IMG/VR virus record: IMGVR_UViG_3300044712_000833
Coordinates: 32,001-96,000 of that record
Origin: a virus
Direction: 5' to 3' (one strand)
Length of the DNA stretch: 64,000 nucleotides
Both the position numbers and the translations under genes were made by a program. Every line of letters begins with the position of its first letter. Within the stretch, counting starts at the first letter, position 1. Under the pieces are notes generated by a model. It worked only from the letters and a program-made list of their open reading frames with translations, was not told the DNA's origin and made no database searches. Shown piece after piece: positions 1 to 64,000 of the stretch.

Positions 1-174
1 CATCTTCGTCAAACATTTAATGGAAAAATTATTCCTAGAGAAACTGATGGGGGAAGTGGAACTATTGGGAAGTTATTCTTTGATAGGTTGGCAAGCGAGT
101 CGAACAGACAAGAGTTGGGCGGACAACTTCCTTTCTTGGGGTCATGGATGATTATGTCGTTTAAATCTAACTAA
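1..174 (+). CDS. Partial CDS (3' end), probable virion/tail completion protein
   Basis: Frame 1 open from base 1 to TAA at 172-174 (HLRQTFNGK...MSFKSN); lies upstream of tail genes. Confidence 0.5.
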   Translation, partial: HLRQTFNGKIIPRETDGGSGTIGKLFFDRLASESNRQELGGQLPFLGSWMIMSFKSN

Positions 175-184
175 AGGAGATAAG

Positions 185-967
185 ATGTCATCCTTTAGAG
201 AAATTTATTATACATTCGATCAGCCTGTTCCTTATAAATCTTTATTAATATATCCTATAAAAATACAGGATTACTATGAGTTCTTGTTTTTTATTCCTTG
301 TTTAATGCTTGAAAAAAACAGTATCAAAGACCCCAATCTTGCAATCAAAGCCATTTCAATGAGCTATCTTGCTTATATGTATGAAATTTCAACTAAAGAA
401 AATAATTACACTCAATTATTTGACGGCTTATTGCGATTGGTATTAAAAACAAAAGATAAAGAAAAAAATATAAAGTATGGCTACGAAAAAGATAACATTC
501 CATATTTTATGATAGATAATAAAAAATATTATTCCGAAGATTTTGATGAAATAAGAAAAATAATCTCTGAACAAAATCTTATAGACCTTCCTGACGAAAA
601 AATACAAAAAAATGTTCGTGATGCTTTGGAAGAAGCTAGAAGGTTCAAACAAAAATTAAATAATAATAAAATGGCTTCTTTCGAAGAGCAAATGATGGCG
701 TTGGCAACCTACACTGGTTGGAGTCTTGAAGAAATATACAACATGACTTACAGAAAATTTATTCTTGCAATTAGACGAGCTAACCAAATAATTATGTCCA
801 ATATTTATTTGACAGCTAGTATGTCTGGATTTGTTTCATTTAAAGACAAGAGCATTTTAAAATCTTGGATTTCAGATGTAAACGAAGATGACAAATACGC
901 TGATGTAAAAATGAGTCCTGAACAACTGCAATCAAAAGCAAATTTTGAAGAAGCTAAAACAAAATAA
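185..967 (+). CDS. Phage protein, possibly tail assembly chaperone
   Basis: AAGGAG RBS; 260 aa; position next to major tail protein; function inferred from context only. Confidence 0.45.
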   Translation: MSSFREIYYTFDQPVPYKSLLIYPIKIQDYYEFLFFIPCLMLEKNSIKDPNLAIKAISMSYLAYMYEISTKENNYTQLFDGLLRLVLKTKDKEKNIKYGYEKDNIPYFMIDNKKYYSEDFDEIRKIISEQNLIDLPDEKIQKNVRDALEEARRFKQKLNNNKMASFEEQMMALATYTGWSLEEIYNMTYRKFILAIRRANQIIMSNIYLTASMSGFVSFKDKSILKSWISDVNEDDKYADVKMSPEQLQSKANFEEAKTK

Positions 968-987
968 TTTAGGAGGAAAGATTAAAT

Positions 988-2040
988 ATGGCAACTAAAA
1001 AGTTTTTGACTTCGGTCGCCGATGTGTATGGATATGATGACAATAATCAACTTATCTTTACAGGCAAAACTCTGTTAGATTCTTCAATCGAAGTGACATT
1101 AGGAAACACAGAAGTTCGCGGAGGAAGAGGGTCACAACTCCAATATATTTACTATCATAGCAATGCTATGAATATAACCCTTAATGATTGTCAGTGGAAC
1201 CTAGCTATGTTGGCGGCTACTACTGGTCAATCCATTGCAGTTGGTTCTGATGTTTATACCGAAGAAACAATTACGCTTGGAGCAAGTGGTTCTGGAACAG
1301 TTACGGGAACTCCCTTGGCGGTTACAGGAACTACTATTTATGGATGGGTTACTCAATTGAGTGGATTAACTGAAAGAGTTACTTTCTCTGGATCAACCTT
1401 TGCTTCTTCTTCCGGTGCTTCTGGAGATGTTGTTTGTGTTCGTTATTATGCCGCTGATGCTAACGCTAGAAGCATTACAATTCCAGCCAATGTAATTCCA
1501 AAAGTTGTTCGGTTGGTTATGGAGGCTCAATTAAATTCAAGCGATGTTTCCAGCAACCAAATTGGTAAAGTTCAATTTATTGTTTATAAGGCAACTTTGA
1601 GTGGTAGCTTTACCATATCAATGACAAGCGATGGGGTAGCACAGACTCCTCTTACCGCTATGGCTCTTGCCTATCAAGATACCGAAACAGCCGCCTGTAC
1701 GAATGCGCCTGTATATGCAAAGATAATTGAAATTATAGACAATATTAATTGGTATGATGATTTGATTGCCGTTGCTGTTGAAGGTGGCAACTTTTCTTTA
1801 GCTACAACTTTAGGAACAAAAACTCTTGTTGTCTATGGTATTACTTCAAATCCGTCAGAGGCTCCATTTATTATTGATAATGCGGATTTGTCGTTTACTT
1901 CGGGTACTACTGGAGTCGCAACTGCGGGCTTGCACACGGGACTCATCACGGGTGTCAGCGCAGGAACATCTCTTATTACAGTTGTTGTTGATGATAAGAA
2001 TACAATCGAAGCGCAAGTAACCGTTACGGTTCCTAGTTAG
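988..2040 (+). CDS. Major tail (tube) protein with C-terminal Ig-like domain
   Basis: AGGAGG RBS; T/S/G/V-rich beta protein; C-terminal Ig-like pattern (GLITGVSAGTSLITV); upstream of tape measure. Confidence 0.7.
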   Translation: MATKKFLTSVADVYGYDDNNQLIFTGKTLLDSSIEVTLGNTEVRGGRGSQLQYIYYHSNAMNITLNDCQWNLAMLAATTGQSIAVGSDVYTEETITLGASGSGTVTGTPLAVTGTTIYGWVTQLSGLTERVTFSGSTFASSSGASGDVVCVRYYAADANARSITIPANVIPKVVRLVMEAQLNSSDVSSNQIGKVQFIVYKATLSGSFTISMTSDGVAQTPLTAMALAYQDTETAACTNAPVYAKIIEIIDNINWYDDLIAVAVEGGNFSLATTLGTKTLVVYGITSNPSEAPFIIDNADLSFTSGTTGVATAGLHTGLITGVSAGTSLITVVVDDKNTIEAQVTVTVPS

Positions 2041-2047
2041 TTATGTG

Positions 2048-2076
2048 TTGACAAATTACTAAAACTGTGATATAAT
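2048..2076 (+). promoter_or_regulatory. Sigma70/SigA-type promoter
   Basis: TTGACA-17 bp-TATAAT, perfect consensus. Confidence 0.85.
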
Positions 2077-2095
2077 AAATAACCAATTTATTTGG

Positions 2096-2160
2096 TATAT
2101 GCGGGATAGAATAATGTCATGAACTATTTGATAAGTGAGACTCTACACTTCCCGCATATA
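2096..2160 (+). ncRNA. Structured 5' leader (three-way junction) of endonuclease gene
   Basis: TATATGCGGGA/TCCCGCATATA closing stem with internal TAG...GATAAG core; related copy at 16358-16415. Confidence 0.55.
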
Positions 2161-2186
2161 AAAAATTTTAGAGTTCTAGAGGAAGA

Positions 2187-3098
2187 ATGTTAGAAAAAAT
2201 AAAAGAGTTTGGTTTTAATTTCTTAATGGTTGACCAAGAAAATTCTTCACAGATTCATATAGAAAACAAGGAAGGCTATAGAACAAGAACCACGATAGGT
2301 AAAATATTATCTGGTAAAAATCAATTTAAATCAATAGCTCATCCAAGCAACCCATATAGTTTATATAACATAAATCTTTTTATAAAGAAAAATAAAATGA
2401 ATTTTTATCTTTTAGAGAATAATACATATACTTCAGCAACAGATAAGAATTTAAAATGTTATTGTTATGAATGTCAAGATATATTTCTAGCAAGATGGCA
2501 AAGTATAAGTACATTTCATGGATGTGGTCTATGTAATGGAAAACAAGTGGGAGTTAAAAACTTAAAAACCCAAAGACCAGATTTAATAAAAGAATGGTCA
2601 AACAACAATGCAAATCTCCCCGAATCATACTCCGAATTTTCTCACTCCGAAGTCTTATGGAGGTGTTCAGTTTGTGGAAATGAGTGGGCTGATAAAATAT
2701 CCAATAGAACAAATTTAGATAGAGGGTGTAAAAAGTGTTCTATGAGCAAGGGAGAAAAAAGAATATTTCAATTCATTAAGTCTTTTAATTTAAAATTTTC
2801 AAGCGAATATTCTGAAATTCCTTCTGTTAAAAACGGAAAGTTAAGATTTGACTTTTATTTATCGGATTATAATCTTTTCATAGAATATCATGGTATTCAA
2901 CATTACGAACCTATAGATTTTGCTGGAAAAGGTAAAGAGTGGGCTAAAAATCAATTTAAAGAAAACCAAAGAAGAGATAAAATTAAAGAAAAATATTGTT
3001 ATCACAATGATATAAATTTGTTAATAATTCCTTATTGGGATTACGATAACATTGAAAAAATATTAGAGGAAACTCTTCAAGAATTAGAAAGGAGTTAA
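2187..3098 (+). CDS. Homing-type endonuclease (zinc-ribbon repeats plus C-terminal PD-(D/E)XK/Vsr-like domain)
   Basis: CxxC pairs, WRCSVCGNEW zinc ribbon, LRFDFY...IEYHGIQHY...RDKIK nuclease motif. Confidence 0.75.
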   Translation: MLEKIKEFGFNFLMVDQENSSQIHIENKEGYRTRTTIGKILSGKNQFKSIAHPSNPYSLYNINLFIKKNKMNFYLLENNTYTSATDKNLKCYCYECQDIFLARWQSISTFHGCGLCNGKQVGVKNLKTQRPDLIKEWSNNNANLPESYSEFSHSEVLWRCSVCGNEWADKISNRTNLDRGCKKCSMSKGEKRIFQFIKSFNLKFSSEYSEIPSVKNGKLRFDFYLSDYNLFIEYHGIQHYEPIDFAGKGKEWAKNQFKENQRRDKIKEKYCYHNDINLLIIPYWDYDNIEKILEETLQELERS

Positions 3099-3099
3099 A

Positions 3100-3324
3100 A
3101 TGGGACTCTTTGGTGATATGGGGAAACCTGAAGAAAAATCAGAACTCCCCAAAGAAGAAAAAAAGCAAAAATTTGAACAGCATAAAAAACAAACAAAAGG
3201 TAAGGTTGCGTCTATTATAAAGGGGAAAAGGGTTATTGTAGATGTTGACGGAAATGGTGTGGACGTAAAATATAACGAAAGGGATCATGGTCATTTGAAA
3301 GTTGGTGATCCAATCGTTTTCTAG
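3100..3324 (+). CDS. Hypothetical protein
   Basis: AAGGAG RBS, 74 aa, co-oriented with neighbours. Confidence 0.6.
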   Translation: MGLFGDMGKPEEKSELPKEEKKQKFEQHKKQTKGKVASIIKGKRVIVDVDGNGVDVKYNERDHGHLKVGDPIVF

Positions 3325-3339
3325 AGAGGGAAAAAGTAT

Positions 3340-3630
3340 ATGGGAGATGAATTTATAACCTACTCTCCCTTTCTATTTGTGTTTATGAGCGCATATATTT
3401 TATTAGAATTGCGGAGAATTAATAGATTTTTAAATAAGTGGGAAATAAGTAGTTTATCGGTAATACCGCTTCTATTCATGATATTATATCTTTGGATAGG
3501 AATTTTTAATCCTGAAATATCTTTATCTAGATATTGGCTACGTTGTACAATTGCCACATCTCTTGGAATTGGTTGTTATCTTTCGTATTCATATAGTAAA
3601 CTATTACGAAGAGGGGGTAAACGTGTCTAA
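3340..3630 (+). CDS. Small three-TM membrane protein (holin-like candidate)
   Basis: Three hydrophobic segments, basic C-terminus. Confidence 0.5.
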   Translation: MGDEFITYSPFLFVFMSAYILLELRRINRFLNKWEISSLSVIPLLFMILYLWIGIFNPEISLSRYWLRCTIATSLGIGCYLSYSYSKLLRRGGKRV

Positions 3631-4118
3631 TGGCTTGGTATACTCCTATTATAGATAATTTTAAAGAAATCCCAGACGATGTAAAAAAGACACTAACAGG
3701 ATTATTATATGGGTTCATTGGATTTTTATCATCTTTTGCTATTGAATGGTATAAAAAAAGAAGAAATCCCAAAGAAGTTGACACAGAGATTTCTACTAAA
3801 CTAGTTATCTCTGCTAAAGATAACGTTGAAATAGCTCAAAATGTAATTGATCTTTTAGAGGAACGATTAAAATCAGAAAGAGAATATTATGACTCTAAAA
3901 TAAATCAATCTAAAACGGATTGTGAAGAGCAAATCATGAGATTGAAAAACAACTATGATAAAGCCCTTTATGAAGTTCAAAAAAAGAACGAAGATGAGAA
4001 AAAAGAACTTTCTGACAAAATAGATCAACTTCAATTAGATAAGCAAAACTTACAAAAAGAAGTAGCTGAATTGAGAGAAAGACTTAAACAGTACGAAAAC
4101 GATGTAAAACGTGAATAA
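3630..4118 (+). CDS. Membrane-anchored coiled-coil protein
   Basis: N-terminal TM segment followed by heptad-rich K/E/Q region. Confidence 0.55.
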   Translation: MAWYTPIIDNFKEIPDDVKKTLTGLLYGFIGFLSSFAIEWYKKRRNPKEVDTEISTKLVISAKDNVEIAQNVIDLLEERLKSEREYYDSKINQSKTDCEEQIMRLKNNYDKALYEVQKKNEDEKKELSDKIDQLQLDKQNLQKEVAELRERLKQYENDVKRE

Positions 4119-4173
4119 AATCAACATTTTATCTGCGTTTTTTTTGAAAAATATAACTGGAGGAATACATAAA

Positions 4174-4698
4174 ATGCTTGAAAATAAACAAGAAATTGCA
4201 TTTAAAGAACCTGAAATACAAGAAGTTGTTTTTGGAAATATAAAGATTAAGGTAAAACCATATCTTTCTTTGACAGACCAAATGACACTTTTATCGATAT
4301 ATTTAGAAGAATATTTTGGTAAAGAACAAACTAGAATTTTAGAATCTGAATACAAATTAGTTTTTGGAATTCTTGATTTATGCACAAATATAGATGTTGA
4401 AAAGATTTCATTAAATTCACTTCTTGCCAATTACAAGTTTTGGGAAGACATTAAAGCAAAAATCAAAAATTACGGTGAATTCAGAGCTTTACTTGCTAGA
4501 ACAATTGAAGAGGTAAAAGAAAATAAAAGAATTGAAAAATCTTTAGGTAACGTTATTGAGGGTCTTGTTGATAAAATTTCCAATCTTTTGAATACAGATA
4601 TTTCTCCAGAATCAATTGAAAAAGTACAACAACTATTGAAAGACGTTGAAGAGTCTAAAATATTTAGTAAGGCAACTGAAATCTACAAGGATAAATAA
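4174..4698 (+). CDS. Hypothetical protein
   Basis: ATG at 4174 preceded by GGAGG is a better start than the GTG at 4111. Confidence 0.6.
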   Translation: MLENKQEIAFKEPEIQEVVFGNIKIKVKPYLSLTDQMTLLSIYLEEYFGKEQTRILESEYKLVFGILDLCTNIDVEKISLNSLLANYKFWEDIKAKIKNYGEFRALLARTIEEVKENKRIEKSLGNVIEGLVDKISNLLNTDISPESIEKVQQLLKDVEESKIFSKATEIYKDK

Positions 4699-4707
4699 TA
4701 AAACAAC

Positions 4708-4941
4708 ATGTCTGAATTACATCTAGGTAAGTTAATAAAAACATTGGGGAAAAAGTGTCCTGAATGTATGGACTCCGCTCTTCAAGTTAGACTTAGAAGT
4801 TTTGAAAATAAAGAACAAGAGTACGAATATTGCCCGAATTGCTTTTGGGAACGTAGAATTGGTTACAAAGAAAAGGGTAGAAAGCATGGAGATAAAAAAC
4901 GAGCAAGACCTGAAAAAGATGATGGAAAATCTGGCTGGTGA
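4708..4941 (+). CDS. Small zinc-finger protein
   Basis: CPEC...CPNC. Confidence 0.55.
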   Translation: MSELHLGKLIKTLGKKCPECMDSALQVRLRSFENKEQEYEYCPNCFWERRIGYKEKGRKHGDKKRARPEKDDGKSGW

Positions 4942-5380
4942 GGCTATAAAAAAAGCTACCATTAGAATTCTTCAAAAATTAAAAGAACAAATTCAAAAAG
5001 ATGTTTATACAGAAAAAAACTCTTGGTACGAAAGAACAGGGGATTTTGAACGTGCTTGGCTTTGGTCTGATGTTGAAAAAAAAGTAAATGCTCTTGTTAC
5101 TGAATTGAGTTATGACCCTAGAAATATGAGGTATATCCCTGAAGATTGGGTTCATGGTAATCCAAGGAGGTCTGCTGTTGATAATTTAGCAGACATACTT
5201 AACTTAGCCTTTAATAATTATAAAGACGGATATACATCTAACTTGATGTTTGGAAAAAAATATTTTTCTCACTTTAGAAGACCCTACTGGGAGAATTTTA
5301 TTAAAAGTATGTTTTCAAATGGAGAATTAGAAAAAATATTATCAGAAGAATTTTCCAAAGTTGGATTTTATAAGATTTAG
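4886..5380 (+). CDS. Phage protein, possibly tail-completion (HK97 gp10-like)
   Basis: YERTGDF motif and RRPYWE C-terminus resemble tail-completion proteins; start chosen at ATG 4886. Confidence 0.4.
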   Translation: MEIKNEQDLKKMMENLAGEAIKKATIRILQKLKEQIQKDVYTEKNSWYERTGDFERAWLWSDVEKKVNALVTELSYDPRNMRYIPEDWVHGNPRRSAVDNLADILNLAFNNYKDGYTSNLMFGKKYFSHFRRPYWENFIKSMFSNGELEKILSEEFSKVGFYKI

Positions 5381-5384
5381 CTAT

Positions 5385-5574
5385 ATGAATAAACTATTTA
5401 TAATAAACGTTTGGTATAAGCACTCTCAAGATTCTTTTTTAGCGGATGGAGATAATGTAGAAGAGAGTGTTTTGAAAGTAAAAAATGATAGACCCATATA
5501 GGGATTATATTATTGACGTTATTGAAATCAAGTTTGAAAATGGTATTTATGAGTTACCAAGTTTTGAATTTTAA
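5385..5574 (+). pseudogene. Small ORF split by a frameshift in an A6 run
   Basis: Removing one A from 5480-5485 joins MNKLF...LKVK to MIDPY...PSFEF, filling the intergenic gap. Confidence 0.4.
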
Positions 5575-5584
5575 GGAGGAATAA

Positions 5585-5890
5585 ATGGATATTACATTAC
5601 AAGGATTTTTGCTTTGGTTGGGTACAGTTGGTGGTAGTGGTACTGTTGTAAGTTTTATTTTAGAACAGATTGATTGGTTTCAATCTCTTTCTGAAAAAGG
5701 TCGAAAATGGGTTTCTTTTGCGGGAATGGCTGTCTTAGGAGTTTTGTCTCATTTGGTTTTAACATATGTTCCACAGGATATACTTTTCGCAATCGCTCCT
5801 TACTTTGTTGTAATTGCGTCAGCTTTTGTTTCGGTATTTAGTGGCGAAATTTTACATAAAATGTTAAAAAAAGAATCTAAGCAAGAATAA
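5585..5890 (+). CDS. Holin-like membrane protein
   Basis: AAGGAGG RBS; three TM segments; charged C-terminus. Confidence 0.55.
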   Translation: MDITLQGFLLWLGTVGGSGTVVSFILEQIDWFQSLSEKGRKWVSFAGMAVLGVLSHLVLTYVPQDILFAIAPYFVVIASAFVSVFSGEILHKMLKKESKQE

Positions 5891-5899
5891 AAATTATTT

Positions 5900-5932
5900 A
5901 AAGAGAGCCCAATTTCGGGTTCTCTTTTTTTA
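5900..5932 (+). terminator. Intrinsic terminator
   Basis: AAAGAGAGCCC/GGGTTCTCTTT hairpin followed by a T-run. Confidence 0.7.
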
Positions 5933-5946
5933 TTGGAAAGGTTGTT

Positions 5947-6417
5947 ATGAGTGTAATAAGCTTTGATTTATCAATGAGCAACGTTGGGTATTCGATATTT
6001 AGCGATGACGGTCTGTTTTTTATGACAGGCAGTATAGAAACGAATGGAAAAGATAGTACTCCCAAGAGACTAAAACATATCGCTAAAGAGATGAATAAAT
6101 TAAAAAAAGAAAATCCCAAAACAATAGTAATCGAAAGAGGTTTTTATAGATTTGCAGGATCAACGCAACAAATTTTTCGTGTTCACGGAATAACGAATCT
6201 TATTTTTGCAGATATTGAACAAGTTGAAATACACGCCACATCGGTTAGAAAAACCGTTTTCGGACACGGAAACATGAAAAAAGAACAGGTCGAAGAGTAT
6301 GTTAAACAAAATTATCCTGATTTTAAATATAACAATCTTGACGAAATGGATAGTTTTGTTTTAGGTCTCGCGTATTTCAAACAGAAGGGAATAATCAATG
6401 GCGCGGAAAACTTTTAG
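5947..6417 (+). CDS. ruvC: RuvC-like Holliday junction resolvase
   Basis: ISFDLS (D), IVIE (E), GHGNMKKEQV, DEMDS (DxxD) pattern. Confidence 0.8.
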   Translation: MSVISFDLSMSNVGYSIFSDDGLFFMTGSIETNGKDSTPKRLKHIAKEMNKLKKENPKTIVIERGFYRFAGSTQQIFRVHGITNLIFADIEQVEIHATSVRKTVFGHGNMKKEQVEEYVKQNYPDFKYNNLDEMDSFVLGLAYFKQKGIINGAENF

Positions 6418-7393
6418 AAAAGTGATTGTCACAGAAGAATTATTGCAACAAATAAATCCAGAAAATAAGAAACTGGTTTCAAGGTTTATTAAAGAAAAAT
6501 CAACAAGGTCTAGCGAAGTTACAATAAAAAATTATCAGTCGGATGCTGATATATTCTTTGTTTATAATCTTTTGCATAATGATAATAAACATTTTACAGA
6601 ATTGAAGAAATTAGAAATAATTGATTTTTTTAGTTACGCGATTGAAGAATTGAAGTGGGGTTCTGCTAGGTGTAACAGGATGAGAAGTTTTTTAAGTTCT
6701 TTATCTCAGTATATTGAACGAGTTTTGGATGATGAATTTCCAAATTTTCGAAATATAATATTGAAAGCTGTTCAATCTATCCCTAAAGAAATTAGAAGAG
6801 AAAAAACAATTCTAACAGACGAACAAGTTCAAGATTTGTTAAACCACTTATCTGAAAAAGACTCTCAACAAGCATTTTGGTTAGCTTTAGCTGTTTATTC
6901 TGGAAGTAGATTTTCTGAAATTCTTAGATTTACAACGGACTTAATTGACCCGAATAATTCTGTTTTTGAGGGACTATTTTTAGAGACCGTAAAAGAAATA
7001 AAAACAAAAGGAAGAGGACGAGGTGGAAAAATGCTTCATAAATACATCCTCAAAGAAAAATTTCTTCCTTATTACTACAAATGGCTTGAAGATAGAAAAA
7101 CAATATTGGAAAAAAATAATCTTGACCATAATTATTTATTCATTAAAAACGACGGGTCTCCCGCAACAGATGGTACAGTTAGGTCTTGGATAGCGTCTAT
7201 GGATAGATATTTAGGTTCACCTTTTTACGCCCATGCCTGTAGGCATTTTTTATGTACGGAATTAACTAGAAAAAAAATACCTCAAGCGTTTATTCAATTT
7301 TTGTTCGGTTGGTCAAGTGCCGAAATGTATTCTATTTACAACGATCTGACGGCTAAAGATATGGAATGGTCAGGTCTTGAAAACTTAAAATAA
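6398..7393 (+). CDS. Tyrosine recombinase/integrase family protein
   Basis: SAM-like N-domain; GSRFSE (R), TKGR (K), HACRH (HxxR), FGW (W), SIY (Y). Confidence 0.85.
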   Translation: MARKTFRKVIVTEELLQQINPENKKLVSRFIKEKSTRSSEVTIKNYQSDADIFFVYNLLHNDNKHFTELKKLEIIDFFSYAIEELKWGSARCNRMRSFLSSLSQYIERVLDDEFPNFRNIILKAVQSIPKEIRREKTILTDEQVQDLLNHLSEKDSQQAFWLALAVYSGSRFSEILRFTTDLIDPNNSVFEGLFLETVKEIKTKGRGRGGKMLHKYILKEKFLPYYYKWLEDRKTILEKNNLDHNYLFIKNDGSPATDGTVRSWIASMDRYLGSPFYAHACRHFLCTELTRKKIPQAFIQFLFGWSSAEMYSIYNDLTAKDMEWSGLENLK

Positions 7394-7437
7394 AACAATC
7401 CTCCAATCAGGGAGGTTTCTTTTTGAAAGGAGGATAA

Positions 7438-10400
7438 ATGGCTGGAAATAATTATAAACTTTTACTTGAGGCTCAGTTAGACCCTCAAAAAATTCAAGCA
7501 CAAATTAACGCATTAAGTAATAAAAGTGTTATGAATATAAAAATGGATTTTGCCCAAGGAGATATGGCAAAATTCGAAGCCGAATTAGAAAAAATTAAAA
7601 CAAAGGCTTCCTCTATTGGAAAAGTAACATTATTTGGTAGTGAAAAAGATGGCGTAACAGGAATAAATAGGGCAGTCGTAGAGTATAAAGATGCTTTAGG
7701 AAATGTTGTTCAAGAGTATCTTCAAATAAATAGTGAAGTGGCAATTACTCAAAAATATACTGAAAATATTGCTAAAGATAAAAAAGAAATACTTGCGCTA
7801 GAAACAAAATCTCTTGCTCTTGAAAAAAAACAAGCAGATGAAATGGAACGCGCAGGAAAAGAAGCTGATTTATTTTTAGCAAAATCTAAAAATTTAGCAT
7901 CTACTCCATCTGTTCAAGCGGCAATAGGGAAAGCAACTGATTTAAAAAATGCTGTTTCAGAAGGCGATATTGCTAAAGTAAGAAAGTTTAAAGACGAACT
8001 TGATTTAGCAAAAGCGGCTCTACAAACTGGAAGAACAGGATTGGACTCTTGGTCTGAAGGTATGCGAAACGCCATAAAACAAACCATAGAATATGCTACG
8101 TCCGTTGGATTAGTTTATGGGGCATTGAGTCAATTACGAGAGGGTATTCAATATTTAACAGATTTGGATAAACAAATGACTGCCATTCAAGTTGTTACAG
8201 GATACACCGATGAGCAAATAGGGAAATTATCCTTGCAATTTAATGGATTAGCAAAAGATTTAGGGGCGACGACTTTAGAAGTAGCTAAAGGATCGACAGA
8301 ATGGTTTAGACAAGGTAAAACAATAGAAGAAACAAGTCAATTAATGGAATCTTCTATGATGATGTCTAAATTAGCAAATATGGATTCTGCTCAATCTACT
8401 GAGTATTTAACAAGTATTATAAACGGCTTTAAATTAGAAGCACAAGATACTCAGGACGTTATTAGTAAACTGGTTTCTTTAGATAATGAGTTTGCAACAT
8501 CAACTTCAGAAATTGCTTCGGCAATGCAGAGATCAAGCGTTTCTGCTCAACAAGCAGGGGTTAGCATGGAAGAATTAGCTTCTATGATTACTGTTGTTTC
8601 CGATGTCAGTAGACGCGCACCAGAGAGTATTGGTGAAAGCTTTAAGACAATGTTTGCTAGGTATCAAGATATTCTTTCGGGACAAGTTGATGAAGAAGGA
8701 ATGGGCATTAATAATGTAGGAAAAGCTCTTGAGAGAGTTGGCGTTAGTATTAGAGATGTTGATGGGGGTTTTAGAGATTTCGGAGATGTTTTAGATGACC
8801 TTTATCCAAAATGGCATTCTCTTAATGAAGTAGAGCAAGCAAACATATTAAAGGCTTTGGCTGGAACAAGACAACGCGAATCTCTTTTGGTTTTACTTGA
8901 AAACGAAACTAAATACAGAAAAGCACTAACAGTTCAAATGGAATCAGAAGGACTTGCTGCTGAAAGATATGCTACATATTTGGATAGTGTTGAAGCGGCT
9001 CAAAACAGAGCAAAAAGTTCAATAGAAAAGTTGTGGATGACAACAACTAATTCTGATGTAATTAAAAATTTTTATAACATAACTGCCGCCATATTAGAGT
9101 CTGTAGATGCAATGGGAGGTCTCGTTCCCCTGCTAACTACAGTAGGAGCGGCTTATTTAGCTTTTAGTGGAAAAATAACATCTGCAAGTTTGGCTATGGC
9201 TATGTCAAAAATATCTATTGATGGAATTATTTTATCAATATATGATTTGGGTGTGGCTATTGACACATTGCTAATTAGTAATCCTGTAGGATGGGCTATT
9301 CTTCTTGTTGGTGGTATAGTTATGATAGCAAACGCTATTCCGACAACTATTGAAAGATTAGATACTTTAAATGAAAAATTTAAAACAATTCAGAATGAAA
9401 TAAAAAAAGTTTCTCAAGAAAGCAATAAAATATCCGAGTTAGCCAATAAGTTTGAAGAGTTGTCTAAGATAAAAAATAAAGATGCTCAACAAACTCAAGA
9501 TTGGATAGATGTTCAAAATCAATTAAAGGAAATGATGCCTTCTTTAATTGGTCATTATGATGAGTATGGAAACTTCATAATTCAAGATACGGACGCAATA
9601 GCCGGTTTAATTGACCAAACAGAACGACTTATTGAAGTTCAAAAAAGACTAGATGAACTTAAATCTGAAGCCGAAGAAACTTCCTCTAAAAGAGCAGGAT
9701 TATTAGAAAAACTTTATAATGAATCTCAAACAGAATTCTTAAGAGGAACTGGTGCAGTAAAATCACAAGAACAAATTAAAGAATCTGTAGAGTTGTATAA
9801 AGAAGCCTTGGAAAAAGAAAAAGGCACTTTTCAATTAATGGGGTATCAGTCTCAATTAGCGTACATAGAGGGGCTTAAAAATCCTGATTTAAAACAATTA
9901 TTTATAGATTATCAAAATGATCTTTATCAAAGTTATGCTAATCAGGCTTCTTCAGGAAGGCTAACTGGTCTTGCGGCTATGTATGGAGAATATCCAACTC
10001 CTCCTTTAGAAGAGTACGCAGGATTTTCTGAAACTATATCTAAGCTAAATTCTCAATTTTCTGATTTAAATTCTTTAATTGAGAAATCGTCTAGTAGTCA
10101 ATTAGAATTTTCAGATATTCAAAAAATACCTGAAGAATATTTAGATGCTTTGTCTGTTGAAAACGGACAACTTAGATTGAATGTCGATTTAATAAAAGAA
10201 AAGCAAGTTGCAGAAGCAGAAGCCGCTTATAAATCCGCTGTTGCGGCTGGAGAAAGCGAAAAATATACAGAAGTTCTTCGTCTTTATTACGAGCAATTAA
10301 AAGAAAGTCAAAATATAATGTTGAATGGAGTCGAAGTTACGGCTGGTGCATTCAATCAGTTGGCTTGGTCAATCGCTCAAAATGCTGCAATGTCTGGAAA

Positions 10401-11640
10401 TTCATTTGTTGACATGCAAGGAAAAGCGTTGAATAGCACAGAGGCTATATATAAGTACTTAACCTCTGGAGATGCGGCATTTAATGATTTTGTCCGTCAA
10501 GCAGCTAATATCACTGGAATGAGTGTTCAACAAATAATGCAACAAATAAATATGATGTTGCTTAAGACACAGCAAAACGCATATGCTGTTGAAAATAGTC
10601 TTAGAGGAATGTCAGGAGTTGCTTATGGTGGTGGTGGTAATTATGACCCTCTTAGATATGCTATTCCAACACAACAATCAACCATAGATACCGACCTTGG
10701 GATATTTACTCCAGCCCCTTCTGGTTATCAATATCCGGGTGGACTTTCTGATTATTCTGGTGGTGGAGGAGGGACATCATCTCAAAACGCAGAATTAGAA
10801 CAACAAAGAGACTTAGAAAAGCAAATTCAAGAAATAGAAAAGCAAATTGAAGATGCCCGTAAAAACGCAGTTGATGATTTAAAAGATCAATTGGATGTAT
10901 ATAAAGATATAATTGATGCAAGAAAAGAAATCATAGATACTTTAGCAGATGAAAGAGCCTATCAACAAGACGTTGAAAATAAAAACAAAGAAATACTCAG
11001 GGTTCAAAATGAATTAGCGACTCTTCAATTTGATACGTCGGAAGAAGCTAACGCTAGAAGACTTGAACTTCAAGATGAGTTATCTAATCTCAATCAAGAT
11101 TTAGAAAATATTCAATACGATCAATCTGTTGAGGTTCAGAAAAAAGCTTTAGACGATGAATACAGTTCTTTTGAAAGTAAAATAAACTCTATGATTAAGC
11201 AAATAGAAGGTATTCAGGCAACTAGCGTTTCAGATTTCGCAAATCAATTGTCTTCTATAATGGCATCTCTTTCAACTCCACCTAAAGGTTCTTCCTTTGA
11301 TCACAATACAACTCCTACTTTTCATGAAGGAGGTGTAGTCGGAAAAGGGATGTCTTTGAAGAGTAATGAAATGTTTGCAAAGCTTTTGAAGGGTGAAGTT
11401 GTTTCTACTCCTAACCAAATAGACACATTTATGAACAAAACTCTTCCTCAAATGATAGATGGAACATCTAATTTTGCTGGAGGAAACATTGAGTTAAACA
11501 TGCCAGTGAACATAAACGGAAATGCAGGAGACTCAATAATTCCAGATTTAGATAAGTTTGCAGAAAAACTTTTGACTAGACTTCAACAAATGATGAATCA
11601 ACGTGGTTGGAATAGACGCGGAGATTTATTCCAAATGTAA
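7438..11640 (+). CDS. Tail tape measure protein
   Basis: 1400 aa helical/coiled-coil with TP901-type core (LGATTLEVAKG...WFRQG, ESIGESFKTMFAR), FHEGG motif near C-terminus. Confidence 0.9.
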   Translation: MAGNNYKLLLEAQLDPQKIQAQINALSNKSVMNIKMDFAQGDMAKFEAELEKIKTKASSIGKVTLFGSEKDGVTGINRAVVEYKDALGNVVQEYLQINSEVAITQKYTENIAKDKKEILALETKSLALEKKQADEMERAGKEADLFLAKSKNLASTPSVQAAIGKATDLKNAVSEGDIAKVRKFKDELDLAKAALQTGRTGLDSWSEGMRNAIKQTIEYATSVGLVYGALSQLREGIQYLTDLDKQMTAIQVVTGYTDEQIGKLSLQFNGLAKDLGATTLEVAKGSTEWFRQGKTIEETSQLMESSMMMSKLANMDSAQSTEYLTSIINGFKLEAQDTQDVISKLVSLDNEFATSTSEIASAMQRSSVSAQQAGVSMEELASMITVVSDVSRRAPESIGESFKTMFARYQDILSGQVDEEGMGINNVGKALERVGVSIRDVDGGFRDFGDVLDDLYPKWHSLNEVEQANILKALAGTRQRESLLVLLENETKYRKALTVQMESEGLAAERYATYLDSVEAAQNRAKSSIEKLWMTTTNSDVIKNFYNITAAILESVDAMGGLVPLLTTVGAAYLAFSGKITSASLAMAMSKISIDGIILSIYDLGVAIDTLLISNPVGWAILLVGGIVMIANAIPTTIERLDTLNEKFKTIQNEIKKVSQESNKISELANKFEELSKIKNKDAQQTQDWIDVQNQLKEMMPSLIGHYDEYGNFIIQDTDAIAGLIDQTERLIEVQKRLDELKSEAEETSSKRAGLLEKLYNESQTEFLRGTGAVKSQEQIKESVELYKEALEKEKGTFQLMGYQSQLAYIEGLKNPDLKQLFIDYQNDLYQSYANQASSGRLTGLAAMYGEYPTPPLEEYAGFSETISKLNSQFSDLNSLIEKSSSSQLEFSDIQKIPEEYLDALSVENGQLRLNVDLIKEKQVAEAEAAYKSAVAAGESEKYTEVLRLYYEQLKESQNIMLNGVEVTAGAFNQLAWSIAQNAAMSGNSFVDMQGKALNSTEAIYKYLTSGDAAFNDFVRQAANITGMSVQQIMQQINMMLLKTQQNAYAVENSLRGMSGVAYGGGGNYDPLRYAIPTQQSTIDTDLGIFTPAPSGYQYPGGLSDYSGGGGGTSSQNAELEQQRDLEKQIQEIEKQIEDARKNAVDDLKDQLDVYKDIIDARKEIIDTLADERAYQQDVENKNKEILRVQNELATLQFDTSEEANARRLELQDELSNLNQDLENIQYDQSVEVQKKALDDEYSSFESKINSMIKQIEGIQATSVSDFANQLSSIMASLSTPPKGSSFDHNTTPTFHEGGVVGKGMSLKSNEMFAKLLKGEVVSTPNQIDTFMNKTLPQMIDGTSNFAGGNIELNMPVNINGNAGDSIIPDLDKFAEKLLTRLQQMMNQRGWNRRGDLFQM

Positions 11641-11647
11641 TACACCT

Positions 11648-11683
11648 AATAAAAGAAGAGATATAAAAATCTCTTCTTTTATT
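11648..11683. terminator. 15-bp inverted repeat, probable terminator
   Basis: AATAAAAGAAGAGAT/ATCTCTTCTTTTATT after tape measure stop. Confidence 0.55.
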
Positions 11684-11700
11684 TTAGAAAGGAGAAATAA

Positions 11701-12504
11701 ATGAGCTTTTACGGAAAGTCTTTCCTGTATGATTCAACTCCAAGTGAGTTATATGGGTTGTACATTGCTAACATTGACGCAAATGCTGTGAATGCTTCTA
11801 TGGGTTCTTCGTCTATGGATATTTATGAGAAGAAAATATTTAGAAAAGCTACACCATATTTTTATGGAAGCACGCCCTCTCCGAAGCTTGAATTCGAATT
11901 TTCAGCGTTTGCAGAGCAAGAGCTAGATGCTACCCAGTTTGAGTTAATTCAGAAGTGGTTATTTTCTTCTCGAACATATAAGAGATTTGCAATCGATCAA
12001 CCTGATATTCAAAATATATATTTTAATGCAATTTTAAATGATCCTAAAATACAGCGTGTAGGAAATTTCATTCAAGGATTTAGTTGTACAGTAACTTGCG
12101 ATAGTCCTTTTGCATATCGCTATCCTCAAACAACGACATATACATATACTTCATCTGTTGTGGATTCAACAGAGGTTTATTATAACATGTCTGATGATAC
12201 TGGTGATTATTTATATCCCACTCAGTTAATTATTACTATGAACAATACTGATGGAGAAGTTAGTATTACAAACTTAGATGATAATAATCGAATTATGAGT
12301 TTTACTGGTGTTCAACCGAATGAAATATTAACTGTTAGTCCGTTATATCAAACTATTGAATCCTCAACAGGACTCAAACGAATGGGAAATTTTAATAAAA
12401 AGTTTCTACGATTAGTTCCCAATAAAAATAGACTTAGAATTCAAGGAAATGTTGAATCAATAGTAATGATAAATCAATGGGTAGCGAAAAAAATTTCCGG
12501 GTAG
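11701..12504 (+). CDS. Distal tail protein (Dit)
   Basis: Immediately after tape measure; CDSPFAY motif; FLRLVPNKNRLRI C-terminus. Confidence 0.75.
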   Translation: MSFYGKSFLYDSTPSELYGLYIANIDANAVNASMGSSSMDIYEKKIFRKATPYFYGSTPSPKLEFEFSAFAEQELDATQFELIQKWLFSSRTYKRFAIDQPDIQNIYFNAILNDPKIQRVGNFIQGFSCTVTCDSPFAYRYPQTTTYTYTSSVVDSTEVYYNMSDDTGDYLYPTQLIITMNNTDGEVSITNLDDNNRIMSFTGVQPNEILTVSPLYQTIESSTGLKRMGNFNKKFLRLVPNKNRLRIQGNVESIVMINQWVAKKISG

Positions 12505-12512
12505 GAGGTTAA

Positions 12513-15230
12513 ATGGAACAACAATTTGATAAATTTGGCGTACCAGAAACTCCTTATATAATTTTATGTAATCCAGATAAAAGCGAACTTTACTCGCTTG
12601 GTCTTGCATATGACACGAAAATAACAAAAAGATTTAATGCAATTAGTGAATTTACATTTACATTTCCTAAAAGTATTGATGGTGGTCAAACAAATCTAAC
12701 AGCGTATGACTATATTCAAAGCAAAAGATTAATTTTGATTGAGAATTATGGGTATTTTCAAATCATTGATCCAGACGAAGACCTCGATGGCGCAACCCCA
12801 TTAAAAAAAGCAAAATGTCAATCTTTAGAAATAGAATTAGTTTCAAAAAGAGTGACGGCATATGGCGGAACAAAACCGTTATGGAATCCATTAGACTCTA
12901 CGGATACAGTTTTGGGTGACATGATAGAACTTGCCCCGAATTGGAGCATCGGTCATGTCGATAGTGGTTTTATAGGTGTTTATAGAACATTCAATGTTTC
13001 AGACACCAATGTTTACAATTTCTTGACAAACGATGTTTCTAAGGCATTCGAAGCTGTTTTTATATTTGATACTTTCACCAGAACAATTAATGTTTACGAA
13101 TTATCTAACGCAACAACTCAAACTGATATATTTTTAAGTTTTGATAATGTAATATCCTCTGCTGAATTCAATGAAAAATCAGACGAAGTAACAACCGTTC
13201 TTAGTGTATATGGTGGTGGTGTTCTAAATATCAGAAACGTAAATCCATTAGGTACAGATAAGATTTATAACTTTTCTTATTATCAAAATACAAGTTGGAT
13301 GTCTCAAGGGCTTGTTGACGCTTTAGAATCTTGGGATATAGTTGTTGATACCCAACAACCTTTATACGCTGATGGGCTTACTCTTCTTCAAACATATAAC
13401 GCTGAATTATTAGTTTTACAGGCGGACTTGGCAGATTTAGAATCTGAATATCTTGCTCTTGAAGGTGTAAAAGCAGTTAGAATTCAAGCGAACGAAGATT
13501 TATCTTCCATAAATTCTCAACTTGCCGCAAAACAATTAGAAATAGATAATCAAAACACGCTTATATCGAATAAAGAAAATCAGATAGCAGACGTTACATC
13601 CGATCTTCAATCTATTACAAATCTAGTTTCGTTTGAGACTAATTTCACCCCAGAACAATTACTTGAACTAAATAATTTTATGTTTGAAAATACATATAAA
13701 AACGAAAACATTATTCAAACAGATTCCATGAATCCAGTTGAAATTCAAACTCAAGCCCAATCCTTATATAATCAAGCGCAAAACGTTTTAAGTAGAATTT
13801 CTCAATCTAGATATGAGTTTTCTCTTGATGCCATAAATTATATAGACCTTCAAGAGTTTTCTGTTTTTACAAGTCAAACTGAAATGGGATCAGAAATAAC
13901 TGTTGAGTTGGAAAATGATATTTATATTACGGCAGTTTTATTGGAGTTAGAAGTTCAATTGGATAATCCCGAAAATTTCTCAATGACCTTTAGTAACAGA
14001 CTAAGACTTGATAACGGTTCATTTATGTATTCTGATTTAATGGGTCAAGTTGTAAAAACTGGGTCTGCCGTTTCTTTTGATTCTTTAAAATGGAGTAATT
14101 GGGAAAACGATTATAAAGACGAAGTTACTACTTTCATAACATCTTCTTTAAATGCGGCTGTAAATAATTTAGTTAGTAGTGATAACCAAGACATTCTAAT
14201 AAATCAAAATGGATTGAGAGCAAGACAATGGAATGAATCCACATCTTCTTATGATGATAAGCAAATGTGGATGGTTAACAACATGCTTGCTTTTTCCGAT
14301 GATGGATTTCAAACAGCAAAACTAGCTCTTGGGGAAATAACTCTTCAGGGTGGAGGTAGTGCTTTTGGTCTCGTTGGGGAAGTCGTTGTTGGAAAACTGC
14401 TTGCTGGTAATACATTAACGATAGCAAATGGGGCTAATAATTTTGTTCTTGACGAAACAGGAGCTACATTAAATAACGCTAAATTTAGTATCCAGACCAT
14501 CAATACAAAAATAAATATTGACCCAACTGCAACCAATGTTTTTTCAATTCAGAAAAATGAAGGTGGAACATTCAATAACAAGTTTTGGGTGGATAACAGT
14601 GGTAATGTGAATTTTTCAGGAACATTGAGTGGTGCTAACGGAAGTTTTTCTGGAACATTAACCGCGACAGCAGGTTCTATTGGTGGATTAACTATTAACT
14701 CTCAGGGGATACAGAAAGATAATAATAATTACATTAGAAGTAACGGAGATTTAAAGTGGGGTAGTTTGAGTATTACAGGATCAACGGCAACGTTCTCTGG
14801 GGATATATTTGCTAATAAATTAGTTGGAACTGTTGATTGGTCTCAAATTGTAAACGCTCCTCTCCCAACTGACAGGTTTAACACAGGAAGCGGGTATTCC
14901 GCTAGTGGAATTACAACTAATTCGATGTCTGGAAGTAGAGTTTTTGGCGGAACTATAGCCGGATCAGGTATGACTATTTCTTTGACTGGAACCGGAGTCC
15001 CTACAATTCAAGCTAATAACGGTATAACGTTAGGTGTTGCAGGAGCTTATTCTATTAATGTTGGCAACCCAATTGTTCAAACTTCAACTTTTATTGGAGG
15101 AAATTTACAAGTAACAGATAATATCTACGTTAGTGGTGGGACTGGACTAACGACAAGCAGAAGCGTTAGTACCCCCATAGGAACAAGAGTTATGACATTT
15201 TCACACGGAGTACTGGTTGGTTTTAGTTAA
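12513..15230 (+). CDS. Tail hub/Tal-like baseplate protein with coiled coil and beta-rich C-terminus
   Basis: Follows Dit; NVNPLGTDKIYNFSYY motif; G/S/T-rich C-terminal repeats. Confidence 0.7.
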   Translation: MEQQFDKFGVPETPYIILCNPDKSELYSLGLAYDTKITKRFNAISEFTFTFPKSIDGGQTNLTAYDYIQSKRLILIENYGYFQIIDPDEDLDGATPLKKAKCQSLEIELVSKRVTAYGGTKPLWNPLDSTDTVLGDMIELAPNWSIGHVDSGFIGVYRTFNVSDTNVYNFLTNDVSKAFEAVFIFDTFTRTINVYELSNATTQTDIFLSFDNVISSAEFNEKSDEVTTVLSVYGGGVLNIRNVNPLGTDKIYNFSYYQNTSWMSQGLVDALESWDIVVDTQQPLYADGLTLLQTYNAELLVLQADLADLESEYLALEGVKAVRIQANEDLSSINSQLAAKQLEIDNQNTLISNKENQIADVTSDLQSITNLVSFETNFTPEQLLELNNFMFENTYKNENIIQTDSMNPVEIQTQAQSLYNQAQNVLSRISQSRYEFSLDAINYIDLQEFSVFTSQTEMGSEITVELENDIYITAVLLELEVQLDNPENFSMTFSNRLRLDNGSFMYSDLMGQVVKTGSAVSFDSLKWSNWENDYKDEVTTFITSSLNAAVNNLVSSDNQDILINQNGLRARQWNESTSSYDDKQMWMVNNMLAFSDDGFQTAKLALGEITLQGGGSAFGLVGEVVVGKLLAGNTLTIANGANNFVLDETGATLNNAKFSIQTINTKINIDPTATNVFSIQKNEGGTFNNKFWVDNSGNVNFSGTLSGANGSFSGTLTATAGSIGGLTINSQGIQKDNNNYIRSNGDLKWGSLSITGSTATFSGDIFANKLVGTVDWSQIVNAPLPTDRFNTGSGYSASGITTNSMSGSRVFGGTIAGSGMTISLTGTGVPTIQANNGITLGVAGAYSINVGNPIVQTSTFIGGNLQVTDNIYVSGGTGLTTSRSVSTPIGTRVMTFSHGVLVGFS

Positions 15231-15241
15231 AGGAGAAATAA

Positions 15242-15463
15242 ATGATATATTTAGTTAATAAAATAAAAAAAAGAAATATTTCAGATGAAGGAATTGAATA
15301 TTTTCCTGTAGTTTTATTTGCAGAAGCAGATAATCTTTTAGAAGCTAGTGAAAAAATAATAGATTTTTTAAAGAACTGCAATAATTCATACAGAATGGAT
15401 GATGGCGGATTTTTTATAGCTTTATATCAAATGGCAGAGGAAGTTGAAGTACTAATAAAATGA
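15242..15463 (+). CDS. Hypothetical protein
   Basis: AAGGAG RBS, 73 aa. Confidence 0.5.
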   Translation: MIYLVNKIKKRNISDEGIEYFPVVLFAEADNLLEASEKIIDFLKNCNNSYRMDDGGFFIALYQMAEEVEVLIK

Positions 15464-15771
15464 AAAATAAAACTTTGTTTTTTATTTTCAGTTTTTTGTT
15501 TATTTTAAGTCTTTTTGGATTTATAAAGAACAGATTTGAAAATAATTTTATCTATTTGTATGGAGAAAAACAAAAAGTAGAAGACGTTGCTTATATGTAT
15601 TGGTATCCAGAAGATAGTTTAGAGAATGTATCTTATTATAAATTTAAAAAAGAAACTATTCTTTATTGTAAACAAGAAATTGGAAACTATATGCTTTGCG
15701 CTTGGAAATTTTCTTTATTTCAAGAGCCTTTATTTGGATGGATAAAAATGGAGAAATTGAAGAATGAGTAG
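15460..15771 (+). CDS. Hypothetical protein with N-terminal signal/TM segment
   Basis: Hydrophobic N-terminus; ATGA overlap with upstream stop. Confidence 0.5.
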   Translation: MKNKTLFFIFSFLFILSLFGFIKNRFENNFIYLYGEKQKVEDVAYMYWYPEDSLENVSYYKFKKETILYCKQEIGNYMLCAWKFSLFQEPLFGWIKMEKLKNE

Positions 15772-15961
15772 ATATATAAAAATAGATAAGGGTTTTCAAG
15801 AAATACTTGATAAGATAAATTTTAATTTATCTTTAATTGAGGTAAAGGGAGAATCTGTAATGTACTTATTTAATGGCAGAATGCTCCTTCAACAACTTCT
15901 AGAGAAACCAATAGATGAAGAAGAAATTATAAAAGAAAAAGAATTCAAAAAGGAGGAATAA
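15764..15961 (+). CDS. Hypothetical protein
   Basis: Overlap-coupled with both neighbours. Confidence 0.5.
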   Translation: MSRYIKIDKGFQEILDKINFNLSLIEVKGESVMYLFNGRMLLQQLLEKPIDEEEIIKEKEFKKEE

Positions 15962-16320
15962 TGGTTCAAACTTACACAATATATGCCCAAATAAACTCAT
16001 TAGAAGAATTTGGTTTTATTGCTGGAACCTCATTTACATTAAATTACAATGTATACGAACAAGACGGCGTTACTCCTTTAGATATGGGCGGTGCAACTTT
16101 TAAATGGGTTTTGAGTCCATATGGTCAAAATTATAGTGTTCTTGAAAAAACGGGGGTAATTACAGGAGTGGGAACGGCAGAAGTTCAATTAGATACTATA
16201 GATACATTGACTCTTTCGGGAAAATATATTCAACAGCCAGTGGTTGTTTCTTTTAGTGGTGAAGAGTATCGTCCCGGTCAAGGTGTTATACTTTTTGTAC
16301 CTCAGACTCCGTTGGCTTAA
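15961..16320 (+). CDS. Baseplate upper protein-like (BppU N-terminal-like) protein
   Basis: Beta-rich 119 aa (VQLDTIDTLTLSGKYIQQ) in the tail-tip region. Confidence 0.45.
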   Translation: MVQTYTIYAQINSLEEFGFIAGTSFTLNYNVYEQDGVTPLDMGGATFKWVLSPYGQNYSVLEKTGVITGVGTAEVQLDTIDTLTLSGKYIQQPVVVSFSGEEYRPGQGVILFVPQTPLA

Positions 16321-16324
16321 CTCC

Positions 16325-16353
16325 TTGACAAAATAATGCTTTTATGGTAGAAT
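16325..16353 (+). promoter_or_regulatory. Sigma70-type promoter
   Basis: TTGACA-17 bp-TAGAAT with TG extension. Confidence 0.75.
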
Positions 16354-16357
16354 ATTT

Positions 16358-16415
16358 TTGGTAGATAGGGAATCTAGACCTGATAAGAACGTAATCCCAA
16401 ACGTTCTTCTACCAA
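16358..16415 (+). ncRNA. Structured RNA element related to 2096-2160
   Basis: TTGGTAGA/TCTACCAA closing stem, TAG...TGATAAG core, AAGAACGT/ACGTTCTT hairpin. Confidence 0.55.
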
Positions 16416-16426
16416 TTTTATTTTCT

Positions 16427-16477
16427 TTTGATAATATAGAAAACATTTTAGAGAAAATACTATCTGAGTTGAGATAG
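16427..16477 (+). pseudogene. C-terminal remnant of a deleted endonuclease gene
   Basis: Translates FDNIENILEKILSELR*, matching YDNIEKILEETLQELERS* of ORF 2187-3098. Confidence 0.65.
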
Positions 16478-16507
16478 TGTTTTTTATTTTAAGGAGGATT
16501 TTAAATA

Positions 16508-16915
16508 ATGGCTATTACATATTACAGCGCAAATAGAATTTTAGATTATAACTTCGGAGGAACCTCGTACTCTGTTCCAAGTTCCTTTTACTTTTGTTTA
16601 TCTACAACTACCATCAATATTGATGGATCGGGGGCAACTGAACCTTCGGGTGGAGCTTATGCTAGAGTTGCTTTGACTAATAACAAGACCAACTGGGGCA
16701 ACGCTTCAAACGCCGTACTAACAAATTCAACAGCGGTTCAGTTTGCCGAGTCCACCTCTTCATGGGGTACGATAACTTATGTTTTCTTAAGCGATGCCTC
16801 TTCAGCAGGAAATGTCTGGTATTATGATGCTTTATCACCGGCACGAACAGTCGCCTCGGCAACTACGGTTTTATTCGCTATTGGCGCAATAACCGTTCAA
16901 ATGACAAACAGCTAG
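16508..16915 (+). CDS. Tail fibre-associated structural protein
   Basis: EPSGGAYARV...WGTITY motif seen in phage tail proteins; AAGGAGG RBS. Confidence 0.65.
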   Translation: MAITYYSANRILDYNFGGTSYSVPSSFYFCLSTTTINIDGSGATEPSGGAYARVALTNNKTNWGNASNAVLTNSTAVQFAESTSSWGTITYVFLSDASSAGNVWYYDALSPARTVASATTVLFAIGAITVQMTNS

Positions 16916-16924
16916 GAGTCTAAA

Positions 16925-17413
16925 ATGACTCCTCCTGTCAATCAAAAAACATTCAATTTAGTAAATCGAATTTCCAAATCTTTTGATTTAATAATAGATA
17001 ATTTTGCTTATGCGGCAACATTGTTATTTAGAATAGCTTTTAAGATAACACTTACTTTTTCTCCTAAGTTTTTAATTGGATTTGTATCAATCATCAACTT
17101 AAGAAGAATTAAATTAATTATATCTCAAATGAAACTTCGGGTATCTATAACACAAACGATTAATGCTAGAAGAGTTAGAATTCTATACATAATGAAAGAA
17201 AGAGCTAGTTTATCATTAATCAATTATATTAGATTAAGAATTACAGCGACTACTAAAGCTATTCAAAAAGCAATAACAAATATAATTATTAAAAAGGTTA
17301 CAATTACAGCCGTTCCTATTTTAGCGCAGTTCTTTACTTTGGGTTATTATGATCCCCAAACATTAGGGACGTTAGATGTACTAACTTTAGGTCAAATGGA
17401 TTATACTACTTAG
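16925..17413 (+). CDS. Hypothetical (I/R/K-rich) tail-region protein
   Basis: AGGAG RBS; context. Confidence 0.5.
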   Translation: MTPPVNQKTFNLVNRISKSFDLIIDNFAYAATLLFRIAFKITLTFSPKFLIGFVSIINLRRIKLIISQMKLRVSITQTINARRVRILYIMKERASLSLINYIRLRITATTKAIQKAITNIIIKKVTITAVPILAQFFTLGYYDPQTLGTLDVLTLGQMDYTT

Positions 17414-17425
17414 AAAGGAAAATAA

Positions 17426-19207
17426 ATGTCAACAACTACACCTAATTTAACTTTAACTCTGTACGACTCAACGACAGATCAGGTAGTAACCTTTGCGACT
17501 TTTAGAGCGGTATGGGGCGGAACTGCTACAACATCAAATTTTTATAGAATAGATACTTGGGCTGGAACAGTCAATAGCTCAATATCAACTCTTCAAAACC
17601 AAAGGGGAGCAATCACAGTTTCCGCAGCATATATATCAGCGAACTATTATGAAGCAACTGTCTCATCGATTTCTGCATATACTACTAATATGAATATTTT
17701 GTTGAAGTTAGACACAGATTCCAATGGAACAGTTACATTAAACATAAACTCGTTAGGGACAAAATCTGTAACAAAAGTAAATAGTTCTGGTACTATAGTG
17801 AATATTACTGGAGCAGAACTTCAATCGGGAAGATATTATCTTTTTACATATGATGGTACACAGTGGGTTTGGGTAAATGCTACTTCGGCAGATCAAATAT
17901 ATCACGGTGGAACTTCTGGAAATGTTGTTTTGGTGGCTTCTGATGGTGCTATATCAGATTCTTCCACTCCAGCTACAGTCGTTGGAGGAGCTATTTATAA
18001 CGCAACTGCGAAAACAACCCTTGCTGATGCTGATACAGTTGGTATAACAGACAGCGCGGCTTCCAATGTACTAAAGAAAATTACATGGGCTAATTTCAAG
18101 ACAGCTATCGGAACAGCTTTAGGTGCTATAATAAACGCTCTTACTGCAAAAACCACTCCTGTTGGTGCTGATACGATTGTAATTGGAGATAGCGCAAGCA
18201 CATACGCAAGTAAACAGGTTCTTCTTAGTAATTTATACAAGGCTCTTGGTACAGGAACTCCTTCTGCTTCTACTGCCCTTTTAGGGGATGGATCATGGGG
18301 GAATGTATCTGGGAGCAATTATTACAGCCTTTTATCTAACGGAAAGTTTGTTGTTACTGTTTCATCAAATAATCTTACAGTTGCAATAAAGACATTATCT
18401 GGATCAGACCCTAGTTCTGGCAGTCCAGTTGGAGTGATTATTGGAGGAAATAATGTTAGCATCACTTCTGCTTTGTCTGTTACAGCTAATGCCGCAACAA
18501 ATTGGGCTGGAAGAGGGGGAAGCAAGTTTGCTACCATTGAACAAGATTGGTATGTGTATTTAGGATATAACGCCACCGATGGGGTTACAGTAGGATTTTC
18601 CCCAATTCCTTATGCTACACTGTATTCAGATTTTTCAACTACAAGTACTGCTGAAACTTATTGTAAAATATCAACAATCACAAATGCAACAAGTAGTGAT
18701 CCTTATGTAAACATTGGAAAATTTGGAGCTACTTTATCTGCTGGTGCAGGTTACACATGGACAGTTCCTACTTTTACAAATTCAAATATAACTTATTTTC
18801 CGACTCCGTACTCAAGAGTTTTAACTTATGTTCCTACATTAACAAATGTTACAGCTGGTAACGGAACGCTAACTGGAAGATACTATAGAACTGGTCGAAG
18901 AGTTGATTATGATATAACATTTGTTTTAGGTTCTACTTCTTCTGTTAGTGGTCCTGTTACTATGGATTTACCTACAACTCCAGCAAGTCATGGATCAACA
19001 TATCTCACTAGTGGTACTGCTATAATTAGAGATACCGGAACGGCTCTTTTTAATGGCATTACTCCATTAACTAGTGGGTCTAGTGTGGTTTTGTATGTAT
19101 TTAATGCTTCTGGAACATATGGAGTTCAAACAGCAACTTCTTCAACAGTTCCGATGACATGGACAAATACAGATGAGTTTTCTGTTAGTGGCTTTTATAT
19201 AGAGTAA
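17426..19207 (+). CDS. Tail fibre / receptor-binding protein
   Basis: TTPNLTL start, T/S/G-rich, internal repeat (TAKTT..AD...I.DSA), C-terminal NGTLTGRYYRTG domain. Confidence 0.75.
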   Translation: MSTTTPNLTLTLYDSTTDQVVTFATFRAVWGGTATTSNFYRIDTWAGTVNSSISTLQNQRGAITVSAAYISANYYEATVSSISAYTTNMNILLKLDTDSNGTVTLNINSLGTKSVTKVNSSGTIVNITGAELQSGRYYLFTYDGTQWVWVNATSADQIYHGGTSGNVVLVASDGAISDSSTPATVVGGAIYNATAKTTLADADTVGITDSAASNVLKKITWANFKTAIGTALGAIINALTAKTTPVGADTIVIGDSASTYASKQVLLSNLYKALGTGTPSASTALLGDGSWGNVSGSNYYSLLSNGKFVVTVSSNNLTVAIKTLSGSDPSSGSPVGVIIGGNNVSITSALSVTANAATNWAGRGGSKFATIEQDWYVYLGYNATDGVTVGFSPIPYATLYSDFSTTSTAETYCKISTITNATSSDPYVNIGKFGATLSAGAGYTWTVPTFTNSNITYFPTPYSRVLTYVPTLTNVTAGNGTLTGRYYRTGRRVDYDITFVLGSTSSVSGPVTMDLPTTPASHGSTYLTSGTAIIRDTGTALFNGITPLTSGSSVVLYVFNASGTYGVQTATSSTVPMTWTNTDEFSVSGFYIE

Positions 19208-19218
19208 ACAGGAGAAAA

Positions 19219-20811
19219 ATGAATAAAAATTTAATAGTAGAACAAGAAGGAGTATCTGCCTCAAGATTTTTTGAGGCAGATACTTTAGTTTTAAATGGGA
19301 AAAAAGTTTTAGTGGTAAACCCATATACAAATAAAAACAATGTGTTTAAAGGTCAATTACATTGTCACACAAGCAATAGTCCAGATGCAGTTGATACACC
19401 AATAAGTCTTTTACAAGCGTATAAGAATGCTGGATATGCTTTTGTTGTAACAACAGATCATGATTTTATGACATCACAACAAAGTGTTCAAGGAATATTA
19501 CATATAAAAGGTTCAGAAGAAGGTACGGCTGATGGTCATATAATAGCTGTAGGAAATGTGAATACAAAAGAAACAAATGTCTCTCAAGATGTTATAAATT
19601 TAATAAATGATGATAGAGCTTTTTCTGTTATGGCACATCCAGATTGGGTTGCGTTGCCTTTTAGCAATGAAAAACTTTTGGAAATATCTGGATATTATGG
19701 TATAGAAGTTTTCAATTCTTTAGCGAACACATCAAGCGAAGATAGTCAGGAAAAAGTTGATTATGTATTAAGAAATAATATCTGCACTTACCTGATTGCT
19801 TCTGATGATTGTCATAATATTTCAGGTGCTAATTTCAACAAGGGTTGGATATATGTTTATGCAAACGAATTAACTCAGGAAAGTATAATGGAGTCTTTAA
19901 AAAGAGGAAATTTTTATTCTTCAAATGGTGCTAATCTAACTGTAACTATGGACAAAGACACTGTATATGTTGAAACTCCAGATTATTCAAATATAGAATT
20001 TGTTACTCAATATGGAAAATCGAAAATTGAATTGAATGTGAAATCATCTTCGTATAAAATTTACGGAGACGAAAAATATGTTAGAGTAAATGTTATCAGA
20101 ATTTCTGATAATAAAAAAGCATGGTCTAACCCTATACAGGTGTTTTTACAGGGTCATGGGGGAGGAATTGTTTACCAAACAACTCAGGGGGAAGGAAGTA
20201 ATAGTAATTCTTCCACTATAAATTTTGCGACAAATAGTTCAGATATTTTTAGATGTAATAATACATCAAGTAGTGGTTGGGTTGGCACAATTAGTTCAAT
20301 AAATGGAAACGTTATTACCTTCACAACAATCTCTGGAAACGCAAATTCAATATTTCCTGCTTCTCAATTCAACTTAGGAAAATTAAGATTATACAATTCT
20401 TCAAAATCTAATGATTATGTGTTGATAACAAACGGTTCGGGAAATTCTTTGACTTTAGACAGGTCTGTATCTTCAAACTGGTCTGTTGGTCAAACTATAA
20501 CTGCAAATTCTCCATATGTAACAAGTGGAATCCACTATGACATTGAAATAGTTCTCGGTAATCTTTATGGAAAAAGTGGCGGTCTTGTCGAAGCTTATAT
20601 TATAGACTCTCTTGGGGCAAACGCAACATTATATATACATCCATTTGAATCTTTTGCTAACAGCAAGCAGACTCAAAGATTCACTCAATCCTCTGTTTGG
20701 TTTTCTTCTTTAGTAGCTTGTAAAATAAATCAAAATGTTATTTCATTAGCTTGGAAATCAAATGGGTCTGGTACTATGAGCGTTATACTTAGAGAAAGTA
20801 TGTATCTATAA
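19219..20811 (+). CDS. PHP-family (CehA/McbA-like) metallo-hydrolase with C-terminal beta domain
   Basis: GQLHCHT, TDHD, AHP, EVFN, SDDCH metal-binding motifs. Confidence 0.8.
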   Translation: MNKNLIVEQEGVSASRFFEADTLVLNGKKVLVVNPYTNKNNVFKGQLHCHTSNSPDAVDTPISLLQAYKNAGYAFVVTTDHDFMTSQQSVQGILHIKGSEEGTADGHIIAVGNVNTKETNVSQDVINLINDDRAFSVMAHPDWVALPFSNEKLLEISGYYGIEVFNSLANTSSEDSQEKVDYVLRNNICTYLIASDDCHNISGANFNKGWIYVYANELTQESIMESLKRGNFYSSNGANLTVTMDKDTVYVETPDYSNIEFVTQYGKSKIELNVKSSSYKIYGDEKYVRVNVIRISDNKKAWSNPIQVFLQGHGGGIVYQTTQGEGSNSNSSTINFATNSSDIFRCNNTSSSGWVGTISSINGNVITFTTISGNANSIFPASQFNLGKLRLYNSSKSNDYVLITNGSGNSLTLDRSVSSNWSVGQTITANSPYVTSGIHYDIEIVLGNLYGKSGGLVEAYIIDSLGANATLYIHPFESFANSKQTQRFTQSSVWFSSLVACKINQNVISLAWKSNGSGTMSVILRESMYL

Positions 20812-20846
20812 AAAATAGCCTTGCGTAAATGCAAGGCTATTTTTTT
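20810..20846. terminator. Bidirectional intrinsic terminator at the convergence of the two arms
   Basis: AAAAAATAGCCTTGC-GTAAAT-GCAAGGCTATTTTTT. Confidence 0.85.
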
Positions 20847-20872
20847 ACTATTTTATTTATAAAAGATGTATT

Positions 20873-21298
20873 TTATGTATGTCCTGTTGATCCGAATCCG
20901 CCTCTATTTTGTTCGTTAAGAAAATCTACTTCTTCAAATGTTAATTTTGGTTGTTTTTGGATTATTCTAAATTGAAGGATTCTGTCATTGAAATTTATTA
21001 CAGTATCCCTTGTGGCATAAAAATTAACTCTCCAAACATCATTATTTCCTTTGTAAGATTCATCGATGACACCTATAGAATTGGTAAGTAAAACACCCCA
21101 TTTTGAAAACGTAGATGATCTTGGAGCAATATGGGCTTCATATCCTTCTGGTAATTCCATTGATACCCCTAAAGAAAAAATTTTACTTTCAAACTTTTTT
21201 ATCTCTACTGTTTCTGCGGCTCTTAAATCACACCAATCCCCCTTCTCAATCATAGATAGTTTTTCAATTGGCGCATGATATTTAATTTTAATATTCAA
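20873..21298 (-). CDS. dut: dUTPase (trimeric)
   Basis: APRSS, GVIDESYKG, RGGFGSTG motifs. Confidence 0.92.
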   Translation of the reverse strand: MNIKIKYHAPIEKLSMIEKGDWCDLRAAETVEIKKFESKIFSLGVSMELPEGYEAHIAPRSSTFSKWGVLLTNSIGVIDESYKGNNDVWRVNFYATRDTVINFNDRILQFRIIQKQPKLTFEEVDFLNEQNRGGFGSTGHT

Positions 21299-21674
21299 TT
21301 CTTGTCTCCTTAATTCTCATTATTTCAAAATACGGGTATTCTTCAATTGTATAAAAAACCCATCTAATCCCAAATTTTCGTAATTCCTTCATACAATCTT
21401 TACAAGGCTTTGACAATCCCAAAGAACCATCTTTCTTTTCTCGATATACAAATATTGTTGATCCTTTTATAGATTCTTTTCCGCTATTCTTTAATGCCTG
21501 TATTTCTGCATGAAGACCAGTATATCTTGCTTCAGGATGAGTTTTATACTGATTATGACCTACAGAAACAGGCTTTCCCTTTACTACCAAAACAGCACCT
21601 AATTTATGCCTTGGATGCTGTGATAGTTTAGATATATTTTTTGCTAAACGAAAAAGACTTGGAAAATCATTCAT
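21288..21674 (-). CDS. Cytidine/dCMP deaminase-like zinc protein
   Basis: HAE...KPCKDC. Confidence 0.8.
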   Translation of the reverse strand: MNDFPSLFRLAKNISKLSQHPRHKLGAVLVVKGKPVSVGHNQYKTHPEARYTGLHAEIQALKNSGKESIKGSTIFVYREKKDGSLGLSKPCKDCMKELRKFGIRWVFYTIEEYPYFEIMRIKETRIEY

Positions 21675-21680
21675 GTATTT

Positions 21681-21709
21681 AGTATATCATGATTTTATTA
21701 TTTTGTCAA
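21681..21709 (-). promoter_or_regulatory. Sigma70-type promoter (leaderless start)
   Basis: TTGACA-17-TATACT, 6 nt before ATG at 21674. Confidence 0.7.
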
Positions 21710-21712
21710 GTT

Positions 21713-23347
21713 TTATAAACCACAAATTCCGTCAGCACATTCTTCGTTTCCTTCGAATACAACATTTTTCTTTGATATTGCAAAATCAAAATCAACAGGA
21801 GTTAATGGTTGTCCTCCTCTACTACCGTCAGCATAACATGTTATTCCTCTTAGTTTTGGAAGATATTTATATAATACCATGCCAAATTTATTATAGTCGT
21901 TATTCCCAAGACTTCCATATGAAGGTAAATTTACAGTAGATGAAATGGCGTTATCAACATATTCCTGTACAAACGCTTGAAAAGCAATCCTTTTTTCAGA
22001 CTTCAAGCTTAAAGAGTGAGCATCTTCAACATTTGATAAATCATATCCTTCTTCGTGAAGTTTCTCTGCCACAAAGTCAACAACATATTGCTTTTTCCAT
22101 CCTTCGGGAGTCAAATATCTTCTCTGATATGCTAATGAAAATATTGGCTCAATTCCAGAAGTGGTTTGTCCTCCAGCAATGCTAATGGTTCCATTTGGGG
22201 CAATTGCTCTTTTCTTAATTGGTTCTTTTACTCCCATTATTTTTGACCATTTTTTAGCAGATTTATCTGATGAATTTTTCCATTCATTTAACCAATTGGC
22301 AAGTTCATCATTCGGTTCGTATTTATATCCTCTGCGAATCAACCATTCATGAAAACCCATTATCCCAAGTCCTGTTCTCATGTTTTTATTCTTAATTTCT
22401 TTTACTTTTGGATGAGGAACATCTGAATAAATTACCCCTAAAATAAGAAATAATTGAGCAAGTTCTGTTACTTCTTTTAATTCCTCTAGAGAATTTATTT
22501 TTGAAAAGTTGACCGATCCTAAACAACAAACATCCGAATCATCTTCTGAAACAATTTCACAGCAAGCATTTCTTAGAGATTCGTTTTTATTTTCATAGTC
22601 GACACTGAATCCGGGTTCTGAATATTTAACCATATTTTCTACCGTCTTCCAGTATACATTATGTGCTAATTTATGATTTGGATTTTCTTTATTATCAAAA
22701 GCATCAAAAAAATCTTTATCTAATATAACTGATATATTAGTCATATCCATTGGAGCAGGGAAATCAAAATCTTTTTCTTTTAATTTTCTAATTTCTTGTG
22801 ACCAATTTTTAATATCAATAAATTCTAAAATATCTCCGTGATTCCATCTCAAACCCGCCCATATAGCCGATCTCCGCTTTCCTCCAGCCATGACTCCTCT
22901 TCCGATTTCATTTATCATTTTCATAAGAGGAATAGCCCCTGAAGAAACTCCCCCGCTTCTCTTCAAAGGAGTGTTTTTAGGTCTTAGATTTGAATAATCA
23001 ATCCCTAAACCCCCACCAGACATTAACATGACAGTTGCTTTCTGTGCAACATCAGCCCATCCTTCGCGGGTATCATCGACTCTTAAAAGAAAACAATTGT
23101 TTGTTTGGTGATAATCTCTTCCTGATTGAGCTAAGAATCTTCCACCCGGAATAAATTTTCTTTCCGAAATCATTTTCTCTATTTTTTCTTTTATTTCTGA
23201 GAAATCATAATTTATATTTTTTGTAACAGAAAAAACGTTTTTAACAACTCTGCTAGATATTTCTTCCCAAGTCTCTTTTGACCCATCTTCTTTATCCCAA
23301 GAATACCTTAACTTCATAATATCGTCTGAAAAACTCATAAAAAACAA
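21713..23347 (-). CDS. nrdJ: Class II (B12-dependent) ribonucleotide reductase, compact
   Basis: PGGR, NNCF, GGGLG, RRSA, NACCE finger loop, APNGTIS, SGIEP, C-terminal CxxGxC; no small subunit gene nearby. Confidence 0.85.
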   Translation of the reverse strand: MFFMSFSDDIMKLRYSWDKEDGSKETWEEISSRVVKNVFSVTKNINYDFSEIKEKIEKMISERKFIPGGRFLAQSGRDYHQTNNCFLLRVDDTREGWADVAQKATVMLMSGGGLGIDYSNLRPKNTPLKRSGGVSSGAIPLMKMINEIGRGVMAGGKRRSAIWAGLRWNHGDILEFIDIKNWSQEIRKLKEKDFDFPAPMDMTNISVILDKDFFDAFDNKENPNHKLAHNVYWKTVENMVKYSEPGFSVDYENKNESLRNACCEIVSEDDSDVCCLGSVNFSKINSLEELKEVTELAQLFLILGVIYSDVPHPKVKEIKNKNMRTGLGIMGFHEWLIRRGYKYEPNDELANWLNEWKNSSDKSAKKWSKIMGVKEPIKKRAIAPNGTISIAGGQTTSGIEPIFSLAYQRRYLTPEGWKKQYVVDFVAEKLHEEGYDLSNVEDAHSLSLKSEKRIAFQAFVQEYVDNAISSTVNLPSYGSLGNNDYNKFGMVLYKYLPKLRGITCYADGSRGGQPLTPVDFDFAISKKNVVFEGNEECADGICGL

Positions 23348-23352
23348 ACCTC

Positions 23353-24039
23353 CTAAAAATTATATTTTTCTTGCATTAAATCGTTCCATGTTTGATATGT
23401 AAAAGGAACAATTTCTTTAATAATATCTTCAATTGCTTTTGCGTATAATTGAATTTCATGTTGTGCATGTGGATGTCTACGCAACTCTAAAAAATGAAAC
23501 AAATTATGTAAATCAACTGTGGCATAGAAATTTGTGTATAAGAACTGTGGCAGTACCCCTCTTGCTATTTCTCTCGCAACACCAGATTCTATCATGCTTT
23601 CGTATATTTGAACAGCGTCTTCACAAAACATTTTAATAACATCGGAATATTCATCGGAAGATTCGCTGTTCAACAATTCTCCAGTTGACATTTGTTTGTT
23701 ATCAGAAGATTGAATTCTGAATTCCTTTGGTATATAAAACTCTAAATTGTCGCTAGTATATCTTCTTGAAATTTCATTGTAAGACCAAGTTCGATGTCTC
23801 ATCCATTGTCTAGCAATAAAAAGAGGACATTTAATATTGAATGTAAAATTGACAGACTCTAAAGGACTTGTGTGTTTATTCTTCAATAAGTATTCAATTA
23901 GTTTTTTATCCCTGTCAGTTAATGTTTTTGAATAATCATTTCCATATGAGACTCTTGCGTTTCTAACAATGCTTGTATCATCTCCCATACTGTCAATGTA
24001 GTAAACAAAACCTATATTATCTCCTAAAACGTTTTCCAT
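23353..24039 (-). CDS. thyX: Flavin-dependent thymidylate synthase
   Basis: HTSPLE, RHRTWSYNEISRRY signature. Confidence 0.95.
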   Translation of the reverse strand: MENVLGDNIGFVYYIDSMGDDTSIVRNARVSYGNDYSKTLTDRDKKLIEYLLKNKHTSPLESVNFTFNIKCPLFIARQWMRHRTWSYNEISRRYTSDNLEFYIPKEFRIQSSDNKQMSTGELLNSESSDEYSDVIKMFCEDAVQIYESMIESGVAREIARGVLPQFLYTNFYATVDLHNLFHFLELRRHPHAQHEIQLYAKAIEDIIKEIVPFTYQTWNDLMQEKYNF

Positions 24040-24064
24040 AATCCTCCTGAAAATTAAGATATAA

Positions 24065-24104
24065 ATAGGGCGGCTCTCTAAAAGAAAGTCACCCTATTAT
24101 TTTT
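24065..24104. terminator. Hairpin, possible terminator
   Basis: AATAGGG...CCCTATT inverted repeat between genes. Confidence 0.4.
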
Positions 24105-24109
24105 ACTTT

Positions 24110-24295
24110 TTATTCGTCTGGATCAACTTTTTTTGTAAATCCTTCTCCGCGATAAATTATAGACGATGGGAGAATGATTTTTCTTACTTTTGAGCTTCTG
24201 CATTCTGGACATTTTGGTTTTTTATCATCAGAATAAGAAGATTCGTGTTCGAATTGCTTACCGCATTTTTCACATCTAAAATCGTACTTAACCAT
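24110..24295 (-). CDS. FmdB-family zinc ribbon protein
   Basis: YDFRCEKCG...CPEC...IIYRGEGF. Confidence 0.8.
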   Translation of the reverse strand: MVKYDFRCEKCGKQFEHESSYSDDKKPKCPECRSSKVRKIILPSSIIYRGEGFTKKVDPDE

Positions 24296-24840
24296 TATTT
24301 CCTCAATTCGTATTTATTTAGCTGATAATAGAAAACGCTTAAGGTATTTTCATGAAATACTTTTCTGTTTGTTGGATCAGTTTGACCCTTTTTCCATAAT
24401 TTTGCTCTGTTCATAAAATCTGATTTATCAATATAACCACAAATCCAAACCTTAGAAAAATCATCTTTTGTAGACATAAAAACATATCTATCAACATTTT
24501 CTAGAGACCTTCGCATTTGATACTCAAAAAACGAAGCTTCAAAATCATCTTTTGGGTCAACTTTTCTATATTTACACTTTACATCCACTTTCATTCCGTC
24601 ATGATGGAAATCAAAAGGAATATCTCTATCTGGAGTTTTTTTGGCAATTGGAAACAGTGATTGATATACTATTTCCCCAACAATCCCCGCCAATCTGCTT
24701 TCCATTCTATCATAAACCGTTCTTGAATTTAAAGAAAGCGAAGAAGAAAATCTTTTTGCAAAAATATCTTTTGCGTAAAAAATTTCATCTTTAGTTGTTC
24801 GATAAAGAAGAAACCCATATTTATCTACTGAAATATTCAT
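24295..24840 (-). CDS. PD-(D/E)XK-like nuclease-fold protein
   Basis: GIVGE, FDF, VDVK pattern. Confidence 0.5.
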   Translation of the reverse strand: MNISVDKYGFLLYRTTKDEIFYAKDIFAKRFSSSLSLNSRTVYDRMESRLAGIVGEIVYQSLFPIAKKTPDRDIPFDFHHDGMKVDVKCKYRKVDPKDDFEASFFEYQMRRSLENVDRYVFMSTKDDFSKVWICGYIDKSDFMNRAKLWKKGQTDPTNRKVFHENTLSVFYYQLNKYELRK

Positions 24841-24865
24841 TTGACCTCTTTATAAAATTTGTATT

Positions 24866-25018
24866 TTATTTATTAATTCGACGATATTCAGCAAATACGG
24901 CTGATAGCCATCCCCAAGTGCTACCAATCCATCCGTCCTGACCAGTGTGTAGAACCATTACTAAGGATAGAATACAGAAAATAGCGAAAATGTAAATATA
25001 AAAAATTTTAAAATTCAT
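24866..25018 (-). CDS. Small membrane protein (not in ORF track)
   Basis: MNFKIFYIY...RRINK, 50 aa, bracketed by two ATAAAA-N6-TTTTAT sites. Confidence 0.5.
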   Translation of the reverse strand: MNFKIFYIYIFAIFCILSLVMVLHTGQDGWIGSTWGWLSAVFAEYRRINK

Positions 25019-25043
25019 AATAAAATTGACCTTTTATTCATCT

Positions 25044-25340
25044 TTACAAATCGGAATATGACTTAATGGCTTCGAACACCAACCTTATAGTATCATATTC
25101 TTCATCATTTATCATAGATGTTTTTTCTACTCTAAATCCACCACTTGAAATAAATGTTACTCTCTCATCCTTAAGAAAATCATCAACTAATCCAGAAACA
25201 AACTCTCTCAACTCTTCTGTAGATGGAACGTGATAGCCAGTGGGAAGTACAAGTTTCCAATCTAAAATCTCCATTATTTCTTTGGCTTTTTCGAATTTAA
25301 AACCGTCTAATAAATCTTTTTTAATTTTTTCTTTATCCAT
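25044..25340 (-). CDS. Hypothetical protein
   Basis: 98 aa, bracketed by repeat sites. Confidence 0.6.
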   Translation of the reverse strand: MDKEKIKKDLLDGFKFEKAKEIMEILDWKLVLPTGYHVPSTEELREFVSGLVDDFLKDERVTFISSGGFRVEKTSMINDEEYDTIRLVFEAIKSYSDL

Positions 25341-25355
25341 AAAACCTCTATTTTA

Positions 25356-25709
25356 TCAAAACCCAATTAAAGAAAACGCAGAAATCGGAAAGTTACATCC
25401 TTTTATATAGTGATATAACTGAATACTTACTTTTTTGCATTCTCCACAACGCCCTACACCATGAGCCAAACCCCATTCAAAACTACCAAATAAACCATCT
25501 AATTCTGATCCACATTTTGGGCATTTGTTGTCAATTATCCAAACTGCCTTATAATTTGAGAAATCTTCTATTGTAAGATTGCATTTATGTTCTTCATTGA
25601 ATAATTTAAGATTTTCTTCTGAAATCAAAATTCCATTAATTGAAAAATGTTCTTTTCCAAATTCATTACAAGCGACTTCATAAAAAGATTCTAACGTGTG
25701 TTCTGTCAC
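25356..25709 (-). CDS. Zinc-finger hypothetical protein
   Basis: CPKC...CGEC. Confidence 0.55.
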   Translation of the reverse strand: MTEHTLESFYEVACNEFGKEHFSINGILISEENLKLFNEEHKCNLTIEDFSNYKAVWIIDNKCPKCGSELDGLFGSFEWGLAHGVGRCGECKKVSIQLYHYIKGCNFPISAFSLIGF

Positions 25710-25903
25710 TGAATTTTCTCCACTTCTCCTGTATATGGGTCTAGTTTTAGATTTCCTTTTACTCTAAAATTATCTGACTTAGATACTTTTTCCCACCAAA
25801 AAGCATCGTCGTATCCCTGCCAAGTAACTACTTTACCAATTCCGTCTATATCAAAAAAGTTCCAAAATAAATCATTACCAATTTGATTGAGTTTAGCTTT
25901 CAT
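25706..25903 (-). CDS. Hypothetical protein
   Basis: 65 aa, overlap-coupled to next gene. Confidence 0.5.
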   Translation of the reverse strand: MKAKLNQIGNDLFWNFFDIDGIGKVVTWQGYDDAFWWEKVSKSDNFRVKGNLKLDPYTGEVEKIQ

Positions 25904-25917
25904 AAAAAATAACCCTT

Positions 25918-26802
25918 TTATTGGATTGTTAGAACTTTTTTAAACATGGTATCAATGTTGTCAGCGATAGGGTATCTCTCCATACAAGTTGAACTTTTTG
26001 AAAATTCTCTGGTGACTAAATCGACGTACATTGTGTATTTACCATCATCACCCATGTAAAACTCTTCCCAATATTGATTAGGTAATTTAGATTTCATGTT
26101 TAATTGATTCAAAGCCAAGTTATCAAAACTAATAATAGGAAAGCCCTTTGATAGAATCATTATGTTTTCAGATAACTCGCTCATGTTTTTCTCTACGGAA
26201 GGAGAGTAAAATTTTAGCCCTCTTCTAAGATGTTTATATCCCAAAACTAAAATCTTAATTCCTTTATTTGATAATTTTTTGTAATGATCCAAACTGGTGA
26301 CTCCGTTTATTGTATGAATAATGGCGTTTTCATATTTATCAATAAGTGAAATAAAGTTATCGCTTGGTTTTATCATGGAAACACCTATTCCATGAGCTAA
26401 CCCTTTTGAGACAATATCTTTAATTAGAAGCTGTTTTCTTTCAAAATGAATTTGGTTTATTGTTAAATTAGCAATGATATTTCGTTCTTTTAGTTTATAG
26501 AGGAACGGTATTAGAAATGGGTGATCTAACGGATTACCTCCGCCAATTGCTAATTCGGTAAACGGACTCAGTGTATTAATAAAATCTACATTTAAGTCCC
26601 CATGTAATCCTAACTTGATTGAGTCCTCATGACAATACAAACATCCAGCATCACAATAATTTGTTATTTTTAAATCAATGTTTTCTGGAAAAGATGGCGT
26701 TAAATTATCAAGATCATTTTCTCTAATCTTTGTTCCATCTGAATAAAGTGAAACAGTATAGTTACCGTTTTTATAAGACCCAAGCAAGTTAGTTTTTTTC
26801 AT
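25918..26802 (-). CDS. Radical SAM protein
   Basis: CDAGCLYCHE (CxxxCxxC), GGGNP motif. Confidence 0.9.
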   Translation of the reverse strand: MKKTNLLGSYKNGNYTVSLYSDGTKIRENDLDNLTPSFPENIDLKITNYCDAGCLYCHEDSIKLGLHGDLNVDFINTLSPFTELAIGGGNPLDHPFLIPFLYKLKERNIIANLTINQIHFERKQLLIKDIVSKGLAHGIGVSMIKPSDNFISLIDKYENAIIHTINGVTSLDHYKKLSNKGIKILVLGYKHLRRGLKFYSPSVEKNMSELSENIMILSKGFPIISFDNLALNQLNMKSKLPNQYWEEFYMGDDGKYTMYVDLVTREFSKSSTCMERYPIADNIDTMFKKVLTIQ

Positions 26803-26808
26803 TATTTA

Positions 26809-27135
26809 TTATCCATCGTATCCATAATAACCGAATGCTACAATTTCGTCTCCAGAAGGAGTTTTGTGAACCTGTTCAAAAGTTTCCATGTCTCTATCAA
26901 AAAAATCACTATAGGTCATTCTTTCTTCCGAAATAAGTTCCTCAATATCTCCATCATGCCATTTTTTGATTGATTCTGAGTGGTCTTTTTCTACTTGTTC
27001 TTTTGTTTTTAGTTTCTCGTCATCAAGTAGAAGTTCTCCGCTTTTCCACTTTTCAAATTCTTTTTTAGACACAATTACAAGAGTGTGAGTACTTGAAGAG
27101 TTTGTTTCAAAAGTCCCAATTCTAATCTGCTTCAT
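26809..27135 (-). CDS. FETNSSSTH-motif protein 1
   Basis: N-terminus MKQIRIGTFETNSSSTHTLV; ends FGYYGYDG. Confidence 0.7.
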   Translation of the reverse strand: MKQIRIGTFETNSSSTHTLVIVSKKEFEKWKSGELLLDDEKLKTKEQVEKDHSESIKKWHDGDIEELISEERMTYSDFFDRDMETFEQVHKTPSGDEIVAFGYYGYDG

Positions 27136-27147
27136 TTAATTCTCCTT

Positions 27148-27690
27148 TTAATGATTATCGTTATCTACAGCAATAAAATACTTTTCTGTAAATATTAGTT
27201 CTTTTATAAATTCTTTAAACGACTTTTCATTCATTGAAAAAATATCATTTCCAGATTTATAAAAAATATTTGGCTCTAATGATTGATGGTCGATATACCC
27301 AAAATCATAATATCCGACATTCTTTTCTAATTCAATCTTCTTTCCAGAAATATTGAGTACAACATCGTCTATCCAAATGAAGTATTTAGAATTTAAAATC
27401 GCTTTAAGTTTTGCATCTGAATATTCTTTTTCCAATTCTTCTCTTTTTGGATCATCCCATGCAGGAATACGAATCGCCTTTACTCCATCGTCTTCATATT
27501 GAATTAGGGTAATTAAATATGAGATTTTATCTTCGGGGGACTTTAGTTCTTCATATCCCCAACCATATTCTCCAAAACCAATATTTTCAAAAACAATATT
27601 TCTTTTAATGTTCAATAGCGAATTCGTCAAAACCAAGCTATGTGTGCTGGACGAATTGGTTTCAAAAGTTCCGTGTCTTATTTGTTTCAT
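27148..27690 (-). CDS. FETNSSSTH-motif protein 2
   Basis: N-terminus MKQIRHGTFETNSSSTHSLV; GYIDHQS; ends DNDNH. Confidence 0.7.
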   Translation of the reverse strand: MKQIRHGTFETNSSSTHSLVLTNSLLNIKRNIVFENIGFGEYGWGYEELKSPEDKISYLITLIQYEDDGVKAIRIPAWDDPKREELEKEYSDAKLKAILNSKYFIWIDDVVLNISGKKIELEKNVGYYDFGYIDHQSLEPNIFYKSGNDIFSMNEKSFKEFIKELIFTEKYFIAVDNDNH

Positions 27691-27725
27691 TTTTTTTATT
27701 TTCCTTTATAAAATGCGCCTTTTAT

Positions 27726-28439
27726 TTATATTCCATATTCTTCAAATAAATCCCTTTGAGGGGCAAAGTCAATTCCGAATATCTGCTTTTCAAGTGAAAG
27801 TCTTTCAATTACGGCTTCTCTGAATTCTTTATGCCTTTTCCCGGAATTTTTCCCTTGAATAGAGACTCTCCATGTATTGTTTTCAGACCTATGAACGCCA
27901 ATAATTCCTGTTTTATTGTTTTTTGATATACTTACGTTTCTGGCATTTTCTTCTCTTGTAACGAGTCTGAGATTTTCTTTTCTGTTATCTAACCTATTTC
28001 TATTTATATGATCTACTATTTCTCCCTCCTTTGCTCCGATTATAATCCTATGAAGTCTTACTTTTTTAAAATTATTTTCCGTGTCATGAGAAACAGCATA
28101 ACCATCGTCAAGCGTCCATTTATATCGTTTTATTTTTTCATAATCGGAAGAATCTATCAAAAACCCATCGGTTTCAGATAAAATTCCTAGCGTAGTTTCT
28201 TCATCTATCATGATGTATTCGTTGTATTTTTTACTTAACTTTGATGTGGTTTCTGGAATTAAATGACCGCAAGACTTAGTATGACCTCTGACTAGAGAAT
28301 TTGATTTTACAAAACAAGTTTTTCCACAAGAACATAAGCATTCCCATTCAATGTGTTTTCCGCTTTCACCTCTCTTTGATATTCTGACTACTTTCAATTC
28401 TCCGAATATTTTATTTGACAAATCATTGTATTTTTTCAT
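27726..28439 (-). CDS. HNH homing endonuclease with AP2-like domain
   Basis: WECLCSCG, LHR...VDHINRNRLDNRKENLR, NKTGIIGV; start ATG 28439 lies just after a promoter. Confidence 0.85.
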   Translation of the reverse strand: MKKYNDLSNKIFGELKVVRISKRGESGKHIEWECLCSCGKTCFVKSNSLVRGHTKSCGHLIPETTSKLSKKYNEYIMIDEETTLGILSETDGFLIDSSDYEKIKRYKWTLDDGYAVSHDTENNFKKVRLHRIIIGAKEGEIVDHINRNRLDNRKENLRLVTREENARNVSISKNNKTGIIGVHRSENNTWRVSIQGKNSGKRHKEFREAVIERLSLEKQIFGIDFAPQRDLFEEYGI

Positions 28440-28446
28440 AATTGTT

Positions 28447-28475
28447 ATGATACCACAAAACCCTTGATTTGTCAA
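28447..28475 (-). promoter_or_regulatory. Sigma70-type promoter (leaderless start)
   Basis: TTGACA-17-TATCAT with TGTGG, 7 nt before ATG. Confidence 0.65.
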
Positions 28476-28478
28476 GGG

Positions 28479-28943
28479 TTAAGTATAAGTCAATATTCTT
28501 TTGAACCGAAATGTTCCTCTACCATATTCTTTGGCTGTTTTATTTACCACATATCTAATGTAATATTTTTTCCAAAACCACATTTTAGAAACGTCGAGAG
28601 CAAACCTCAATTCAGGAGTCGTTCTAAACTCCACTATGGTTTTGTCTTCTTCGGTCTTCCCTTTTTGATAATCTACCAAATAATCGCCCTCATTATCGCT
28701 AAACAGATATTCGGGGTAAGGGACTCCGAATAATAAATAAAATGCTTCTTTTATAAATATTGAAACTTTATTGTTTACTAAAAAGTTTTCAATTTTATTC
28801 CAAAAGTTCACGAAAGAAATTATTTTCTTTTCTGTAACCTTCAATTCTTCTTCAGATTTGAATTTGAATCCCTTTAGTTTTTTATCTTCATTTACTGCTT
28901 TTATAATCCCCATTACGATTTGAACATGATTGTTACTTAGCAT
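28479..28943 (-). CDS. Hypothetical protein
   Basis: 154 aa, tightly packed operon. Confidence 0.55.
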   Translation of the reverse strand: MLSNNHVQIVMGIIKAVNEDKKLKGFKFKSEEELKVTEKKIISFVNFWNKIENFLVNNKVSIFIKEAFYLLFGVPYPEYLFSDNEGDYLVDYQKGKTEEDKTIVEFRTTPELRFALDVSKMWFWKKYYIRYVVNKTAKEYGRGTFRFKRILTYT

Positions 28944-29379
28944 ACTTCTCCCTGCTTATTTCAGTGAGTACGTCACTGTAAGAATAATTTATTTCTTCTA
29001 AAATATCGACTCGATTTTTCAAGTCGGCATTGTTTAATACAAACATCTTTTCAGAACTAAGCTCGTCCCTAGCTTTTTTCAAAACCTGTTCCCAAGTCTT
29101 TTTCACTTCTAAAGGAACAATGCCATATTCTACATAACCTGCTTTATCAAACAACTTAGTAGCAAAGTCTAGAGCGTCCAATTTGCTTTCAAATTTCTTA
29201 GATTTGTTAAAATATTCAAAAACTCTGGCAGAAACCATTTCTCCAGAGTGATTAGTATCCAAATAAGACCAAAATAAATTATCAATCGCAAACGCTTCAG
29301 TTACTCTAAATTGATCTTTCAATTCTAAAATTAATATAGCATTATCCGCTGACATCGTTTTCCTTTGGTTCCTTTGCAA
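28933..29379 (-). CDS. Hypothetical protein
   Basis: MSADNAI...VEYGI; true start probably internal (MSADN). Confidence 0.55.
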   Translation of the reverse strand: MQRNQRKTMSADNAILILELKDQFRVTEAFAIDNLFWSYLDTNHSGEMVSARVFEYFNKSKKFESKLDALDFATKLFDKAGYVEYGIVPLEVKKTWEQVLKKARDELSSEKMFVLNNADLKNRVDILEEINYSYSDVLTEISREKYAK

Positions 29380-29623
29380 ATTTTGTTTGAGTTTCTTTCC
29401 ACTTTATAGATATTCCATTGCTGAAAATCAAATCGTCAAATTCTTTCTTTGTTCCTCTATTTGCAGAATCATAAATTGTGTCACTTAATTTTTCTAGAAC
29501 AGTCTTGTCTTCCAATTTGGATTTCAATAATTTTTCATATCTTCTAACTTCTTCTTGTGCTTGAGAAGCAACCATATAATAGGACAATATTAGATAATAT
29601 TCATCTGGCTCCAATAATTGCAT
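29342..29623 (-). CDS. Hypothetical protein
   Basis: GGAGG RBS, 93 aa. Confidence 0.55.
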   Translation of the reverse strand: MQLLEPDEYYLILSYYMVASQAQEEVRRYEKLLKSKLEDKTVLEKLSDTIYDSANRGTKKEFDDLIFSNGISIKWKETQTKFAKEPKENDVSG

Positions 29624-29820
29624 TAATTAAATCCTCCTTCTGCATAGTATAGATTATTGTAATATTGTGTCAAAACACCTTTTTTATAATTTCCATCCTC
29701 ATAGCATAAATAAATTCTATAAGAAAGTTGAATTTCCCACTCTCTTTTTATTCCCATTGCTAAACAAAGAGTTCTATACTCCATGTAAGAAAACGGCTCT
29801 TTAAAATTTCCAGTATTCAT
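29623..29820 (-). CDS. Hypothetical protein
   Basis: Overlap-coupled, 65 aa. Confidence 0.5.
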   Translation of the reverse strand: MNTGNFKEPFSYMEYRTLCLAMGIKREWEIQLSYRIYLCYEDGNYKKGVLTQYYNNLYYAEGGFN

Positions 29821-30803
29821 TTATTTTTCCTCAAAATGCTTTCTACATATTTAATCGCTTGTTCTGTAGTTTTTATTTCTCTTAAATCTACTTCAATGTA
29901 AATTCCATGTTTACGAGCAAATCTGCGCTTGAGTCTATCTTTGTGTTTTTGGTATTCAAACTCTTCTTCGGGAAATGTTTTATTTTTCTTGGATTGTCTC
30001 TTGTGCCAGTCATGAATCTTGTAATGATGTTCTCCGTGAATCTCTATATAAACTCCATTTAAGTTTAAATTCTTTCCTCCAAAAACATAAATATCAAAGG
30101 GCAAAGGGAAATTAGTTTCAGGATTTATAAATATTGGATATTCTTTTTCTCCATGATATTTACTAAGAATATAATTTTTTAATTCGGTGGCTACCTTTGA
30201 TTCGCGTTGTTTCATGGAACAAATTCCACATCCTTTTCCACTTGTTCTGTGATTTATTGAAGAAAGATATTCGTGTCCGAATTGACACAACCACCAAACT
30301 TTTATTCCTTCTCCATAAGTGACATCTCTTGGAGTTAAATTTCCGTTTTTAGTTGAATGCCACTCTTTCGCTATGTCTGGTCTTTGAGAGGCGAGATTGT
30401 GATATACCCCAACTTGTTTTCCATCGCAAATTCCACAACCAATTTTGTGAAATATATTATTCCAACTCATGTTTGGATAATCTTTGCATTTATTACAATA
30501 TAAATTTAATTTTGAAAAACTCCCTTTATATTCATTGTCTTTTGATAATTTAAATTGGCTATTATTTAGATTTAACCATAAGGATATATTCTCTAAAGAA
30601 AAAGGATTTGATTTATCCACAAAATAAGGAGAATGACCTCTAATTAAGTTATGTAAATAAACATCATACTTATATCCTATTTTATCTTTAAAAACAACTT
30701 TTATTCTATTTTTATTTTCAATATAATTATCAATATAAATATATCCACAACTTTCTACCTCCATTTTTATCTTATCTTTTGTTTTTACAACCTCATTTTT
30801 CAT
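29817..30803 (-). CDS. Zinc-ribbon homing-type endonuclease, paralog of 2187-3098
   Basis: GCGICDGKQVG, QRPDIAKEW, WWLCQFGH, PFDIY, IEIHGEHHY. Confidence 0.75.
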   Translation of the reverse strand: MKNEVVKTKDKIKMEVESCGYIYIDNYIENKNRIKVVFKDKIGYKYDVYLHNLIRGHSPYFVDKSNPFSLENISLWLNLNNSQFKLSKDNEYKGSFSKLNLYCNKCKDYPNMSWNNIFHKIGCGICDGKQVGVYHNLASQRPDIAKEWHSTKNGNLTPRDVTYGEGIKVWWLCQFGHEYLSSINHRTSGKGCGICSMKQRESKVATELKNYILSKYHGEKEYPIFINPETNFPLPFDIYVFGGKNLNLNGVYIEIHGEHHYKIHDWHKRQSKKNKTFPEEEFEYQKHKDRLKRRFARKHGIYIEVDLREIKTTEQAIKYVESILRKNK

Positions 30804-30853
30804 TTTATTTTTCCTGATAAAAGTAATATTTTATTAATAAAGCAATGATTTTA

Positions 30854-33800
30854 TTATTCTTTTTCCCAATCATCACAGGTAAATTCTGCCATTAGGATAC
30901 CCTCGTCTTTATGAGCAATTGGAAAATCGTGTTTTTTACAAATATACCCTTTCAAATCATAAATAGAATGTTGACAAAAAAGACATATTTTAGCGTCCTC
31001 TACCCTCTTAAAAGACGGAACTTTCTTTCCTAATTCCATTGTCTGAAAAGGTCGAATTGGATAAGCATCTTTTATTTCCATGTTATTATCCTTTCGGTAA
31101 CATTTCCCATATGAATTTTGTGAAATCCATATCAACGATTGAAATTCCTTCTTGAATATCCCATAAGGAAACTGGAGAATTTAAATCTAATTTTCCTTCT
31201 ATAACAATAGTTCTTCCATATTCAGGGCTTTCATAAATAATTCCTAAAGCCACATCTCCGTTTACTATAACGTATTTTACTTTATTCATATTATCCGTTA
31301 TAAAATCGGAATTTTATTTATATAAATTTGTGGTATTTGCACTTGGGACAGTAATTATAATAAGATGTTACTTTTATATAATTGCCATTCCAATCAATGA
31401 GATTCAATCCCATAAGTTTTCCGAGAACCATGTTTTTGCTTTCACATATGGGACATAATTCATTATCTAATAATATAATATATTCCACGTTTTGATTCAT
31501 GTTTATTCAATTATCTCAACAAGACTGTCATCGTCAATTAACTTTCTCATAGCAATCCATGTAAACTGAGGATATTCCATTTCCACAGGATATTGATACA
31601 TAACAACAACACAATTATTACAATCAATCTCTCCCCAATTATTTTCCACATCTTGTCGTCCAACCACTATTCCACTAAAAATATCTTTCTTGTGGTCTTT
31701 TATTTCTTCTCCTTCATCTTTAAAGAACTTTAAGTCTTCTTCAAAATACCAATATACTCTTTTTCCAGAAGTTAAAGAACAGTGTATTTTATCATAATTG
31801 TTTAAATTTCTAGGAATATTTTCATTGTCTAAATCTAATTGAAGATGATATAAATATGTTTTCCTCATTATAAATTAAAACTCCTCTGGAAAAATTTTCT
31901 TATAATATTCTTGAAGAAGATATTCCTCTGTTAAATAGTGAGTTCCACAAATTGAACATTCCATGCAACCGCATTCGTCACAGATATATAATTTATTATT
32001 TATAATCGTAGCTACATGCTGACAAGATTTATCAAATACAATTGATTTTTTGGGATATACGAATGTCATGATTTATTCCTAATTCCGCAAGCAATCTCAA
32101 CGAGTTGAATATAATAGTCGTCCCAGTTTCCACTTGGGAGTTTATCATCAAGACAAACATTCTCCCTAAGAAAACTTCTAATTTTCATACCCCAAGTAAA
32201 GTGCGATGAAGCCCACCAATTTTCATGATCTTGTTTGTGCAGTCTGGCGACATCTTCTTTTACACCCTCTGTAAACAGGGTTTTTAAATACGAAACAGCC
32301 TTTTCAACTATCCAATCTGGACATTCTTTTAAGTATTCATCCATTGTTTTGTACTCTTCAATCATTTTTACCAATCCTTCTTTTTTCAACGTTTATTGCA
32401 TGCTGAAGCCTTTTTCTGATTATTTCTTGTGTTTCCCAAGCACCAACTCTTTTATAATATTCTTCCAAAGTATAATATCTATCATTTCCTGTAGGCAGTC
32501 TTGGTTTTTCAGCATCCAGTTCCATACAGAAACCTTCCAGCCAAGATAATAGGGTGTCTGGAAAAGGGTTTAGATACTCTCGTTTAAATTTATTTTCATC
32601 CATATTAAAATCCTTTCGGAATATGTAGAGGAGGAGGTATTCTTGCGCTTTCTTCTATGAACTTACAAGGATGATATTTCATCAATATCTTTTCTAATTC
32701 TCTTCCTGATTTATAAATTTCTTCTTGATGATAAGACAATGTGTTGTTTTCTTTATAGTAATTGTAGTTTTCAGATGAAGCTATAAAATCCCAATTCCAA
32801 TTCCATATAGAAATAAGCGCAATCAATCCAGATGGCACATGAGGGAAATGGGACTCTGGATCACCAAACCCCACCCCACACTCGCACCACATCCCAGTTG
32901 CCGCGAAGTCTGGATATAGGTGTATTGTCTTATTTTTATGATTACAATTAATTCTTTTCATTAAATATAACACCTTTCATGACAAACAGAGCATTCATGT
33001 AAAATCTTATTTTCAATAAATCTTTCTGGAACAACTTTTTCTAATTTATCTTCAGACTTACAATTTGGACATATGAATTTTGTTCTATCGACATTAGGCA
33101 TTGGTGAATTATCAAACTGAATACCATCTATTTGAGAAAGGGGTAAGTTGTCAAAATCTTTTAATGTTCTTTCTTTTTTATTTTTCATAAAACATTCCTT
33201 TCAATGAAAGAGTAATTTTATTATTCCTTATTATCCAAAATTCTTTGAATTCTTCTACCTTCTTCGATTCCAGCTTTATATACGTCTTCTGGAAATCCAT
33301 GTGGAATTCCATAGGCAATTTTAAAATATGTTTCTCTACAAAACCACACAACCCAATTCAATATTAGAGGATAACAAACGGCAACTGGAATATCATATCT
33401 CCAATAGCATATACCATACCCCAGAGGGGGTTTACAACTTTGCTCAACGTCAATTCTTAACAGTCCTTTTTTATTATAACATTTGTTCATTTTATATCAC
33501 TTCCGATAAAATAAGCGTTTTGTTTATGTTCCGTGACTCGAACCTGTTTCTAATTCTATTAGCTCTGAAATAGTTACTAATTTTTCGTTAGCTAAATTGT
33601 CGTAACCCCACTCTATATCCTCAATCAGCTTTTCACACATTACCAAATATATTTCCTCACCGAACCTTTTTCCGTGAAAATATGTAACTATTCTTTTTTT
33701 ATCTAACGACTCCCATAGTATCTGCATAAATGTCCTCTATAAAATGTGTCTTTTATTGATCTTTTGATAAATTCTTAATTTTGATAACAATATAATCACG

Positions 33801-34394
33801 TTCATAAGAAACAACCTGCCATAAATTTTCACAGTTTATTTCTTTATCTTCATACTTATCATAAAAAGGGACGCTATATTGAAATTCTACCTTTTCTTCC
33901 TTTTCGTTTTTGCCTATAACACAAACAGAAGTAATATCTCTGTATTTTTCCATTCTTTTTGTAAATGGAATATGAAAATCTGGATAGTCAGTTTCTTGTA
34001 GTGTTTTATAGTCTTTATTCTTTAATTTTATAATAACTTCTTCGCAACGTTGATGGTCATGAAATTGACCAGAAACATTAACAAAAGCATCTGTTTTAAT
34101 TCCTATAACTACTAAAGAGTGAAAGTCTTCTTTCGCTATTCTATATACTTCACAATTTTCTAAAACTAAATCTACAAACTCTATTTTTTCAATATAATTA
34201 TTCATTATCTACACCATATATTTTATTTCTTCTAACCAATCAGACAAGGTTTGAAAATCATTGAAGTCATCTCTATCAATTTCCAAGCCCTTTTCTATGT
34301 ATGCCGTCATATCTTTCATCCATGTCAAAAATTCAACTGTAGACAAACGTGTTTGCGGGGCTGTGTTTTTTAGTAAATCACTTGGTTTCAACAT
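30854..34394 (-). other. Array of about 13 small hypothetical ORFs (60-150 aa), several Cys-rich, punctuated by palindromic junction sites
   Basis: Co-oriented, tightly packed ORFs at 30854, 31086, 31318, 31503, 31875, 32066, 32358, 32605, 32961, 33221, 33524, 33753, 34209 (33753-34205 may be YopX-like); no confident functions. Confidence 0.6.
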
Positions 34395-34398
34395 ATGC

Positions 34399-35100
34399 TT
34401 ATCCTTCCAATCTTTTAACTGCTAAATAATATGGTTCTTTGTCGTACTCAATTCCAACATAATTTCTTTTGTTCAATTTACACCATTCTCCTAAAGTTCC
34501 TGATCCCATGAAATTGTCAAGAATCCAATCTCCTTCGTCAGTAAAGGGAGAAATAATTCTGTCCATAAGTCTAAGAGGCTTTTGCCATCTAATTAATTTA
34601 CCATCGTCTTTTCTCACTCTTTCATTCGCTACGGTCGTTAGAACAATATCATCAATCCATGCTGTTGCGGGTTTGGTATCTTTTCCAAACTTATTAAGTC
34701 CTTTGCTTTTTGCCGTAGCCTTTGGTACTTGAATTCTTTCAGGATAAAATTTCCAACCAGATTCCACATTTGTATAAATCATAATAGAGTCAAAACACTG
34801 ATTGAATCTATCTTTCTTGTAATTACCCCATTCATTACGCCATTTAATGTCGTTAATAAATGTAGCACCGAGAACATCCTCCATATAAACTCTATATCTA
34901 TAATCACTATGAAAATCGCTCATGGCAATCATGACACCCCCTCTTTTCAACATTTTGAAATATTTGGAAGCCCATTCAAAATTTATGTCTTCATAAACAT
35001 AATCTGAAAAGATAAGATCATATTCTCTATCTTTTTCAAACATCATATTATCCATATTTTTAAGGATAATTTCGGTTTTATCACCTAAAGTTTCGGTCAT
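34399..35100 (-). CDS. DNA N6-adenine/N4-cytosine methyltransferase (beta class)
   Basis: QKPLRL, ILDNFMGSGT, GIE; motif IV degenerate (SDYVY). Confidence 0.8.
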   Translation of the reverse strand: MTETLGDKTEIILKNMDNMMFEKDREYDLIFSDYVYEDINFEWASKYFKMLKRGGVMIAMSDFHSDYRYRVYMEDVLGATFINDIKWRNEWGNYKKDRFNQCFDSIMIYTNVESGWKFYPERIQVPKATAKSKGLNKFGKDTKPATAWIDDIVLTTVANERVRKDDGKLIRWQKPLRLMDRIISPFTDEGDWILDNFMGSGTLGEWCKLNKRNYVGIEYDKEPYYLAVKRLEG

Positions 35101-37388
35101 TATTTTCTCTTAAACTCCTCAACATTATTTATTTTTTCGTAATCTACAATCCACCAAACATATTCGTCAGGTACTTCCTTAAACCCTTCTCCTGATTTCA
35201 CAAACTTATTTTTCTTTTCAAAATTATTTAGAGAAACAATGTCTCCATATCTCAAAGGATTTCCATCAAAAAGTCCTTTTTTAATTTTGAATTTCTGTTC
35301 AGTACCTTTAGATAAAGAATAAAATGTAATACTTGGACTATATTTTAAATCAACTCCTGTAACCAATGCGTATTTAGCATTTACATCATAAGTAAGTTTT
35401 CTTTTATTCGCCTCTCTAACCTCTTTTTCTGTAATTTTCTTATCGAGAGGGCTGGAAGAAACACCTTTCTTTTTCTTCGTAATTTCTTGACCTAAAAAGT
35501 TCGTTCTTTTTCCAAAATCAATACTATTATCGAACATTGAAGTTTGAACAACACTTGGTTCAATTTCTTCAATCATCTTCTTGGCTTCTTTGATATACCA
35601 TTCTTTGTTTACTAGATACGACTCAAACGATTTGGACGGATCATATTCGTTTAGAATCTGAATCATCTTACCAACAAAGAGTCCAATTTGTCGTCCATCT
35701 CCGTGTTTCTTTAGAAGATAACCACCATAATTAGAAATATAAAATCTATTTGTTCGCTGAAGGTCTTGAATTCCAGAAAGCGTTTTTAGTTGCATCTGAA
35801 ATTCTTTCCCTACTTTCTGGCTAATGCAAAAATCAAAAATATCTTTAGAAGCATTTATTGTTTCTTTTACAGGAGTATTATGAACAAAATATTCATAAAC
35901 AGCCTTCGCAACAATTGGGTGTTTATATCCCTTTTTTAGATCAATGTCAGGGATAAAAGCACCTTTAGTTTTGACCTTGCCTTTATTATCAATTGCAATA
36001 TAGTTATTTACATCCCTTTTAATATAAGATTTGTAATATGTATATTCGAGAGTAAATCCTGTTCTTTCTTGCCATTCTTTACATACCTCATAGTACAAAG
36101 TTTCTTTTTTAATTGGAACTTCACACTCAATACCATCTGTATTTGCCGAAATACAGTGAATGCCGTTTAATTCAAGCATTTCAATCAGCATCAAAATATA
36201 AAGCTGTCCGGCAATTGTGACTGAAAGCATAGCCTTTGCATCTTCCAACCAAAATGTATCAGAATTTAGTTTTCCATAAAGCCCATTGATAGTAATCTTC
36301 AGACCATCAGCTTTTGTTTTATTGTCTTTCTTTGCCGCTAAACGTTCGGCAGTAAGAATACTTAAAACCTTTACAAATCCTTCATCTAAGTGTTCAGGAT
36401 AAATGTTATTTAGAATAATACAAGTAGGGTACATACTAGCAATATCACAACTAATAATTTTCTTCTCTGGGGTTTCATCAAAACGACAAGATGACTCCAT
36501 AGAGTGAATACCGCCTGATCCAATAGAATAACTTGTTCCTTTGTATTTAATAACTTCTTCAAATTTGAAGTTGTCATATCCCATTACCGTAGTATTCTTT
36601 ATTTTTTCATGAAAAGAAATTAATTCTGGAGTTTGAAAACTAATTACAACAGGGATACAATCTTTCAGATCAACAGATGAACGTTTTGTTCTAAGGTCTT
36701 TGATTGTTCTAACATCTACGCCTAATTCTTCTCTATAATAATGCTCCAAAATAATATTACCCATTTTGGAATCCGAAGCGTTCATTACATTCACATCATA
36801 CAACGCCCCAATTTCTTCTCGAAGCTTGATTTGAGGTTGAATTTGATTAAAGAGTTTTTGAGTAATTAAAACATCATTGATATTATATTCTAGAACAGTT
36901 TTAACTTCTTCTTTTGTTGAAATAGGATAATCATACGGGTAGGGCAAATCCTGAATTCTTTCATGCTTTAGATTTACTGCACATTGCTTCAAACCAACGC
37001 CAAGTCTATCAAAGTGCATAATCTTGAATAAATCCATAGAATCCCAAGGATAGTAAATATCTCTTGGGTATCTTAGTTTAACAAGATCATCGTCTCGTCT
37101 ATTAGCGTCTGAAATCAATCTCTTAGACAAAGCGAATAGTTTTTTTGGGAGACCGACTCCAACAGTCTGCTCTAAAATAAAACGCAATGCAGGGTCGTCA
37201 TAAGTAATACTGTTAAACCCAACTAATAGCATTTTTTGAGAACAAAAATCTTTCATAGATTGAAGGTCGTTGTGTCCACACCCGAAACTAAATTGAATTA
37301 CTTCCTGAGTTTCTTTGTCTAAAAATGTCAGACAGGCAAAGCTAGGAAAAGATTCAACATCGTAAAAATATGTTTTTTCGTAATTCAT
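35100..37388 (-). CDS. DNA polymerase, family B
   Basis: Exo YDVE/GFNSITYD/YNIND; Pol DIASMYP, KITINGLYG, NTDG; start ATG 37388 with GGAG RBS. Confidence 0.9.
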   Translation of the reverse strand: MNYEKTYFYDVESFPSFACLTFLDKETQEVIQFSFGCGHNDLQSMKDFCSQKMLLVGFNSITYDDPALRFILEQTVGVGLPKKLFALSKRLISDANRRDDDLVKLRYPRDIYYPWDSMDLFKIMHFDRLGVGLKQCAVNLKHERIQDLPYPYDYPISTKEEVKTVLEYNINDVLITQKLFNQIQPQIKLREEIGALYDVNVMNASDSKMGNIILEHYYREELGVDVRTIKDLRTKRSSVDLKDCIPVVISFQTPELISFHEKIKNTTVMGYDNFKFEEVIKYKGTSYSIGSGGIHSMESSCRFDETPEKKIISCDIASMYPTCIILNNIYPEHLDEGFVKVLSILTAERLAAKKDNKTKADGLKITINGLYGKLNSDTFWLEDAKAMLSVTIAGQLYILMLIEMLELNGIHCISANTDGIECEVPIKKETLYYEVCKEWQERTGFTLEYTYYKSYIKRDVNNYIAIDNKGKVKTKGAFIPDIDLKKGYKHPIVAKAVYEYFVHNTPVKETINASKDIFDFCISQKVGKEFQMQLKTLSGIQDLQRTNRFYISNYGGYLLKKHGDGRQIGLFVGKMIQILNEYDPSKSFESYLVNKEWYIKEAKKMIEEIEPSVVQTSMFDNSIDFGKRTNFLGQEITKKKKGVSSSPLDKKITEKEVREANKRKLTYDVNAKYALVTGVDLKYSPSITFYSLSKGTEQKFKIKKGLFDGNPLRYGDIVSLNNFEKKNKFVKSGEGFKEVPDEYVWWIVDYEKINNVEEFKRK

Positions 37389-37428
37389 GAGTTCTCCGTT
37401 AAATAAAAATCTTCCCAATCAAGGGAAG

Positions 37429-37457
37429 ATTATACCACAAGGTTTCAATTTTGTCAA
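37429..37457 (-). promoter_or_regulatory. Sigma70-type promoter of DNA polymerase
   Basis: TTGACA-17-TATAAT with TGTGG; inverted repeat AATCTTCCC/GGGAAGATT overlaps -10 and start site. Confidence 0.8.
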
Positions 37458-38047
37458 GGATACTTTTCCTCTTTCCAAAGAGGACTTAGAGATTTATCAT
37501 AAATCAATAAAAATCGATGTTTCCTACTTCTAGGTTTCCATTCTCCCTCTAACCCTTTAATCTTACCTCTGGAGTGTTTTGTGTAACTACCATCCACATT
37601 TTTTATCCAAAAATCTTTCTTTTCATCCGTTAGTCCATAATATTTAAAATTGCAAGCTTTATAAATTGTGCCAGAATGAAAATCACTGTCCGCATACGAT
37701 AAAATAGCTTTTACGTTTGTGTCTTTTTTTAATTGTTTTATGGAACGAGAAACAAACCAAGAAGTTATATTATATTCTTCTTTTTGAGTCTCTGGTTCAA
37801 CGCAAAGCCTACTTAATTCAAAAAATCCATTCTGATTGCTTCTGTCCAGTCCAAACAATCCTTTAACCAATTCTGGAACAGGAAAACCAGTAAAAATTAT
37901 TGATCCGACCAACTTTTCATTTTTAAAAAGTCCATAATTATACCCACTCTTAAATCCTTTTGAAATATCTTTTAGATAATGATGTTTCAAAAGGATTTCT
38001 GAAGCTTCTTTTTTAGATATGGATTTTATACAATATTCAGTCTTCAT
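37454..38047 (-). CDS. Mom-like / GNAT-fold DNA modification protein
   Basis: HHYL, ELSRL, SYAD...HSGTIYKACNF motifs. Confidence 0.7.
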   Translation of the reverse strand: MKTEYCIKSISKKEASEILLKHHYLKDISKGFKSGYNYGLFKNEKLVGSIIFTGFPVPELVKGLFGLDRSNQNGFFELSRLCVEPETQKEEYNITSWFVSRSIKQLKKDTNVKAILSYADSDFHSGTIYKACNFKYYGLTDEKKDFWIKNVDGSYTKHSRGKIKGLEGEWKPRSRKHRFLLIYDKSLSPLWKEEKYP

Positions 38048-38059
38048 AAAATTATGTTT

Positions 38060-38254
38060 TTATTCATGTTTCAAGACAGGATAGAATATGTTCAGAACAT
38101 ATTCTGAATCTAGATTCTCTATCCATTCAATTATTTCTTCTGGTTCAACAGGAGAACCAAATCTTTTTGAATTAGAATAAATGTCAACTTGTGCCTTTTT
38201 TATTAGTGAAATAATATATTCTTTAATAGCTTTAGACTCGTAATTCTCAGTCAT
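38060..38254 (-). CDS. Hypothetical protein
   Basis: 64 aa, AAGGA RBS. Confidence 0.5.
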   Translation of the reverse strand: MTENYESKAIKEYIISLIKKAQVDIYSNSKRFGSPVEPEEIIEWIENLDSEYVLNIFYPVLKHE

Positions 38255-38279
38255 TGATTTTCCTTATAAGTTCTTCATT

Positions 38280-39128
38280 TTATTCATAATTTTTATATAA
38301 GCTTTCAAATACATACTCTTTATTGCTTTTACCGTTCAATCGTCTAAAAGAAGAATTACCGTTTTCTAAAAACTCATGGGATTTATAAATGTCGTTAGGT
38401 ATTTTTATAACATAATCTTCAGAAGTTGTTTTTCCATCAAAAGACAATAACCATTTTGCCTTCTGATTTCTAAGAAAATTCCAAAGAGTATTGTAATTAT
38501 CTAAAGTACCATAATACATGCCTTTTATTCCAGCATAAGGGGGATCAAGATATATAACATCGTTTTCTGAAGTAGTTATGTTTTCATAAGATTGATTGAT
38601 AAAAGTAACATTTCTAGACTCTATTACATTTTTCCATTGCAACATTATATCTAGAAGTTTTTCTGGAATAATTCCATTTCTGTTAGGGTGAAGAGGGTTG
38701 TTGAAGTATCCGTTTTTATTATATCTAGGCATCCCGTTAAATGTGGTTCTCATGATAAACATAAAGTCGTATGGGGACTTTTCTACATTAAACTTTTCTC
38801 TGACTTTAATGTAATAGTCTTTCTTTTTATCCCAATCATCGATTGAGTTCATTTCTTTCCACAAATCTTTATAGTGCTTATAAACCCCCTCTGCGTCTAA
38901 AATAATGGTTTTCCAGAGAGATATTAAGTCGTTGTTTATGTCGCTTAGAACAAATTTGTTGACCTTTATAGATGATGTGGCTAATTTCACAAAAACACTC
39001 CCTCCTCCAACAAAGGGTTCATAATAAACATCTATTTCTTTAGGCATCATGCCCACTATTTTATCAGCCTGATTTCGTTTGCTACCAGACCACTTGATTA
39101 CAGGGTTTATTTTTTTCATATTACGCAT
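38280..39128 (-). CDS. Dam-like (D12 class) DNA adenine methyltransferase
   Basis: KWSGSK, YYEPFVGGGSV, SDIN, YLDPPY. Confidence 0.88.
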   Translation of the reverse strand: MRNMKKINPVIKWSGSKRNQADKIVGMMPKEIDVYYEPFVGGGSVFVKLATSSIKVNKFVLSDINNDLISLWKTIILDAEGVYKHYKDLWKEMNSIDDWDKKKDYYIKVREKFNVEKSPYDFMFIMRTTFNGMPRYNKNGYFNNPLHPNRNGIIPEKLLDIMLQWKNVIESRNVTFINQSYENITTSENDVIYLDPPYAGIKGMYYGTLDNYNTLWNFLRNQKAKWLLSFDGKTTSEDYVIKIPNDIYKSHEFLENGNSSFRRLNGKSNKEYVFESLYKNYE

Positions 39129-39458
39129 TATCTAATTGACAAAGCTGATCGTTCAATTGCTCTAACACTTTAATCCAAAGTTCTTCTTCCTCTTTGTTTT
39201 TAGGAGGAAAAGGTAAATCATCTATTTCATATGCTATCTCTATAATCTTATCTTTTATACTTGTCATTTTCACCTCTTAATAAAATGCCTATTTTATAAT
39301 GTTATCTGTATCTGTTGAAATTAAGCCAACTGATCCTAAAAGCATAAAAGCAAAAGATACTTTCAAGTATAGAGAACTCATTATTCCATCAAGCCCAAAA
39401 AATAAAATATAAATAAGACAAGCACCTAATCCCACTAAACCAAAAATCCTTTGTTTCA

Positions 39459-39755
39459 TTAGTAACCTCTTCCGTAGAAATCAAATATTTCTGCTACAGA
39501 CCGAAAAGCCAATTCGTTACAGTTATTACCTAACACATTTCTTAAATTTTCAGCATATCTTTTCACATGTTCATAAAAGTAACTGTGTTGAGAATTTTTT
39601 GAAAAATAATTTCTCAAAAGTCTAGTAAAATCCATAAATCCATCTGTAGGGTCTTCTCTTCCGTTCTTTGAAGATAAATATGCTGATTCGACTGCTGTTA
39701 TCAGTCTATTTATATCGTCCCAAAAGTAAACTGTTTGTTGAAGTTGAGTTTTCAT
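39459..39755 (-). CDS. Hypothetical protein
   Basis: 98 aa, co-oriented. Confidence 0.5.
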   Translation of the reverse strand: MKTQLQQTVYFWDDINRLITAVESAYLSSKNGREDPTDGFMDFTRLLRNYFSKNSQHSYFYEHVKRYAENLRNVLGNNCNELAFRSVAEIFDFYGRGY

Positions 39756-39778
39756 AATATTTTTATAAAATGTATGCT

Positions 39779-39991
39779 TTATAATGGTTCCAGCAATTTT
39801 TGCATTGCGTGATGAAAGCTATCACAAATCATATATTTATCTTCTCCATCAATATAGAAGCACCAACCTTCACCCTCTGACCAAGCAACGTGTTTTCCAG
39901 TATCTCTAAAAACAAGGCTAACAGGGTAGAGACTCATTATATACTTCATTTCTTCTGTATTATTAGCATGTTCTATTTGTTCTTTTTTCAT
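39779..39991 (-). CDS. Hypothetical protein
   Basis: 70 aa, bracketed by repeat sites. Confidence 0.5.
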   Translation of the reverse strand: MKKEQIEHANNTEEMKYIMSLYPVSLVFRDTGKHVAWSEGEGWCFYIDGEDKYMICDSFHHAMQKLLEPL

Positions 39992-40018
39992 ATTTGCTCT
40001 TTCGATAAAATATCGCTT

Positions 40019-41386
40019 TTATTCATCGTCTTGTATAAAAGAAGGTTGTTCAGGCTGACCGTTTTCTTCCTGTTCCATATCGTACATTCTAAGAAAATCG
40101 CCTTCCCATCCAAGTTCTCTTTTTCCTTTTTTGCCTTCTCGATTCTTTACCCAAAACACCGCTGGCTTTCTGGTTGTTCTAATCATAACAACTGCATTGG
40201 GAGCCTTACCGCCAGCCTGACTTAAATCGTTAAGTTGATAATCATAAATCTTATCACGATATTCTGATCCGCCTTGACCACTAACTTTTTTATTTTGATG
40301 AACTGCTATGATTGCTACATCCATTTCTCTCTGATAAGCTTTTAATCGATAAGAAATATAATTAATCTTAATATGTTCGGGTTGCGAGTCACCGCTTCCA
40401 CCTATCATTATTTGTTCAATTTGGTCAATAAAAATTACCTTTACACCATCAGCAACAGCTTTTCTGATTTTTGTTCTAAGGAGTGGTAATGTCATTTCAG
40501 AGGAATCGTCATAAACGAGAGGAGACTTTGAAATTTTTCCTAAAGCTTCTTGATACTTAACTAATTCACTATCTGATAATTGACCCTTTTCGATTCGAAT
40601 TTGAGATATGCCAGTTTGTCTCTGAACAAGCTTGTTATTAATTTCTTCAGCACTAGACTCGAAGGTAAAAAGTTTTACTTTTACTTTTTTAGTTTCTTCA
40701 GGATTTATTGCGATGTTATAAATAAGATTAAGTACTAAGGTTGACTTTCCTTCGTTTTGTTCTGAAGCAATAAGATAAAATCTAGGCGCAATTCCACCAG
40801 CATATTCATCCCAAAACTTAAGACCTGTTTCAATATACCTAGATTTTCCGTTGATGGTGTCTTGAAATTGTTGAATATTCTTTTCTGCAACATCCTTAGA
40901 TGTTCTTGTGTTTTGAGTTGGTGATCCAACATACGCACTAATTTTACCAGATTCAAAGTCCATCATGGATAAGATTTCAATTGGACGTTTACCTTCCTCA
41001 ACACCCTTTTTAATCTTTTCTGCCAACGCAGTTAGCTGTCTACTCGCTCTTAATTCTGAAATTTGAAAAGCGTAATTTTCAATTAATTCTGGACTTGAGT
41101 CCATATTTTTCAGATAATCTAAAGCATCTCTTCCATATAATTTTGTATTTGGAATGTTTATTTTTTCCAATAAACTTTTTCTTTCAAGATAATGAGAGAT
41201 AGTATCAATGTCTGGATACAAATCTGATTCTACTGTATCTTTAAAAGCCTCGTACAAAACCCCGTAAGGAACCCATCCAAAGGACGGTTTTTCTAACATG
41301 TCCTCTACTACAGAGAACAATGATCCATCTTTAAATAAAATACTAATTACATGAGCTTCTATGTTTTCATTATATGTTTTTGCCAT
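40019..41386 (-). CDS. DnaB-like replicative helicase
   Basis: Walker A variant ASEQNEGKST, FTFES, IFIDQ, VHQ, KNREG. Confidence 0.85.
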   Translation of the reverse strand: MAKTYNENIEAHVISILFKDGSLFSVVEDMLEKPSFGWVPYGVLYEAFKDTVESDLYPDIDTISHYLERKSLLEKINIPNTKLYGRDALDYLKNMDSSPELIENYAFQISELRASRQLTALAEKIKKGVEEGKRPIEILSMMDFESGKISAYVGSPTQNTRTSKDVAEKNIQQFQDTINGKSRYIETGLKFWDEYAGGIAPRFYLIASEQNEGKSTLVLNLIYNIAINPEETKKVKVKLFTFESSAEEINNKLVQRQTGISQIRIEKGQLSDSELVKYQEALGKISKSPLVYDDSSEMTLPLLRTKIRKAVADGVKVIFIDQIEQIMIGGSGDSQPEHIKINYISYRLKAYQREMDVAIIAVHQNKKVSGQGGSEYRDKIYDYQLNDLSQAGGKAPNAVVMIRTTRKPAVFWVKNREGKKGKRELGWEGDFLRMYDMEQEENGQPEQPSFIQDDE

Positions 41387-41910
41387 TAATCATCATCCTC
41401 CTTTAATATAGACTTCAAATTCTTTAAAGTTTTCTTTTTAGCTTCAGCAGAGGCTACTTCCACCTTCTCTACTGGTTGAACTTTGAATTCTTCACTTGAC
41501 TTTTCTTCGTCATTTAAAGTTCTAACTGCATTTATCAAAAGTCCTTTAATAGAAGCTGGACGAATAATCATAAATTTTTTATTTAGATTATCATAATGTC
41601 CTTTTGCTATATTCATTGCTTTTTTCATTTTTTCTTGAGAGGGCGCAACTGCGTTCAGTTCGTCTAATTGGAGAATCCACTCTTCAAAATTAGATTTCTG
41701 TTTTCGATTGGGAATGCCGCCTTCTGGAATATTGAATGTCTTATATAACAAACGAAGAGTCCCAATAACTCTTTCTGGATAATGGGTAAAGTGTTCTGGA
41801 TCATTTCCCATTTTTCCAAAATAAAACATACCGTCTAAAATGTCGCCTTTCTTATTTTGAGACATATAACTCCTTTGGAGCGTTTTTTGCGTAATGAAAT
41901 ATTGTAGCAA
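41386..41910 (-). CDS. Hypothetical replication-region protein
   Basis: Between primase and helicase; true start probably MSQNK. Confidence 0.5.
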   Translation of the reverse strand: MLQYFITQKTLQRSYMSQNKKGDILDGMFYFGKMGNDPEHFTHYPERVIGTLRLLYKTFNIPEGGIPNRKQKSNFEEWILQLDELNAVAPSQEKMKKAMNIAKGHYDNLNKKFMIIRPASIKGLLINAVRTLNDEEKSSEEFKVQPVEKVEVASAEAKKKTLKNLKSILKEDDD

Positions 41911-42742
41911 TTGTTATTTGATTCGGAGTAAATCTTTCCCAACGATACTCTAAAGCGTCTCTATCGTATTTAGAACTTTTCTGAGACCACTTATCCCATA
42001 AAATAAATCCCTCTTCCCCCAAAGTCTTCAAAGCAAGACCTACGTTTATCCATGAGAAATAATCTTCACATACCCATTGAGGTATTTTGTCTAAAGCCGT
42101 TGCTACTCGTTTTAATGTTTTATCAGAACTCTCATTGTAATTACTTTTTGAGTTCTGTTTTTTTTCTTTTCCACGAAGCCAATCAAATTTTTCCTCTAAA
42201 TCTTTAGGTAAATTTGCTGGTTCTCTACTCCAATCGTCAGCCATTTTATATTCTTTTTTAATTCCATCCTCGTAAATATAAGACGGAGGAACAATAAAAT
42301 AAGCACCTTCTGATCTAATATCTACTCCTGCTTTTACGTTGGCATGGCTATTCATTGTCCCTTTATAAACAACGTGTAATCCTCCAGAAGCAGTTATAGA
42401 ATGCAAAGCTCCTTGGTCACTTATTCCCATAGAAGCAAAGCTGTCAAATCCCTTTTTTCCGCCCCTAACGTCAATGTCTAATACAGTTATATTAGATTTC
42501 CCACAATAAATGCCAATACAAGCTTCAGGGTATCTACCCCACCATTCCTTGATTTGTTGAATGTCTAATGTAGCCATTTTAAAACCACCCTTGTTATAAG
42601 GGGCTTTGGTTGGAATTATTATTGTCTTTCCTTTTTCATTTACAAACGGCTTGCTAGGCTTTTCTCTTGCAGGAAAAACATACCACCCACGCCTAGCATA
42701 TTCAATTGCCTTTTCAAGTAGAATGTTTTGCATTTTATTCAC
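41852..42742 (-). CDS. Bifunctional primase-polymerase (Prim-Pol) with PriCT-2 domain
   Basis: GWYVFP, VLDID, TASGGLH, VDIRSEG.Y.IVPPS; WINVGLAL...WDKWS. Confidence 0.88.
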   Translation of the reverse strand: MNKMQNILLEKAIEYARRGWYVFPAREKPSKPFVNEKGKTIIIPTKAPYNKGGFKMATLDIQQIKEWWGRYPEACIGIYCGKSNITVLDIDVRGGKKGFDSFASMGISDQGALHSITASGGLHVVYKGTMNSHANVKAGVDIRSEGAYFIVPPSYIYEDGIKKEYKMADDWSREPANLPKDLEEKFDWLRGKEKKQNSKSNYNESSDKTLKRVATALDKIPQWVCEDYFSWINVGLALKTLGEEGFILWDKWSQKSSKYDRDALEYRWERFTPNQITIATIFHYAKNAPKELYVSK

Positions 42743-43208
42743 TCCAATATTCGTCTGATCCGTAGTCGTATATAATAGGGCTATGTTTTCCTATCATTCC
42801 CCAATTTCTATTTTCGTAATGCGGAACATCACCTATATCGTATTTTTTACAAAATTCCTTGACAATATTTCTTATCTCATCTGTTCTTTTATGAGAAGTA
42901 AAATGCAATCTTTTTTGAACAAGATATAACCCTTTTTTATCACATTTTACAACTGGTGCAAAATAATCTTCGTCCTTGTTTTTAACAATATATTTCCACT
43001 TTAAACTTTCTAATATATTTTGCTCAATTGAAGAATCATCTTTCTTGTTTAAAACTACCTTAACAACATAATCTTTATGTAAGAATATTTCTCTACAATG
43101 ATTGCGCCAAGGAATGTTCTTTTTCTTTAATAATTGATTATCTAAATAAACGTCTTTTCCAATTATTTCCACTGTCAGCATATTTTTATACAGGGATGTT
43201 ATTGGCAT
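42735..43208 (-). CDS. Minimal protein-kinase-like protein
   Basis: YVVKV, QNILE, D...NWG, IYDYG pattern. Confidence 0.5.
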   Translation of the reverse strand: MPITSLYKNMLTVEIIGKDVYLDNQLLKKKNIPWRNHCREIFLHKDYVVKVVLNKKDDSSIEQNILESLKWKYIVKNKDEDYFAPVVKCDKKGLYLVQKRLHFTSHKRTDEIRNIVKEFCKKYDIGDVPHYENRNWGMIGKHSPIIYDYGSDEYWSE

Positions 43209-43227
43209 CCCTGTATTTATAAAATTT

Positions 43228-43839
43228 CTATTCTATTAATTCTTTTGAAAAAATAATCCATTCTAAAATTTTATTTTTTCTTTCTTCTGTAAAGAAATCC
43301 AGCGATGAGTTATACCAATCTTCAAAACCCATCTTTCTTTTTGAACTATTGCATGATTTACAAGAAGGGACACAGTTGGTTATATCGTTTGAGCCATCGT
43401 TTATAATGTGGTCTTTATGAAAATCTTGTTTATTTATTTTTAAGTGAGTTTCTATATCGATTCCGCAATAGCAACAAAGATTGTCGAAATAATTTTTACA
43501 ATTTCTCCATTGATTATCGGATATTTTATGAAATCCTTTTTGGTAATATCTCTTTAGTTGATATTCTTTTATTTTAGATTTATTATTTTTTCTCCAGTTG
43601 GATTGAATGTTTTTATATTTTTCTGGATTGTCTTTATAGTTTCTCTTCGCCTTATCTAAAAAATAATCTTTGTCATTCAAATAAAGACTTTTATTGTAGG
43701 AACTTACTTTTTCTCTGTTCTCTATTTGATATTCTTTTTGATATTCAACCCTGCATTTTTTACAGGGTTGAATTATTTTATTTGATTTTTTGTAAAAGTC
43801 TTTATCTTCTTTTTCTATTAAGCACTTCGAACACTTCAT
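43228..43839 (-). CDS. HNH endonuclease
   Basis: CCYCG, DH, NCVPSCKSCNSSK. Confidence 0.85.
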   Translation of the reverse strand: MKCSKCLIEKEDKDFYKKSNKIIQPCKKCRVEYQKEYQIENREKVSSYNKSLYLNDKDYFLDKAKRNYKDNPEKYKNIQSNWRKNNKSKIKEYQLKRYYQKGFHKISDNQWRNCKNYFDNLCCYCGIDIETHLKINKQDFHKDHIINDGSNDITNCVPSCKSCNSSKRKMGFEDWYNSSLDFFTEERKNKILEWIIFSKELIE

Positions 43840-43845
43840 TATTAA

Positions 43846-44250
43846 TTAGAAGGGAATATCTGATTCGTCAGGGGTTTCCACAGGAACTTCTACTTCAGAT
43901 TGACGAGGGTTTCCAGAAGCATTTGATCCAAGGAATTGAAAATTACTCATAACAACCTTTGTGAAATACTTTACATCACCATTCTTATCTTCAAACTTAT
44001 CAGTCTTTAAGCGACCTTCAACATAGAGTTGACTTCCCTTATGAACATATTCCTGAATAACATCGCCCAACTTTCCCCAAACTTCAATGTTGAACCATTC
44101 GGTTTCTTTTCTGGTTTCGCCACCCTGAGTCTTGTAAGAATTGTTTACCGCAATGCTGAAAGAAACAACTTTCTTTCCTGAATTAGTATATTTTCCTTCA
44201 GGGTCTTTTCCTACATTCCCCATTAATTGTACGCGATTTAGATTAGCCAT
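43846..44250 (-). CDS. ssb: Single-stranded DNA-binding protein
   Basis: LNRVQLMGNVGKDPE, TEWF, VEGRL, acidic DIPF tail. Confidence 0.95.
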   Translation of the reverse strand: MANLNRVQLMGNVGKDPEGKYTNSGKKVVSFSIAVNNSYKTQGGETRKETEWFNIEVWGKLGDVIQEYVHKGSQLYVEGRLKTDKFEDKNGDVKYFTKVVMSNFQFLGSNASGNPRQSEVEVPVETPDESDIPF

Positions 44251-44265
44251 TTTTATTTAGTCTCC

Positions 44266-45210
44266 TTATACCTTTTTCATTTCATCAAGAACAATTTTTA
44301 ACTTTTCAAGACTGAGTTCGTTTGGATTTCCATGTTTTTCAAAAACAAGAGTCTTGTAATCCTTTTCAGGATTAGATTTTACCAACTGAGCAACTTCGCG
44401 TTTCACATCAGCCAATGTTCGATTATCAGCCAAAACAACAGGTGCTTCATCTGAACCACTGTCGAGCCAATTCATCAAATCTCGACCAACTTGAGGATTA
44501 ATCTTGAAAGTCTTACCGTCCAAGAGTCCAGTACGATCTTTACTTGCTACGGCAGTATGATTGTCATCAATGTCCAAAAAGACAGTGAATTCGTATTCCA
44601 TACCTTCACGTTGAACAGGCTTCAAACCCAACTTGCGAACTCGACTGTTACCGTGTTCGTCTTTCTCTTGAACATACTCCATCTTTGACCGCATGGTTGC
44701 GATTAAGTGCATGTTGCATTGGAGCATCTTGTCAACAAATCGGTTGTGGTCAGGTGTTACTTCTCGCCATGCCGTATAACTATTTCCAGATTTGCTCTTC
44801 GTTGCTACAGTATTTTGCTTTTCAAGCAAACCCCCTTCTCCAGCCCATAGATGAGTAGTGCTGTCAACAATAGCAACTTCAATACCATTGTTTTCGCAAA
44901 TTTCAATTGCATTGATATACTTATCTGCACTAAATGGAGCTGTAAGAGTAATGGCGTTGTATTCGCCAATTTTAGTATTTGCAATCACGGAATTTACATA
45001 AAGTTCTCCGCTACCGTTTTCGGTATCGATAACTGCAATCTTTTCCCAAACTTTTTCGTCAGATAGATTGGGATATTTTTCTTTCATCAAACCAAAAGCC
45101 AACAAAAGTGATCCGGCAGTTTTTCCACCTCCGGCAGGAGCCGTAATGCCCATTTTCAAATAAGCCTTGCGACGAGCGGCTTTCTTCAATTGTAAAACTT
45201 GACTATTCAT
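44266..45210 (-). CDS. AAA-family (Sak4-like) recombination ATPase
   Basis: APAGGGKT, IDTENGS, VDSTTHLW, EYEF, KDRT. Confidence 0.85.
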   Translation of the reverse strand: MNSQVLQLKKAARRKAYLKMGITAPAGGGKTAGSLLLAFGLMKEKYPNLSDEKVWEKIAVIDTENGSGELYVNSVIANTKIGEYNAITLTAPFSADKYINAIEICENNGIEVAIVDSTTHLWAGEGGLLEKQNTVATKSKSGNSYTAWREVTPDHNRFVDKMLQCNMHLIATMRSKMEYVQEKDEHGNSRVRKLGLKPVQREGMEYEFTVFLDIDDNHTAVASKDRTGLLDGKTFKINPQVGRDLMNWLDSGSDEAPVVLADNRTLADVKREVAQLVKSNPEKDYKTLVFEKHGNPNELSLEKLKIVLDEMKKV

Positions 45211-45222
45211 TTATCCTCCAAA

Positions 45223-45720
45223 TTATTTTGTTAGTACTTCAACAATTCTATTTACTTCAATTGTAAAATTTTCATCATCCTCATATAAAACGGTATAATC
45301 ATTTAAATTTTCATTTGAATGATATTCTCGTTTTGAAAGATGAATTTTAAAGACCCCGTATTCTTCTTGTAAAAAGGGGACTAAACTCTTAGAAACCCCA
45401 TGCACAATAAGAACGAATTTATCAAACGTTTTATTCTCATGAATCTTTACTTCAGAGTCATCATCATTAAATGCTATAATTTTCTCTGCTAAATAACTCT
45501 TCTCAAAATCAAATAGTTCATTATATGAAACCAATTGATCTGATATAAACTTTTCTACTTCTTCTGTCTTATCGCCCTTCCAATAAAAATTCGATTTTAA
45601 ATTGTTTCTAAGTTTATTCTTCGGATTTATATTCCAAATCCATGCCATAGATTCAACTATATCGATGAACTTGTTTTTAGTTTGTGGGTCGCCTGACAGG
45701 AGAATTATTGCTTTTTTCAT
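45223..45720 (-). CDS. Hypothetical protein (possibly degenerate P-loop kinase fold)
   Basis: AAGGAG RBS; IILLSG start without intact Walker A. Confidence 0.5.
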   Translation of the reverse strand: MKKAIILLSGDPQTKNKFIDIVESMAWIWNINPKNKLRNNLKSNFYWKGDKTEEVEKFISDQLVSYNELFDFEKSYLAEKIIAFNDDDSEVKIHENKTFDKFVLIVHGVSKSLVPFLQEEYGVFKIHLSKREYHSNENLNDYTVLYEDDENFTIEVNRIVEVLTK

Positions 45721-45809
45721 TGTTTTCTCCTTTTTTATTTTATTTTTTACTGCGATTTTATCATCTAAAAATCACTTCATTATTATAACCTCCAATTTAA
45801 TTTTATAGG

Positions 45810-45886
45810 CGCGGGAGACAGGATTTGAACCCGTATGTGTCCAGTTACCCTTTCAACATGTTAGAAGCATGAGGGGATACACCCGC
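45810..45886 (-). tRNA. Non-canonical tRNA-Arg(UCU)-like gene lacking a normal D-arm
   Basis: Acceptor GCGGGTG/CTCCCGC, anticodon arm CATG-CTTCTAA-CATG, T-arm ACGGG-TTCAAAT-CCTGT; only 8 nt between acceptor and anticodon stems. Confidence 0.65.
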
Positions 45887-45999
45887 AAAATGAGAGTTTA
45901 GGATTTCTCACAACCAGCACATAATTATCCTACGCAAAGTTCGCCAATCTTGCGCTTCGATGAATGTGAAGTTCCGCTTCAACGGCATCCATCTATTTG

Positions 46000-46072
46000 A
46001 GCGAACAACGGGGAACGATCCCGCAACATCTTGATTGGAAATCAAGTACTCTACCAATTGAGTTATGTTCGC
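46000..46072 (-). tRNA. tRNA-Gly(UCC)
   Basis: Cloverleaf GCGAACA/TGTTCGC, CTTGA-TTTCCAA-TCAAG; atypical T-loop ATCGTTC; U73. Confidence 0.88.
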
Positions 46073-46090
46073 ATCTCAATCAATAATATA

Positions 46091-46119
46091 ATTCTACCAC
46101 AATTTTTTATTCTTGTCAA
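46091..46119 (-). promoter_or_regulatory. Sigma70-type promoter for tRNA-Gly/Arg-like unit
   Basis: TTGACA-17-TAGAAT with TGTGG. Confidence 0.75.
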
Positions 46120-46129
46120 GTGCTAAAAT

Positions 46130-46162
46130 AAAATTACCAGCCAAACATGACTGGTAATTTTT
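46130..46162 (-). terminator. Intrinsic terminator after hsp20
   Basis: AAAATTACCAG/CTGGTAATTTT inverted repeat. Confidence 0.65.
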
Positions 46163-46232
46163 AGAACAAGAGAACATTGAAATTAAATTACTTCCAATTA
46201 ACCTTTACATCAGGTTTAATTGGTTCATCAAA

Positions 46233-46541
46233 TTAGATGGAAAGAGTTAGAAATCCATTTTCAAGTTGAGAGTCAATTTGTTTAGGGGTTTTTCTAAACA
46301 AAAATCGATTGTTGACCTTGAATGTCCCAAAAAGATCATCTTCTTTTTCTCCTCGAATAGAGACTGAAGCCGTATATGGATATTCTCCGTCAAGAACTTC
46401 AATTGTAAGGTCTTCTCTAGATAAGCCAGCAACGTTTACTTTCAGAATAACCTTACCGTCTTTTTCTTGCGCCGCATACCCTGATCTTTCAAGAAAAGGT
46501 CGTTTAAAATATATTGAACTGTCAAAAAGTGAAGTGAACAT
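46233..46541 (-). CDS. Small heat-shock protein (Hsp20/alpha-crystallin), truncated by an in-frame TAA
   Basis: VNVAGLSREDLTIEV, LENGFLTLSI; AGGAGG RBS; reading frame continues 14 codons past the stop. Confidence 0.8.
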   Translation of the reverse strand: MFTSLFDSSIYFKRPFLERSGYAAQEKDGKVILKVNVAGLSREDLTIEVLDGEYPYTASVSIRGEKEDDLFGTFKVNNRFLFRKTPKQIDSQLENGFLTLSI

Positions 46542-46587
46542 ATAACCTCCTAAAGTGAAATGAAATTATCTGTTCTCTTGTTCTTAG

Positions 46588-46661
46588 TGAGTCCGAGAGG
46601 GGTCGAACCTCCAACTACGATGCTTAAAAGGCATGTCCTCTGCCAATTGAGGTACGGACTC
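46588..46661 (-). tRNA. tRNA-Lys(UUU)
   Basis: GAGTCCG/CGGACTC acceptor, ATGC-CTTTTAA-GCAT, GGAGG-TTCGACC-CCTCT. Confidence 0.9.
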
Positions 46662-46670
46662 GCTTTTTTG

Positions 46671-46743
46671 TGGGGATGGTAGGATTCGAACCTACGACCA
46701 AAGAATTATGAGTTCCCTGCGCTAACCTCTGCGCCACACCCCC
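46671..46743 (-). tRNA. tRNA with CAU anticodon (Ile2 more likely than elongator Met)
   Basis: GGGGGTG/CATCCCC, GGGAA-CTCATAA-TTCTT, GTAGG-TTCGAAT-CCTAC; paired 1:72 argues against initiator. Confidence 0.85.
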
Positions 46744-46917
46744 GAATTATCGGTTTTACTGCGGCTCCTCCGCTCTGATCCGCTCAGAGTCTCCCACCGA
46801 AAAGTCTTATCGTTATCATATCCGATAACGAAAACCGCTAGAATTAATAACGTTCAAAAGAGTTACAAAGACGAAAGTGACTTTGACTATCCTTTCATTA
46901 CAAACTCTCGTTATTAG

Positions 46918-46988
46918 CAGTACCCAAAGGAGTCGAACCTTCACCCTCGGTTTTGGAGACCTAGTGACTACCATTATCTTAGGGTACT
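46918..46988 (-). tRNA. tRNA-Trp(CCA)
   Basis: AGTACCC/GGGTACT, loop CTCCAAA, GAAGG-TTCGACT-CCTTT, G73. Confidence 0.85.
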
Positions 46989-47081
46989 AAATAAAATCCA
47001 TATTTTATAAATTTTTTGGTTAGATACGAGGAAAGTAGTCAATTCAACTGCATCTCATTACGGACTATTCCACCAAAAAAT

Positions 47082-64000: not shown

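Follow-up and report, generated by a model that had tools for sequence, protein, structure and literature searches.

The locus raises the question of whether a 77-nt, tRNA-sized gene on the minus strand (45886-45810) of the window, by which we mean the whole 64-kb stretch of viral DNA analyzed here, can be a working tRNA when inspection of its sequence identifies an acceptor stem of 7 bp, a T arm and an anticodon arm with UCU but no D hairpin. To our knowledge the cloverleaf is regarded as nearly universal outside animal mitochondria. An earlier note, made from the sequence of this stretch, had proposed a rearranged tRNA-Arg(UCU) with a D-loop-like segment 3' of the anticodon arm. This proposal was followed up by computational analysis.

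The gene and its surroundings

The segments of the RNA are, in order, GCGGGUG (nt 1-7), UAUCCCCU, CAUG, CUUCUAA, CAUG and a 22-nt stretch containing AGGG and AACUGGA, followed by ACGGG-UUCAAAU-CCUGU, CUCCCGC and a discriminator G, with CCU beyond the gene end. The segment reading in the earlier note matched the minus-strand letters exactly and its length of 77 nt was correct, while positions 45808-45809, which it had included in the gene, are two C residues past the discriminator. Only 7 nt separate the acceptor stem from the anticodon stem, and no D-arm hairpin is found in the interval from nt 9 to nt 26. Two U.U mismatches are present, at 6-67 in the acceptor stem and at 27-43 in the anticodon stem, and CCA is not encoded. 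The features of the locus are presented in Table 1, where H2 is the new helix formed around the anticodon arm.

Table 1. Coordinates of the rewired tRNA gene and its upstream neighbors in the 64-kb window.
Feature	Position	Strand	Remarks
Promoter-like site TTGACA-17-TAGAAT, TG extension	46091..46119	-	11/12 matches to consensus only; 19 nt upstream of tRNA-Gly
Canonical tRNA-Gly(UCC), upstream	45999..46072	-	ARAGORN; Rfam 64.2 bits
Spacer, tRNA-Gly to rewired tRNA, 112 nt	45887..45998	-	No terminator-like site found
Acceptor stem 5' strand, nt 1-7, GCGGGUG	45880..45886	-	Pairs with 45811-45817 at 6/7; U6.U67 unpaired
Connector U8-A9-U10	45877..45879	-	U8 and A9 invariant in 116/116 aligned members listed
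H2 (new helix) 5' strand CCC	45874..45876	-	Pairs with GGG 45848-45850; replaces D-stem nt 23-25
Single unpaired C, position-26-like, H2/anticodon-stem junction	45873	-	One unpaired column in every member listed
Anticodon arm, stem UCAUG/CAUGU (outer pair U.U), loop CUUCUAA	45856..45872	-	Anticodon UCU = 45865-45863
3'-side internal loop UGAAA	45851..45855	-	3-12 nt among listed members; motif subfamily-specific
H2 3' strand GGG	45848..45850	-	Replaces D-stem nt 10-12; always immediately before invariant U-A
D-loop-like segment UAACUGGA (U13, A14, A15, C, U, G18, G19, A20)	45840..45847	-	U, A14, G18, G19 invariant in 116/116 listed
Linker CACAU, last base U48-like	45835..45839	-	Last base covaries with R15
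T arm ACGGG-UUCAAAU-CCUGU	45818..45834	-	Canonical T loop; family stem 99.4% paired
Acceptor 3' strand CUCCCGC and discriminator G73	45810..45817	-	Followed by CCU; CCA not encoded

As the earlier note had said, the gene lies behind tRNA-Gly in the same orientation. The spacer between them folds into three hairpins (z = -0.81), is retained in run X3 and run X7 contigs, where it shows 5-6 differences, and is probably part of a precursor shared by the two tRNAs. The four sequencing runs examined were all available as Logan contigs, which are not able to show transcripts, ends or levels; this holds also for the assembled contig of RNA-library run X21, which spans 45552-45837 and then diverges. 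A contig of run X7, which comes from a related phage, has 79 other letters between conserved flanks, and this slot therefore turns over.

A near-exact pattern of the window copy retrieved 0 loci from viral contigs. The neighboring AAA_24 protein led to 12 distant loci (39-46% identity) in which ARAGORN, Rfam and the family model R1 described below found no family member, and a 16-mer from the spacer led to 77 viral loci, none of which aligned to the window at E 1e-5. A BLAST comparison of the 1.5 kb around the gene with phage records returned matches to canonical tRNAs only. The downstream ORF at 45223-45720 was considered as an HNH nuclease and rejected, with no family match at E 0.001 and weak unrelated matches at E 5. 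Another tRNA-like oddity, a tRNA with a 40-nt insert, was observed in the window.

The note had expected standard finders to miss the gene or score it low, and ARAGORN made no call in any of six option sets, intron and mitochondrial modes included. In a search of its own genome the gene scored 24.8 bits (E 4.2e-4) with the Rfam tRNA model RF00005 against a gathering cut-off of 29 bits, and it was absent from the Rfam scan at gathering threshold. Its single-sequence folding energy was ordinary (z = -0.04; 94 of 200 shuffles folded at least as well).

A conserved family with covarying helices

Viral loci were fetched by two sequence patterns, both of which demanded the T-loop motif and the second of which also demanded GGA and A15, so that part of the invariance reported below is built in; H2, the stems and position 48 were left unconstrained. 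Model R1, seeded with sequences picked for a fully paired H2, returned at least 116 matches scoring 47.8 bits or more, at least 109 of them distinct, in 99 loci and the window, whereas canonical tRNAs in the same loci scored 37 bits or less; among prokaryote loci it was run on 100 of 116. All member counts are those among the matches listed. A second covariance model, R2, was built from 29 relatives with the window copy excluded. On the 64-kb window it scored the window copy at 74.3 bits (E 1e-18) and canonical tRNAs at no more than 23.1 bits.

The family is represented in Felix O1-like, phi92-like, rV5-like and actinobacterial phages, in Asteriusvirus and in bacterial tRNA arrays, and its members are mostly annotated either not at all or as "tRNA-Undet". 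Independent records outside the seed also scored well and include Agrobacterium phage Atu_ph04 (84.3 bits), Stenotrophomonas SOVA965 (82.3), Limnohabitans DC31 (79.9), Salmonella SSBI34 (73.6), phi92-like PATM (70.4), Asteriusvirus A4 (68.6) and Felixounavirus REP8 (66.7). A canonical tRNA lies within 300 nt of 77 of the 116 members listed. Of 94 parsed sequences, 62 encode CCA and 32 do not; it is also missing from the window copy.

The 5' half of the family layout consists of the acceptor strand, UAU, a 3-nt strand, one nucleotide N, the anticodon arm and 3-12 nt; the 3' half continues with a complementary 3-nt strand, U-A14-R15..G18-G19-N20..Y48 and the T arm. The window copy fits this layout with UAU, CCC (45876-45874) pairing with GGG (45850-45848), then UAA, and it carries the D-loop motif U-A-R-(N0-2)-G-G-N 3' of the anticodon arm as UAACUGGA followed by CACAU. 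The earlier note had been right to see a short helix around the anticodon arm, but its CCCU/AGGG register was slipped by one base: the family register of H2 pairs C11-C13 with G37-G39 over 3 bp. Because four C residues occur in a row, both registers are possible in the window copy.

In alignment A6, 95.8% of cells were paired, compared with 61.9% in shuffles, none of which (0/500) reached 95.8%; slid-register controls gave 39-44%. Double changes were found at 20 of 21 pairs (109 distinct members listed), and RNAalifold predicted the same structure unaided, H2 included. The acceptor helix covaried at 7/7 pairs (98.7% of cells paired) and the anticodon stem at 5/5, with its outer pair non-standard in 35 of the 109 members listed. 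Family-wide, H2 was 89% paired with double changes at 3/3 pairs. Among the 79 non-seed members, with H2 columns set by ungapped anchors, the three pairs were standard in 79/79, 78/79 and 44/79 rows and each showed 4-5 pair types. The third pair was non-standard in 35 of 109 members listed, so that H2 may shrink to 2 bp.

The 15-48 Levitt pair was A-U in 102 of the 109 rows listed and G-C in the remaining 7, and is A15-U48 in the window copy. U8, A9, A14 and G18G19 were invariant across the 116 members listed and are all intact in the window copy, and the 7-nt anticodon loop had U33 and A37 in 116/116. Mutual information for a contact resembling 26-44 gave a subfamily signal only. The earlier structural reading, with the D-loop-like segment 3' of the anticodon arm, a short helix around that arm and a rebuilt L-shape core, is supported by family-wide H2 covariation, by invariant U8, A14 and G18G19 and by covariation of 15-48.

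These data bear on two explanations involving decay. The first is that the gene is a pseudogene of a canonical tRNA-Arg that lost its D arm and resembles a rearranged one by chance; the Rfam tRNA score below threshold and a single-sequence fold no better than shuffles would suit it. The search for homologues with compensatory changes, however, yielded at least 109 distinct ones with the same layout, in phages of Proteobacteria and Actinobacteria, with every helix covarying, H2 included, as well as the Levitt pair. Given these relatives, the covarying helices and the R2 score, we conclude that the gene is not a decayed tRNA, and the chance that this explanation holds is negligible.

The second, which we consider improbable, accepts the family as functional and holds that the window copy itself is decaying, disabled by U6.U67, U27.U43 and the missing CCA. 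Its two mismatches, its 3' tail CCU and the turnover of the slot seen in the run X7 contig point that way, but U.U recurs among the seeds (pair 6-67 in 4/30, pair 27-43 in 5/30) and the 32 parsed members noted above also lack CCA. The leave-one-out score of the window copy lies mid family range, its invariant core bases are all intact, and it is the sole candidate reader of the commonest Arg codon of the genome.

Identity nucleotides and proposed function

The earlier note had judged AGA to be heavily used, and a count over 113 long ORFs of the 129.7-kb genome confirmed it as the main Arg codon (675 of 1140, 59%). ARAGORN found no tRNA-Arg in this genome. At conserved Arg sites only 2 AGA cells were aligned when 7 window proteins were compared by tblastn with 12 loci.

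The same architecture was found in other phages with other anticodons, as the note had suggested might be looked for. Arg anticodons occur in 104 of the 109 rows listed (UCU 69, ACG 18, CCU 9, UCG 7, CCG 1) and Ile anticodons (GAU, UAU) in 5. A20 is present in all 104 Arg rows, although in non-UCU Arg members from the second pattern this is partly by construction, because GGA was required. All five Ile rows have A73 and four have U20. Two actinophage Ile members also have U20 and A73, and actinophage Ile copies share a UAUCCCC..UGAAAGGGUA core with the window copy. In the available part of PMC9976931, A20 is given as the main determinant of bacterial ArgRS, and the bacterial Arg identity set (Table 1 there) as A20, C35, U/G36 and A/G73. 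Read from its sequence, the window copy matches the Arg set with A20 (45840), C35 (45864), U36 (45863) and G73 (45810), and both the Arg and the Ile rows agree with the bacterial identity sets in that source.

With a conserved family whose helices and Levitt pair covary, with Arg identity nucleotides in place and with AGA as the main Arg codon, we consider it likely that the gene is a functional non-cloverleaf tRNA-Arg(UCU), which would be cotranscribed with tRNA-Gly, charged by host ArgRS and used to read AGA. The D arm split around the anticodon arm is a conserved design common to many phages and missed by gene finders. Transcription would probably start with tRNA-Gly from the promoter-like site (46119-46091), followed by excision from the precursor. 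In the proposed fold the D-stem 23-25 strand comes directly after U8-A9-U10 and runs into the anticodon stem, and the 10-12-equivalent strand with the D-loop (U13-A14-R15..G18-G19-A20) is placed after the anticodon arm, giving the order [8-9][23-25][26][27-43][loop][10-12][13-21][..48][T arm]. The two D-stem strands would pair around the anticodon arm, so that a three-way junction replaces the four-way cloverleaf. By analogy with known tRNA geometry, H2 may stack on the anticodon stem as a D stem does, and U8-A14, R15-Y48 and the contact of G18G19 with the T loop would rebuild the elbow and so keep the L shape. Host ArgRS is predicted to charge the processed RNA through A20, C35, U36 and G73, and decoding would cover AGA and, by wobble, AGG.

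A real family could also be a tRNA mimic, acting as a decoy for a host anticodon nuclease or tRNA-modifying toxin, as a regulator or as a primer and neither charged nor found on the ribosome. The non-canonical core, its rejection by finders and Rfam, and the presence of other tRNA-like oddities in the same window, such as the tRNA with the insert, are consistent with this, but we think it unlikely, as the anticodon loop is wholly canonical in all 116 members listed, most parsed members encode CCA (62/94), and a change of anticodon between Arg and Ile is accompanied by changes at nt 20 and the discriminator. All five Arg anticodons are found, which suits decoding better than imitation of one target. 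Of the 99 loci listed, only 1 also holds a canonical tRNA-Arg that shares the anticodon, and no other tRNA-Arg was found in this phage although AGA makes up 59% of its Arg codons.

It appears highly improbable that the RNA carries an amino acid other than arginine, as it might if a SerRS took the long post-anticodon segment for a variable arm, with AGA recoded as a result. The member in Alishewanella phage Slicko01 is annotated as tRNA-Ser in GenBank, a label which probably reflects segment length only, and allo-tRNAs with AGA/AGG anticodons exist according to the accessible text of PMC5389517. RNAalifold on the family alignment, however, found no conserved hairpin or pairing in this segment ahead of the T arm; the acceptor/T branch has a 7/5 split instead of 8/4 or 9/3, and A20, C35 and U/G36 are kept. 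The missing hairpin also led us to reject a class II variable arm.

Beyond the reading as tRNA-Arg(UCU), we tentatively suggest, as a possibility with the odds against it, that the split D arm is a second natural solution to the L shape on bacterial ribosomes, kept as a counter-defence and serving as a portable Arg/Ile scaffold; evasion of host tRNA-targeting defences had been put forward as a possibility in the earlier note. Such an RNA would preserve the features read by ArgRS or IleRS, EF-Tu and the ribosome while escaping host enzymes that depend on D-arm geometry, e.g., anticodon nucleases and tRNA-modifying toxins, and its identity could switch between Arg and Ile via the anticodon, nt 20 and nt 73.

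If true, the family would be a widespread three-way-junction tRNA, present in such well-known laboratory phages as the Felix O1-like, phi92-like and rV5-like phages and Asteriusvirus, that keeps its tertiary core through a different strand order, and it would mean that the L shape tolerates topological rewiring of the D arm. It would reveal a class of genes that ARAGORN, tRNAscan-type finders and Rfam overlook and fill gaps in phage tRNA inventories: in the portion available of the Felix O1 genome paper (PMC3185647) an AGA tRNA was expected and none listed, and a family member could be this reader. The Arg/Ile switch with A20/U20 would offer a natural experiment on identity rules, and the layout a natural alternative scaffold for tRNA engineers. 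A description of the split-D-arm layout was not found in the open-access literature without supplements, including the available parts of PMC8421152 and PMC11137056.

Comparison with known tRNA kinds

The window copy and canonical class I tRNA-Arg (RF00005) are alike in having an acceptor stem of 7 bp (with one U.U here), a T stem of 5 bp with a GTTCRANNC-type loop, a 5-bp anticodon stem (again with one U.U here) and the 7-nt loop with U33, A37 and UCU. They share U8, A14, G18G19, A20, R15-Y48 and G/A73, the setting in a phage tRNA cluster and the fit to AGA usage. They differ in that the D-strands of the rewired RNA flank the anticodon arm, the D-loop follows the arm and the junction is three-way. 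Examples of the canonical class are E. coli argU and the phage T4 tRNA-Arg(UCU).

Circularly permuted and split tRNA genes are found in red algae and archaea and give a mature tRNA in normal order. A non-standard order of segments in the gene is common to them and to the present case, but here the acceptor ends are normal and the mature RNA would still carry the rearrangement. With its 77 nt the gene is too short to hold an intron or a leader-trailer junction, ARAGORN in intron mode returned nothing on it, and no removable segment restores a D hairpin; an intron-bearing, split or permuted gene was therefore rejected.

Allo-tRNA and tRNA-Sec-like molecules (Mukai et al., PMC5389517, as far as its available text goes) are likewise non-canonical, occur in bacteria, phages and metagenomes and are missed by standard annotation. 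They retain a D hairpin, carry a long variable-arm hairpin and show an 8/4 or 9/3 branch, whereas the rewired family has a 7/5 branch, a split D arm and no variable hairpin. Assignment to tRNA-Sec or allo-tRNA, which would call for an 8/4, 9/4 or 9/3 branch, was rejected on these grounds and on a Rfam tRNA-Sec score of 20.2 bits against a cut-off of 47.

The D-armless metazoan mitochondrial tRNA-Ser(AGY/N), as described in the parts available of PMC4013460 and PMC7609411, resembles the family in its short connector and three arms. The mitochondrial D-armless tRNAs, having lost their D-loop elements, depend on flexibility. The rewired family, which is found in bacterial phages, has a full-size T arm and 15-48 covariation, and A14, R15, G18G19 and N20 are moved but kept; with G18G19, A14 and R15 retained at a new position, a D-armless tRNA of mitochondrial type was rejected as its class.

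Structure and relatives of the rewired tRNA gene

The window element belongs to a large, conserved phage tRNA family whose core is rewired and non-cloverleaf, with the D arm split around the anticodon arm. The gene, exactly as transcribed in the earlier note, reads GCGGGUG-UAU-CCC-C-UCAUG-CUUCUAA-CAUGU-UGAAA-GGG-UAACUGGA-CACAU-ACGGG-UUCAAAU-CCUGU-CUCCCGC-G, with U.U at 6-67 and at 27-43, both found again elsewhere in the family. CCA is not encoded, and is absent from 32 of 94 parsed members. The folding energy of the copy alone was ordinary (z = -0.04).

Relatives were fetched with two patterns, each giving at least 120 matches. The first was run on viral contigs (CUUCUAA loop, 22-30 nt, T loop); 66 of the 121 matches listed, window included, lacked the space for a D arm, and nearly all of these 66 had a single fixed layout in common, exactly 12 nt separating acceptor stem and anticodon loop. 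The second, anticodon-blind pattern (D-loop-like motif plus T loop) added, among the matches listed, sequences of identical layout whose anticodon loops differed. The T loop was required by both patterns, GG and A15 by the second only, and position 48 was free in both. Thirty members selected for a fully paired H2, the new 3-bp helix enclosing the anticodon arm, were aligned (A1, biased by this selection) and used to build covariance model R1. On all fetched loci R1 returned 116 matches (109 distinct) of 47.8-92.6 bits, with bimodal scores and canonical tRNAs at no more than 37 bits. A model without the window copy, R2, gave that copy 74.3 bits (E 1e-18) and the canonical tRNAs of the window at most 23.1 bits.

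RNAalifold, unaided, recovered from A1 the acceptor stem, H2 and the T arm. In the larger alignment A6 (109 distinct sequences) standard pairs occupied 95.8% of cells versus 61.9% after shuffling, a level reached by none of 500 shuffles, while a slid-partner control gave 39-44% paired. Double changes were present at 20 of the 21 pairs. With H2 anchored ungapped (positions -9 to -7 relative to the anticodon loop, and the 3 nt immediately before the invariant U-A), its pairs were standard in 79, 78 and 44 of 79 non-seed rows; types seen include CG, GC, UA and AU, and the third pair was frequently C.A, G.G or G.A. All three pairs occurred in 59 of 94 sequences in an alignment-free parse, versus about 5% expected for random triplets. 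Levitt-type covariation linked the position following A14 with the one preceding the T stem (A-U 102 rows, G-C 7 rows, no exceptions), and U8, A9, A14 and G18G19 were invariant across the family, the GG being demanded by the second fetching pattern. The earlier note had placed a D-loop-like segment 3' of the anticodon arm, an interpretation supported by H2 and the Levitt covariation across these sequences, and the double changes are the compensatory changes among homologues that it had proposed to look for.

ARAGORN made no call of the window copy in any of six modes, the miss that had been expected. The Rfam tRNA model gave this copy 24.8 bits against a cut-off of 29, and the tRNA-Sec model 20.2 bits against 47. 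Across the family ARAGORN missed 110 of 116 members, the remaining six being overlapping calls with wrong boundaries or types, and Rfam 15 holds no family for the split-D-arm layout.

Coordinates of features in the window and in fetched loci (L-numbers)
Feature	Position	Strand	Length (nt)
Rewired tRNA-Arg(UCU)	45886-45810	-	77
H2 of window copy	CCC 45876-45874 with GGG 45850-45848	-
Spacer, tRNA-Gly to rewired tRNA	45887-45998	-	112
Downstream ORF	45223-45720
tRNA with enlarged anticodon loop	49156-49268	-	113
Member with 8-nt anticodon loop	L097:5533-5614	+
tRNA-Arg calls in bacterial arrays	L288:1795-1873; L303:2814-2893; L303:2983-3063		79-81
tRNA with large insert	L004:4749-4898	+	150
HNH gene, SSBI34	L248:1597-1956
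HNH gene, SOVA965	L370:455-991

Genomic setting and distribution

The window comes from a 129.7-kb IMG/VR phage record (G+C about 32%), in which the tRNA cluster is flanked on both sides by DNA-replication genes (DnaB-like helicase, primase-polymerase, SSB, AAA_24 ATPase). A canonical tRNA-Gly(UCC) lies 112 nt ahead of the rewired tRNA, and ARAGORN placed tRNA-Lys, tRNA-Met and tRNA-Trp farther upstream. Directly before tRNA-Gly is a putative promoter, TTGACA-17-TAGAAT, with 11/12 consensus matches and a TG extension; no terminator-like site was found after it or after tRNA-Gly. The spacer has three predicted hairpins (z = -0.81), matched no Rfam family and carries only 5-6 differences in contigs of sequencing runs X3 and X7, where neighbouring ORFs diverge more. 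Related phages in other samples retain flanks and spacer, and in one X7 contig 79 other letters occupy the tRNA slot next to the conserved spacer. The downstream ORF had no protein-family match.

With R1, members in cultured phages outside its own sequence set scored 84.3 bits (Agrobacterium phage Atu_ph04), 82.3 (Stenotrophomonas SOVA965), 79.9 (Limnohabitans DC31), 73.6 (Salmonella SSBI34, Vequintavirinae), 70.4 (Escherichia PATM, Justusliebigvirus), 68.6 (Escherichia A4, Asteriusvirus), 68.2 (Alishewanella Slicko01) and 66.7 (Escherichia REP8, Felixounavirus). BLAST with the SSBI34 copy hit 246 phage records; in the 60 rows listed the annotation at the match was mostly none, with a few tRNA-OTHER or tRNA-Undet, and one related record labels a member tRNA-Ser. 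HNH endonuclease genes directly adjoin the rewired tRNA in SSBI34 and SOVA965, and also lie under the match in some BLAST rows.

Among 185,579 genomes of prokaryote species, a narrower pattern occurred at 116 sites. Members of at least 49 bits, all with Arg anticodons, were present in 41 of the 100 loci searched, and the seven inspected all lay in dense arrays of 6-25 tRNA genes, among them those of Bradyrhizobium (three isolates) and Blastocatellia (several MAGs). The ARAGORN calls of tRNA-Arg at L288 and L303, bacterial arrays also holding rewired members, have the anticodon at position 37-39, not 33-36, which suggests more odd Arg tRNA geometries.

Other oddities were seen. The 49156-49268 tRNA matches the Rfam tRNA model end to end (58.1 bits; no ARAGORN call), with canonical acceptor, D and T arms, an AAAGU/ACUUU anticodon stem and a loop of ~47 nt holding a second, CUUAU..AA anticodon-loop-like hairpin; a group I intron was rejected because the insert is too short. 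The L004 tRNA (Rfam 36.5 bits), from a distant relative, sits upstream of the AAA_24 homologue there. The L097 member (55 bits) carries UGUUCUAA as its anticodon loop and has a long internal loop on the 3' side; it could be defective, or could read quadruplets or frameshifts. In four related contigs (L023, L083, L109, L124) the rewired tRNA is preceded, at a distance of ~28 nt, by an exact repeat of its 7-nt acceptor 5' strand, which could be the remnant of a duplication or insertion event.

Anticodons, amino-acid identity and likely role

The same architecture with other anticodons, which the earlier note had suggested seeking, was found with ACG, CCU, UCG, CCG, GAU and UAU.

Anticodons and nucleotide 20 among family members
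Anticodon	Amino acid	Distinct rows	Nucleotide 20
UCU	Arg	69	A in all
ACG	Arg	18	A in all
CCU	Arg	9	A in all
UCG	Arg	7	A in all
CCG	Arg	1	A
GAU, UAU	Ile	5	U in 4, A in 1

All five Ile rows have A73; the sole A20 row came via the pattern demanding GGA, and the four model-only rows all have U20. Two more Ile members, those of Streptomyces phage Coruscant (GAU) and Rhodococcus phage Peregrin (UAU), match the window copy more closely than any others from cultured phages and combine U20 and A73 with its UAUCCCC..UGAAAGGGUA core. A published account gives A20, C35, U/G36 and A/G73 as bacterial Arg determinants and includes U20 and A73 among those for Ile (PMC9976931). A joint switch of anticodon and identity nucleotides is what a charged tRNA predicts; a decoy gives no reason for the two to change together.

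The heavy use of AGA noted earlier was upheld: 113 long ORFs of the phage contain 1140 Arg codons, of which 675 are AGA, and ARAGORN tRNAs in its genome are for Asn, Thr, Gly, Lys, Met and Trp only. On loci that are partial contigs, a canonical tRNA-Arg sharing the rewired tRNA's anticodon was present at 1 of 99, and a canonical tRNA lay within 300 nt of 77 of 116 members. For Felix O1, the genome paper describes an Arg[AGA] tRNA as expected but lists none (PMC3185647). The window element most likely functions as a tRNA-Arg(UCU). Evasion of host tRNA-targeting defences, suggested in the earlier note, would be one conceivable motive for the rewiring. Cloverleaf UCU tRNAs with a long variable arm (19-26 nt, anticodon to T arm) at nine loci (L025, L114, L030, L116, L125, L094, L123, L016, L021) are a separate unusual group of viral AGA readers.

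Comparison with canonical tRNA

No published description of the split-D-arm layout was found in the main text of the open-access papers searched. In canonical tRNA, nt 9 touches the 12-23 pair, nt 21 adjoins two pairs, 8-14 and 15-48, and the 10-25 pair is stacked on 26 and the anticodon stem. The rewired tRNA would run 8-9, 23-25, 26, anticodon arm, loop, 10-12, 13-21, a segment ending at 48 and the T arm, so that three joins would be changed (9 to 23, 43/44 to 10, and 21 to 48). Since these link positions that are neighbours in canonical tRNA, the L-shape can in principle be retained. The rewired tRNA is a new structural variant within tRNAs.
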